Made by a program: the position numbers and the translations under genes. Shown piece after piece: positions 1 to 39,899 of a stretch of DNA of 39,899 nucleotides (position 1 is its first letter; the number at the start of each line of letters is the position of its first letter). Source of the stretch: a virus; UHGV virus genome UHGV-0045955; one strand, 5' to 3'. The notes under the pieces are model-generated. The model saw only the letters and a list, made by a program, of their open reading frames with translations. It ran no database searches and was not told the DNA's origin.

Positions 1-22
1 TGTGTACCAAATTGTGTACCAA
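1..22. repeat. Tandem direct repeat TGTGTACCAA-AT-TGTGTACCAA upstream of the integrase gene
   Basis: Two identical 10-nt copies at 1-10 and 13-22, read directly from the sequence. Confidence 0.5.
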
Positions 23-49
23 TTTTGACGATGACGAACAGGTATTAGG

Positions 50-1258
50 ATGGCACTCAACGATACAAAGCTGCGACGTATATCCGGAAAAGCATATGAG
101 GGACCTGAGGAGATAGCTGACGGAGGCGGACTTTCTGTCAGGATCAGCCCGAAGGGACTTATCACCTTTCAATACCGCTATCGTTTCAATGGAAAACCCG
201 CCAGGTTAAAGCTCGGAACGTACGGGAAGATGTCGCTTAAGGAAGCTCGCGATGCATTGGAAGAGTGTAAAGGGTGGTTGGAGAAGGGTAAAGACCCAGC
301 CATGCAAAGGAAGAAAGCCAAAGATATTGCATCAAGTTCCCCAAGCATCAGTACCCTAGTTGACGAGTGGTTTGATACTCCTTCAGTAAAAGAGATGGTG
401 AAGTACGAATACTGGAAGCGGATGCTGAAACTTCACATCACCGACAATTACGGTAAGCTGATTGCAGATGAAATGAGTCCTGTAGAGTGGGAGCAAATAT
501 TCATTCGCATAACAAAAGGTGGGTCACCCGTACAGGCGGGAAATGTACTGGTGAAGATGAAGCAAGTGATCCGCTATGCGTTACGCAGAAAACGCATAAC
601 ATCAAATGCACTGATGCTTCTTGAGATTAATGATATCGGCAGTAGACCTAATAATGGCGAACGTTTTCTTAACGATGTTGAGATAGGCGCATTCTGGAAT
701 GCCATCGACAAAACGAAAATGTCGTGGCAAAACAAAATGTTTATTCGAATTGTTGCGTTAACTGGTTGTCGTGGTGTTGAATTGCGGTTGGCTAAGAAGA
801 CTGATTTTGATCTGAAGTCTAGAGAATGGACTATACCGAAAGAGAACTCAAAAACGCGTAAGCGATTTGTTCGCGGTATTTCAAAACTCGCAGCAGATTA
901 TTTGCAGCAGGTATTTGATCTATACCCTGATCTGTCAATCGTATTTCCTCCGGCTAAGTTACAGGAAAATCGCCCAATGTCTGCCAGCACCCTAATTTCT
1001 ATTGCAGAACAGGTAGAAGATGTTATGGGGGGCGAGCACTGGTCATTGCACGATCTGCGCAGAACGTGCAAAACAAAAATGGCTGAACTTGGAGTAGCAC
1101 CTCATGTTTCGGAGAAAATTCTCGGGCATAAACTCACGGGGATGCTGGCTGTTTATGACCAGTATGACTACATCCCCGAGCAGCAGGACGCAGCAGAATT
1201 ATGGGCTAAGAAAATTCAAGAGTGTTCGGAAATCAATCCTTTATCTTTGCAAAACTGA
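50..1258 (+). CDS. int: Tyrosine integrase, P4-like family (N-terminal arm-binding domain, C-terminal catalytic domain)
   Basis: 402-aa ORF; N-terminal region resembles the DUF4102-type arm domain; C-terminal HDLRRT, LGH and Y motifs typical of tyrosine recombinases. Confidence 0.9.
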   Translation: MALNDTKLRRISGKAYEGPEEIADGGGLSVRISPKGLITFQYRYRFNGKPARLKLGTYGKMSLKEARDALEECKGWLEKGKDPAMQRKKAKDIASSSPSISTLVDEWFDTPSVKEMVKYEYWKRMLKLHITDNYGKLIADEMSPVEWEQIFIRITKGGSPVQAGNVLVKMKQVIRYALRRKRITSNALMLLEINDIGSRPNNGERFLNDVEIGAFWNAIDKTKMSWQNKMFIRIVALTGCRGVELRLAKKTDFDLKSREWTIPKENSKTRKRFVRGISKLAADYLQQVFDLYPDLSIVFPPAKLQENRPMSASTLISIAEQVEDVMGGEHWSLHDLRRTCKTKMAELGVAPHVSEKILGHKLTGMLAVYDQYDYIPEQQDAAELWAKKIQECSEINPLSLQN

Positions 1259-1446
1259 ATAACTTCCTTGTAGCGAAAGAGGGCGCCGCCTTTCGGTGGG
1301 TGGATTTCTTCCACTTCCCGAGGGAATGGTGTCCCTGATTGCTCCCACTGTTTACGCTTCCGGTAAAAAGTAGTTCTGGAGATACCACCAAGCATCTCCT
1401 GAACACGCTCGCGGTTTATTAGAATCGGCTGAATATTGATTGTCAT
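1216..1446 (-). CDS. AlpA/excisionase-like small DNA-binding protein
   Basis: 76-aa ORF convergent with int and overlapping its 3' end; HTH-like segment (GGISRTTFYRKRKQ); GGAGA-type RBS upstream. Confidence 0.6.
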   Translation of the reverse strand: MTINIQPILINRERVQEMLGGISRTTFYRKRKQWEQSGTPFPREVEEIHPPKGGALFRYKEVIQFCKDKGLISEHS

Positions 1447-1567
1447 TTGTATGGTTTCTCCATAAAGAAATAAACCGTTCAGTGGCGGTTATTGTCGGTT
1501 GCGGTAGATCTGGCGATCTTGAGAAACTGTCAGGCCTCATCGAGTGTGAGGCTGTATGATTCCATAG

Positions 1568-1912
1568 TTAGTCCTTGCGTAGTTCTCTGATTCTTCTGTA
1601 AGTCTCTGGTGCTTTGTTTCCGTGTATCTTCATTTCAGACTTCAACAGAGCAACGAGAGAATCCCATTCGTTGAGGATGCCTTTGAATGCCGGAACGCGC
1701 TTTGCAACCTTGTCGAATGAATCTCTGATTTCTGGAATCTGCTCAACAAGTGCAACGCATCGTCGGAAATCGGCTGCGTCATGTGGAGCGCCGAAGTGAT
1801 GACCATAGATATTCTTTTTCAGTCCACATGCGATTGAGGCAAGAGTTGCGCTACTGATGCCGACATCGCCAGTCGTTTGCCATTTCAAAATCTTCATAGC
1901 CAAATCTGACAT
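1568..1912 (-). CDS. Hypothetical prophage early protein
   Basis: ORF with start moved to the internal ATG (MSDLAMK) preceded by GGAGA; the longer ORF start lies inside a terminator hairpin. Confidence 0.5.
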   Translation of the reverse strand: MSDLAMKILKWQTTGDVGISSATLASIACGLKKNIYGHHFGAPHDAADFRRCVALVEQIPEIRDSFDKVAKRVPAFKGILNEWDSLVALLKSEMKIHGNKAPETYRRIRELRKD

Positions 1913-1924
1913 TTCTTGTCTCCA

Positions 1925-1947
1925 ATAAAAAACCGCCATCAGGCGGC
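1925..1947 (-). terminator. Rho-independent terminator (leftward early operon)
   Basis: Minus-strand hairpin CCGCC-TGAT-GGCGG followed by a T8 run. Confidence 0.6.
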
Positions 1948-2012
1948 TTAGTGTTCTTTCAGTTCTTCAATTCGAATATTGGTTACATTGTTTTCATATA
2001 TGAATAAATAAT

Positions 2013-2192
2013 TTAGCTTTTTTCGTTGCTTCCGCGTTCTTTATTATTTTTACTAAACTCGTTTTTACCGCGCATTCCAAATGCGTCTTTAGAGTTGTTG
2101 TATCCGCAATCACTGCACACATAATCTCCAGACCATCCACGCCTTGTTTTTTTTTTTGCAATATTTTCAGAACCGCATTTTGGACAAGACAT
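2013..2192 (-). CDS. Small zinc-ribbon protein (two CxxC knuckles) containing an A11 homopolymer
   Basis: 59-aa ORF from ATG with GGAGG RBS at 7-nt spacing; CPKC and CSDC motifs; coding-strand A11 at 2147-2157. Confidence 0.55.
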   Translation of the reverse strand: MSCPKCGSENIAKKKTRRGWSGDYVCSDCGYNNSKDAFGMRGKNEFSKNNKERGSNEKS

Positions 2193-2288
2193 ATCACTAC
2201 CTCCAAAGCATGAGTGAGATGACAACGTAACATTGATTGGAAATTAACAATATATTGTTGATGTAAAAGATATGTATAAGATTCGCTA

Positions 2289-3194
2289 TCAGAGCGGCGG
2301 TTCTGGTAGCGGCATCCAGTGGGTTACATTGCGGCTCTGCGTTTCGAAGAACTCCTCACCATTGCGGACAACATCAAAAAACTCACCGTCTCGATATTGC
2401 GCATAAAGAACGAATGCGCCATCACATAAAATAATTACGTGCTGACCATCATCTGGCATTCGCTCACTACAGCTTATCCAACCATCCGGAGTTACCGGAT
2501 AGTTGCCAGACAGCGCATTCTGCAACCGTTCCAGCTTCACGTATTCCTGAACTCTGTTTCCGTCGCACGTCTGAAGCCATTGAGCAGCCTTTTGCGCATC
2601 AGTGTGAAAGGCACAAGTGCGACCGTCATCAAATTGCATTTTGTAGAGGTCAGCAACCTGTTCAAACTCCGTTTGTGGCAAGTTGTAAGTTTGGCTTACA
2701 GGTTTGGCACCATGAAGCATGGCGGCACGACAGGCGTTCCAGCCTCTCACCTCTGCAATAGCTGCAACCGCATCAACCGCATACATGCTAAGAGGGTTCG
2801 GCATTGGTTTTTCTTCCGGTACTACTGGCGATGGCTGTTTAACTTCTAAATCAGCAATTCTGTCAACTACGGCATCTACTGCATCTGAAAAACTGAAACA
2901 GTTACTCCATTCCGGCCTGTTCCCGGTTGCTGCAAAATACATATCAGCTAAAGCATACTCAGCATGGTCACGCTCGTTGATGAGTTGCTCTTCGCTTTTC
3001 TCCAGTTCAGCAATACGCTTACTCCCATCCGAGATAACGCCCTCGTAATACTCACGCTGCTCGTTGAGTTTTGATTCAAGTTCACCGAACTTACGGACAA
3101 GATATTCAGCGTTTGTTTCGTTAACCTTTAAATCTCGTGGGATGCATTTACCTTTCAGAAATCCATCCATCTCAATTAGTGACATTTGTTTCAT
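2289..3194 (-). CDS. DUF551-family prophage early protein
   Basis: 301-aa ORF from in-frame ATG; C-terminal segment ([14 protein letters not shown]...) resembles the DUF551 domain common in lambdoid early-left regions; ATGA overlap with the upstream small ORF. Confidence 0.6.
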
Positions 3195-3373
3195 TTCTTC
3201 CCACTCCGCCACATCGCATTCAGATATTTGTTTTGATTTACTGATGGAAAAGAATTTCTCTTAAGCAATTCCTCTCTCGATGGCATTGGCTTTACGCGTT
3301 GGCGAATAATCATTTCTGCCGGAAGAATGCCGGGATTGTATGCAAGTCCTCTCATGGTAAATTCCTCAGTCAT
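3191..3373 (-). CDS. Small hypothetical protein (60 aa), translationally coupled on both sides
   Basis: ATG overlaps the stop of the upstream gene (ATGACTGA) and its stop overlaps the ATG of the DUF551 gene (AAATGAAA). Confidence 0.4.
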
Positions 3374-3659
3374 TACTGATAGCGCCATAACGTGAGCGGT
3401 AATTACGCAGGCGCGGGTCAATTTCAGGGAAGTGGGTATATGTGGCTTTGCGGAATGGTTGGATTGATGTCTGGTAAATTCGCTCGCGTTCTTCTTTCTC
3501 TGCAAGCCATATACAGTGGCGAAATTCCTTTTCCTCTTTCGTTTCCTGCGGTAGCGACATTATCCGGTCGTAGTTTTTTCTGAATTTATCCAGCACCTCC
3601 GATACGGAATTGCCGGAACAGCGGCGCGCGTCGTCCGCACCATACAGAGGCGCTGGCAT
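3366..3659 (-). CDS. Hypothetical prophage early protein
   Basis: 97-aa ORF with AGGAG RBS immediately downstream of the exonuclease gene. Confidence 0.55.
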
Positions 3660-3675
3660 GGTTTTCTCCTGTTGA

Positions 3676-4224
3676 TTATTTAGCTAACTTTTTCCAGATC
3701 GCTGAAACGTATTTGGCTTGGTGAATGGCATCATCAAGCGCGTTGTGGCGAGTTCCTTTGAATGGCATATCTCGCTTAGGGTCGAATCCTATTACCTTCC
3801 CAAGTTCGACGATTGTTCTTACGTCGCGGTCATTCCACCACTGCCACGGAACTGGCTGCCCTGTCAGCGAATAACTGTTGCGGAGAATAACGCAGTCAAA
3901 TGATGCTCCATTCCCCCAAACCTGAACGAATTTGTGGTTGGCGTTCTTTATGATGAATTCAGATAACCATGAAAGAGCCGTTGAAAGCTCTTGAGTGTTG
4001 CTGGTTAGCGATTTTCTGGCTTCTTCACTCTGTTCCATCCACCATAAAATCGTTGAAGCGTCAGGACGCGCCCGATATCGCATTGATGACTCAAGCGAGA
4101 TATTTACCGAGAACTCTTCTCCTGTTTCTCCGGTATTCGGGTCAAAGAATACCGCCCCAATAGAAATAACTGGCGAGTATGGCCCGTTGCCCATTGTTTC
4201 AAGGTCAACCATTAAGTGATTCAT
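3676..4224 (-). CDS. DnaQ-like (DEDD) 3'-5' exonuclease
   Basis: 182-aa ORF; N-terminal MVDLETMG Exo-I-like motif and C-terminal HNALDDA motif; AAGGA RBS. Confidence 0.7.
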   Translation of the reverse strand: MNHLMVDLETMGNGPYSPVISIGAVFFDPNTGETGEEFSVNISLESSMRYRARPDASTILWWMEQSEEARKSLTSNTQELSTALSWLSEFIIKNANHKFVQVWGNGASFDCVILRNSYSLTGQPVPWQWWNDRDVRTIVELGKVIGFDPKRDMPFKGTRHNALDDAIHQAKYVSAIWKKLAK

Positions 4225-4232
4225 GTAAGTCC

Positions 4233-4739
4233 TTAAATTGCGTGAATAGCGTGACGAGGGAAGGGGAGAGTTACTGGTGCAAAGGGTATATCGTCGTCAA
4301 AATCCATCGGAGGTTCGTTGTGTTGTGCTGGTGATGATTGCTGCTGTGGCTTCTGTGATTGCCTGCTGGCTGCTTGTTGTTTTCTGTCGCCAATGCCGCC
4401 AAGCATTTGCATCACGCCATTAATTCCGACATGAACCTCGGTTGTGTAACGGTCTTGCCCTGACTGGTCTTTCCACTTTCTGGTTCTCAGCATTCCCTCG
4501 AAATAAATCTGATCACCTTTTTTCACATACTGCCCCACGACCTCAGCCAGTTTCCCGGATACAGCAACACGATGCCATTCAGTCAATTCCTTTTGCTCGC
4601 CAGTATTTTTATCTCGCCATTGTTCTGATGTGGCTATTGTCAGGTTAGCTAACGCTGTTCCTGATGGTGAGTATCGAACTTCCGGGGCTTGTCCTACCCG
4701 ACCAAGGATAATCACCTTATTTACGCCTCTGCTTGCCAT
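4233..4739 (-). CDS. ssb: Single-stranded DNA-binding protein with a 15-aa extension beyond the canonical DDDIPF tail
   Basis: 168-aa ORF with OB-fold N-terminus typical of SSB and a Gln/Pro-rich linker; DDDIPF is present but followed by [15 protein letters not shown] before the stop. Confidence 0.9.
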
Positions 4740-5447
4740 TTATGCCGCCTGTTTTAGTTCGTTAACTCTGATGTTCATTACCTGAACGCATTTAGCCTGC
4801 GCCTCCTCGTTGCCAGCCATTAATTGCCAGTCACGCTGATAACGCTCGATGAGTTTTTTCTTATCAGTTTCTGTTGACGCATAATCGCTGAAGTCTTTCA
4901 GGATTTGTTCGCAGTCAACCGATGGAGATTTCTGGTTGGTATTTTCTGGTGATGGTTTGTTATCTGATGCTGGGATTGCCCATCCCGGCAGCGATGGAGG
5001 GAGCCAGTAAAATCCTGTTCCATCCTTCAGTTTTGCCCTGTGCCACCCCTGCTTTTTATCGAGAGATGTTTGTGCGAAACCTTCCTCAAGGTTATACAGA
5101 TACCGACCGATTCCCCACTGAACGGCAGCACGCTTCATTGCACCTGAACGACCACCTTTGACGGCTTCTACCTGCGTGTTTTCAGCAGCATCCCATTTGG
5201 TTACCCATTCGGAATCAATCTTGATTGATATGCCGCATTCAACTCCGCCGTTGTTGGGAATATCGCGGTATTCATTGCGCCATCCTGCTTTGCCGCAAAC
5301 ATCGTCCAGGCGTTTCATGATTGCCCGGTTCGTGACATAAGCCAGCACCATAGCCCACACCTTGCCATCGCGTGTTTTACCGCTTTGCTGTATTCGCCAT
5401 TCGATATCTTCAGGGCTGAATGGCTCATCGAATTTGTTCAAATCCAT
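4740..5447 (-). CDS. Phage single-strand annealing recombinase (Rad52-like family, tentative)
   Basis: 235-aa ORF directly upstream of ssb; motif KRAAVQWGIGRYLY resembles Rad52/Sak-type annealases; GAGGTG RBS. Confidence 0.6.
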   Translation of the reverse strand: MDLNKFDEPFSPEDIEWRIQQSGKTRDGKVWAMVLAYVTNRAIMKRLDDVCGKAGWRNEYRDIPNNGGVECGISIKIDSEWVTKWDAAENTQVEAVKGGRSGAMKRAAVQWGIGRYLYNLEEGFAQTSLDKKQGWHRAKLKDGTGFYWLPPSLPGWAIPASDNKPSPENTNQKSPSVDCEQILKDFSDYASTETDKKKLIERYQRDWQLMAGNEEAQAKCVQVMNIRVNELKQAA

Positions 5448-5455
5448 AATTCACC

Positions 5456-5626
5456 TCAGAATGGACACGGCCCAAGGAAATAACGCTGATTTAATACTTC
5501 GACTCGGGACAAATTAAGGCATACCCGCATTCCTTCGCGGTCACCATTATGGCGATACCAGAGAGCTTTCTGCGTGTACATGCGTCTCTGTAACTTGCTC
5601 TCCTTCACTGTGGTTGCAAGTGACAT
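5456..5626 (-). CDS. Small hypothetical protein (56 aa)
   Basis: ATG preceded by AAGGAG at 7-nt spacing; stop sits just before the annealase RBS. Confidence 0.4.
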   Translation of the reverse strand: MSLATTVKESKLQRRMYTQKALWYRHNGDREGMRVCLNLSRVEVLNQRYFLGPCPF

Positions 5627-5705
5627 GAATATCTCCTTCGTTACCGATTAATTCTTTCATCTGACGAATGAATTCTTCGTCTGACCAGTTATCTGTAAAA
5701 CTCAT
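5547..5705 (-). CDS. Small hypothetical ORF (52 aa), overlaps the previous ORF in another frame
   Basis: ATGA overlap with the stop of the Kil-like ORF; no well-spaced SD, so weaker than the overlapping 5456-5626 ORF. Confidence 0.2.
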   Translation of the reverse strand: MSFTDNWSDEEFIRQMKELIGNEGDIHVTCNHSEGEQVTETHVHAESSLVSP

Positions 5706-5854
5706 TTCCTGCGATACCACGGAAGGTTGATAGCTGATTTCATCGCTTTATTTGCTTCAAGCCACATTTTTGAATCACCAATAAATCTGGCTATTACTGC
5801 TTTGTTCTGTGCAGCACGAAGCATCTGGTGATTAATGGCTATTTCATTGCGCAT
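5702..5854 (-). CDS. Small protein (50 aa), possibly Kil-like
   Basis: GGAGG RBS; lies directly downstream of the cIII-like gene as kil does in lambda; similarity to Kil is from memory only. Confidence 0.4.
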   Translation of the reverse strand: MRNEIAINHQMLRAAQNKAVIARFIGDSKMWLEANKAMKSAINLPWYRRK

Positions 5855-5973
5855 AACGCCTCCAGTTGTTTCTTTGCTGCTCTGATTAATTGTTTAACTC
5901 GGCGTGATAATTCAGATTCGTGCGGGTAGAAAGCGGACATGACGCCGCTACCCGCGAGCTGAAAGTGCATCAT
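5839..5973 (-). CDS. cIII: CIII-like FtsH inhibitor (44 aa)
   Basis: AAGGAG RBS before ATGATG; sequence MMHFQLAGSG...ESELSRRVKQLIRAAKKQLE parallels the lambda CIII amphipathic-helix region. Confidence 0.7.
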   Translation of the reverse strand: MMHFQLAGSGVMSAFYPHESELSRRVKQLIRAAKKQLEALCAMK

Positions 5974-6048
5974 GGGTAACTCCTTATATTTGATTGCATA
6001 ACGAAAATGCCTCTCGTGAAGCATTATTGGTATGCGGTAAAGCCGCGC

Positions 6049-6417
6049 TCAGGCGGCTTTGATAGTCATATCATCTGAATCAAATATTCCTGATGTATCG
6101 ATATCGGTAATTCTTATTCCTTCACTACCATCCATTGGAGGCCATCCTTCCTGACCATTTCCATCATCCCAGTCGAACTCACAAACAACACCATATGCAT
6201 TTAAGTCTTTCGAAATTGCTATAAGCAGAGCATGTTGCGCCAGCATGATTAATACAGCATTTAATACAGCGCCGTGTTTATTGAGTCGGTATTCAGAGTC
6301 TGACCAGAAATTATTAATCTGGTGAAGTTTTTCCTCTGTCATTACGTCATGGTCGATTTCAATTTCTATTGACGCTTTCCAGTCGTAATCAATGATGTAT
6401 TTTTTGATGTTTGACAT
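6049..6417 (-). CDS. Hypothetical prophage early protein with acidic C-terminus
   Basis: 122-aa ORF with GAGGA RBS. Confidence 0.55.
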   Translation of the reverse strand: MSNIKKYIIDYDWKASIEIEIDHDVMTEEKLHQINNFWSDSEYRLNKHGAVLNAVLIMLAQHALLIAISKDLNAYGVVCEFDWDDGNGQEGWPPMDGSEGIRITDIDTSGIFDSDDMTIKAA

Positions 6418-6435
6418 CTATTCATATCCTCATAG

Positions 6436-6463
6436 ATAAAAAATCGCCCTCACATTGGAGGGC
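6436..6463 (-). terminator. Rho-independent terminator inside the leftward operon
   Basis: Minus-strand hairpin GCCCTC-CAATGT-GAGGGC followed by GATTTTTTAT. Confidence 0.5.
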
Positions 6464-6585
6464 AAAGAAGATTTCCAACAATCAGAACAAGTCGGCTCCT
6501 GTTTAGTTACGAGCGACATTGCTCCGTGTATTCACTCGTTGGAATGAATACACAGTGCAGTGTTTATTCTGTTGTTTATGCCAAA

Positions 6586-6612
6586 AATAAAGGCCACCAT
6601 CAGGCAGCCTTG
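6586..6612 (-). terminator. Probable intrinsic terminator (stem with G-U pairs plus U-run)
   Basis: Minus-strand GGCUGCC-UGAU-GGUGGCC followed by UUUAUUUUU; overlaps the stop of the Cys-rich gene. Confidence 0.35.
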
Positions 6613-6800
6613 TTATTCTGTTTACCAAGTTCTCTGGCAATCATTGCCGTCGTTCGTATTGCCCATTTATCGACATATTTCCCATCTTCCATTACAGGAA
6701 ACATTTCTTCAGGCTTAACCATGCATTCCGATTGCAGCTTGCATCCATTGCATCGCTTGAATTGTCCACACCATTGATTTTTATCAATAGTCGTAGTCAT
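6600..6800 (-). CDS. Small Cys-rich (4-Cys) hypothetical protein
   Basis: 66-aa ORF with CGQFKRCNGCKLQSEC cluster; AGGA RBS. Confidence 0.5.
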   Translation of the reverse strand: MTTTIDKNQWCGQFKRCNGCKLQSECMVKPEEMFPVMEDGKYVDKWAIRTTAMIARELGKQNNKAA

Positions 6801-6870
6801 ACGGATAGTCCTGGTATTGTTCCATCACATCCTGAGGATGCTCTTCGAACTCTTCAAATTCTTCTTCCAT
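6784..6870 (-). CDS. Candidate 28-aa highly acidic peptide
   Basis: ATG preceded by AAGGTG at about 5-nt spacing; product MEEEFEEFEEHPQDVMEQYQDYPYDYDY; its 3' end overlaps the start of the Cys-rich gene. Confidence 0.25.
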   Translation of the reverse strand: MEEEFEEFEEHPQDVMEQYQDYPYDYDY

Positions 6871-6950
6871 ATATCACCTTAAATAGTGGATTGCGGTAGT
6901 AAAGATTGTGCCTGTCTTTTAACCACATCAGGCTCGGTGGTTCCTTCACT

Positions 6951-7000
6951 TTCCACAGTCAAAGGAAATGGGTAGACTGTTGTTTCCACAGTCAAAAGAA
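6951..7000. repeat. Two 17-bp direct repeats (TTCCACAGTCAAA[G/A]GAA), 33-bp period
   Basis: Copies at 6951-6967 and 6984-7000, immediately upstream of the plus-strand small ORF. Confidence 0.6.
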
Positions 7001-7010
7001 GGGCTTTGTT

Positions 7011-7175
7011 ATGACAGATATTGTTAATCCTAAAACCAACCCACACGAAGCCGCTCAACAGATTATTGTTGAGCTTATCAGAGCCGGTAATCTTGCCCCT
7101 GGCATTGACGGAAAGCCAATCACAGTTGTTTATGAAAAAATTCTTGATGAGATTATCAGAATAAACAGTAAGTAA
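7011..7175 (+). CDS. Small hypothetical protein (54 aa) encoded opposite to the leftward early operon
   Basis: ATG at 7011 with AAGAAGGG upstream; stop abuts the stop of the convergent gene 7176-7470 (TAATTA). Confidence 0.4.
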   Translation: MTDIVNPKTNPHEAAQQIIVELIRAGNLAPGIDGKPITVVYEKILDEIIRINSK

Positions 7176-7470
7176 TTAAGAAAACAAAATTTCGAATGCC
7201 TGGCGGATGGTTGCAGCATCTTCGTTCGCCAGTTTTTTTCGTTCATCTGATGACATCGATAACAATGCATTTCTCTCAATCAATGTAGCCAGCAGTTTAG
7301 ATGCTATATTTTGAACGTCAGGGTTTAACTCTAAGAATTTATTTCGACTACGTTCGAGAATAAGTTGTGTCGCGGGTGTATCTTTTAACTCAGATATTTT
7401 TATGTCCAATACATCAAGCATTTCTTTCGTTTTCTCAATTAGTAATTGTTCAATACATGAAATATCCATA
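7176..7470 (-). CDS. Hypothetical early protein downstream of N
   Basis: Start moved to the internal ATG (MDISCIEQ) so that it abuts the N stop; the longer ORF would overlap N by 67 nt. Confidence 0.5.
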
Positions 7471-7471
7471 A

Positions 7472-7744
7472 TTACCTCGCCGTCAGTTGTTTTGATTTCC
7501 TGTAGCCTGCCGCGTAAAGAGCTACGTTTGGCAGGCAAATACTTCCACTGCGTTCATCTTCTTCCTTACAGCGAAGGCTTCCGAGTGATGCTGCTTTATC
7601 TGCTCTGACGCAACCAGAGAGCTTTAGCGCAATCTTTCGCGCCAGTCGCTGCTCTTGCATTGCCTGTTCACGTTGAGCCTGTCTGCGTGCTCTGCGGCTA
7701 TTTCTGGCGTTATCGTCAGCCAGATATGTAATGACTACTGTCAT
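7472..7744 (-). CDS. N: N-like transcription antitermination protein (arginine-rich motif)
   Basis: 90-aa ORF with ARM-like segment NARNSRRARRQAQREQ; GGAGG RBS; boxA/boxB nut site about 110 nt upstream. Confidence 0.65.
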   Translation of the reverse strand: MTVVITYLADDNARNSRRARRQAQREQAMQEQRLARKIALKLSGCVRADKAASLGSLRCKEEDERSGSICLPNVALYAAGYRKSKQLTAR

Positions 7745-7851
7745 GTTGACCTCCGATGATTGACTTTGGCGGTGACGCGCCGGGTGCTTATCTTCCGGTT
7801 GCCGTCGTGCAGCTGCACTTCACGTCACCCCAAAGCTAACTACTCTTTGGT

Positions 7852-7893
7852 TCCCGCATTTCGGCGGGACAATCCCATCAATGTTAAAGAGCC
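7852..7893 (-). promoter_or_regulatory. nutL (boxA GCTCTTTAACA plus boxB hairpin)
   Basis: Minus-strand boxA at 7882-7893, 12-nt spacer, boxB hairpin TCCCGC-CGAAAT-GCGGGA at 7852-7869; the same boxB recurs in nutR. Confidence 0.65.
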
Positions 7894-7934
7894 TGCCAAT
7901 CTGTTCCGTTTGGCTACCAGCGTCCTGCTGATGA

Positions 7935-7967
7935 CTTAAATTTAAGATTTCTTTAATTGGTGGTCAA
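7935..7967 (-). promoter_or_regulatory. PL promoter with overlapping repressor operator
   Basis: Minus-strand -35 TTGACC (7962-7967), 16-nt spacer, -10 TTAAAT (7940-7945); 18-bp dyad ATTAAAGAAATCTTAAAT at 7940-7957 resembles P22-type operator half-sites. Confidence 0.5.
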
Positions 7968-8033
7968 GAGTGTTTTTGAAGAAAACTTAAATTTTATTGC
8001 GAAGTTTAAGTTTTGCTTTGATTTTTAAAGGAA

Positions 8034-8057
8034 AGAAAAAAGGGGCGAATGCCCCTT
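8034..8057 (-). terminator. Rho-independent terminator downstream of c2
   Basis: Minus-strand hairpin AAGGGGC-ATTC-GCCCCTT followed by a T-rich run. Confidence 0.55.
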
Positions 8058-8065
8058 ATGGAAGG

Positions 8066-8167
8066 NNNNNNNNNNNNNNNNNNNNNNNNNNNNNNNNNNN
8101 NNNNNNNNNNNNNNNNNNNNNNNNNNNNNNNNNNNNNNNNNNNNNNNNNNNNNNNNNNNNNNNNNNN
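8066..8167. other. Run of N (assembly gap) flanked by an identical 14-nt sequence CCCCTTATGGAAGG
   Basis: N-run read directly; the flank duplication suggests two overlapping contig ends joined with N rather than missing biology. Confidence 0.95.
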
Positions 8168-8171
8168 CCCC

Positions 8172-8822
8172 TTATGGAAGGTTTGCTATTTTTGCATCGA
8201 CAACTACACCGATGATTTTGCAGTTCCCGTTGATCTCAATCATCGGATATTGTGGGTTAAGTGGTTTTAGAAACCTTCTGCCAGCATCAATAACTAACTT
8301 CTTGAAAGTTGCCTCGTTTTCTCCTTCGAGCTTTGCCACTACCAGCTTCCCATTACGAGGTTCTACTTCAGGATCGACTAGTATTATCATCCCTTCCGGG
8401 ATGCTAAGACCGGCTGGAGCCGTCATCGAATCACCCTTTACGTCCAGCCAAAACGAATCTTCTGAACAATCTACGGTTGTATCGTACCAGTTATCTATTG
8501 CACGCTTATGATATGGCTCTACAGCTTCCATCCAACATCCTGCGCTTACCCAACTAATTAGAGGATACGAACCTCTTGGATCATGCCTGCTGTGATAGGC
8601 AATGTTTGAAAGACTATCTTCTCCTTTCAACAAGTAATCAGGGGAGCACTGCAAAGCCTTGGCTAAGGCCAATAGGTTTTCGCCATTGGGCTCAGTTTCA
8701 GAACGCTCCCATTGGGAAATAGCAACATTAGACACGCCAACCATCTTGCCAAGGGCAGCCTGCCTAATCTTGAGTTCTTTTCTGCGAGCGCGAATACGCT
8801 CACCCATCAGTTGTGTATTCAT
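8172..8822 (-). CDS. c2: C2 repressor (lambda CI-type HTH plus S24 autopeptidase), P22 type
   Basis: 216-aa ORF, near-identical by recall to phage P22 C2 (MNTQLMGERIRARRK...). Confidence 0.95.
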   Translation of the reverse strand: MNTQLMGERIRARRKELKIRQAALGKMVGVSNVAISQWERSETEPNGENLLALAKALQCSPDYLLKGEDSLSNIAYHSRHDPRGSYPLISWVSAGCWMEAVEPYHKRAIDNWYDTTVDCSEDSFWLDVKGDSMTAPAGLSIPEGMIILVDPEVEPRNGKLVVAKLEGENEATFKKLVIDAGRRFLKPLNPQYPMIEINGNCKIIGVVVDAKIANLP

Positions 8823-8900
8823 AGTTAAGACATCTTAAATAAACTTGACTTAAGATTCCTTTGATAGATAATTTAAGTGTTCTTTAATTTCGGAGCGAGT
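8823..8900. promoter_or_regulatory. OR/PR/PRM region between c2 and cro
   Basis: Rightward -35 TTGACT (8845-8850), 16-nt spacer, -10 GATAAT (8867-8872); operator-like dyads AGTTAAGACATCTTAAAT (8823-8840) and ATTTAAGTGTTCTTTAAT (8871-8888). Confidence 0.7.
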
Positions 8901-8902
8901 CT

Positions 8903-9088
8903 ATGTACAAGAAAGATGTTATCGACCACTTCGGAACCCAGCGTGCGGTAGCTAAAGCGTTAGGCATTAGCGATGCAGCAGTCTCTCAGTGGAAGGAAGT
9001 CATCCCAGAGAAAGACGCCTATCGACTGGAAGTCGTTACAGCTGGCGCCCTGAAGTATCAAGAAAGTGCTTATCGCAAAGCGGCATAA
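8903..9088 (+). CDS. cro: Cro repressor, P22 type
   Basis: 61-aa ORF matching P22 Cro by recall (MYKKDVIDHFGTQRAVAKALGISDAAVSQWK). Confidence 0.9.
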   Translation: MYKKDVIDHFGTQRAVAKALGISDAAVSQWKEVIPEKDAYRLEVVTAGALKYQESAYRKAA

Positions 9089-9095
9089 GCAAATT

Positions 9096-9138
9096 GCTCT
9101 TTAACAGTCATGGTCCTCATTCCCGCCGAAATGCGGGA
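9096..9138 (+). promoter_or_regulatory. nutR (boxA GCTCTTTAACA plus boxB hairpin)
   Basis: boxA at 9096-9106; boxB TCCCGC-CGAAAT-GCGGGA at 9121-9138, identical to the nutL boxB. Confidence 0.65.
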
Positions 9139-9196
9139 ATACAACGCGCATCAGTTGGTGCGTATAACTTCTTATTTGTTAAGGAAATACTTACAT

Positions 9197-9475
9197 ATGC
9201 AACTTACAAGTACTCGCAAGAAAGCGAATGCAATTACAAGCAACATCCTAAATCGAATTGCTGTACGTGGTCAGCGAAAGGTTGCCGACGCGTTAGGGAT
9301 TAATGAATCGCAAATTTCGCGATGGAAAGACAGCTTTATCCCAAAGATGGCCATGCTTCTGGCTGTGCTGGAGTGGGGTGTTGAAGACGAGGAATTGGCG
9401 GAACTGGCAAAGAAAGTAGCCAAGGTGCTGACAAAAGAAAAGCCTCAAGACTGCTGCAACAGTTTTGAGGCCTGA
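9197..9475 (+). CDS. c1: C1 (lambda CII-like) transcriptional activator
   Basis: 92-aa ORF from ATG with AAGGAAA RBS; matches P22 C1 by recall (MQLTSTRKKANAITSNILNRIA...). Confidence 0.8.
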   Translation: MQLTSTRKKANAITSNILNRIAVRGQRKVADALGINESQISRWKDSFIPKMAMLLAVLEWGVEDEELAELAKKVAKVLTKEKPQDCCNSFEA

Positions 9476-9509
9476 TGTAGAAAGACTGGATCAATCCACA
9501 GGAGTAATT

Positions 9510-9671
9510 ATGACAAAACGTCGTAAGAAATACCAGGAAAAAGAAGAGATTCGACACCCTGATTCACCTGAGGGATTAGTGGTAGCCGCAGCAAATAACA
9601 GGGCGTTCGCAGAGCGCCTTGTTGGTGTTTACAGACTAGCCAAAGCAGGAGTGAAACATGGGCGTCGTTAA
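9510..9671 (+). CDS. Small hypothetical protein (53 aa)
   Basis: ATG preceded by AGGAG; overlaps the start of the replication initiator gene. Confidence 0.4.
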   Translation: MTKRRKKYQEKEEIRHPDSPEGLVVAAANNRAFAERLVGVYRLAKAGVKHGRR

Positions 9672-10583
9672 GTTAGCTGATTACAGGCCTCAACTTGAGG
9701 TCGTGGAGCATCGCGTGGCAGATACCGAAGATGGTTTCATGCGCGTTGCTAACGAGATTACCGACAGTCTGCTGATGGCTGATTTAACCGTCCGGCAGTT
9801 GAAGGTGATGCTCGCTATCATGCGCAAGACATACGGATTCAATAAGCCGATGGATCGACTCACAAACACGCAGATAGCAGCCATGACAGGTATTCATCAC
9901 ACTCATGTTTGCGCTGCCAAGCGCCAGCTTATTGAGCGTAAATTCCTCATTGCTGATGGCGTGAAAATCGGAGTGAACAAGGTGGTTTCGCAGTGGATTA
10001 GCCAGGACAGCTTAACATTAGCTAAAACAGCTAATAAAACATTAGCCAAGTCAGCTAATGGGTATAAGCCAAGTCAGCTAAACACAAAAGACAATATACA
10101 AAAGACAATAAATACAAATACCCCCTTACCCCCCCCCCCCCNNNNNNNNNNNNNNNNNNNNNNNNNNNNNNNNNNNNNNNNNNNNNNNNNNNNNNNNNNN
10201 NNNNNNNNNNNNNNNNNNNNNNNNNNNNNNNNNNNNNNNNNNNNNNNNNNNNNNNNNNNNTAAACCCTGAACGTCGCAAGGCAGAACGAATCGACTACGA
10301 ATCCTTCCTGAACGCCTACAACACCGAAGTCGGTGACAGACTTCCACACGCTGTTGCGGTCAACGAGAAACGCAAACGCCGCCTGAAAAAAATCATCCCG
10401 CAACTGAAAACGCCAAACGTGGACGGTTTCAGGGCGTATGTCAGGGCGTTTGTGCATCAGGCCAAGCCGTTTTACTTCGGAGACAACGACACGGGCTGGA
10501 CGGCTGATTTTGATTACCTGCTGAGAGAAGATTCGTTAACGGGAGTTCGTGAAGGGAAGTTTGCAGACAGGGGAATTGCATGA
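9658..10583 (+). CDS. Replication initiator (lambda O / P22 gene-18 type), interrupted by an N-run
   Basis: N-terminal HTH domain typical of the phage O N-terminal family; the C-terminal part resumes after the gap and ends with a TGA overlapping the helicase ATG. Confidence 0.75.
10019..10125. repeat. Iteron-like direct repeats inside the initiator gene (candidate ori)
   Basis: AGCCAAGTCAGCTAA twice (10044-10058, 10067-10081), ACAAAAGACAATA twice (10084-10096, 10098-10110), and several AGCTAA motifs. Confidence 0.5.
10142..10260. other. Run of N (assembly gap) inside the initiator gene, preceded by a poly-C run
   Basis: Read directly. Confidence 0.95.
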
Positions 10584-11956
10584 GACAGGATATCGAAGCG
10601 AGCGTTATCGGTGGCCTGCTGATTGGTGGATTAACTCCAACCGCCAGCGACGTTCTGGCAACGCTGGAGCCGGAAGCGTTTTCAATTCCGCTCTACAGGA
10701 AAGCCTTCGAGGTTATCCGCAAGCAGGCGAGAAACAGAAACCTAATCGATGCGCTGATGGTTGCCGAGGAGTGCGGAGAGGAGCATTTCACGTCAATCCT
10801 GATGACCAGCAAAAACTGCCCGAGTGCCGCAAACCTGAAGGGATATGCTGGAATGGTCGCGGATAACTATCACCGCCGTCTGGTGCTGGAAATCATGGAT
10901 GAAATGCGTGAACCAATTCAGAGCGGAACCATCGACGCATCGAGTCAGGCGATGGATGAACTTGTAAAGCGTCTTTCAGCTATCAGAAAGCCCCGTGACG
11001 AGGTTAAACCTGTACGGTTAGGGGAAATCATCACTGACTACACTGACACGCTTGACAGGCGTCTGAGGAACGGAGAAGAGTCAGATACCCTGAAGACCGG
11101 AATCGAAGAACTTGACGCAATCACCGGAGGGATGAACGCAGAAGACCTGGTGATTATCGCCGCTCGTCCTGGTATGGGGAAAACCGAACTGGCGCTGAAG
11201 ATTGCCGAAGGCGTTGCAAGTCGTGTTATTCCTGGTTCTGACGTCCGGCGCGGAGTATTGATTTTCTCAATGGAAATGAGCGCATTGCAGATTGCAGAGC
11301 GAAGTATTGCCAACGCCGGGAGGATGTCGGTTAGCGTGCTGCGAAATCCTGCATCGATGGATGACGAAGGCTGGGCGCGTGTTGCTAACGGCATGAGTCA
11401 GCTTGCAGATTTGGATGTATGGGTAGTCGATGCCTCGCGGTTATCGGTCGAAGAAATTCGCTCAATCGCAGAACGGCACAAACAGGAAAATCCAAACCTG
11501 TCACTCATCATGGCGGATTATCTTGGCCTGATTGAGAAGCCGAAAGCAGACCGCAACGACCTTGCAATTGCTCACATCTCCGGAAGCCTGAAGGCGATGG
11601 CGAAAGACCTGAAAACGCCTGTTATCTCCCTAAGCCAGCTTTCACGCGATGTTGAGAAGCGACCAAACAAACGCCCGACAAACGCAGATTTGCGTGATTC
11701 AGGAAGCATTGAGCAGGACGCAGACTCAATCATCATGCTCTATCGGGAAGCGGTATATGACGAGAACAGTAGCGCCGCGCCCTTTGCTGAAATCATTGTG
11801 ACGAAAAACCGTTTTGGCTCGCTTGGTACGGTTTACCAGCGGTTCTGCAACGGACACTTTGTTGCATGTGACCAGGATGAAGCCAGACAGATTTGCACAG
11901 CATCAAATGCACCTGCTGCGCGTGGCAGACGATATGCACAAGGGGCTGACGTATGA
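10580..11956 (+). CDS. DnaB-family replicative helicase (P22 gene-12 type)
   Basis: 458-aa ORF with Walker A (GMGKT) and RecA-like C-terminal domain; ATGA overlap with the initiator gene. Confidence 0.9.
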
Positions 11957-12222
11957 ATAAAAAACAATTAGCCATTCTCGAAAAGGCATGGGATGCACAA
12001 ATATCATGCGCTTTGAAAGAACAGGCACTACCAATAATCCAGACCAAATCGAAAATAGCCAGGCAGTTATGCGATGACGGATTCCTGAACGAAGTTGAGA
12101 TTACGCATCAGATGGTAACGTTCAAAGGGTATGAGATAAATCATCATGGTATAGCGGCGTATTGCTCCCATCTTCCTGATGACGTTGACATTGATGAAAT
12201 GGAAAGGGAGATGAAGCAATGA
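11953..12222 (+). CDS. Hypothetical nin-region protein
   Basis: 89-aa ORF, ATGA-coupled to the helicase stop. Confidence 0.5.
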
Positions 12223-12294
12223 CCATCTACATCACTGAGCTAATAACAGGTCTGCTGGTAATCGCAGGCCTTTTTATTTGGGGGAGAGGGAAGT

Positions 12295-12621
12295 GTGGCT
12301 GACTGGCAAATTCCAATCATCATTCTTGCCGGAGCTTCGCTGGTTGCTGGCTTTATCCTTCTGAAAAAGCATAAAGACCGTGATCAAAAAGTCGAAGTTC
12401 TCTATGGGTATCCAGCGAACAGCACAACATGGCTGACCATTTACCACTACCGAAAATCAGGCCGCTGGGTATTCGAATGGGATGATCTGTTCGCTGAAAA
12501 GCGACCAAAGTCATGGGGAGACATCAGCGAATGCGTGATGTTTGAAGAAAGAAAATCCGGCGCAACCCGAGAAGAGTTTAACGAAGCGTGGGCGCGATTA
12601 AGTGAGAGAGGGTATTTGTGA
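12295..12621 (+). CDS. Hypothetical protein with N-terminal transmembrane helix
   Basis: GTG start preceded by GGGGAGAGGGAAG; hydrophobic N-terminus IPIIILAGASLVAGFILL. Confidence 0.45.
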   Translation: MADWQIPIIILAGASLVAGFILLKKHKDRDQKVEVLYGYPANSTTWLTIYHYRKSGRWVFEWDDLFAEKRPKSWGDISECVMFEERKSGATREEFNEAWARLSERGYL

Positions 12622-12818
12622 GCAAGTACGAAAAATTAGATCAAAACATTCTTTCAATGCTGAGTGAAAGACCAACACCTGTTTTTGATATCTGGCTTAA
12701 ATGGCGGAGCAATGGAATGTATATCGAAACCATCGATCGCCGTATGCAATACCTGAGAAAGAAAGGGCTTGTTGCAAATGTGCGTGGGAAGGGTTGGGTG
12801 AAAATTAACCTGTCATAA
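12618..12818 (+). CDS. Small hypothetical protein
   Basis: 66-aa ORF (GTG start) overlapping the stop of the upstream gene. Confidence 0.4.
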   Translation: MSKYEKLDQNILSMLSERPTPVFDIWLKWRSNGMYIETIDRRMQYLRKKGLVANVRGKGWVKINLS

Positions 12819-12829
12819 CGGGGATTGAT

Positions 12830-13144
12830 ATGGACGAATCAAGAAAGAAGTTTGAGGAATACGTTGCCAAAAAATTGAGATTACCATTCGAGATGATAAC
12901 CGAGGCAAGAAATGGTGATAGGTACTTCGCATTTTCAAGCATGGATATTCGTCACTCCTTAAATGAGTGGTGGGCTTTATGGCAGGCATCGCGAGCAGCT
13001 ATTGAAATAACCGCGCCAAAGTTTATCGACAGCAGAGAAGCATTAGCCAAAGGGTTTACTGTTGATTATTCCAATGGCTTCGGTGATGCAATGGATGCTT
13101 ATGAGGAAAACATCCGCGCTGCCGGAGTCAAAGTGAAGGAGTAA
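12830..13144 (+). CDS. Hypothetical nin-region protein
   Basis: 104-aa ORF in the operon. Confidence 0.5.
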   Translation: MDESRKKFEEYVAKKLRLPFEMITEARNGDRYFAFSSMDIRHSLNEWWALWQASRAAIEITAPKFIDSREALAKGFTVDYSNGFGDAMDAYEENIRAAGVKVKE

Positions 13145-13146
13145 CG

Positions 13147-13557
13147 ATGAAGCAAACAATCTTCCTCCGAAGTAAGCAACAACAGCAAGCCGCAATAAAT
13201 GCCATCCTCTCAACTCCTCTCGATAAAGACAAGCCAGTCACCATCCGCATTACTGACTACAAGCGAAATCTTGACCAGAACGCAAAATTTCACGCGATGC
13301 TGGCGGATATCGCTCGTCAGGTTCAATGGTGCGATAAATGGTTAAAACCAGAACAATGGAAGGTTTTGTTGATCAGCGGTCATGCAGTGGCAACAAAACA
13401 GGAAGCTGATGTTTTGCCCGGCCTTGAAGGCGAATTCGTCAACATTCGGGAGAGTAGCGCACAGATGAGCGTGAAGCGTATGGCAAGTCTGATCGAGTAC
13501 ACAACAGCCTGGGCTATTGGTCAGGGTGTCAGATTTACCGACAGGAGGTATGAATGA
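13147..13557 (+). CDS. ninB: NinB (Orf-family recombination mediator)
   Basis: 136-aa ORF with motifs shared with lambda NinB (RSLDQN..., QWKVL...). Confidence 0.8.
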
Positions 13558-13731
13558 GGCGACAGCGACGAAGTATCACCGACATAATCTGCGAAAACTG
13601 CAAATACCTTCCAACGAAACGCTCCAGAAATAAACGCAAGCCAATCCCAAAAGAATCTGACGTAAAAACCTTCAATTACACGGCTCACCTGTGGGATATC
13701 CGGTGGCTAAGACATCGTGCGAGGAAATGAC
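13555..13731 (+). CDS. ninE: NinE
   Basis: 58-aa [23 protein letters not shown]..., matching lambda NinE by recall; ATGA overlap with ninB. Confidence 0.7.
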
Positions 13732-14134
13732 AATGCTTTTAATTCAACCTGGATTTGGCCTTAGCATCAAAAAAGGGCACATGTTTGGCGAGAAAGAGTC
13801 TCAACGAAAAATGGTGTCTATCCAGTTGCCATTTATCAGTATTTATTGGCTAAACAGGGAGGCAACAAATTATTGGTATACATGCGCCAGAGCAGCATTT
13901 AACGACCCTGACTGGTTTGTGAAAAACCACCACGCAGTTCGTCAGGCAAAGAGAAAGGCCAATACGACATACATGAAGGCGTATCGAAAAGCATGGAAAG
14001 AACACCGCGATCGATACCAGCAAGACATGGAAAAGCTTGAATCAGAAAACATGGAATTAAGACGAAAGCTTGGTGAAGCAAAACGAGACATTGATGCTTA
14101 CAAGCGACTTTTTAATGGTGAAAGCCATGCTTAG
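13727..14134 (+). CDS. Hypothetical nin-region protein with coiled-coil C-terminus
   Basis: ATG overlaps the ninE stop; the longer ORF-track start is probably too far upstream. Confidence 0.45.
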
Positions 14135-14330
14135 TCCATCCCAATCTCTTCAATACCAGAAAGAAAGCGTCGAGCGGGCTTTAACGTGCGCTAACTGCGG
14201 TCAGAAGCTGCATGTGCTGGAAGTTCACGTGTGCTCCGATTGCTGCGCAGAACTGATGAGCGATCCGAATAGCTCAATGTACGAGGAAGAAGATGATGAA
14301 AACACTTTCCCATCCAGGAAAAAGGATTAA
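14127..14330 (+). CDS. ninF: NinF-like small Cys-rich protein
   Basis: Motif CANCGQKLHVLEVHVCSDCCAELMSDPNSSM resembles NinF. Confidence 0.55.
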   Translation: MLSPSQSLQYQKESVERALTCANCGQKLHVLEVHVCSDCCAELMSDPNSSMYEEEDDENTFPSRKKD

Positions 14331-14640
14331 CGATTTAATCGAAGCCAATTACCAGTTAAGACGCCAGCTAGTCATAACAAATCGACACCTTTCGACAGTT
14401 CAGCATCGTTACGACATGGCTTTGAAAGAATTATCCATAAAAAATTACGATGTTTCAGCAATACCGCCAATTCCAATGACAAAGCAGGTCCTCGAATGGA
14501 TAACGGAATACGGAGTTCCATGGGAGGTTTTGTATTGCCCTGAATGCAGGGAATGGTTTACCGAACTGGATAGCTCATTCCCATACCATATGGAATGTTG
14601 CAAATGCAAATGTGACGAAAAGGAAAATCACAATGGCTAA
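14293..14640 (+). CDS. Hypothetical protein with C-terminal Cys cluster (start uncertain)
   Basis: 115-aa ORF; CPECREW...HMECCKCKC. Confidence 0.4.
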   Translation: MMKTLSHPGKRINDLIEANYQLRRQLVITNRHLSTVQHRYDMALKELSIKNYDVSAIPPIPMTKQVLEWITEYGVPWEVLYCPECREWFTELDSSFPYHMECCKCKCDEKENHNG

Positions 14641-14923
14641 CCTACGCAAAGAAGCGCGCGGCAGAGAATGCCAGGTACGTATTTACGGCATATGCAATGG
14701 CAATCCTGAAACTACAGTTCTGGCACATTACCGGATGGCTGGAATTTGCGGAACTGGAATGAAGCCTGACGACCTGATCGGTGCATGGGCTTGTAGCGCG
14801 TGTCACGATGAAATCGACCGACGCACCCATAATCTCGACAACAAAGACGCCAGACTTTACCACCTCGAAGGCGTGATCAGGACGCAGGCGATACTGCTGA
14901 AGGAGGGGAAGATTAAGTCATGA
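14633..14923 (+). CDS. YbcO-like (DUF1364) putative nuclease
   Basis: Core RGRECQVRI...CNGNPETTVLAH...ACSACHDEIDRRTH resembles DLP12 YbcO; AGGAAA RBS. Confidence 0.7.
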   Translation: MANLRKEARGRECQVRIYGICNGNPETTVLAHYRMAGICGTGMKPDDLIGAWACSACHDEIDRRTHNLDNKDARLYHLEGVIRTQAILLKEGKIKS

Positions 14924-15282
14924 ACGAATATCAGTTTGTGCTTCCATATCCGCCGTCGCTGAACACCTACTGGCGAAGACGGGGAAGCCAATACTACATC
15001 AGCGATAAAGGCCAGAAATACCGAAAAGATGTACAGCAAATAATCCGCCAACTCAAGTTAGATATTTTCACCAAATCACGACTCCGCATCAAAGTCATCG
15101 CAGACGTTCCAGACTCCCGCCGCCGCGACCTCGATAACATCCTGAAAGGTTTACTCGACTCCCTTATCCACGCCGGATTTGCAGAAGACGACGAGCAATT
15201 CGATGACATTCGCGTAATTCGTGGCGTGAAAGTACCAGGCGGAAGGCTTGGAATAAAAATCACCGAACTGGAGAACGTATGA
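14920..15282 (+). CDS. rusA: RusA Holliday-junction resolvase
   Basis: 120-aa ORF with RusA signature (RRRDLDN...GGRL). Confidence 0.9.
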   Translation: MNEYQFVLPYPPSLNTYWRRRGSQYYISDKGQKYRKDVQQIIRQLKLDIFTKSRLRIKVIADVPDSRRRDLDNILKGLLDSLIHAGFAEDDEQFDDIRVIRGVKVPGGRLGIKITELENV

Positions 15283-15467
15283 ACGCCACAATTCAAACGA
15301 TACCAGAGCTTCTTATCCAGACACGAGGCAATCAGACCGAAGTGGCAAGGATGCTTTCCTGCGCAAGAGGAACAGTGCTCAAGTACAACCGAGACAGCAA
15401 AGGCGAGCGTCACGTAATAGTTAACGGCGTCCTGATGGTCACGCCAGGCAAAAAGGGAAGACGATGA
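15279..15467 (+). CDS. ninH: NinH-like small DNA-binding protein
   Basis: 62-aa ORF; GNQTEVARML.C.RGTV.KY resembles NinH. Confidence 0.65.
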   Translation: MNATIQTIPELLIQTRGNQTEVARMLSCARGTVLKYNRDSKGERHVIVNGVLMVTPGKKGRR

Positions 15468-16087
15468 GACTCGAAAGTGTAGCTAAATTTCATTCGCCAA
15501 AAAGCCCGATGATGAGCGACTCACCACGGGCTACGGCTTCTGACTCTCTTTCCGGTACTGATGTGATGGCTGCTATGGGGATGGCGCAATCACAAGCCGG
15601 ATTCGGAATGGCTGCATTCTGTGGTAAGCACGAACTCAGCCAGAGCGACAAACAAAAGGCTATCAACTATCTGATGCAATTTGCACACAAGGTATCGGGG
15701 AAATACCGTGGCGTTGCAAAGCTTGAAGGAAATACTAAGGCAAAGGTACTGCAAGTGCTCGCAACATTCGCTTATGCGGATTATTGCCGTAGTGCCGCGA
15801 CGCCGGGCGCAAGATGCAGAGATTGCCACGGTACAGGCCGTGCGGTTGATATAGCCAAAACAGAGCAATGGGGGAGAGTTGTTGAGAAAGAGTGCGGAAG
15901 ATGCAAAGGAGTCGGCTATTCCAGGATGCCAGCAAGCGCCGCATATCGCGCTGTAACGATGCTAATCCCAAACCTTACTCAACCCACCTGGTCACGCACT
16001 GTTAAGCCGCTGTATGACGCTCTGGTCGTGCAATGCCACAAGGAAGAGTCAATCGCAGACAACATTTTGAATGCGGTCACACGTTAA
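15464..16087 (+). CDS. Q: Late-gene antiterminator Q (lambda type)
   Basis: 207-aa ORF matching lambda Q by recall (MRLESVAKFHSPKSPMMSDSPRATASDSLSGTD...). Confidence 0.9.
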   Translation: MRLESVAKFHSPKSPMMSDSPRATASDSLSGTDVMAAMGMAQSQAGFGMAAFCGKHELSQSDKQKAINYLMQFAHKVSGKYRGVAKLEGNTKAKVLQVLATFAYADYCRSAATPGARCRDCHGTGRAVDIAKTEQWGRVVEKECGRCKGVGYSRMPASAAYRAVTMLIPNLTQPTWSRTVKPLYDALVVQCHKEESIADNILNAVTR

Positions 16088-16129
16088 CAGCATGATTGCC
16101 ACGGATGGCAACATATTAACGGCATAATA

Positions 16130-16158
16130 TTGACTATTTGAATAAAGTTGGGTAAATT
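16130..16158 (+). promoter_or_regulatory. Late promoter PR' with overlapping qut site
   Basis: -35 TTGACT (16130-16135), 17-nt spacer, -10 TAAATT (16153-16158); the surrounding sequence closely matches the lambda PR' region by recall. Confidence 0.7.
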
Positions 16159-16164
16159 TGACCC

Positions 16165-16358
16165 AACGATGGGTTAATTCGCTCGTTGTGGTAGTGAGAT
16201 GAAAAGAGGCGGCGCTTACTACCGATTCCGCCTAGTTGGTCACTTCGACGTATCGTCTGGAACTCCAACCATCGCAGGCTGAGAGGTCTGCAAAATGCAA
16301 TCCCGAAACAGTTCGCAGGTAATAGTTAGAGCCTGCATAACGGTTTCGGGATTTTTTA
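16165..16358 (+). ncRNA. Short PR'-to-tR' leader transcript (lambda 6S-RNA equivalent)
   Basis: Inferred from PR' and the tR' terminator about 190 nt downstream; the 5' end is approximate. Confidence 0.4.
16298..16358 (+). terminator. tR' Rho-independent terminator
   Basis: Long hairpin ATCCCGAAAC...GTTTCGGGAT followed by TTTTTT. Confidence 0.8.
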
Positions 16359-16648
16359 TATCTGTGCAACAGGTAAGAGCATTTGTAGAGTTCGACTCTC
16401 TACCGTGGGCTTTTTCCCGCGATGCGAGCCATAAATGCTCTTTCCGTTGTGCTGAATTAAGCGAATACCGGAAGCAGAACCGGATCAACAAATGCGTACA
16501 GGCGTCATCGCCGCCCAGCAACAGCACAACCCAAACTGAGCCGTAGCCACTGACTATCCTGAACTCATCAGCGATAGTTACGCTGCGGCCTTCTTTTCCC
16601 CTTCCCAATATAAGAACTACGCAATCCGTTACTGGCGGAGGCGTTGCT

Positions 16649-16864
16649 ATGAAATCAATGGACAAAATCTCAACTGGCATTGCTTACGGAACATCCGCTG
16701 GTAGTGCGGGATACTGGTTTTTGCAGTGGTTGGATCAGGTCAGTCCATCACAGTGGGCTGCGATTGGAGTGCTTGGAAGCCTTGTGTTGGGCTTTCTCAC
16801 CTATCTGACAAATCTGTACTTCAAAATCAGAGAAGACAGAAGAAAGGCTGCGAGAGGTGAATAA
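16649..16864 (+). CDS. S: Class II holin / pinholin (phage 21 S21 type) with dual-start motif
   Basis: 71-aa [31 protein letters not shown]..., two TMDs; GGAGG RBS. Confidence 0.9.
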
Positions 16865-17361
16865 TGCCTCCATCATTACGAAAAGCCGTTGCTGCGGCTA
16901 TTGGTGGCGGGGCTATTGCTATAGCATCTGTGTTAATCACTGGCCCAAGTGGTAACGATGGTCTGGAAGGCGTCAGCTACATACCATATAAAGATATCGT
17001 TGGTGTATGGACTGTATGTCACGGACACACCGGAAAAGACATCATTCCCGGTAAAACGTATACCGAAGCAGAATGCAAAGCCCTCCTGAATAAAGACCTT
17101 GCCACGGTCGCCAGACAAATTAACCCGTACATCAAAGTCGATATACCGGAAACAACGCGCGGCGCTCTTTACTCGTTCGTCTACAACGTGGGCGCAGGCA
17201 ATTTCAGAACATCGACGCTTCTTCGCAAAATAAACCAGGGCGATATCAAAGGCGCATGTGACCAGCTACGTCGCTGGACATACGCTGGCGGTAAGCAATG
17301 GAAAGGGCTGATGACTCGTCGTGAGATTGAGCGTGAAGTCTGTTTGTGGGGGCAGCAATGA
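16864..17361 (+). CDS. R: SAR endolysin (lysozyme with N-terminal signal-anchor-release domain)
   Basis: 165-aa ORF; Gly/Ala-rich N-terminal SAR segment, T4-lysozyme-like catalytic region. Confidence 0.9.
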
Positions 17362-17453
17362 GCATGATTTGCTTTTTCATGGCAGCGTTGCTCGCATTTA
17401 ATGGCAACGATGCGTGGCCGTGTTTTCTGGCTGTTGGGGTGTTGATGTCATGA
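17358..17453 (+). CDS. Candidate 31-codon hydrophobic peptide between endolysin and Rz
   Basis: ATG overlaps the endolysin stop (CAATGAGC) and its TGA overlaps the Rz ATG; product [31 protein letters not shown]. Confidence 0.3.
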
Positions 17454-17887
17454 GTCGGTTAACCGCGATTATCTCCGCTCTGGTTATCTGCATCATCGTC
17501 TGCCTGTCATGGGCTGTTAATCATTACCGTGATAACGCCATCGCCTACAAAGACCAGCGCGATAAAGCCACATCCATCATCGCTGATATGCAGAAGCGTC
17601 AACGTGACGTAGCAGAACTCGATGCCAGATATACAAAGGAGCTTGCTGATGCTAACGCGACTATCGAAAGTCTCCGTGCTGATGTTTCTGCTGGGCGTAA
17701 GCGCCTGCAAGTCGCCGCCACCTGTGCAAAGTCAACGACCGGAGCCAGCGGCATGGGCGATGGAGAAAGCCCAAGACTTACAGCAGATGCTGAACTCAAT
17801 TATTACCGTCTCCGAAGTGGAATCGACAGGATAACCGCGCAGGTTAACTACCTGCAGGAGTACATCAGGACTCAGTGCCTGAAATAA
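17450..17887 (+). CDS. Rz: Rz i-spanin
   Basis: N-terminal TMD then coiled-coil periplasmic domain; Rz1 embedded in the +1 frame. Confidence 0.85.
17649..17834 (+). CDS. Rz1: Rz1 o-spanin (lipoprotein) embedded in Rz
   Basis: AAGGAG RBS; lipobox VSAC; proline-rich mature region. Confidence 0.7.
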
Positions 17888-17918
17888 ATTTTTTTGCAAA
17901 TCACAAAGTCCATTTAAT

Positions 17919-17946
17919 GAGCCTCGCGATGCGGGGCTTTTTTATG
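17919..17946 (+). terminator. Probable intrinsic terminator after the lysis cassette
   Basis: Imperfect hairpin GCCTCGC-GAT-GCGGGGC followed by TTTTTTAT. Confidence 0.45.
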
Positions 17947-18090
17947 TCCGCAGTAAACGCGCTTCACACGCGCGACTTATGAACACAGAACCTTTCAGGA
18001 TGACCCTTGAGGATGCCGGTTTGGTGATCGGTGCCTTTCTGTGGGCCGGAATCCTGTGTGACAAGGTTCATCACTAAAAGGTGATCACTG

Positions 18091-18633
18091 ATGCATTATC
18101 CAACTATCGTTAACGGCATTGATTTCCGAGATCTGATTTTTGTGGCAAACAACGATCCGGTTACAGATTCTTTTATGGTGGCAAAAGCATTTGGAAAGCT
18201 GCCGAAGAACGTAGTTCGTGACATTGAACGAACCATAGAAGCTTGCCCTCCTGAGTTTGATACAAAGCTCAACTTTGAGCTTTGCTATAAAAACAATGAG
18301 TTACAGAATGGTAAGCCGCAAAAATTCTACCGTCTCCGCAAGGATGGGTTGATGCTTTTGGTTATGTCCTACACCAAAAAAGAAGCAATGCGTATCAAAA
18401 TTGCTTACATCAACGCATTTAACTGGATGTACGCCATGCTTCAGGTTGGTCATCGTCAATTTGAAGAAGAGAGAAATGCCGTAATGCTGGAGTACATGAA
18501 AGAGAAGGATGTTGCCAGCATGTCAGGTCGCCTGCTTAATCGCTGGGGAAAAATTAAGAAGCCTCAGCTACTGGCGAGAATTGAACGCCTTGAACAGCAC
18601 GGGCAAACCGTAATCCCCGGACTCACTAATTAA
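18091..18633 (+). CDS. Rha-family phage regulatory protein
   Basis: 180-aa ORF; N-terminal VTDSFMVAKAFGK...NVVRDIE resembles the Rha N-terminal domain. Confidence 0.55.
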   Translation: MHYPTIVNGIDFRDLIFVANNDPVTDSFMVAKAFGKLPKNVVRDIERTIEACPPEFDTKLNFELCYKNNELQNGKPQKFYRLRKDGLMLLVMSYTKKEAMRIKIAYINAFNWMYAMLQVGHRQFEEERNAVMLEYMKEKDVASMSGRLLNRWGKIKKPQLLARIERLEQHGQTVIPGLTN

Positions 18634-18791
18634 CGGCAGTACAGCGAAACAACCCAAGCCAGTAAGTGGGGAAATAACACTGGCAGCCACTGAAAGATGA
18701 ACCTCCTGCCTTATGGCAAAAAAGATTCTTTGTGGTGGCGGACTGATGGAAAGACATCCTAATCAAGCAACCACTCCACAGGGTCATAATT

Positions 18792-19148
18792 ATGAACGAC
18801 CAGCAAATCGAAAAAGAAATCGTTGAGAAAGGCAAAACCGCTCCGCGAGTTACGCTTCAATATATCGAAAGCATCATTCTTGAAGAGCATTTCTTTACTG
18901 CTTATGACGGCATTCGTGCTGCCAATATGGGCGTTGGCGATTCATGGACAGCGCATAAATCTACAGACCTCCTGACTTTCTGCGTACTGGTGCTGAAGAA
19001 TGGCTTCACCGTCACCGGAGAGAGCGCCTGTGCAAGTCCGGAAAATTTTGATGCAGAAATTGGTCGGAAGATTGCCCGGCAGAATGCTGTAAACAAAATC
19101 TGGATGCTCGAAGGTTACTTGCTGAAGCAGAAGCTAAGCGAACAGTAG
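18792..19148 (+). CDS. Hypothetical protein
   Basis: 118-aa ORF between Rha and the terminase. Confidence 0.45.
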   Translation: MNDQQIEKEIVEKGKTAPRVTLQYIESIILEEHFFTAYDGIRAANMGVGDSWTAHKSTDLLTFCVLVLKNGFTVTGESACASPENFDAEIGRKIARQNAVNKIWMLEGYLLKQKLSEQ

Positions 19149-19251
19149 TTATTACAAAAGCCATTCCCTACAGAGTGGCTTTGATAATGGCTTATACCCT
19201 ACACGGGATAACTTAACTGATATCCCTTTTAACGGATAAACGGAGCCAACA

Positions 19252-19494
19252 ATGGCAGAGATTATTCCCATGACTGAAGAACAGAAATTCAAGTTAGAAA
19301 TTTACCGACTGCTATCTAAGAACAATTCAGCGGCAGAGGAAGCTTTTGCATTCATTAGTGCCGACCAACTGAAACTGGAATTGTTCAAGTTGCACTACAA
19401 CGATGGCGGTGCAAATCCAGACTTCACATCTCGCACTATCGAAGCGGTGCGTAAATCGAAGGAAGCGTTAGACCTGTTCACTACCGGAGCATGA
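19252..19494 (+). CDS. Hypothetical protein
   Basis: 80-aa ORF. Confidence 0.45.
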   Translation: MAEIIPMTEEQKFKLEIYRLLSKNNSAAEEAFAFISADQLKLELFKLHYNDGGANPDFTSRTIEAVRKSKEALDLFTTGA

Positions 19495-19495
19495 T

Positions 19496-19675
19496 GTGAG
19501 CCGCGTAATCAATTTGGGTAAGGAGAAGAAATTCCCAATTACTCAAGAGCTATACGAGCGGATGGAAAGCGTCATCCATGATTACGATGGTGAAATCAGT
19601 TTATGCGAGGCGATTGGCACACTCGAATTGCTGAAGCAGTCATTGATTGAAAGCACGAAAGAGTCCTCAACCTGA
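19496..19675 (+). CDS. Small hypothetical protein (59 aa, GTG start)
   Basis: ORF begins 1 nt after the upstream stop; below the ORF-track length cut-off. Confidence 0.25.
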   Translation: MSRVINLGKEKKFPITQELYERMESVIHDYDGEISLCEAIGTLELLKQSLIESTKESST

Positions 19676-19698
19676 AATGACAATTAAGTGAGATGAAT

Positions 19699-20187
19699 AT
19701 GGCGGCACCAAAGGGCAACCGATTTTGGGAGGCCCGCAGTAGTCATGGGCGAAATCCTAAATTCGAATCGCCTGAGGCGCTGTGGGCTGCTTGTTGTGAA
19801 TACTTCGAGTGGGTAGAAGCTAACCCGCTATGGGAGATGAAGGCGTTCTCGTATCAGGGTGAAGTGATACAAGAGCCTATCGCCAAGATGCGAGCGATGA
19901 CCATTACCGGCCTCACTCTGTTCATTGATGTGACGCTTGAAACATGGCGCACATATCGCCTGCGAGAAGATTTATCTGAAGTCGTTACGCGAGCAGAACA
20001 GGTCATCTACGACCAGAAATTTTCTGGCGCAGCCGCTGACCTTCTCAATGCTAACATCATCGCCCGTGATTTGGGCCTCAAAGAGCAGTCGCAAGTTGAA
20101 GACGTGACACCTGATAAGGGAGATCGCGATAAGCGACGCTCTCGTATCAAGGAGCTATTCAACCGTGGAACTGGACGCGATTCTTGA
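19699..20187 (+). CDS. 3: Terminase small subunit (P22 gp3 type)
   Basis: 162-aa product [29 protein letters not shown]..., matching P22 gp3 by recall. Confidence 0.85.
19966..19987 (+). promoter_or_regulatory. Candidate pac site inside gene 3
   Basis: GAAGATTTATCTGAAGTCGTTA, matching the P22 pac sequence as recalled. Confidence 0.5.
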
Positions 20188-21664
20188 TAACCTGAGCGAC
20201 GAAGAGCAAATCGAATTGCTCGAGCTACTCGAAGAAGAAGAGAGCTACCGGAACACACACCTGCTATATGAATTTACGCCATACAGCAAACAGCGTGAGT
20301 TCATCGACGCCGGGCATGACTATCCAGAGCGATGTTTTATGGCTGGTAACCAGCTTGGTAAGTCATTTACTGGTGCTGCTGAAGTCGCGTTTCACCTTAC
20401 CGGGCGTTATCCGGGCACAAAAGGCTATCCTGCTGATGGTAAATATGGCGGTGAGGGGGAAGGTAAGCGTTTCTATGAGCCTGTTGTCTTCTGGATGGGT
20501 GGCGAGACAAACGAGACTGTAACCAAAACGACTCAACGCATCCTGTGCGGTCGTATCGAAGAGAATGGTGAACCTGGCTACGGTTCCATACCGAAAGAAG
20601 ACATCATTAGCTGGAAGAAGTCTCCTTTCTTTCCGAACCTTGTTGATCATCTTCTGGTTAAGCATCACACGGCTGATGGCGTTGAAGATGGCATTTCAAT
20701 CTGCTACTTCAAGCCATACTCGCAAGGCCGTGCTCGCTGGCAGGGTGACACAATCCACGGCGTGTGGGTTGACGAAGAACCACCATACAGCATTTATGGC
20801 GAAGGCCTTACCCGTACCAACAAATACGGGCAATTCTCAATTCTGACGTTTACCCCGCTGATGGGGATGTCTGACGTTGTTACCAAGTTCCTGAAGAATC
20901 CCAGCAAGTCGCAGAAAGTGGTCAACATGACCATCTACGACGCTGAGCACTACACCGACGAGCAGAAAGAGCAAATCATCGCATCCTATCCCGAGCATGA
21001 GAGAGAGGCGCGTGCTCGCGGGATTCCTACGATGGGTAGTGGTCGAATCTTCCAGATACCTGAAGAGACGATTAAGTGTCAGCCGTTCGAGTGTCCTGAT
21101 CACTTCTACGTAATTGGCGGGATGGATTTCGGATGGGATCACCCACAGGCGCAGGTTCAGCTTTGGTGGGATAAGGACGCAGACATAATCTACCTTTCAC
21201 GCGTGTGGAAGGCGAAAGAAAAGACAGCCGTTCAGGCGTGGGGAGCCGTTAAACCATGGGCGCATAAAGTGCCAACCGCATGGCCCCATGACGGAAACCA
21301 GCACGAGAAGGGCGGCGGTGAGCAGCTCAAAGGGCAGTATGCGGACGCTGGATTTATGATGTTGCAGGAGCATGCGACATGGCCTGATGGCGGTAATGCT
21401 GTTGAGCCTGGAATCACTGAATTGCGCGACATGATGCTAGATGGTCGCTTCAAGGTATTCAACACCTGTGAACCATTCTTTGAGGAATTCCGCCTCTATC
21501 ACCGTGATGAAAACGGGAAGATCGTCAAGCTTAACGACGACGTTCTCTCAGCCGTTCGCTATGCATACATGATGCGCCGCTTCGCCAAAATGATGCGCGA
21601 CATCAAAAAACCAAAAGAGAAAAAGATACCAGCCCCAATCAGGCCCATCGCACGGAGAACTTAA
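20165..21664 (+). CDS. 2: Terminase large subunit (P22 gp2 type)
   Basis: 499-aa ORF with ATPase and nuclease regions. Confidence 0.95.
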
Positions 21665-23830
21665 ATGGCCGACGAAAACAGACTCAATTCCATTCTGTGT
21701 AAGTTTGACGCGGACTGGATGGCGAGCGATGAAGCCAGAACCGAGGCGACAAATGACCTGTATTTTAGCCGAGTGTCGCAATGGGATGACTGGCTATCAA
21801 ACTACACCACCCTGCAATATCGCGGACAATTCGATGTTGTCCGCCCGGTGGTCAGGAAGCTGGTCGCAGAGATGCGCCGTAACCCTATCGACGTTCTCTT
21901 CAGACCAAAAGACGGCGCTAATCCTGATGCTGCCGATGTGTTGATGGGAATGTATCGTACTGATATGCGCCATAACACGGCAAAGATTGCCGTTAACGTT
22001 GGCGTTCGTGAGCAGATAGAGTCCGGCGTTGGTGCATGGCGTCTGGTCACACAGTACGAAGACAACGATCCAACAAGCAACAATCAGGTAATCAGACGCC
22101 TGCCAATCCATGAAGCCTGCTCACACGTCATATGGGACGCCAACAGCAAGCAGATGGATAAGAGCGACGCTAAGCATTGCACGGTGATTAACGCTTTGTC
22201 ACGCAATGGCTGGAAAGAGTTCGCAGAGGATTACGGTATTGATCCTGACACCCTGCCATCTTTCCAGAATCCGAACGACACATGGCTGTTTCCGTGGGTA
22301 TCGAATGATGTCGTCTACGTCGCTGAGTATTACGAGGTAGAAGAGAAGAAGGAGAAAGTCTTCATCTACCGCGACCCGCTGACAGGTGAGCCGGTCAGCT
22401 ATTACCAGCAGGATATTAAAGACGTTATCGACGACCTGGCTAATCGTGGATTCATTAAGGTAGCAGAGCGTAAGGTGAAGCGTCGGCGTGTGTATAAGTC
22501 GATCGTCACCTGTACACAGATACTGAAAGACCGCGAGAAGATAGCCGGAGAGCATATTCCAATCGTTCCAGTGTATGGCGAATGGTCATTCGCTGGTGAC
22601 AAGGAGTGCTACGAAGGAGTGGTAAGGCTGACGAAAGACGGTCAACGCCTTCGTAACATGATCATGTCATTCAACGCCGATATTGTTGCTCGTTCACCGA
22701 AGAAGAAACCGACCTTCTTCCCTGAGCAAATCGAAGGCTACGAATACATGTACGGTGGAAATGATGACTATCCGTACTATCTGCAGAACAGGACCGATGA
22801 AAACGGTAACGACCTGCCGATTGGTCCAATCTCCTACATGGAAAACCCTGAAGTGCCGCAAGCCAACGCTTACATGCTTGAGGCTGCCACCAACGCAGTG
22901 AAAGAGGTGGCTAGTCTTGGCGTGGATGCGCAGGCAGCAAACTCTCAGGTCGCTTTCGATACCGTCAATCAACTGAACATGCGGGCAGACCTTGAGACAT
23001 ACGTGTTTCAGGATAACCTGGCTACCGCAATGCGACGTGATGGCGAGATTTATGCCTCAATGGTCAACGATATTTATGACGTTCCTCGCCATGTAACGCT
23101 GACACTTGAAGATGGTAGCGAGAAAGACGTTCAACTCTACGCGCAAGTTGTCGATTACCAGTCCGGCAATGTGGTCACACTCAACGATATTCGCGGTCGC
23201 TATGAGTGCTATACAGACGTCGGACCATCCTTCCAGAGCATGAAGGAACAGAATCGCGCAGAGATTCAGGAGTTGCTAACCAAGGTTCCGCAAGGTACTC
23301 CAGAGTTCCAGATGCTGATGCTGCAATACTTCACGCTGCTTGACGGTAAAGGCGTCGAGATGATGCGAGAGTACGCGAACAAGCAACTGGTGATGATGGG
23401 GCTGAAGAAACCAGAAACACCTGAAGAGATGGAGATGGTACAGCAGGCTCAACAGCAGCCGCAGCAGCCATCAGCAGAGCAAATTCAGGCGCAGGGTATC
23501 CTTCTGCAAGGTCAGGCTGAATTGCTCAAGGCAGAGAACCAACAGGCGCAGATTCAGGTTGAAGCCGCCAAGGTTGAAGCCCAAAACCAACTCAACGCCG
23601 CGAAGATTGCAGAAATCTTCAACAATATGGACCTCGACAAGCAGGCAGAACTGCGTGAGTACCTCAAGCTAGTAGGTCAATTCCAGCAACAGCGCAGCAA
23701 AGATGCTCGTGCTAACGCTGAGCTGCTTCTTAAAGATGCAGACCAGACTCATTCACAACGCATGGATTTCGCGAATCTTATGCGTCAAGTTCAAATCCCC
23801 TCCGGCGGAGTAGCCGAGACACCTCAATAA
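21665..23830 (+). CDS. 1: Portal protein (P22 gp1 type) with long C-terminal Gln-rich helical segment
   Basis: 721-aa ORF immediately after the terminase. Confidence 0.95.
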
Positions 23831-23843
23831 GAGAGAGTTAATC

Positions 23844-24755
23844 ATGGACCAAACCACCGACATTCAGGCTTCTGAAGAATTAACCCTGCCCGGCAATCAT
23901 GCAGCGGCATCTGCTGATGGCTTAGTTGTCGATAATGCCAACGACAACGCAGGTCAGGAAGAAGGCTTCGAGATTGTCCTGAAAGACGATGAGAAACCAA
24001 AACAAGACCCGGCAACTAATGCTGAATTTGCCCGTCGCCGCATCGAACGCAAACGCCAGCGTGAGCTTGAGCAGCAGATGGAAGCGGTTAAGCGTGGAGA
24101 GTTGCCGGAGCACCTGCGGGTGAACCCTGAGTTACCAAAACAACCAGACCCTAACGATTATCTTTCCGAAGATGCACTGGCTAAGTACGACTATGACCAG
24201 AGCCGCGCACTGGCTGCCTTCCAGCAGGCAAACAGTGAATGGCAGATCAAGGCTATGGACGCACGAAGCCAGGCTGTCGCCGAGCAGGGTCGCAAAACTC
24301 AGGAGTTCACCCAGCAATCAGCGCAATACGTCGAGGCAGCCCGTAAGCACTACGACGCAGCGGAAAAGCTCAATATCCCTGACTATCAGGAGAAAGAGGA
24401 TGCATTCATGCAACTGGTGCCGCCAGCAGTCGGTGCCGACATCATGCGCCTCTTCCCGGAGAAATCCGCTGCTCTCATGTATCACCTTGGTGCTAATCCT
24501 GAAAAAACACGCCAGTTGCTGGCGATGGACGGGCAATCCGCGCTGATTGAACTCACTCGACTGTCAGAACGTTTAACTCTCAAGCCTCGAGCCAAGCCTG
24601 TTTCAGAAGCCCCGTTACCTGATGAACCAATTCAGGGACACGCTGTTGCTGCAAATATCTCTGCGATTGAAAAGCAGATGGAAGCGGCAGCAAACAAAGG
24701 GGATGTAGAGACGTACCGCAAGCTCAAGGCGCAACTGAATAAAGGAATTCGATAA
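23844..24755 (+). CDS. 8: Scaffolding protein (P22 gp8 type)
   Basis: 303-aa ORF; charged helical composition. Confidence 0.9.
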
Positions 24756-26050
24756 TGGCATTAAATGAAGGTCAACTGGTCACGTATGCTCTGGATGAAA
24801 TCATCGAAACCGTCCAGAATCTGACGCCAATGGCGTCCAAAGTGACAAAATACACCCCTCCGGCAGAATCCATGCAGCGTTCAAGCAACACCGTGTGGAT
24901 GCCTGTTGAGCAGGAAGCGCCAACCCAGACTGGCTGGGATTTAACTGGCAACGCAACTGGGATTCTGGAACTCTCCGTGAAATGCAACATGGGCGATCCG
25001 GATAACGATTTCTTCGAGCTTCGTGCAGATGACCTGCGTGATGAGCGTTCTTACCGTCGCCGCATCCAGGCATCCGCTAAAAAACTGGCGAATAACATTG
25101 AGTCAGCAATTGCCAAACAGGCAACTGAAATGGGCTCACTTGTTGTTCACGATACCCGCGCAATTGGTCCATCTACTGGCCTGTCTGGCTGGGATTTTGT
25201 GTCTGATGCAGAGCGCCTGATGTTCTCCCGCGAACTCAACCGCGACATGGGCATCAGTTACTTCCTGAACCCTGACGATTACCGCAAAGCAGGCCGCAAC
25301 CTGGTAGATGGTGACATCTTCGGTCGCGTTCCTGAAGAAGCGTATCGCAACGGTACTATTCAGCGTCAGATTGCTGGCTTTGATGAAATTCTTCGCTCAC
25401 CGAAACTTCCGGCAGTTACCAAGTCAACCGCTACTGGTGTAACTGTTTCTGGTGCGCAGAAGTTTAAGCCGCAGGCATACACCCTTGATACCGATGGTAA
25501 CAAAGAGAACGTCGACAACCGTGTTGCAACGGTGACCGTATCCTCCACCACCGGATTTAAGCGCGGCGACAAAATCAGTTTCACTGGTGTGAAATTCCTG
25601 TCTCAGATGGCGAAGAACGTGCTAACTGATGATGCGACTTTCTCAATCACCCGTGTGATCGATGGTACTCACATCGAAATCACGCCGAAACCGATTGCAC
25701 TGGATGACGCGTCACTGACAAAAGAAGAGAAGGCTTACGCTAACGTAAACACCTCTCTTGCTGATACCACTCCGGTAAACGTTCTGAACGTGGCAACAAC
25801 CACCGCTAATGTGTTCTGGGCTGATGACTCAATCCGTCTGCTGTCTCAGCCGATCCCGGTAACCCATGAACTGTTTGCTGGCATGAAAACGTCTTCCTTC
25901 AGCATTCCTGGTATTGGTGTTAACGGCATCTTCGCAACGCAGGGTGATATCAACACTCTGTCTGGTAAGTGCCGTATTGCTGTGTGGTATTCAGCATGTG
26001 CTGTACGACCAGAGGCAATTGGTGTTGGTCTTCCTAACCAGACCGCGTGA
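24755..26050 (+). CDS. 5: Major coat protein (P22 gp5 type)
   Basis: 431-aa ORF matching P22 coat by recall. Confidence 0.95.
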
Positions 26051-26058
26051 TAACCAGA

Positions 26059-26080
26059 GGGAGCTTCGGCTCCCTTTTTT
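26059..26080 (+). terminator. Rho-independent terminator after the coat gene
   Basis: Perfect hairpin GGGAGC-TTCG-GCTCCC followed by TTTTTT. Confidence 0.8.
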
Positions 26081-26094
26081 ATCTGGAGACAAGC

Positions 26095-26343
26095 ATGACA
26101 CACATGATCTTTCGTCATGGCGACATGAAGAAGTGGAAAGGCGTTGGATACGACTTTGAAATCGTGAAAGCCGAAGAGCTTCAGGAATATCTGGATGCTG
26201 GTTGGTTTTCACATCCTGATGACCTTTTGAAGGATGTTGCAGATCCAGAGCCAGATCCAAAGCCAGAGCCAGAAGAAAAACAGCGTAAAAAGCCTGGTCG
26301 AAAACCTAAGGCGGCAGCAGATGAACCTGACAACGAAGGGTGA
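26095..26343 (+). CDS. Small hypothetical protein with Pro/Glu/Lys-rich C-terminal tail
   Basis: 82-aa ORF from ATG with GGAGA RBS; tail [22 protein letters not shown]. Confidence 0.5.
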
Positions 26344-26821
26344 TTTAGTTCTTGCGGCATTACGTAAGCTCGGTGTGGCATCAAATGCCACGTTAACTGA
26401 TGTCGAACCGCAGTCCATGGAAGACGGCGTCAATGACCTTGAAATGATGATGGCTGAATGGCTTGGCGGTGATGTGTCACCTGGTATCAACGTTGGCTAC
26501 ATTTTCGCTGATGCAGATGTCGCTCCAGATCCGGGCGATGAGCACGGTTTATCAAATAACGCTATCAATGCTGTCATTTTCAACCTTGCCTGCCGCATTG
26601 CACCGGATTATGCGCTGGAAGCGCCTGCAAAACTTATAACCACTGCCAGATACGGGAAAGAGCGACTCGTCAAACTGTCTGCAATGGACAGAGCAAAAGC
26701 CGCTAAATGTAAGTCCGGTTATCCAAACCTTATGCCTGTTGGTAGTGGTAATCAGTTGGCGAAGTGGAACGGTTGGAATTACTTCCACCGGAAGGAACCT
26801 TGCGATAACGGGAGCGAATAA
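26321..26821 (+). CDS. 4: Head completion / tail adaptor protein (P22 gp4 type)
   Basis: 166-aa product from internal ATG; [16 protein letters not shown]... resembles gp4. Confidence 0.8.
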
Positions 26822-28240
26822 ATGCCGATTCAGCAACTTCCGCTTATGAAAGGTGTCGGCAAAGACTTCCGAAATGCCGACTATATCGACTATCTGCCAG
26901 TGAATATGTTGGCTACACCCAAAGAAATACTGAACAGCAGCGGATATCTTCGCTCATTCCCTGGCATTGCCAAACGCTCTGATGTGAACGGTGTATCTCG
27001 CGGCGTCGAGTACAACATGGCGCAGAATGCTGTTTATCGTGTGTGTGGCGGCAAGCTCTACAAAGGAGAAAGTGAAGTCGGTGATGTTTCAGGAAGTGGT
27101 CGTGTATCAATGGCGCATGGCCGGACATCACAGGCGGTAGGCGTTAATGGTCAACTGGTAGAGTATCGCTATGATGGCACGGTTAAAACCGTCTCAAACT
27201 GGCCTACTGATAGCGGATTCACTCAGTATGAGTTAGGCTCGGTCCGCGACATTACGCGCTTACGTGGGCGTTATGCGTGGTCAAAAGACGGAACTGATTC
27301 ATGGTTTATCACTGACCTTGAAGACGAATCGCATCCTGACCGATACAGTGCACAATATCGCGCAGAATCGCAGCCGGACGGCATCATCGGTATCGGGACA
27401 TGGCGAGACTTCATCGTCTGCTTTGGTTCATCGACTATTGAATATTTCTCCCTTACTGGAGCAACCACCGTTGGTGCTGCTTTGTATGTCGCACAGCCAT
27501 CACTGATGGTGCAAAAAGGCATCGCCGGGACTTACTGCAAAACGCCGTTTGCTGATTCCTATGCGTTTATCAGCAATCCGGCAACAGGTGCGCCGTCTGT
27601 ATACATCATCGGATCCGGTCAGGTGTCACCAATCGCCAGCGCGAGCATTGAGAAAATCCTCCGCTCCTACACTGCTGATGAACTGGCTGATGGTGTGATG
27701 GAATCGTTGCGCTTTGATGCTCATGAGTTGCTGATTATCCACCTGCCGCGCCATGTTCTTGTTTACGACGCATCTTCAAGCGCCAATGGCCCACAATGGT
27801 GTGTGCTGAAAACTGGACTGTATGACGATGTGTACCGCGCTATCGACTTCATTTACGAAGGCAATCAGATAACGTGCGGCGATAAACTGGAACCCGTGAC
27901 CGGGAAATTGCAATTCGACATCAGCAGCCAGTACGACAAGCAACAGGAACACTTGCTGTTTACTCCACTGTTCAAAGCGGATAATGCCAGGGTGTTTGAC
28001 CTTGAGGTTGAATCGTCAACTGGCGTTGCGCAGTACGCCGACCGACTGTTCCTATCGGTAACCACTGACGGCATTAATTACGGACGTGAGCAGATGATTG
28101 AGCAGAATGAACCGTTCGTTTACGACAAACGCGTTTTGTGGAAACGAGTAGGGCGCGTCAGGAAAAATGTCGGCTTCAAATTGCGCGTTATCACGAAGTC
28201 ACCTATCACTTTGTCTGGTTGCCAGGTAAGGATTGAGTAA
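26822..28240 (+). CDS. 10: Tail hub protein (P22 gp10 type)
   Basis: 472-aa ORF in conserved order. Confidence 0.9.
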
Positions 28241-28941
28241 TGGCTGATTCAAATCTCAACACACCTGTTATTGTACAGGCGACGCGGCTCGATACATCAA
28301 TCCTTCCACGCAATATATTCAGCCAGTCTTACCTGCTGTATGTCATTAATCAGGGGGCTGATGTCGGCGCAATTGCCGGGAAGGCAAATCAGGCTGGTCA
28401 GGGCGCTTACGATGCCCAGGTAAAAAACGATGAACAGGATGTCGAACTGGCTGAGCACGACGCAAGAATCACCGCAAACACAAAAGCGATAAATCTACTT
28501 GAGGTCAGGTTAACAACTGCCGAAGGGAAGATAGTCGTACTGCGTAGCGATGTTGATTACTTGCTGGATGAGGTTATCGATATTCAGGCGCATCTGGTCA
28601 CTGTTGACCAAAGACTGGATGACGTAGAAAACGATGTCTCTGGCATTAAGAGTGATTACGTATCGAAAACCGTAACCGAATCGCAGTCTCTTGCGTCACC
28701 GCTGGATGTAAAAACATCATATTCAGTTGATGGCATTCAGGTTGTTGGAGCAAGAAATACCGGATGGACTGCAGCCACAGGTACGCCACTTCTTGGCTCA
28801 TTCAACGCTAACCAGTCATACACTGTCGGCACTACGTACGCACAATCCGAAGTCGCAGATCTCGCTACAGGTTTGCAGCAGTCGCGGCAGCGTATTCTGG
28901 CGCTTGAAACAGCACTTAGATTACATGGGCTGATTGACTGA
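28240..28941 (+). CDS. 26: Tail needle (P22 gp26 type), trimeric coiled coil
   Basis: 233-aa ORF; heptad-rich central region. Confidence 0.9.
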
Positions 28942-29396
28942 TGATTACATTCAAACCAACGCGAAACATCGACCTGATAGAAGCCGTGGGAAATCACCCC
29001 GACATTATCGCCGGGAGCAACAACGGTGATGGATACGACTACAAGCCTGAATGCCGTTACTTTGAGGTTAACGTGCACGGTCAGTTTGGCGGCATTGTTT
29101 ACTATCAGGAGATTCAGCCGCTGACATTCGATTGCCACGCCATGTACCTGCCAGAGGTTCGCGGCTTCAGCAAGGAAATCGGTCTGGCGTTCTGGCGATA
29201 CATTCTGACTAACACCACCGTTCAGTGCGTCACATCGTTCGCTGCGCGCAAATTCCGCCACGGGCAGATGTACTGCGCAATGATTGGCCTTAAGCGTGTA
29301 GGAACTATCAAGAAATACTTCAAAGGCGTGGATGACGTGACGTTTTACAGCGCCACACGTGAAGAACTAATCGACTTCCTGAATAACGGGAGATAG
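28941..29396 (+). CDS. 14: gp14-type head/ejection-associated protein
   Basis: 151-aa ORF in conserved position. Confidence 0.8.
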   Translation: MITFKPTRNIDLIEAVGNHPDIIAGSNNGDGYDYKPECRYFEVNVHGQFGGIVYYQEIQPLTFDCHAMYLPEVRGFSKEIGLAFWRYILTNTTVQCVTSFAARKFRHGQMYCAMIGLKRVGTIKKYFKGVDDVTFYSATREELIDFLNNGR

Positions 29397-29398
29397 CC

Positions 29399-30094
29399 AT
29401 GTTATATGCATTTAAGCTGGGCAGAAAACTGCGCGGCGAGGAACCTTATTGCCCTGAAAAAGGCGGGAAAGGTGGCAGCTCTGATAAAAGCGCAAAGTAT
29501 GCAGCAGAAGCTCAGAAGTATGCCGCAGACCTGCAAAATCAGCAGTTCAACACCATCATGAACAACCTGAAACCGTTTACTCCTCTGGCTGAGAAGTATG
29601 TCGGCAGCCTCGAGAACTTATCGTCTCTGGAGGGGCAAGGTCAGGCGCTTAACCAGTATTACAACTCTCAGCAGTACAAAGACTTTGCTGGTCAGGCGCG
29701 CTATCAGAGTCTGGCGGCAGCGGAAGCAACAGGTGGATTGGGTTCCACCGCAACCAGTAATCAGTTAGCAACAATCGCACCAACGCTTGGTCAGCAGTGG
29801 CTGTCTGGTCAGATGAACAACTACCAGAATCTGGCAAATATTGGTCTTGGCGCGCTTCAGGGTCAGGCAAATGCCGGGCAAACATATGCCAACAACATGA
29901 GTCAGATTTCACAGCAAAGCGCGGCGCTGGCTGCGGCAAACGCCAACCGACCGTCAGCATTGCAATCTGCTATTGGTGGAGGTGCGTCTGGTGCCATTGC
30001 TGGGGCTGGACTTGCGAAATTAATTGGTTCATCAACTCCGTGGGGTGCTGGTATCGGTGCTGGTATCGGTCTGCTTGGTTCACTGCTTTATTAA
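29399..30094 (+). CDS. 7: Ejection protein (P22 gp7 type)
   Basis: 231-aa ORF; Gln/Ala/Gly-rich. Confidence 0.85.
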   Translation: MLYAFKLGRKLRGEEPYCPEKGGKGGSSDKSAKYAAEAQKYAADLQNQQFNTIMNNLKPFTPLAEKYVGSLENLSSLEGQGQALNQYYNSQQYKDFAGQARYQSLAAAEATGGLGSTATSNQLATIAPTLGQQWLSGQMNNYQNLANIGLGALQGQANAGQTYANNMSQISQQSAALAAANANRPSALQSAIGGGASGAIAGAGLAKLIGSSTPWGAGIGAGIGLLGSLLY

Positions 30095-30104
30095 GGGGTA
30101 ATCA

Positions 30105-31490
30105 ATGGCTACGTGGCAACAGGGTATTAATTCTGGTGGTTTTCTGGCTGGCATCGGTACGCAAAATGAGAATGCGCCAAAGGCAAGCGACATTAACGCA
30201 ACGCTTGGTCTGATCCGCGAAAACAATGAACTGGCTCGCTCAGGTGCAAATAACGTTGGCCTGACCGCGTTACGTGGCCTGGCTGGAGTTGCTGATATTT
30301 ACAATCAGGAACAGCAACAGAAAGCGATTAGTGCGTTCAATAAGGTTCATGCTGATGCATGGGCTTCTGGTGATCCATCGGGACTATTTAAGTTTGCCCA
30401 GGAAAATCCAGCGTTTGTTGCACAGGCACAACAGGCGTTTTCTGGTCTTAATGAGCAGCAACGCAACGATATGGGCGATTTAGCCATGAGGGCTAACGTC
30501 GCTCTTTCTCAGGGACCGGAAGCCTACAGTAAATTCATTACTGACAACAAGGACAGGTTAAATCGCGTTGGTGCTAATGCTGACTGGATGATTCAGACAG
30601 GTATCCAGAATCCAGAGCAGCTATCACACATGCTGACTACTATGTCTCTCGGTGCACTTGGGCCAGAAAAGGCGTTTGCTGTTCAGGACAAGATGGCTGG
30701 TCGTGAAATTGACCGAGGCAGGCTGGCAGAGACAATCCGCAGCAATCAGGCTGGCGAGGCACTTCAGGCGAGAGGGCAAAACCTTTCCTATCAGTCAGCA
30801 ATGACTGGACACGGACTTGCAGCAGAAAGACTGGCACTTGATAAGCAGAAATTCGGTTTTGAAGTACAACAGGCACAAAAGAAGGCCGATGAACTTATTA
30901 ATGCTGCGCCAAAACTATCCGTGAACATGGAAAAGGCTATAGAAAAATCAGCAGGTGATGCGGCAGCTAGTCGTAATGCTGCCGATTCAATGACAACGCT
31001 CGCTGACACGCTGGAGAAGGAGAAGCCAACTCCTGGTTTGTTCGGTAACGCTGAAAATATGTTCTCTAAGCTTACGGGGCAAGATAACTACCTCCGAGAT
31101 ATGCGGATTAGATTCAACCAACTAGCCAATGCGCAGGCAACCAAGCTTCTACCTCCCGGCCCTGCATCAGATAAGGATATTGAGTTTGCAAGGAAAGGCA
31201 TTCCAAGCGAAACGGATAATCCAATGGTCATGGCTCGATGGTTAAGGGGTATGGCAAAAATGGAAAGTAATAACGCGAAGTTCAACGAGTTTAGGTCAGA
31301 GTGGATGAGTGCAAACGGCAGCCCTGGACAATCTGATCGCAACCGAAACATCATGGGGATGGATGTTAAGAAGGGTGAATCATTGAACTCTGCGGCAAAA
31401 CGTTTTCTTTCCTCAAGTTATGGCGATAGCCAACCTCAACAGCAATTGTCCGATGACGAATTAATTAGCAAATATCTCGGAGGGCAGTAA
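30105..31490 (+). CDS. 20: Ejection protein (P22 gp20 type)
   Basis: 461-aa ORF in conserved order. Confidence 0.85.
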
Positions 31491-33316
31491 TGGCTTATAG
31501 TCGTGAACAATTGATGACGGCGTTAAGGAATGCTGATGCTGCTGGTGATACTGAGGGAGCACGTCGCATTGCTCAGATGCTGTCTTCTGGTGATCAATCC
31601 ACCCAAAACCAATCGCAGCCAGAAGAACAATCTCTGGTAGGAAAAGCTACTGACTGGCTCACTGGTGGTCAAAGTGCAGGGCAAATTGCAGAACAGGCTG
31701 GTCGTGGTCTGGTAAACATACCATTTGACGTATTGCAGGGTGGCGCAAGTCTGATTAATGCAATCAGTCAGGGGCTTGGTGGGCCAAAAGTATTGGATGA
31801 TGTCTATCGTCCAGTAGACAGACCGACAGACTCCTACGCTCAAGCTGGAGAAACAATTGGCGGGTATTTAGTTCCAGGAGTTGGAACGGCAGGAAGTATG
31901 GCTATTGGATCACTGGCAGAGGCCGCAAATCAGAAAGGTGATTTCGCACAAAATGCAGCTAAAAATGCCGGAGTTAACCTTGCCGCTCAGGGTGTTCTTT
32001 CCGCAGCAGCAAAGGGAATAGGGCGTGGAATAACGGCTATAAAAGGTGATATTGCGCCAGAAGTGGCGAAGAAAATTGCCACATCAGAATCGATGGGCGT
32101 GACACCAATGACATCTGATGTTATCCCGCCGAAAAATGCTTTCACTCGCGGACTTACTCAGGATGCTGAGGGGGCTTTGCTCGGGACAGGCTCAAAGCGA
32201 GCGGAGCAATATGCAACGCGTAGTAAGCTGGTAAGCAATTATTTTGACCGTTTTGGTGAGTACAACCCTGATGATGTGGTGAAATCTCTTACCACCACGT
32301 TAAGGGGGCGGAAGGATGCCGCTGGCGCTGTTATCAATGACGTCACCAATAAAATGGGTAATGCCGCAGTTGATACCACAAATACCATGAATGCTCTGAA
32401 TACAGCGATCGCAAGACAGGAACGGCTTGGGACGTCTGCCAATCAAAGCCTGCTTACATCCTTGCGTAACCTACGTGAAGAATTAGCAAACCCTGCAACT
32501 GATTTGGATGTTACGTTTGATCTCTTGCGTCAGCACAGAACAGCATTTAGATCTAATGTTCAGGGAGATGCTATGGTCTTCCCCAACCAGGCAAAAGCAG
32601 CTACCAATATGGTAGAGAATGCAATGTCAAAAGACCTTCGTAACGCAGTTGCTAAAAACCTCGGTGCATCAGACGCAGCAAAATACCTTAAAGCAAATTC
32701 CGATTATGCAAACGTTTATAATAAGGTGCTTAATAAAAACATTGCCAACAAGCTCAACAAGGCAAGCAGCGAAGCCAGTCCTGAACTTATAAATACCGTT
32801 GTATTAAGCAGAAAACCATCTGACGTGAAACGAATCTGGAGCGCACTGGATGATAAGGGGAAAGATGCTATGCGTGCAGCTTACGTCAGCAAAATAGCGG
32901 AAAAGGCCGGGGACTCTCCAGCCAAGTTCATCACTGAAGTTAATAAGCTGAAATCTCAGTCAGGCGGTGAAATTTACAACACTATTTTTTCTGGAAAGCA
33001 CATGAAAGAGCTTGATGCTCTTCATGAAGTTCTACAGCAAACAGCAAGGTCAGACACCGCAAATGTAGTAACTCAGACGGGGCAATCGCAAGCCAACAGG
33101 ATAAGGACGATTGGCGCAACTGCGACCCTTGGCGTATCAATGGGGCTTGAGGCTGGTTTTGGTGCAATGATGCGCTTGTATGAGTCCAAAGCAGCAAGAA
33201 ATATGCTTCTTCGTTTGGCAAACACCAAAGCAGGAACACCAGCCTATGAAAGAGCGATAAATAACGCTGCGAATGCCATCAGACCGCTGTTTGCTACTGA
33301 GGCAACACAGCAGTAA
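31490..33316 (+). CDS. 16: Ejection protein (P22 gp16 type)
   Basis: 608-aa ORF in conserved order. Confidence 0.85.
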
Positions 33317-33340
33317 CGTATGGGAAATTGGATTCAATCG

Positions 33341-33730
33341 CTAACATTTTCTTTTTACTTTTCCAACAAAAGCTTTGGTTGAATCCATATTTCCATAACC
33401 GGAAATGGTTTTTGACATTAAAACTGTTCCAGTAGGATGTATTACCCATGAGTCGATAACGCGTTGAGTTTCGCCATTCGCGCCGATTCCTATGATGGAG
33501 TTTTTAGACAATGCTTTGTAAGCCATGCCGCCCGCATCTGTCCCAGAATATGTGATGCTGGCATCTTCACCGTTTGTCTTAATGATGAATGTTCCACTAA
33601 AACCATCTTCTTCCGGGTGGAAATTATTTCGTTCTGAATAGCTTATTCCGCGCATATCTCCAACGACCCAGCACTCTGCTGTAGCCCCAAAAGATATGAA
33701 TAAGAACATAGCAGTAAGAAATTGCTTCAC
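33341..33730 (-). CDS. Secreted hypothetical protein with cleavable signal peptide
   Basis: 129-aa ORF; N-terminal MKQFLTAMFLFISFGATA then ECWV; lies where P22 carries sieA. Confidence 0.6.
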   Translation of the reverse strand: MKQFLTAMFLFISFGATAECWVVGDMRGISYSERNNFHPEEDGFSGTFIIKTNGEDASITYSGTDAGGMAYKALSKNSIIGIGANGETQRVIDSWVIHPTGTVLMSKTISGYGNMDSTKAFVGKVKRKC

Positions 33731-33847
33731 GCCAACCTCCTTAGTTTTGAGCAGGATACCATGAAAAAAGTAAACATCTTTTGCCTACTTCACATTTGAA
33801 TGGTTTGTCATTAGGATGTTTCCGGTTTTTTAAATATGGAAATTGAT

Positions 33848-34267
33848 ATGAAGAGGATTATTGGCGTCGTTGCTGGCGCTATATTGTTATCTGGGTGCGC
33901 AACTATTGTTGGTGACGAAACGCAGCTTGTGCAAGTGAACAGCAATCCTTCCGGTGCGAGCTTTAAGGTAAAAGACGAATCAGGCGTGATTGTTGCGCAA
34001 GGTAAGACCCCACAAGGAGTAACTCTTGCCAAGTCAGATGGTAGTTATTTTGGCAAAAAGAGCTACCAGATCACTATGGAAAAGGATGGGTACGAACCAG
34101 TTACCCTGCCAATCAAAGCCAATGCTAATGGCTGGTATATTGGTGGAAACCTTGTGTTTGGTGGGTTAATTGGTTGGCTTGCTGTAGATCCTTTTAATGG
34201 TGGGATGTATACCTTGAAGCCAAAAGAGGCAAACGCATCTCTTATACCATCAACAAAGCAAGACTAA
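33848..34267 (+). CDS. Lipoprotein with PEGA-like beta domain and Gly-rich hydrophobic C-terminal segment
   Basis: Signal MKRIIGVVAGAILLSGC with lipobox LSGC; region NSNPSGASFKV...GKTP...KDGYEPVTLPIKA resembles a PEGA domain; C-terminal WYIGGNLVFGGLIGWLAV. Confidence 0.6.
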   Translation: MKRIIGVVAGAILLSGCATIVGDETQLVQVNSNPSGASFKVKDESGVIVAQGKTPQGVTLAKSDGSYFGKKSYQITMEKDGYEPVTLPIKANANGWYIGGNLVFGGLIGWLAVDPFNGGMYTLKPKEANASLIPSTKQD

Positions 34268-34275
34268 TAAATAGG

Positions 34276-34298
34276 ACCCACCTTCAGGTGGGTTTTTT
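34276..34298 (+). terminator. Rho-independent terminator between the lipoprotein gene and mnt
   Basis: Hairpin ACCCACC-TTCA-GGTGGGT followed by TTTTTT. Confidence 0.7.
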
Positions 34299-34535
34299 GT
34301 ACAAATCCTTCAGCGTATCAAACACCATCTTCTTAACAAGCTCTGACTGCTCATCAGCGAGTCGTTCTGCATCGTCGCGATATCCAGTCACAGGCGATGG
34401 TTTTGATAGAGCATCTTGGACGATTTGTAACAACTCGGAGTTCATTGATCTCCCATTCGCCTCCGCCCTGAATTTTAATTTCTCCCTTACTTCCATAGGC
34501 ATACGGAAGTTAAAGTGCGGATCATCTCTAGCCAT
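34284..34535 (-). CDS. mnt: Mnt repressor (ribbon-helix-helix)
   Basis: 83-aa ORF matching P22 Mnt by recall (MARDDPHFNFRMPMEVREKLKFRAEANGRSMNSELLQIV...). Confidence 0.9.
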   Translation of the reverse strand: MARDDPHFNFRMPMEVREKLKFRAEANGRSMNSELLQIVQDALSKPSPVTGYRDDAERLADEQSELVKKMVFDTLKDLYKKPT

Positions 34536-34562
34536 GCCATCACTCCAAGTTAGTGTATTGAC

Positions 34563-34609
34563 ATGATAGAAGCACTCTACTATATTCTCAATAGGTCCAC
34601 GGTGGACCT
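34563..34609. promoter_or_regulatory. immI operators O_arc and O_mnt with divergent Pant/Pmnt promoters
   Basis: ATGATAGAAGCACTCTACTAT at 34563-34583 (Arc operator as recalled); perfect 17-bp palindrome AGGTCCACGGTGGACCT at 34593-34609 (Mnt operator). Confidence 0.75.
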
Positions 34610-34625
34610 ATATTGTGAGGTGAAT

Positions 34626-34787
34626 ATGAAAGGAATGAGCAAGATGCCGCAGTTCAATTTGCGGTGGCCTAAAGAAGTATTGGATTTGGTCCGCAAGGTG
34701 GCGGAAGAGAATGGTCGGTCTGTTAACTCTGAGATTTATCAGAGAGTAATGGAAAGCTTTAAGAAGGAAGGGCGCATTGGCGCGTAA
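34626..34787 (+). CDS. arc: Arc repressor (ribbon-helix-helix)
   Basis: 53-aa product [53 protein letters not shown], matching P22 Arc by recall. Confidence 0.9.
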
Positions 34788-34789
34788 AG

Positions 34790-34860
34790 TTGAAGCCCCA
34801 ACTGCGGGAACAGTCAGGGCTTCGGTTGTCAGTAAATCCGTGGAGAAAAACCAACATGAA
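34790..34860 (-). ncRNA. Candidate sar-like antisense RNA across the arc-ant junction
   Basis: Placed by analogy to P22 sar; a GAAGCCC...GGGCTTC stem is present in the interval. Endpoints are not determined. Confidence 0.3.
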
Positions 34861-35758
34861 TAGTATAGCAATTTTAGAAGCAGTGAACACCTCTTACGTA
34901 CCATTCAACGGTCAGCAAATTATCACCGCCATGGCTGCCGGAGTTGCATATGTTGCGATGAAGCCAATCGTTGAAAACCTTGGAATGAGCTGGTCAACGC
35001 AGCAAACAAAACTCATGAAGCAGATTAGCAAATTCAACTGTGTTCATATGAACATGGTTGCCGCTGATGGGAAGCTTCGTAAGCTACTCTGCCTTCCTTT
35101 GAAGAAGTTAAATGGATGGCTGTTCAGCATCAACCCTGAGAAAGTTCGTGCTGACATCCGTGATAAACTGATTCAGTACCAGGAGGAATGCTTTAGCGTG
35201 CTGCATGACTACTGGACGAAGGGAAAGGAAGAAAATGCACGTAAGAAAACATCTGTTGATGACAGGACTCCGCTTCGTGATGCTGTAAATATGCTAGTCA
35301 GCAAAAAGCATCTAATGTACCCAGAAGCTTATGCAATGATTCATCAGCGTTTCAACGTGGAAAGTATTGAAGAGCTTGATGCATCTCAGATACCGCAAGC
35401 AGTAGAGTACATCCACAGGGTAGTGCTTGAAGGCGAGTTTATTGGCAAACAAGAGAAGAAAGCAAACGAGCTTTCTGCAAAAGAAGCAAACAGCCTTGTA
35501 TGGTTATGGGATTATGCCAACCGTTCACAGGCATTATTCCGCGAACTGTATCCGGCGCTAAAACAAATTCAATCGAACTATTCCGGCAGATGCTACGACT
35601 ACGGTCATGAATTCTCGTATGTTATCGGAATGGCGAGAGACGTTTTAATCAATCACACACGAGATGTTGATATCAATGAGCCAGACGGACCAACGAATCT
35701 TTCCGCATGGATGAGACTTAAGAATAAAGAATTGCCTCCTTCAGTACATAACTACTGA
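34856..35758 (+). CDS. ant: Antirepressor Ant
   Basis: 300-aa product from ATG at 34856 ([21 protein letters not shown]...), matching P22 Ant by recall. Confidence 0.9.
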
Positions 35759-35780
35759 CAGATAACCAACGCAACGACCC

Positions 35781-35896
35781 NNNNNNNNNNNNNNNNNNNN
35801 NNNNNNNNNNNNNNNNNNNNNNNNNNNNNNNNNNNNNNNNNNNNNNNNNNNNNNNNNNNNNNNNNNNNNNNNNNNNNNNNNNNNNNNNNNNNNNNN
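35781..35896. other. Run of N (assembly gap) followed by G9T8 homopolymers
   Basis: Read directly. Confidence 0.95.
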
Positions 35897-36241
35897 GGGG
35901 GGGGGTTTTTTTTATGCCCAAAATTCACCGTAGCCATGCTGCGGCGATTCCTTGTATCTGGAGCAAATTAAATGACAGATATTATAAATAGGAATTGTTA
36001 TTTAATAATATTTGAAAATGAAAATCATGGACGATAGGAATAAAAGTAGTACTTGTTATTTTTAAATGACGCATTAAACGCATAAAGCATATGTCTGTTG
36101 ATCAAGATTCTTGTTTGTTGTAAAATAATTGTTTTGTTCATGTTGCATAGTTTTAAAGTGAATAGAAGATTATTTTTCAAAACAATTGCATCTTTGTCTG
36201 CAGTCATTCCGTTTTCTTCAATATCTAAATTTTCAAACAGG

Positions 36242-38983
36242 ATGACTAATATGCCTGATATAACTCCAAATGTTGTAATTGGGATGCCTTCGCAACTCTT
36301 CACTATGGCTCGTTCTTTTAAAGCCGTAGCTAATGGCAAAATTTATATCGGTAAAATTGACACTGACCCTGTAAATCCTGAAAACCAGATTCAGGTTTAT
36401 GTAGAGAATGAAGAAGGTTCTCACGTTCCTGTTTCGCAACCAATCGTTATCAATGCTGCTGGATATCCTGTATATAACGGACAGATTGCCAAATTCGTTA
36501 CTGTGAAAGGACACTCTATGGCTGTGTACGATGCTTATGGTACGCAGCAGTTCTATTTTCCGAATGTGCTGAAGTATGACCCGGATCAGTTACGGCAGCA
36601 ATTAGAAGATCCTGATGGTGCTAAAAAATACCCTGAATTACAGATTGCACGATGGCGGGATGATAAAGACGTTCGCGGGTGGGGGGCGGATGACTCTGCG
36701 AATAGAGATTCAACACAGGCTTTTCTTGACGCCGCATCTAGCGCAGGAAATAGTGGTTTGGTTCATGTGCCTTCTGGTGAGTTTATAGTTGATGCATCGA
36801 AAATAGATATTTCACGCTTCTCCGGTGATGGTGTTCTAATCAGTAATGGTGTTCGCATTTCTGTTAATCCGCCGATGCAAAGTTTCTCCATTGGACAAAG
36901 AAAACTTGCGACCCTGAATTTTGGTGATGATATCAATGCGCCAACTATATATGCGAATGCACAAAATGCATTGCAGGGAATAGCTTGTGTAAGGCATGAA
37001 GGTATTGAGAAGGTTTTTATCACTCAACAGGTTGGAGGTTCTAACTGGGGAACGGACACCCTCACAAGGATCAGTGAGTGGCACTATACAAGCGATGGTT
37101 CAACTCTTTATGTTGTGACATTTACAGAGCCATTGCCTCTTGGTCACGGTTCAGATCTTTCTGCCACAATAGAGAACGGTGAACTATATCTGTTTACAAC
37201 AACAATTGCTGAGACTGGTTCCTCTCTAGGAGGGAAGGGGTATTCAAAGACAAAATGGAAAGGGGCATCAACATCTGCTGAAGATATAACTCATTACCGA
37301 GTATTTGGTGAGCCGGGTGATAATAATCTGATTAACCTTGCGCAGCGGGCAAGTATTTGTGTATCTAATGATGGGCGATATGTCATATTAATTGCGACAT
37401 CAAACGCTGGGACTGGCCGCTTTTTATACGTATATGATCGCAAAGAAGTGGAATCTTCTTCTAACCCAATGAAAGTTAGACCGATTAATGGTCCTGTTCC
37501 ACTTGTCCGTGGTAAAGGTCAGTATGGTGCAACACTTCAGGGTATTACATCAGATAGCAGATATATTTACACAATTTGGGGTGGCGTTCCTGCAAGATGC
37601 GTAAGGACAGTACAGATTTATGATATGGGTGGTACGCTAATACGTTCATTTCCTGTATCACTTGCCGCCTCACTTTATACAGAGACTCAGTTAAATGGTT
37701 CTGACTCTAAAATCGGAGTTCCGGTTAGCTTTGAGCCTGAAGGGCTGGCAATAAGAGGTGATGAACTTGTCTGTGGTGCTATGGATGTATGGAAAAGCGC
37801 AGGGGATGTTGTAAGCCATCGTGGTAAAAATTGGGTAAGTATTGTTACTGGTGATAACAAGGGAAATCTTCCGACAAACAGGTCTTATTGGTTAAAAACA
37901 TCGCTTGCAGCGACAAGTGGTGAATGGGATTCAGGCGCAACATATAAATCAGGTGATTATACTCGCAGAAATAAGCATCTGTTTGGAATAGCAAACCTGT
38001 CTGATATTCTTGGCAACCATCCAGTGCATGGTGCAGAATCCGATCCGTATACCGGAACCGCGCATCAATATTATGCTGGAACTGATATCGCCTTTAACCG
38101 TGAGCACGGTTCATTTACTATTGCGATATTTGACGAAGCCATTGGAGAGTATACCAAATCCCTCGAGTTGAATTATGGAAATAACCTTAACCTGTTTGAT
38201 ACAGATTACGGACATGACAATAATTCATGGGTAAGTACGAAAGCAGTATTCGACTCAAACTTTCGAGGTATGCAGTTCCGTTCTAAAGATGGGAATACTG
38301 CGGGTGGTGCTTATATTGATATCCATGCTGCTGATTGTCCATCTGCGGCTGGTGAGTTGATACTTGCCTCTACAGATGGAGGTGTCGTCAGACTTAAGCA
38401 GGGGAATGTAACAGTATTTTCTGCGACTAAAGATACTACATCGACATGGGCGACGACGACATTAAGGCCAACAACTGATAACCAGGTATCACTTGGAAGG
38501 TCCGTTAACCGCTTTTCTCAGGTCTACGCAGGGACTGCAACTATAAATACATCTGATGCAACAGAGAAAACGGAAGTCAGAACTCTTTCCGATAAAGAGC
38601 AGGCGGTTGGGTTAGCTCTTGTTGATGAAATTGGTTTTTATCAATGGCTTGATAGTGTAAAAAATAAGGGAGCTGATGCCAGACTTCATGCCGGACTTAC
38701 GGTGCAACGGGCAATGGAAATATTCAGAGAGAATGGACTTGATCCATTTAAATACGGAGCGATCTGCTATGACAGATGGGATGCATATACAGATACAGAT
38801 CCAGCTGTTTATGATGATGAAGGTAACCTTGTTCGTGAGGCTATAACTATTACGCATGAAGCAGGAGAACGCTATGCATTCAGAAATGATGAATTACAGT
38901 ATCTAATGATTGCTGCATTAGGTATACGTCAGAAAAATATTATAAAGAGGATTGAAGAACTGGAAAATAAGCTTGCAAATTAA
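36242..38983 (+). CDS. 9: Tailspike: P22/HK620-type head-binding domain, central receptor-binding (probable glycanase) domain, C-terminal intramolecular chaperone domain
   Basis: N-terminus [38 protein letters not shown]... matches the podovirus tailspike head-binding domain; C-terminal 150 aa ([20 protein letters not shown]...) resemble the S74 self-cleaving chaperone; start set at ATG 36242 rather than the ORF-track start. Confidence 0.9.
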
Positions 38984-39066
38984 CTATTTTACTGACACCT
39001 TAAGTCTCAATATTACCAATTGAAGTCTATGTTTTTTGGGTGTTTTAGTAATTTGTTATAGATAAA

Positions 39067-39103
39067 TGTCACTCCTTAAAGATATCGCATTCTAGGAGTG
39101 ACA
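39067..39103. repeat. 9-bp inverted repeat (TGTCACTCC ... GGAGTGACA) between the convergent tailspike and acetyltransferase genes
   Basis: Arms at 39067-39075 and 39095-39103 with a 19-nt loop. Confidence 0.4.
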
Positions 39104-39138
39104 TGTGATTTACTTGTCGTTCAATATATGGTGTGTTT

Positions 39139-39849
39139 TTATTGTTTTTCTTTTGTTAGGTTCCAATATTCACTTGTGGTTTTTATGGAGTCCTTATTAG
39201 GCTTTACATAAGGTTTATGTATGGAGAGATGAGGTCTTTCCCAGGCAATGTCTTTTTTTATTACTCTTGCTGGAACTCCTGCTGCAATAGAGTTATTTGG
39301 GACGTGTCCTTTAACAACAGCTGCATAGCCAATAACACTACCACTTTCGATTTCTGCACCACCAAGTATTGCCGCTCGGCGGCCAACCCAGACATGACTT
39401 CCAATATAAATAGATTTTGGCATATTTATACGTTCACCTGTTACTACACTAAAAATAGGGTGGGAGTCATCAGTTTTAACTTCATTTCCACTTGAAAACA
39501 TGCAGTCATCGCCAATAATTATGCTTGAGTTTTCTACAGCAGAAATCATACCTTTACCAGTGCAAGTGAAATCAGAGCCTATTTTTATGGAGGAATTCTC
39601 ACCCACTCTTATATGGGCTTGTATACCTTTGTTTGCGATATGGCATGGGCCAATTTCAAAATACCCATTGTTGCAGTCAAAATATATCTCAAAATATTTT
39701 AATGATGCATCTTTATGAATGATAAGTTTATTATTAGATCCTCTAAACTGAATTAGTTTGACGTCACAACTACCTTCGTACTGGATCTCATTACCCATTT
39801 CATCAGAATACTTCTCTGCTTTTGTTAAAACAACTTTTCTAATTTTCAT
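39139..39849 (-). CDS. Hexapeptide-repeat (left-handed beta-helix) acetyltransferase, probable polysaccharide O-acetyltransferase moron
   Basis: 236-aa product from ATG at 39849; repeated [LIV]-G-x4 hexapeptide pattern (IGDDCMF, IGSHVWVGRRAAILGG, IGYAAVV); visibly AT-rich relative to the structural genes. Confidence 0.8.
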   Translation of the reverse strand: MKIRKVVLTKAEKYSDEMGNEIQYEGSCDVKLIQFRGSNNKLIIHKDASLKYFEIYFDCNNGYFEIGPCHIANKGIQAHIRVGENSSIKIGSDFTCTGKGMISAVENSSIIIGDDCMFSSGNEVKTDDSHPIFSVVTGERINMPKSIYIGSHVWVGRRAAILGGAEIESGSVIGYAAVVKGHVPNNSIAAGVPARVIKKDIAWERPHLSIHKPYVKPNKDSIKTTSEYWNLTKEKQ

Positions 39850-39899
39850 ATTATCAATAAGTAAAAAATGCAAATGAAAATTTCAAATTTACATTATCT

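Follow-up and report, generated by a model that had tools for sequence, protein, structure and literature searches.

A P22-like E. coli prophage tailspike with a five-bladed propeller between its head-binding adaptor and a predicted self-cleaving chaperone

What does the tailspike gene of a P22-like phage encode once its conserved adaptor has ended, and what would its product recognise on the host? The window analysed was the whole 39,899-nt stretch of virus genome UHGV-0045955, in which the reading frame 36242–38983 is uninterrupted (913 codons and a stop). The RefSeq protein WP_001112910.1 ('phage tailspike protein') begins at the ATG at 36251. This is more likely to be the true start than 36242, because an AGGA Shine-Dalgarno sequence lies 8 nt upstream and the product (MPDIT...) is in N-terminal register with Sf6 gp14 and CUS-3; residues are numbered throughout on this 910-aa protein (Table 1). 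The gene sits in a P22-like genome, where it lies downstream of immI (mnt/arc/ant). In MS 16-3 all of the prophage between integrase and spike is present and pseudogenes are absent, and in five of five carrier genomes the prophage adjoins thrS at the identical chromosomal site. We propose that the gene product is a functional tailspike, belonging to a complete E. coli prophage of P22-like (Lederbergvirus) type. NCBIfam gave no specific name for the spike or for the neighbouring acetyltransferase, and literature searches returned no paper on this protein or on a five-bladed propeller in a P22-like spike.

Table 1. Features of the spike gene and its neighbour, with positions in the window
Feature	Residues	Position	Strand	Basis or remark
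Tailspike coding sequence, 910 aa + stop	1–910	36251–38983	+	RefSeq start; the start first read, 36242, is likewise an ATG, in frame and 9 nt before it
P22-type head-binding (tail-adaptor) domain	1–113	36251–36589	+	Pfam PF09008, E 8.4e-65, full model
Shared neck up to recombination junction	114–146	36590–36688	+	End of DNA identity; drop-off of CUS-3 protein identity
Small alpha/beta cap	147–208	36689–36874	+	Secondary structure of second AF2 model, pLDDT above 90
Five-bladed beta-propeller (phi11 Gp45 'platform' type)	209–516	36875–37798	+	Conserved Q242, H299, S301, Q430, E495, E497
CBM5/12-like small module	517–566	37799–37948	+	Pfam CBM_5_12 (PF02839)
Beta-sandwich domain	567–730	37949–38440	+	Strands of second model, pLDDT mostly 80–95, one loop below 50
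Putative stalk segment before predicted cleavage site	731–768	38441–38554	+	Match to End_tail_spike below cut-off; profile matches to endosialidase stalks
Ser768 codon, predicted autocleavage nucleophile	768	38552–38554	+	Lys773 at 38567–38569
Intramolecular chaperone (Peptidase_S74), predicted to be released after folding	769–910	38555–38980	+	Pfam PF13884
NeuO-like hexapeptide O-acetyltransferase, 236 aa		39139–39849	-	PDB NeuO 3jqy 3e-32, OatWY 2wlc 6e-25

The sequence-only reading had described the protein as a chimera of a P22 adaptor, an unrelated receptor-binding part and an S74 chaperone, and Pfam and PDB matches at both ends bear this out; these matches are far beyond chance. At the N-terminus, Head_binding (PF09008) was matched with 216.5 bits (cut-off 24) over model positions 1–113 of 113. 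PDB sequence matches to Sf6 gp14 (5.6e-64) and P22 gp9 (about 1e-47) were confined to residues 1–120, in agreement with the claim that the likeness to P22 is limited to the N-terminus. DNA identity with other P22-like spikes stops at query nt 414–446, and protein identity with CUS-3 drops once past RGWGA, a motif common to CUS-3, Gally, the N4-like PGN829.1 RBP1 and beta-helix spikes. The segment 'WGADD...' is present and opens the variable part immediately 3' of this junction motif. For the cap that follows, the family profile weakly matched 7y5s, 9vvr and 5m5z in their N-terminal caps. P22 gp9, Sf6 gp14 and the HK620 spike (beta-helix endoglycosidases) share the head-binding domain and the genomic position with the present spike but not their right-handed beta-helix, and similarity to them was absent past residue 120.

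At the extreme C-terminus, Peptidase_S74 (PF13884) was matched with 31.7 bits (cut-off 22), and alignment points to S768 as the predicted cleavage serine. PDB sequence matches of this domain were 7y5s (1e-34), T5 pb1 4uw8 (1e-31), endoNF 3gw6 (3e-16), GA-1 3gud (9e-16) and 9vvr; Foldseek also returned 4uw8 and 3gw6. The stretch T-S768-D-A-T-E-K773 aligns with T-S-D-G-T-L-K of CUS-3 (Ser-x4-Lys motif), and of the 77 family members that have the chaperone, 76 contain SDxxxK (local phmmer counts). The corresponding catalytic dyad of endoNF is S911/K916. The putative stalk before the cleavage site matched Pfam End_tail_spike at positions 123–160 of 160 below the cut-off (22.5 bits against 25), and the family profile matched the stalks of the endosialidases 4hiz, 3gvj and 1v0e at 5e-6 to 6e-5. 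The monomer AF2 model is of low confidence in the stalk, as expected for an obligate trimer.

For the central part, an AF2 run with a 15-sequence alignment gave a pLDDT of 68 and poor termini; prediction was repeated on the centre with a 109-sequence alignment (pLDDT 90.2, pTM 0.86). The resulting model consists of antiparallel four-stranded blades, five in number, with an N-terminal strand closing the propeller, and Foldseek on the first model gave a fold answer that agrees with the second. The centre had been expected to differ from the P22 and HK620 fold, and both structure prediction and Foldseek place it elsewhere. The likening of one segment to pectate-lyase-type enzymes was right only in part: the resemblance is confined to a short cap motif at the N-terminus, and the central body is not a beta-helix. 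A body of beta-helix or pectate-lyase type was rejected, since neither Beta_helix nor Pectate_lyase_3 was found in Pfam and both structure models differ from it; a beta-helix was missing among the top Foldseek matches. Behind the propeller, CBM_5_12 scored 19.4 bits in the whole protein and 26.2 bits in the isolated segment, which equals the cut-off (E 8.5e-6). It was the weak top match in seven of ten homologues, and the chitin-binding domain (ChBD) of chitinase A1 was matched at E 0.7. Pfam returned no match for the beta-sandwich that follows.

A profile of the propeller alone matched the receptor-binding proteins (RBPs) of Gram-positive phages, namely NF5 (1.8e-6), P68 (7e-4) and phi11 (0.066), with the GHG, MQG and EPEG motifs aligned; across such proteins the profile E values ranged from 1.8e-6 to 0.17. 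By these profile alignments, the central body is shown to be homologous to the Gram-positive phage platforms and not merely to have the same fold. With phi11 Gp45, 80alpha gp61, P68 gp17 and the NF5 RBP it shares the five-bladed platform, the three motifs and the residues proposed to form a GlcNAc pocket. The stem-platform-tower architecture of the phi11 type is not reproduced: only the platform domain is shared, a coiled-coil stem is lacking, and the putative stalk and predicted self-cleaving chaperone of this spike are not among the domains described for phi11-type RBPs. Because the host is Gram-negative, wall teichoic acid is ruled out as ligand. Among 109 homologues, Q242, H299, Q430, E495 and E497 are conserved at 97–100%, E495 being invariant. 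The cavity of phi11 Gp45 is lined by Gln165, Thr211 and Gln330 (PMC4901313); the sugar pocket itself was only modelled there, GlcNAc soaking having failed. When the 12-residue tag offset was taken into account, Q430 aligned with phi11 Gln330 and S301 with phi11 Thr211. From the blade motif, Q242 is the probable counterpart of phi11 Gln165, and blade register together with the alignment to phi11 would place the conserved positions inside the cavity of the propeller.

The phi11-type platforms are more distant relatives than GA-1 gp12, the neck appendage of a Bacillus phage, which is homologous over nearly the entire receptor-binding body and chaperone. In tblastn it is 27.6% identical across 81% of the centre (E 4e-40), and Foldseek gives E 3e-42 with TM 0.62. 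GA-1 gp12 has a phi29-type collar anchor and a Gram-positive host, whereas the present spike has the P22 head-binding domain; we know of no defined receptor of the GA-1 gp12 body. Together with the homology to the phi11 platform, this documents the exchange of a whole receptor-binding/chaperone module across the Gram divide. The same propeller family occurs in the Gamaleyavirus PGN829.1 RBP1 and in Lederbergvirus Gally / vB_EcoP-683R2 (34–36% identity over 94–99% of the centre), and Gally also carries the P22 adaptor. In place of the S74 chaperone, these proteins end in a different module, marked by a GTGNTGW motif. A single subtype made up of PGN829.1 RBP1 and the Gally-type spike was considered and rejected, the two being 46% identical.

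The layout had been compared with that of CUS-3, and the comparison holds: identity to the CUS-3 spike is 75% over residues 1–190, which include the P22 head-binding domain and the neck, and 32% over the chaperone, with nothing between. In the endosialidase spikes of CUS-3 and K1F, too, a propeller is followed by a stalk and then the S74 chaperone, and the S-D-x-x-x-K motif is aligned in CUS-3. The central domain is, however, unrelated in sequence to that of CUS-3, lacks PF12217, PF12218 and PF12195, and has five blades instead of six; the six-bladed GH58 sialidase propeller with inserted beta-barrel of CUS-3 and K1F was not found in this spike. An endosialidase was rejected on the missing GH58 Pfam domains and the blade number, and identity with the CUS-3 spike itself because DNA and protein similarity are lost near residue 190 and return only with the chaperone. 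The spike is a variant of an already known modular design and not a new kind of system.

With a probability of roughly 0.6, we read the protein as a three-module P22-like spike, made up of an adaptor, a glycan-recognising propeller body and a stalk with self-cleaving chaperone, that is accompanied by a masking acetyltransferase and has a receptor other than a single O-antigen. By homology, the P22-type head-binding domain would dock the trimer on the tail hub (gp4/gp10). The receptor-binding body would follow in the order cap, five-bladed propeller, CBM5/12-like knob and beta-sandwich, and the propeller cavity (Q242, H299/S301, Q430, E495/E497), whose residues appear to correspond to those proposed to hold GlcNAc in phi11 Gp45, would recognise a cell-surface glycan. 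The S74 chaperone would drive trimer folding of the stalk and, as its motif suggests, then cut itself off after Ser768 by means of a Ser768/Lys773 dyad. The mature spike would then be 768 residues long (about 83 kDa), with the remaining 142 residues released as a fragment of about 16 kDa.

Binding by the propeller, with or without a mild modifying activity, is favoured over classical depolymerisation. For the nearest solved relatives, phi11 Gp45, P68 gp17 and the NF5 RBP, receptor binding is described and no catalysis is known. The propeller could instead be an enzyme that breaks down or edits capsule or O-antigen, whether as glycosidase, lyase or deacetylase. It would then be a true depolymerase, as the sequence-only reading had suggested, built on five blades in place of a beta-helix; we regard this as a possibility of some weight, though on balance an unlikely one. 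P22-like podophages characterised so far cross the O-antigen layer with enzymatic spikes, and the known P22-like spikes, CUS-3 included, are enzymes, which favours catalysis. The invariant E495 and the nearly invariant E497 and H299 would suit acid/base or metal chemistry. Against this, the H, Q and EPEG residues are common to the phi11, P68 and NF5 proteins, which are described only as binders, and in the fold comparison enzymes do not outscore non-enzymes such as YjiK or olfactomedin. CAZy-type Pfam families gave no match, and no family signature with catalytic acidic residues was found for GH43, GH32, GH62, GH68, GH117 or GH130. Predicted phage depolymerases do include propeller folds, and propeller-type domains make up 18% of those encoded by prophages in Klebsiella, but their role and activity in phages are stated to be unclear (PMC12491483). 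The present protein is a tractable test case for such propellers, having an intact, inducible-looking prophage in sequenced E. coli strains, a well-understood adaptor, a predicted chaperone site and mutable pocket residues.

The receptor is probably not one serogroup-specific O-antigen. The spike was found in only five of 5426 complete E. coli genomes, and examination of the rfb loci of all five assigned the carriers to O4, O7, O7, O11 and O23; a search for O4 wzy was positive in one of the five. This spread over four O-serogroups argues against a single O-antigen as receptor, the more so as the spike DNA is 99.1–100% identical across the O4, O7 and O11 hosts while their O-loci have unrelated wzx/wzy and different sugar pathways. 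A second subtype of the propeller family is likewise found in several serogroups: PGN829.1 RBP1 occurs in prophages of O11, O83, O86 and O102 strains, and this homologous protein most likely targets a non-O-antigen receptor (Pas et al. 2023). A classical P22-like spike for one O-antigen would follow the paradigm of P22, Sf6 and HK620, with the four serogroups explained by O-locus replacement after lysogeny or by a shared epitope. The serogroup spread could post-date lysogeny, because O-antigen loci are exchanged by recombination; a prophage acquired long ago and passed on vertically would fit the shared location beside thrS in the five genomes, and the two O7 carriers have identical O7 loci. 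Given the near-identical spike in hosts with unrelated O-loci, we consider this explanation improbable. Five carriers are few; the 90% cluster of the protein counts 264 members. A receptor common across serogroups would make the spike useful for broad-range phage or tailocin engineering.

It is very improbable that we are dealing with a functionless remnant decaying in a defective prophage. ISEc31 has truncated the spike of GMF065, where just the 3' part of the gene and the acetyltransferase are left, but the reading frame is intact in the other four genomes at 99.1–100% identity, all functional motifs are kept and the MS 16-3 prophage is complete.

Next to the spike, on the opposite strand, lies the NeuO-like acetyltransferase gene, which was present in exactly the five of 5426 genomes that bear the spike and nowhere else. 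Its product is likely to be a lysogenic-conversion partner, and by analogy with NeuO, which acts on the substrate of the CUS-3 endosialidase, it would most likely O-acetylate the spike receptor in lysogens. The pairing would then be a second natural cassette of spike and receptor-masking enzyme, besides that of CUS-3. In a more specific and tentative form of the favoured reading, which we think unlikely as a whole, the P22-like podophage would recognise a conserved GlcNAc-containing glycan (ECA, PGA, a core or a capsule element) instead of a serogroup-specific O-antigen, with the NeuO-like enzyme as dedicated receptor-masking partner; if true, the spike would be an exception to the rule by which tailspikes of P22-like phages depolymerise O-antigens. 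Identity of the acetyltransferase to NeuO is just 38% (38.5% to the CUS-3 neuO region), a caveat to the role assigned to it, and the portion of its 5' region that was examined shows no poly-psi heptanucleotide repeat. In CUS-3 the spike gene occupies the same genome slot: it follows ant, and a NeuO-type acetyltransferase gene comes next and closes the prophage.

The spike gene is an uninterrupted frame. RefSeq lists the identical sequence of E. coli MS 16-3 as WP_001112910.1, with the generic name 'phage tailspike protein'; PHROGs assigned it to phrog_16355 (unknown function) and phrog_1171 (tail spike). Two in-frame ATGs lie 9 nt apart at its 5' end. The open frame of the sequence-only reading stood, but its start was probably set three codons too early: the second ATG, which RefSeq uses, is more plausible because AGGA lies 8 nt upstream (better Shine-Dalgarno spacing than for the first) and because its product, starting MPDIT..., lines up with the N-termini of Sf6 gp14 and the CUS-3 spike.

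Coordinates of the features (window positions unless an accession is given; residues of the 910-aa protein)
Feature	Position (strand)	Residues
Small gene	33341-33730 (-)	
Small gene	33836-34267 (+)	
Run of 114 N	35783-35896	
Spike ORF, 913 codons	36242-38983 (+)	
Probable spike start	36251 (+)	
Junction motif WRD..DVRGWGA.(G)DG.TD	36650-36690	about 134-146
About twenty strands modelled as five blades		214-530
CBM_5_12-like segment		517-566
Beta-sandwich		567-730
Region matching solved chaperones		about 705-905
Codon of putative cleavage serine	38552-38554	768
Codon of dyad lysine	38567-38569	773
Acyltransferase gene	39139-39849 (-)	
GMF065 remnant (locus L014)	NZ_CM183923.1 2190327-2195031	
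MS 16-3 gtr-type locus (L005)	NZ_CP146667.1 1841101-1843656	

Matches at both ends of the protein were far beyond chance, and the proposed P22-type head-binding domain and self-cleaving-type chaperone were therefore real. At the N-terminus the complete Pfam Head_binding model was covered (E 8.4e-65), and similarity of the P22, Sf6 and CUS-3 type was limited to residues 1-120 in a PDB sequence search. The CUS-3 endosialidase spike was 75% identical over residues 1-190 and 32% over 738-907, with nothing aligned between 190 and 738. At the C-terminus Peptidase_S74 scored 31.7 bits (cut-off 22) and the last 38 positions of the Pfam endosialidase stalk model 22.5 bits (under the cut-off of 25); PDB matches were proteins with a solved C-terminal intramolecular chaperone (7y5s, T5 pb1 4uw8, 9vvr, endoNF 3gw6 and GA-1 3gud). 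The catalytic dyad of family S74, established from endoNF, is Ser and Lys. The putative cleavage motif T-S768-D-A-T-E-K773 aligned with T-S-D-G-T-L-K of CUS-3, and SDxxxK was present in 76 of the 77 chaperone-bearing relatives.

DNA similarity to other P22-like spikes ended at query nt 414-446, right after ...DVRGWGA, which is also the junction in the N4-like PGN829.1 RBP1. The segment described as pectate-lyase-like exists, as the cap directly after this junction, but the body behind it had no beta-helix among its best 60 fold matches. The longer junction motif was common to spikes of P22-like, N4-like (PGN829.1) and other phages with beta-helix, six-bladed and five-bladed propeller bodies; judged by sequence, it has the appearance of a recombination joint used across genera.

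No PDB sequence matched residues 120-700. Homologues of residues 121-735, none of them named, comprised 37 clusters in a word-indexed search and 226 clusters at E <= 1e-3 (106 at <= 1e-30) when 1.84 billion representatives were searched. Identity to the central region was 36% for the P22-like Gally and vB_EcoP-683R2 spikes, 34% for the PGN829.1 'tail fiber' AXY82583.1 (Gamaleyavirus), 27.6% over 81% for the Bacillus phage GA-1 neck appendage gp12 (E 4e-40), 26.9% over 70% for the N4-like Pollock (E 3e-23) and about 23% over 79% for Kayfunavirus fibres (E 1e-18 to 1e-21). A first, mediocre AlphaFold model (15 sequences, pLDDT 68) already indicated a relation to Staphylococcus phage receptor-binding proteins. 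A second model (residues 115-733, 109 sequences, pLDDT 90.2, pTM 0.86) contained about twenty strands in five four-stranded blades, the last closed by the N-terminal strand; its best 60 fold matches included no beta-helix and no GH58 endosialidase, and the spectrum of matches was that reported by the phi11 authors for their platform domain (PMC4901313). GA-1 gp12 ranked first in a BFVD structure search (E 3.4e-42, TM 0.62, 26% identity over 530 columns). A propeller-only profile built from 19 diverse members recovered by sequence the NF5 RBP (E 1.8e-6), P68 tail fibre (E 7e-4), phi11 Gp45 (E 0.066) and 80alpha gp61 (E 0.17), and the motifs G-H-G, [PW]-M-Q-G-[VI] and E-P-E-G were superposed in the propeller alignments. 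As modelled, the central body is a five-bladed propeller homologous to GA-1 gp12 and the phi11-type platforms. Endosialidase identity was tested and rejected because the defining GH58 domains are absent. Behind the propeller, a segment scanned alone matched CBM_5_12 at the cut-off (26.2 bits, E 8.5e-6; below threshold in the whole-protein scan), which was also the weak top match in 7 of 10 diverse homologues; the beta-sandwich that follows has no recognisable family.

Five residues were conserved among 109 homologues: E495 (100%), H299 (99%), Q430 (98%), Q242 (97%) and E497 (97%), each at or just ahead of the first (innermost) strand of a blade in the model. In phi11, a cavity proposed for GlcNAc is walled by Gln165, Thr211 and Gln330, with Met164 and Met329 (PMC4901313). 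Once the 12-residue tag was subtracted (the 5efv SEQRES has 648 residues, the native protein 636), phi11 Met329-Gln330 formed an aligned M-Q with Gln330 opposite Q430, and G208-H209-G210-T211 lay opposite G298-H299-G300-S301; Q242 (L-Q-G motif, blade 1) is presumably the counterpart of Gln165. The residues conserved across the family therefore fall on the sugar pocket proposed for solved relatives.

A binding-centred model was given a probability of roughly 0.6: glycan would be bound within the propeller cavity, and the chaperone would drive trimer folding, with self-cleavage then following after S768. That the propeller acts as an enzyme is the less likely reading; many glycosidases and a deacetylase share the fold, and the spikes of P22-like phages normally have to be enzymes, but the protein carries no enzyme family signature and its conserved residues are common to proteins known only as binders. 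These readings, and that of a single O-antigen as target, partly overlap and are not exclusive on every point.

The full receptor-binding part was found in only 5 of 5426 complete E. coli genomes, O-types being named from RefSeq wzx and wzy models. It was intact in MS 16-3 (100% identity to the window, O4), TUM10008 (99.8%, O11), EC24 (99.8%, O7) and E4 (99.1%, O7), and truncated by ISEc31 in GMF065 (99.4%, O23); an O4 wzy search returned MS 16-3 alone among the five. Specificity for a single O-antigen is thus quite improbable, and the receptor appears not to be tied to one O-serogroup. For PGN829.1 RBP1, a receptor other than O-antigen was considered most likely because prophages of O11, O83, O86 and O102 strains carry nearly identical copies (Pas et al. 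2023). What is left of the prophage in GMF065 is an integrase fragment and ISEc31 directly bordering the 5'-truncated spike, with the acetyltransferase intact beside thrS; immediately upstream is espL1, which encodes a type III effector. MS 16-3 has a second, independent O-antigen-modifying locus adjoining dacD, a gtr-type bactoprenol glucosyltransferase pair (yfdG/yfdH) with a third gene.

The hexapeptide acyltransferase gene lies downstream of the spike at the prophage end. Among solved structures it is closest to two polysialic-acid O-acetyltransferases, NeuO (3jqy, E 3e-32) and OatWY (2wlc, 6e-25), and it is 38.5% identical to the CUS-3 neuO region in the same slot; the examined part of its 5' region contained no heptanucleotide repeat. 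Its DNA occurred in exactly the five genomes carrying the spike body and nowhere else, so the two move together, like the endosialidase and NeuO of CUS-3. In lysogens, the acetyltransferase may mask the spike receptor.

Among 179 proteins collected, 160 had the propeller, 77 of these with an S74 chaperone and 6 with a P22 head-binding domain; all three modules were combined only in the spike's own cluster, P0001 (264 member sequences). Relatives without chaperone (clusters P0011, P0012, P0014, P0018; locus L003:1852-5028) end in a different module with the motif G-[ST]-G-N-T-G-W (about columns 1000-1100 of the homologue alignment A1), which points to another type of cap for trimerisation or folding that can be exchanged for the chaperone. 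The overall layout (adaptor, propeller, stalk, self-cleaving chaperone, partner acetyltransferase) is that of CUS-3/K1F spikes. The body made up of receptor-binding part and chaperone groups with GA-1 gp12; the propeller is in the superfamily of the phi11/P68/NF5 platform but lacks the stem-tower architecture. Propeller receptor-binding proteins are a recognised, poorly understood class (PMC12491483), and a literature search found no paper on this module combination. Of the sequence-only reading, the observation was confirmed and the interpretation upheld in part. The spike offers a solid, testable case for the role of propeller spikes in phages of Gram-negative bacteria; it does not amount to a new category of system.

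In MS 16-3 the spike gene stands at the end of the module series of a complete P22-like prophage, which is integrated beside thrS and has no pseudogenes (integrase, recombination, immunity, replication, nin, lysis, terminase, portal, scaffold, coat, injection proteins, mnt/arc/ant). The N run, which separates ant from the spike gene and precedes G9T8, probably stems from masking or a gap in the assembly rather than from biology, because in the otherwise identical MS 16-3 locus this interval is just a short terminator hairpin (cccagc-ttcg-gctggg-T7). The injection-protein genes and immI are separated by two small genes. The product of the first (129 aa; phrog_2651, unknown function) has a hydrophobic N-terminus, signal-sequence-like by eye, and that of the second (143 aa; phrog_6823) is lipoprotein-like by eye with a weak PEGA-domain match. 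Their position is moron-like, and both might have a role in superinfection exclusion.

Follow-up and report, generated by a model that had tools for sequence, protein, structure and literature searches.

A NeuO/OatWY-type acetyltransferase gene next to the tailspike of a P22-like Escherichia coli prophage: a candidate modifier of a rare CDP-glycerol-dependent group-2 capsule

Introduction

In P22-like phages, the slot between the tailspike gene and attP/int is the home of surface-glycan modification genes, and the glycan that is usually targeted and modified is the O antigen. The Oac-type acetylases (Sf6, Sf101) and gtrABC of P22 occupy this slot, so that the phage alters the glycan of its own tailspike; Oac (an Acyl_transf_3 protein) and Gtr are integral-membrane proteins that act on the O antigen. 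To our knowledge, phage-encoded O-acetylation of a capsule in E. coli is represented by a single case, NeuO (PDB 3jqy) acting on K1. The neuO gene of the P22-like prophage CUS-3 is found in the same slot, between tailspike and att/int, where it is co-directional with and downstream of the endosialidase tailspike gene, and the AAGACTC VNTR at its 5' end (19 copies in CUS-3) encodes RLKTQDS heptads and causes phase variation. Acetylation by NeuO shields K1 strains from lytic K1 phage (PMC13001214). The other characterized enzyme relevant here, OatWY of Neisseria meningitidis serogroups W and Y (PDB 2wlc), likewise has a long anionic capsule polymer as its acceptor but, unlike neuO, its gene resides in the chromosomal capsule locus, and the polymer is a sialic-acid-containing heteropolymer.

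Here we describe an acetyltransferase gene at one end of a prophage contained in a 39,899-nucleotide stretch of viral DNA (UHGV virus genome UHGV-0045955; hereafter, the window). An earlier note on this DNA, made from the letters alone, had proposed a hexapeptide acetyltransferase that, in parallel to CUS-3, modifies the receptor of the phage itself.

Results

The acetyltransferase gene is the last gene of the prophage

The acetyltransferase open reading frame (Table 1) is uninterrupted, starts with ATG and encodes 236 amino acids; the RefSeq entry with identical coordinates (WP_001313877.1; L001 9156-9866, corresponding to window 39139-39849) is annotated simply as 'acyltransferase'. The gene is convergent with the gene for the 910-aa tailspike, with 155 bp between the stop codons, is the final prophage gene ahead of attR, and has a GC content of 36.1%, compared to 42.4% in the tailspike gene and 47.5% elsewhere in the prophage. 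Thus, the orientation, the marked AT-richness and the prophage-end position claimed in the earlier note all held, the last of these through att repeats located on both sides. Specifically, the 25-bp attL repeat was found again in the flanking host sequence, where the earlier note had advised looking for an att site: attR, with one mismatch to attL, lies 245 bp beyond the acetyltransferase ATG (219-243 bp past the window end) and 104 bp upstream of host thrS, the prophage being integrated upstream of that gene.

Table 1 Window coordinates of the features considered in this work.
Feature	Position	Strand	Evidence or remark
attL core (TGTGTACCAaATTGTGTACCAATTT)	1..25		repeat search, window start vs L001
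Tyrosine integrase	50..1258	+	Pfam Arm-DNA-bind_3 and Phage_integrase; opposite prophage end
910-aa tailspike	36251..38983	+	P22-type head-binding, beta-propeller and Peptidase_S74 domains
Hairpin, 11-bp stem (ATGTCACTCCT...AGGAGTGACAT)	39066..39104		between the convergent stop codons of tailspike and acetyltransferase
Acetyltransferase (236 aa; predicted left-handed beta-helix O-acetyltransferase, NeuO/OatWY subfamily)	39139..39849	-	ORF, Pfam, PDB matches, AlphaFold, Foldseek
Acetyltransferase 5' region, first 50 nt	39850..39899	-	further 195 nt to attR past window end (L001 9867-10135)

On the circular phage genome, which we compared with the CUS-3 layout, the gene order is tailspike, acetyltransferase, attP/int, and the prophage carries P22-like hallmarks, namely, the head-binding tailspike, mnt/arc/ant and gp16. 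The acetyltransferase gene, which occupies the position of a glycan-conversion moron (tailspike to attP/int in a P22-like genome), is a moron of a P22-like E. coli prophage. The exact 236-aa protein was detected on 358 contigs (717 sample blocks), flanked by thrS and the 910-aa tailspike in every context read, and is retained identically by phage variants that differ in the neighbouring immI genes and in the tailspike sequence. The hairpin separating the convergent genes is stable in either strand (folding energies: +, -20.0 kcal/mol, z -3.9; -, -17.2 kcal/mol, z -3.55); it was not called by a consensus terminator scan and is a candidate bidirectional terminator.

The protein groups with capsule O-acetyltransferases

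The identification of the product as a hexapeptide acetyltransferase with a left-handed beta-helix (LbH) was upheld: Hexapep (PF00132; 29.4 bits, cut-off 27) was the only Pfam match, with no Acyl_transf_3 domain, and the AlphaFold model (pLDDT 91.2) is an LbH of short beta-strands. In a sequence search of the PDB, NeuO (E = 2.7e-32) and OatWY (5e-25) came out on top, with E-values lower by ~10 or more orders of magnitude than those of other LbH enzymes, i.e. maltose and galactoside acetyltransferases (~1e-13) and Vat/CatB (1e-5 or worse). Foldseek ranked the structures alike (3jqy, NeuO, 1e-11; 2wle, OatWY, 1.6e-10; next match, 1.4e-5), and its best matches to the model were LbH enzymes throughout. 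The best match was not an antibiotic or housekeeping acetyltransferase, which the earlier note had set against a NeuO-like enzyme, and every NCBIfam equivalog cut-off was missed widely: scores were 56 against a cut-off of 314 for maltose acetyltransferase, 51 against 347 for galactoside acetyltransferase, 54 bits against 243 for WbbJ, 35 against 192 and 20 against 326 for WcaF, and 20-37 bits against 300-550 for the antibiotic families (Vat streptogramin, CatB chloramphenicol, ApmA), the matches to the latter spanning the C-terminal repeats only.

By alignment, H130, W154, R157 and R205 correspond to His147, Trp171, Arg174 and Arg222 of NeuO (PMC3046976), the His and Trp being catalytic (the latter typical of acetyl-CoA users) and the Arg pair structural. 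The same catalytic residues are shared with OatWY, the N-terminal region of which aligns poorly, and all four are invariant across an alignment of 15 homologues, a set of 39 sequences being too diverse for alignment. Judging from sequence and predicted fold, the protein belongs to the NeuO/OatWY-type capsule O-acetyltransferases and, by homology, should be a trimer. However, identity to NeuO is 38.5% over 174 residues (74% of the protein), so the acceptor specificity of NeuO cannot be transferred to it. Furthermore, the protein lacks the RLKTQDS heptad domain and has a conserved C-terminal tail (DIAWERPHLS..KPY.KPD..YWNLT) that is absent from NeuO and is held in common with full-length homologues (41-64% identity) encoded by 'acyltransferase' genes of Actinomycetota and Betaproteobacteria, e.g. 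Pusillimonas, Acidovorax, Alcaligenaceae CGII-56 and Arthrobacter. The isoelectric points within the family (5.9 to 9.3) are uninformative with regard to a polyanionic acceptor.

The tailspike is not an endosialidase

The central, receptor-binding domain of the tailspike (about aa 120-730) includes a beta-propeller; it is preceded by a head-binding domain of the P22 type (aa 1-114) and followed by an intramolecular chaperone domain (Peptidase_S74) at the C terminus. In sequence, the central domain did not match the catalytic domain of endosialidase, and the similarity to endosialidase is confined to the C-terminal stalk and chaperone; thus, the tailspike is not an endosialidase. The fold of the central domain matches propeller receptor-binding proteins like Gp45 of phage phi11, a wall-teichoic-acid-binding protein (PMC4901313), which indicates a receptor-binding domain common to Gram-positive phages and a P22-like coliphage. 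Of the parallel with CUS-3, the common tailspike-att/int slot and the best match to NeuO stand; the orientation relative to the tailspike gene and the type of tailspike differ.

The hosts carry a rare teichoic-acid-like capsule locus

Region 2 of the kps locus in the host MS 16-3 consists of four genes, coding for a cytidylyltransferase, a TagF-like protein (Glyphos_transf), a 701-aa Capsule_synth protein and a GT8 glycosyltransferase. This CDP-glycerol-type region contains no acetyltransferase gene and no neu or other sialic-acid capsule genes. Gene lengths and domain coordinates fit the newly defined in silico type K117 in the supplement of PMC13171606, and it is on these, rather than on a comparison with the reference sequence, that the K117 assignment rests, since the lysogen accessions are absent from the kTYPr supplement. 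PDB searches with the 701-aa and 369-aa K117 proteins gave only a weak KpsC-like match.

Among 5426 complete E. coli genomes, a full-length K117-like region 2 is present in exactly five, and the same five carry the acetyltransferase and the tailspike; as independent host lineages, these count for at least two rather than for five. Two host backgrounds differ by 1.5% in thrS-pheT and have different O antigens, O4 and O7, the O types covering two of the five lysogens (EC24, TUM10008 and GMF065 are outside this pair). One of the five has the O4 wzy gene, and lysogen E4 is O7. Conversely, the prophage is present in one of the 36 genomes with a full-length O4 wzy and, among the 60 matches listed of 97 genomes with O7 wzy, in at least E4. 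Specificity of the prophage for O4 was therefore rejected, and neither the O4 nor the O7 cluster contains sialic acid genes. Taken alone, the co-occurrence in five of five genomes could be explained by the host range of the tailspike.

Two further candidates were considered and discarded. The galactosyl-glycerol-phosphate capsule K2 was ruled out as the host type given that K2 region 2 of CFT073 has other genes, and the acetyltransferase was rejected as the cause of the difference between K2a and K2ab, which is assigned to a gene inside the capsule locus (PMC13171606).

Homologues are linked in cis to capsule and teichoic-acid genes

The homologues in Actinomycetota and Betaproteobacteria, the functions of which are putative, differ from the gene studied here in that they are located in cis in teichoic-acid and capsule loci and not on prophages. 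In Acidovorax (L016; 59% identity) and Alcaligenaceae CGII-56 (L018; 55%), the homologue is directly 3' of syntenic homologues of the K117 genes for the cytidylyltransferase, the TagF-like protein and the 701-aa protein. The GT8 gene of E. coli K117 is missing from these betaproteobacterial cassettes, so the polymers may differ. The locus of the Pusillimonas homologue (61%) is kps-like and includes TagF- and TagD-like genes.

Across 80 homologue loci, TagF-like domains were counted using six-frame segments and iterated HMMs, which replaced greedy ORF calling because, in the high-GC genomes, the latter missed the acetyltransferase itself in all but 53 of the 80. Of these loci, 48 have a TagF-like domain within 10 kb of the homologue and 45 have one within 3 kb, and the density declines with distance (46, 24, 16, 11 and 6 per successive 2-kb bin); in the remaining 32, such a gene is lacking over the 10-kb range, so TagF-type loci are not the only setting of the family. 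Among the 146 ORFs closest to the homologues, Glyphos_transf is the most frequent Pfam family, and no sialic-acid synthesis family is found among the 25 commonest families adjoining the homologues. Homologues are located in ABC-transporter capsule and teichoic-acid loci, not in Wzx/Wzy clusters. Adjacency of a homologue to a tailspike gene was observed in three other prophage contexts (L008/L009, L017 and Rahnella L092); in L008/L009, the acetyltransferase is 64% identical and the tailspike 32%. Thus, E. coli, Alcaligenaceae and Rahnella all have prophages with an acetyltransferase-plus-tailspike module.

The upstream region contains length-variable poly-C tracts

As the earlier note had claimed, an AAGACTC VNTR is lacking: Tandem Repeats Finder reported no tandem repeat in the acetyltransferase gene or its upstream region, and the sole near-match to a heptad pair in the window, at position 9440, is at chance level, with none near the gene. 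Among the lysogens compared, length varies solely at two poly-C tracts (+ strand: poly-G), which are situated past the window end, 77-83 and 120-126 nt from the ATG on its upstream side. The sequence read upstream of the gene shows no GGAG that resembles a Shine-Dalgarno site, a promoter scan returned no promoter-like site upstream on the gene's own strand, and an IMG/VR scan for the upstream region gave no match.

Discussion

The earlier proposal that the enzyme acetylates the phage receptor is supported by its capsule-enzyme relatives, and that receptor is most likely a teichoic-acid-like group-2 capsule: the tailspike is not an endosialidase, the hosts have CDP-glycerol kps genes without sialic-acid genes, and, with both O4 and O7 among the hosts, the O antigen is an unlikely target. 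Polysialic acid, too, is improbable as the acceptor. The reading that we favour, and regard as reasonably probable, is that the acetyltransferase, as a prophage moron, O-acetylates and thereby converts the rare CDP-glycerol-dependent, K117-like group-2 capsule of its hosts. From what is observed here, namely, the family and catalytic residues, the position in the prophage, the co-occurrence with the capsule and the cis-linkage of homologues, we infer the acceptor, the modified hydroxyl, expression in the lysogen and an effect on adsorption. The enzyme would be a cytoplasmic, acetyl-CoA-dependent O-acetyltransferase that acts on the nascent polyanionic capsule chain at the cytoplasmic face prior to KpsMT export, as NeuO does on polysialic acid; both enzymes are found in hosts with a group-2, ABC-transporter capsule that is assembled in the cytoplasm, and a soluble LbH enzyme without an Acyl_transf_3 domain fits a polymer built there. 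The product would be an O-acetylated capsule variant that, by analogy with NeuO and Oac-type systems, would be recognized less well by antibodies, by the tailspike of this phage and by capsule-specific phages related to it. The tailspike, for its part, appears to be built to recognize the predicted glycerol-phosphate capsule of the hosts.

Rather unlikely, in our estimate, is a target common to all E. coli, such as colanic acid, ECA, the LPS core or a small sugar or xenobiotic, with the link to K117 hitch-hiking on the tailspike host range. Co-occurrence by itself cannot separate the target of the enzyme from the specificity of the tailspike, and such a target would be compatible with the matches to maltose and galactoside acetyltransferases and with the 32 of 80 loci that have no TagF-like gene nearby. 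However, the closest non-phage homologues are linked in cis to a K117-like cassette, a linkage that does not depend on the host range of a phage; TagF-like genes cluster in the first 2 kb around the homologues; and sequence and fold place the enzyme with two polymer-specific capsule enzymes, apart from the small-molecule ones, the equivalog families of which it misses by a wide margin.

We also deem it unlikely that the gene is inert cargo, i.e. a captured capsule-locus gene that is silent in the prophage or without consequence for the host. Although no promoter, ribosome-binding site or regulator was identified and the low GC content points to a recent foreign origin, the catalytic residues are intact, an identical protein persists on hundreds of contigs next to differing immI regions and tailspike sequences, and its pairing with a tailspike recurs in unrelated prophages.

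Acetylation of the O-antigen repeat unit in the cytoplasm in the manner of WbbJ, that is, classical O-serotype conversion, seems quite improbable. It would agree with the usual target of P22-like phages and with the weak WbbJ match (54 bits), but that score is far under the cut-off, the O4 and O7 clusters of the lysogens are chemically unrelated, the prophage is rare among genomes with either wzy gene (for O7, in the matches listed), and the homologues are in ABC-transporter capsule and teichoic-acid loci rather than in Wzx/Wzy clusters.

That the enzyme is a true NeuO orthologue, with the sialic acid of polysialic acid or of another sialylated glycan on the cell surface as its acceptor, is hardly credible even though its closest characterized relatives are sialate O-acetyltransferases and its tailspike-adjacent place resembles CUS-3, for sialic acid genes are lacking in kps region 2 of the hosts and in the O4 and O7 clusters, no sialic-acid synthesis family is common around the homologues, the catalytic region of the tailspike is unlike that of endosialidase, and NeuO, at 38.5% identity, is without the conserved C-terminal tail.

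Returning to modification of the K117-like capsule, a broader and more tentative reading joins these observations. Within an uncharacterized family of polyol-phosphate (teichoic-acid-type) O-acetyltransferases that operates in the wall teichoic acid loci of actinobacteria and the group-2 capsule loci of Gram-negative bacteria, the acetyltransferase might be the first member borne by a phage and the first tractable one from E. coli, and it might convert K117 to an O-acetylated serovariant. It would be paired with a tailspike whose core is common to teichoic-acid-binding proteins of Gram-positive phages, and the length-variable poly-C tracts, instead of a heptad VNTR, might switch its expression.

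The locus suggests that the strategy known from NeuO and K1 is also used for a chemically unrelated, teichoic-acid-like capsule. In silico K-typing has indicated that the difference between K18 and K22, and some other serotype differences, are probably set by acetyltransferase genes outside the capsule locus (PMC13171606, 2026). The prophage acetyltransferase, with its predicted function, provides a concrete example of such an off-locus capsule modifier, and capsule typing that is blind to prophages may miss antigenic variants relevant to vaccines and phage therapy. Beyond E. coli, these findings offer a testable candidate function for a widespread family that is found mostly in Actinomycetota beside TagF-like genes and is annotated only as 'acyltransferase'.

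The acetyltransferase gene and the prophage end

Nearly the entire prophage is contained in the window, and the att site that the earlier note had proposed to seek in the flanking host sequence was located as a repeat of the attL core 245 bp past the ATG of the acetyltransferase gene, with 104 bp left to the start of host thrS; the acetyltransferase is therefore the last gene before attR. The description of this gene in the earlier note, as an AT-rich hexapeptide acetyltransferase at the prophage end, opposite in orientation to the tailspike and lacking the AAGACTC repeat tract, was borne out. Pfam detected hexapeptide repeats only, slightly over the gathering score; the GC content is 36.1%, compared to 42.4% in the tailspike gene and 47.5% in the remaining prophage; and no tandem repeats, including an AAGACTC array, were found in the gene or its upstream region.

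Features of the prophage end and its flanks (window coordinates, except for L001, the host-flanked locus)
Feature	Position	Strand	Remarks
attL core	1-25
Integrase	50-1258		mnt/arc/ant further along
Tailspike	36251-38983	+	910 aa; convergent with acetyltransferase
Stable hairpin	39066-39104		between stop codons of tailspike and acetyltransferase
Acetyltransferase	39139-39849	-	intact ORF, 236 aa; RefSeq 'acyltransferase' WP_001313877.1, same span
Proximal poly-C tract	L001 9943-9949		77-83 nt upstream of ATG; 27-33 bp past window end
Distal poly-C tract	L001 9986-9992		120-126 nt upstream of ATG; 70-76 bp past window end
attR	L001 10111-10135		25-bp repeat of attL core, one mismatch; beyond window end

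Among twelve assemblies, the sole length-variable sites were the two poly-C tracts upstream of the acetyltransferase (G tracts on the opposite strand). At the proximal tract, nine assemblies have C7, E4 and one other have C8, and GMF065 has C6; at the distal tract, all have C7 apart from GMF065, with C6. These differences could reflect slippage, inheritance within phage lineages or homopolymer sequencing error, and were not counted as evidence for phase variation.

Relative to the thrS start codon, the att core occupies positions 104-128 bp upstream, in what we take to be the thrS leader or promoter region, and a perfect TATAAT, directed at thrS, follows a G7 tract at the phage end just inside attR; thus, the phage may supply or alter thrS transcription. 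Elsewhere in the window, a 143-aa ORF (33836-34267, +) between the DNA-transfer genes and mnt carries a lipoprotein-type signal (…LLSGCAT…), had no match in Pfam and may be a second moron, e.g. a superinfection-exclusion lipoprotein. Three N runs (masked sequence) occupy 8066-8167, 10142-10260 and 35781-35896; the last, between ant and the tailspike gene, depresses the apparent GC content there.

Relationship to NeuO and OatWY

When the acetyltransferase was compared by sequence with all solved structures, the best match was NeuO of prophage CUS-3 (E = 2.7e-32, residues 32-206), followed by OatWY of N. meningitidis (5e-25) and by maltose and galactoside acetyltransferases (~1e-13), with antibiotic acetyltransferases at 1e-5 or worse. 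The closest relatives of solved structure are, as the earlier note had supposed, NeuO-like rather than antibiotic-modifying or housekeeping enzymes, and the NCBIfam equivalog models for maltose/galactoside acetyltransferase, WbbJ, WcaF, Vat and CatB all scored far under their cut-offs. An AlphaFold model built from 15 homologues (pLDDT 91.2) gave the same order in Foldseek, namely NeuO (1e-11, TM 0.66-0.73), then OatWY (1.6e-10), with the next structure at 1.4e-5. Residues H130, W154, R157 and R205, which are invariant across the family alignment, correspond in the sequence alignment to His147, Trp171, Arg174 and Arg222 of NeuO (PMC3046976). Aligned directly, the protein is 38.5% identical to NeuO over 174 residues, and NeuO lacks the conserved C-terminal tail of this family. 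Taken together, the sequence, fold and residue results identify a predicted acetyl-CoA-dependent O-acetyltransferase of the NeuO/OatWY subfamily that is, nevertheless, not a NeuO orthologue; we assign the gene with high confidence as a moron of this type.

The parallel with CUS-3 drawn in the earlier note survives in part. The locus is like the neuO-endosialidase module of CUS-3 in predicted function and in its layout of acetyltransferase and tailspike; however, neuO is co-directional with the tailspike whereas the gene studied here is convergent, and it departs from NeuO proper in two defining features, having neither the VNTR nor a polysialic acid context.

Lysogens and the host capsule locus

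Among 5426 complete E. coli genomes, megablast and sensitive blastn detected the acetyltransferase gene in exactly five, and the tailspike core occurs in exactly the identical five: MS 16-3, E4, TUM10008, EC24 and GMF065, strains of human, poultry and porcine origin from the USA, Japan and China. The lysogens comprise at least two chromosomal backgrounds, 1.5% apart in thrS-pheT, between which the acetyltransferase-tailspike pair is 99.3-100% identical, so that the co-occurrence represents at least two, rather than five, independent lineages. Across a broader collection of proteins, 358 contigs and 717 sample blocks contain this acetyltransferase in exactly the same sequence; thrS and the window-type tailspike flanked it in 24 of the 24 contigs examined, with variable adjacent immI genes.

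The O antigen does not account for this distribution: the O-antigen cluster is of type O4 in MS 16-3 and of type O7 in E4, MS 16-3 is the only one of the five lysogens among 36 genomes with full-length O4 wzy, and E4 is the sole lysogen among the 60 matches listed out of 97 genomes carrying O7 wzy. The capsule locus, by contrast, accounts for it. MS 16-3 has an intact kps locus, in which the serotype-specific region 2 consists of four genes, encoding a TagD-like cytidylyltransferase (131 aa), a TagF-like CDP-glycerol glycerophosphotransferase (369 aa), a 701-aa protein whose residues 493-637 match Capsule_synth, and a family-8 glycosyltransferase (GT8). Exactly five complete genomes, which are the five lysogens, contain this 5-kb region at full length and at least 99.9% identity. 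The K2 locus of CFT073 was rejected as a candidate when the two loci were compared; gene lengths and domain coordinates match K117 (kTYPr 2026 study supplement, PMC13171606), an in-silico type within K104-K163, previously unknown types of undetermined structure (PMC13171606).

A sister region 2 is found in SE15 (L108, its kps locus, 5073-12727) and SCU-102. Its cytidylyltransferase is the same and its 369-aa TagF-like protein identical; it also encodes a 696-aa protein, and a TPR protein and a 555-aa glycosyltransferase replace GT8. This region is probably kTYPr K122; the prophage and the acetyltransferase are absent from both strains.

Homologues in other genomes

Co-occurrence of the acetyltransferase with one capsule locus could stem from tailspike specificity alone; homologues elsewhere were therefore examined. 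The nearest outside E. coli are in Betaproteobacteria (55-64% identity). In Pusillimonas, the homologue lies within a kps-like locus, adjoining TagF-like and TagD-like genes. In Acidovorax (L016) and Alcaligenaceae bacterium CGII-56 (L018), it is directly 3' of homologues of three K117 region 2 genes in conserved order, and is therefore a cis-encoded part of a K117-like cassette; identities to K117 in L016 and L018, respectively, are 72% and 46% for the cytidylyltransferase, 44% and 50% for the 369-aa TagF-like protein, and 38% and 35% (over ~547 residues) for the 701-aa protein.

In a survey of 80 homologue loci, one genome per species and mostly Actinomycetota, the neighbours most often recovered by unbiased protein clustering were TagF-like proteins and ABC-transporter pairs. 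An iterated HMM placed a TagF-like domain 10 kb or less from the homologue in 48 of the 80 loci and 3 kb or less from it in 45, the counts per 2-kb bin decreasing outward (46, 24, 16, 11, 6). Glyphos_transf was the top Pfam family in the 146 nearest ORFs, and sialic-acid synthesis families were not among the 25 commonest Pfam families near homologues. Rahnella and Ewingella homologues lie in kps loci with Stealth hexose-phosphate transferases. These neighbourhoods link the family, as judged from gene context, to phosphodiester-linked, teichoic-acid-type polymers.

Pairing of the acetyltransferase with a tailspike recurs across other prophages. A metagenomic Alcaligenaceae-type prophage encodes an acetyltransferase of 64% identity, convergent with a tailspike that shows 32% identity over 781 residues; CGII-56, which has two family copies, carries the second (L017) in a prophage directly after a tailspike 36% identical to that of the window; and in a P22-like prophage of Rahnella rivi, a 43%-identical acetyltransferase is convergent with a tailspike sharing the head-binding domain only. 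Enterococcus phage EH-TP1, Arthrobacter phage Peas and Rhizobium phages (PQ571301.1, MH834623.1, MN988490.1) encode more distant homologues (27-35% identity), that of the Rhizobium phages being annotated beside attR, i.e. again at a prophage end.

The partner tailspike

Only the N-terminal head-binding domain and the C-terminal stalk and chaperone of the tailspike match known structures by sequence, and the central 600 residues have no match to an endosialidase catalytic domain. In this central region, identity reaches 36% with the tailspikes of two coliphages, Gally and vB_EcoP-683R2, and 27.6% with the Bacillus phage GA-1 neck appendage; the core (36608-38440) contains a propeller, with a fold resembling Gp45 of S. 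aureus phage phi11. Such a core is unusual as the receptor-binding domain of a P22-like coliphage. Gp45 is the propeller-containing receptor-binding protein of phi11, which adsorbs via GlcNAc-decorated wall teichoic acid (PMC4901313, PMC4876445), and by this analogy a teichoic-acid-like capsule would fit as the tailspike receptor.

Related cores (34-37% identity) occur in Gally (OV696608.1), vB_EcoP-683R2 (ON470594.1) and PGN829.1 (MH733496.1), in whose records no acetyltransferase homologue was detected, and in P0088, a common E. coli prophage protein with 262 member sequences; the receptors of the related-core coliphages might be other glycerol-phosphate capsules, e.g. K2, K24 or K122. EC24 (NZ_CP182191.1) has a second site matching the core, GMF065 (NZ_CM183923.1) combines a tailspike annotated as a partial pseudogene with an intact acetyltransferase, and the tailspike cluster P0157 includes Escherichia marmotae proteins.

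Proposed function

Group-2 capsules are polymerized in the cytoplasm on a poly-Kdo glycolipid, with glycerol-phosphate transferred from CDP-glycerol in teichoic-acid-like types (PMC11666461). The nascent chain is therefore accessible to a soluble left-handed beta-helix enzyme, as polysialic acid chains of at least 14 residues are to NeuO (PMC3046976). We infer the acceptor, the position modified, expression in the lysogen and any effect on adsorption. The prophage enzyme would O-acetylate the K117 polymer prior to export, at a free glycerol hydroxyl or on the hexose added by GT8, a K117-type capsule being the somewhat favoured acceptor. NeuO acetylation shields K1 strains from lytic K1 phage (PMC13001214); by analogy, and more tentatively, acetylation of K117 may weaken recognition by the phage's own tailspike and by related phages, and may block the phage. 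The gene would thus represent a NeuO-family, prophage-borne capsule O-acetyltransferase serving a different, chemically uncharacterised capsule type.
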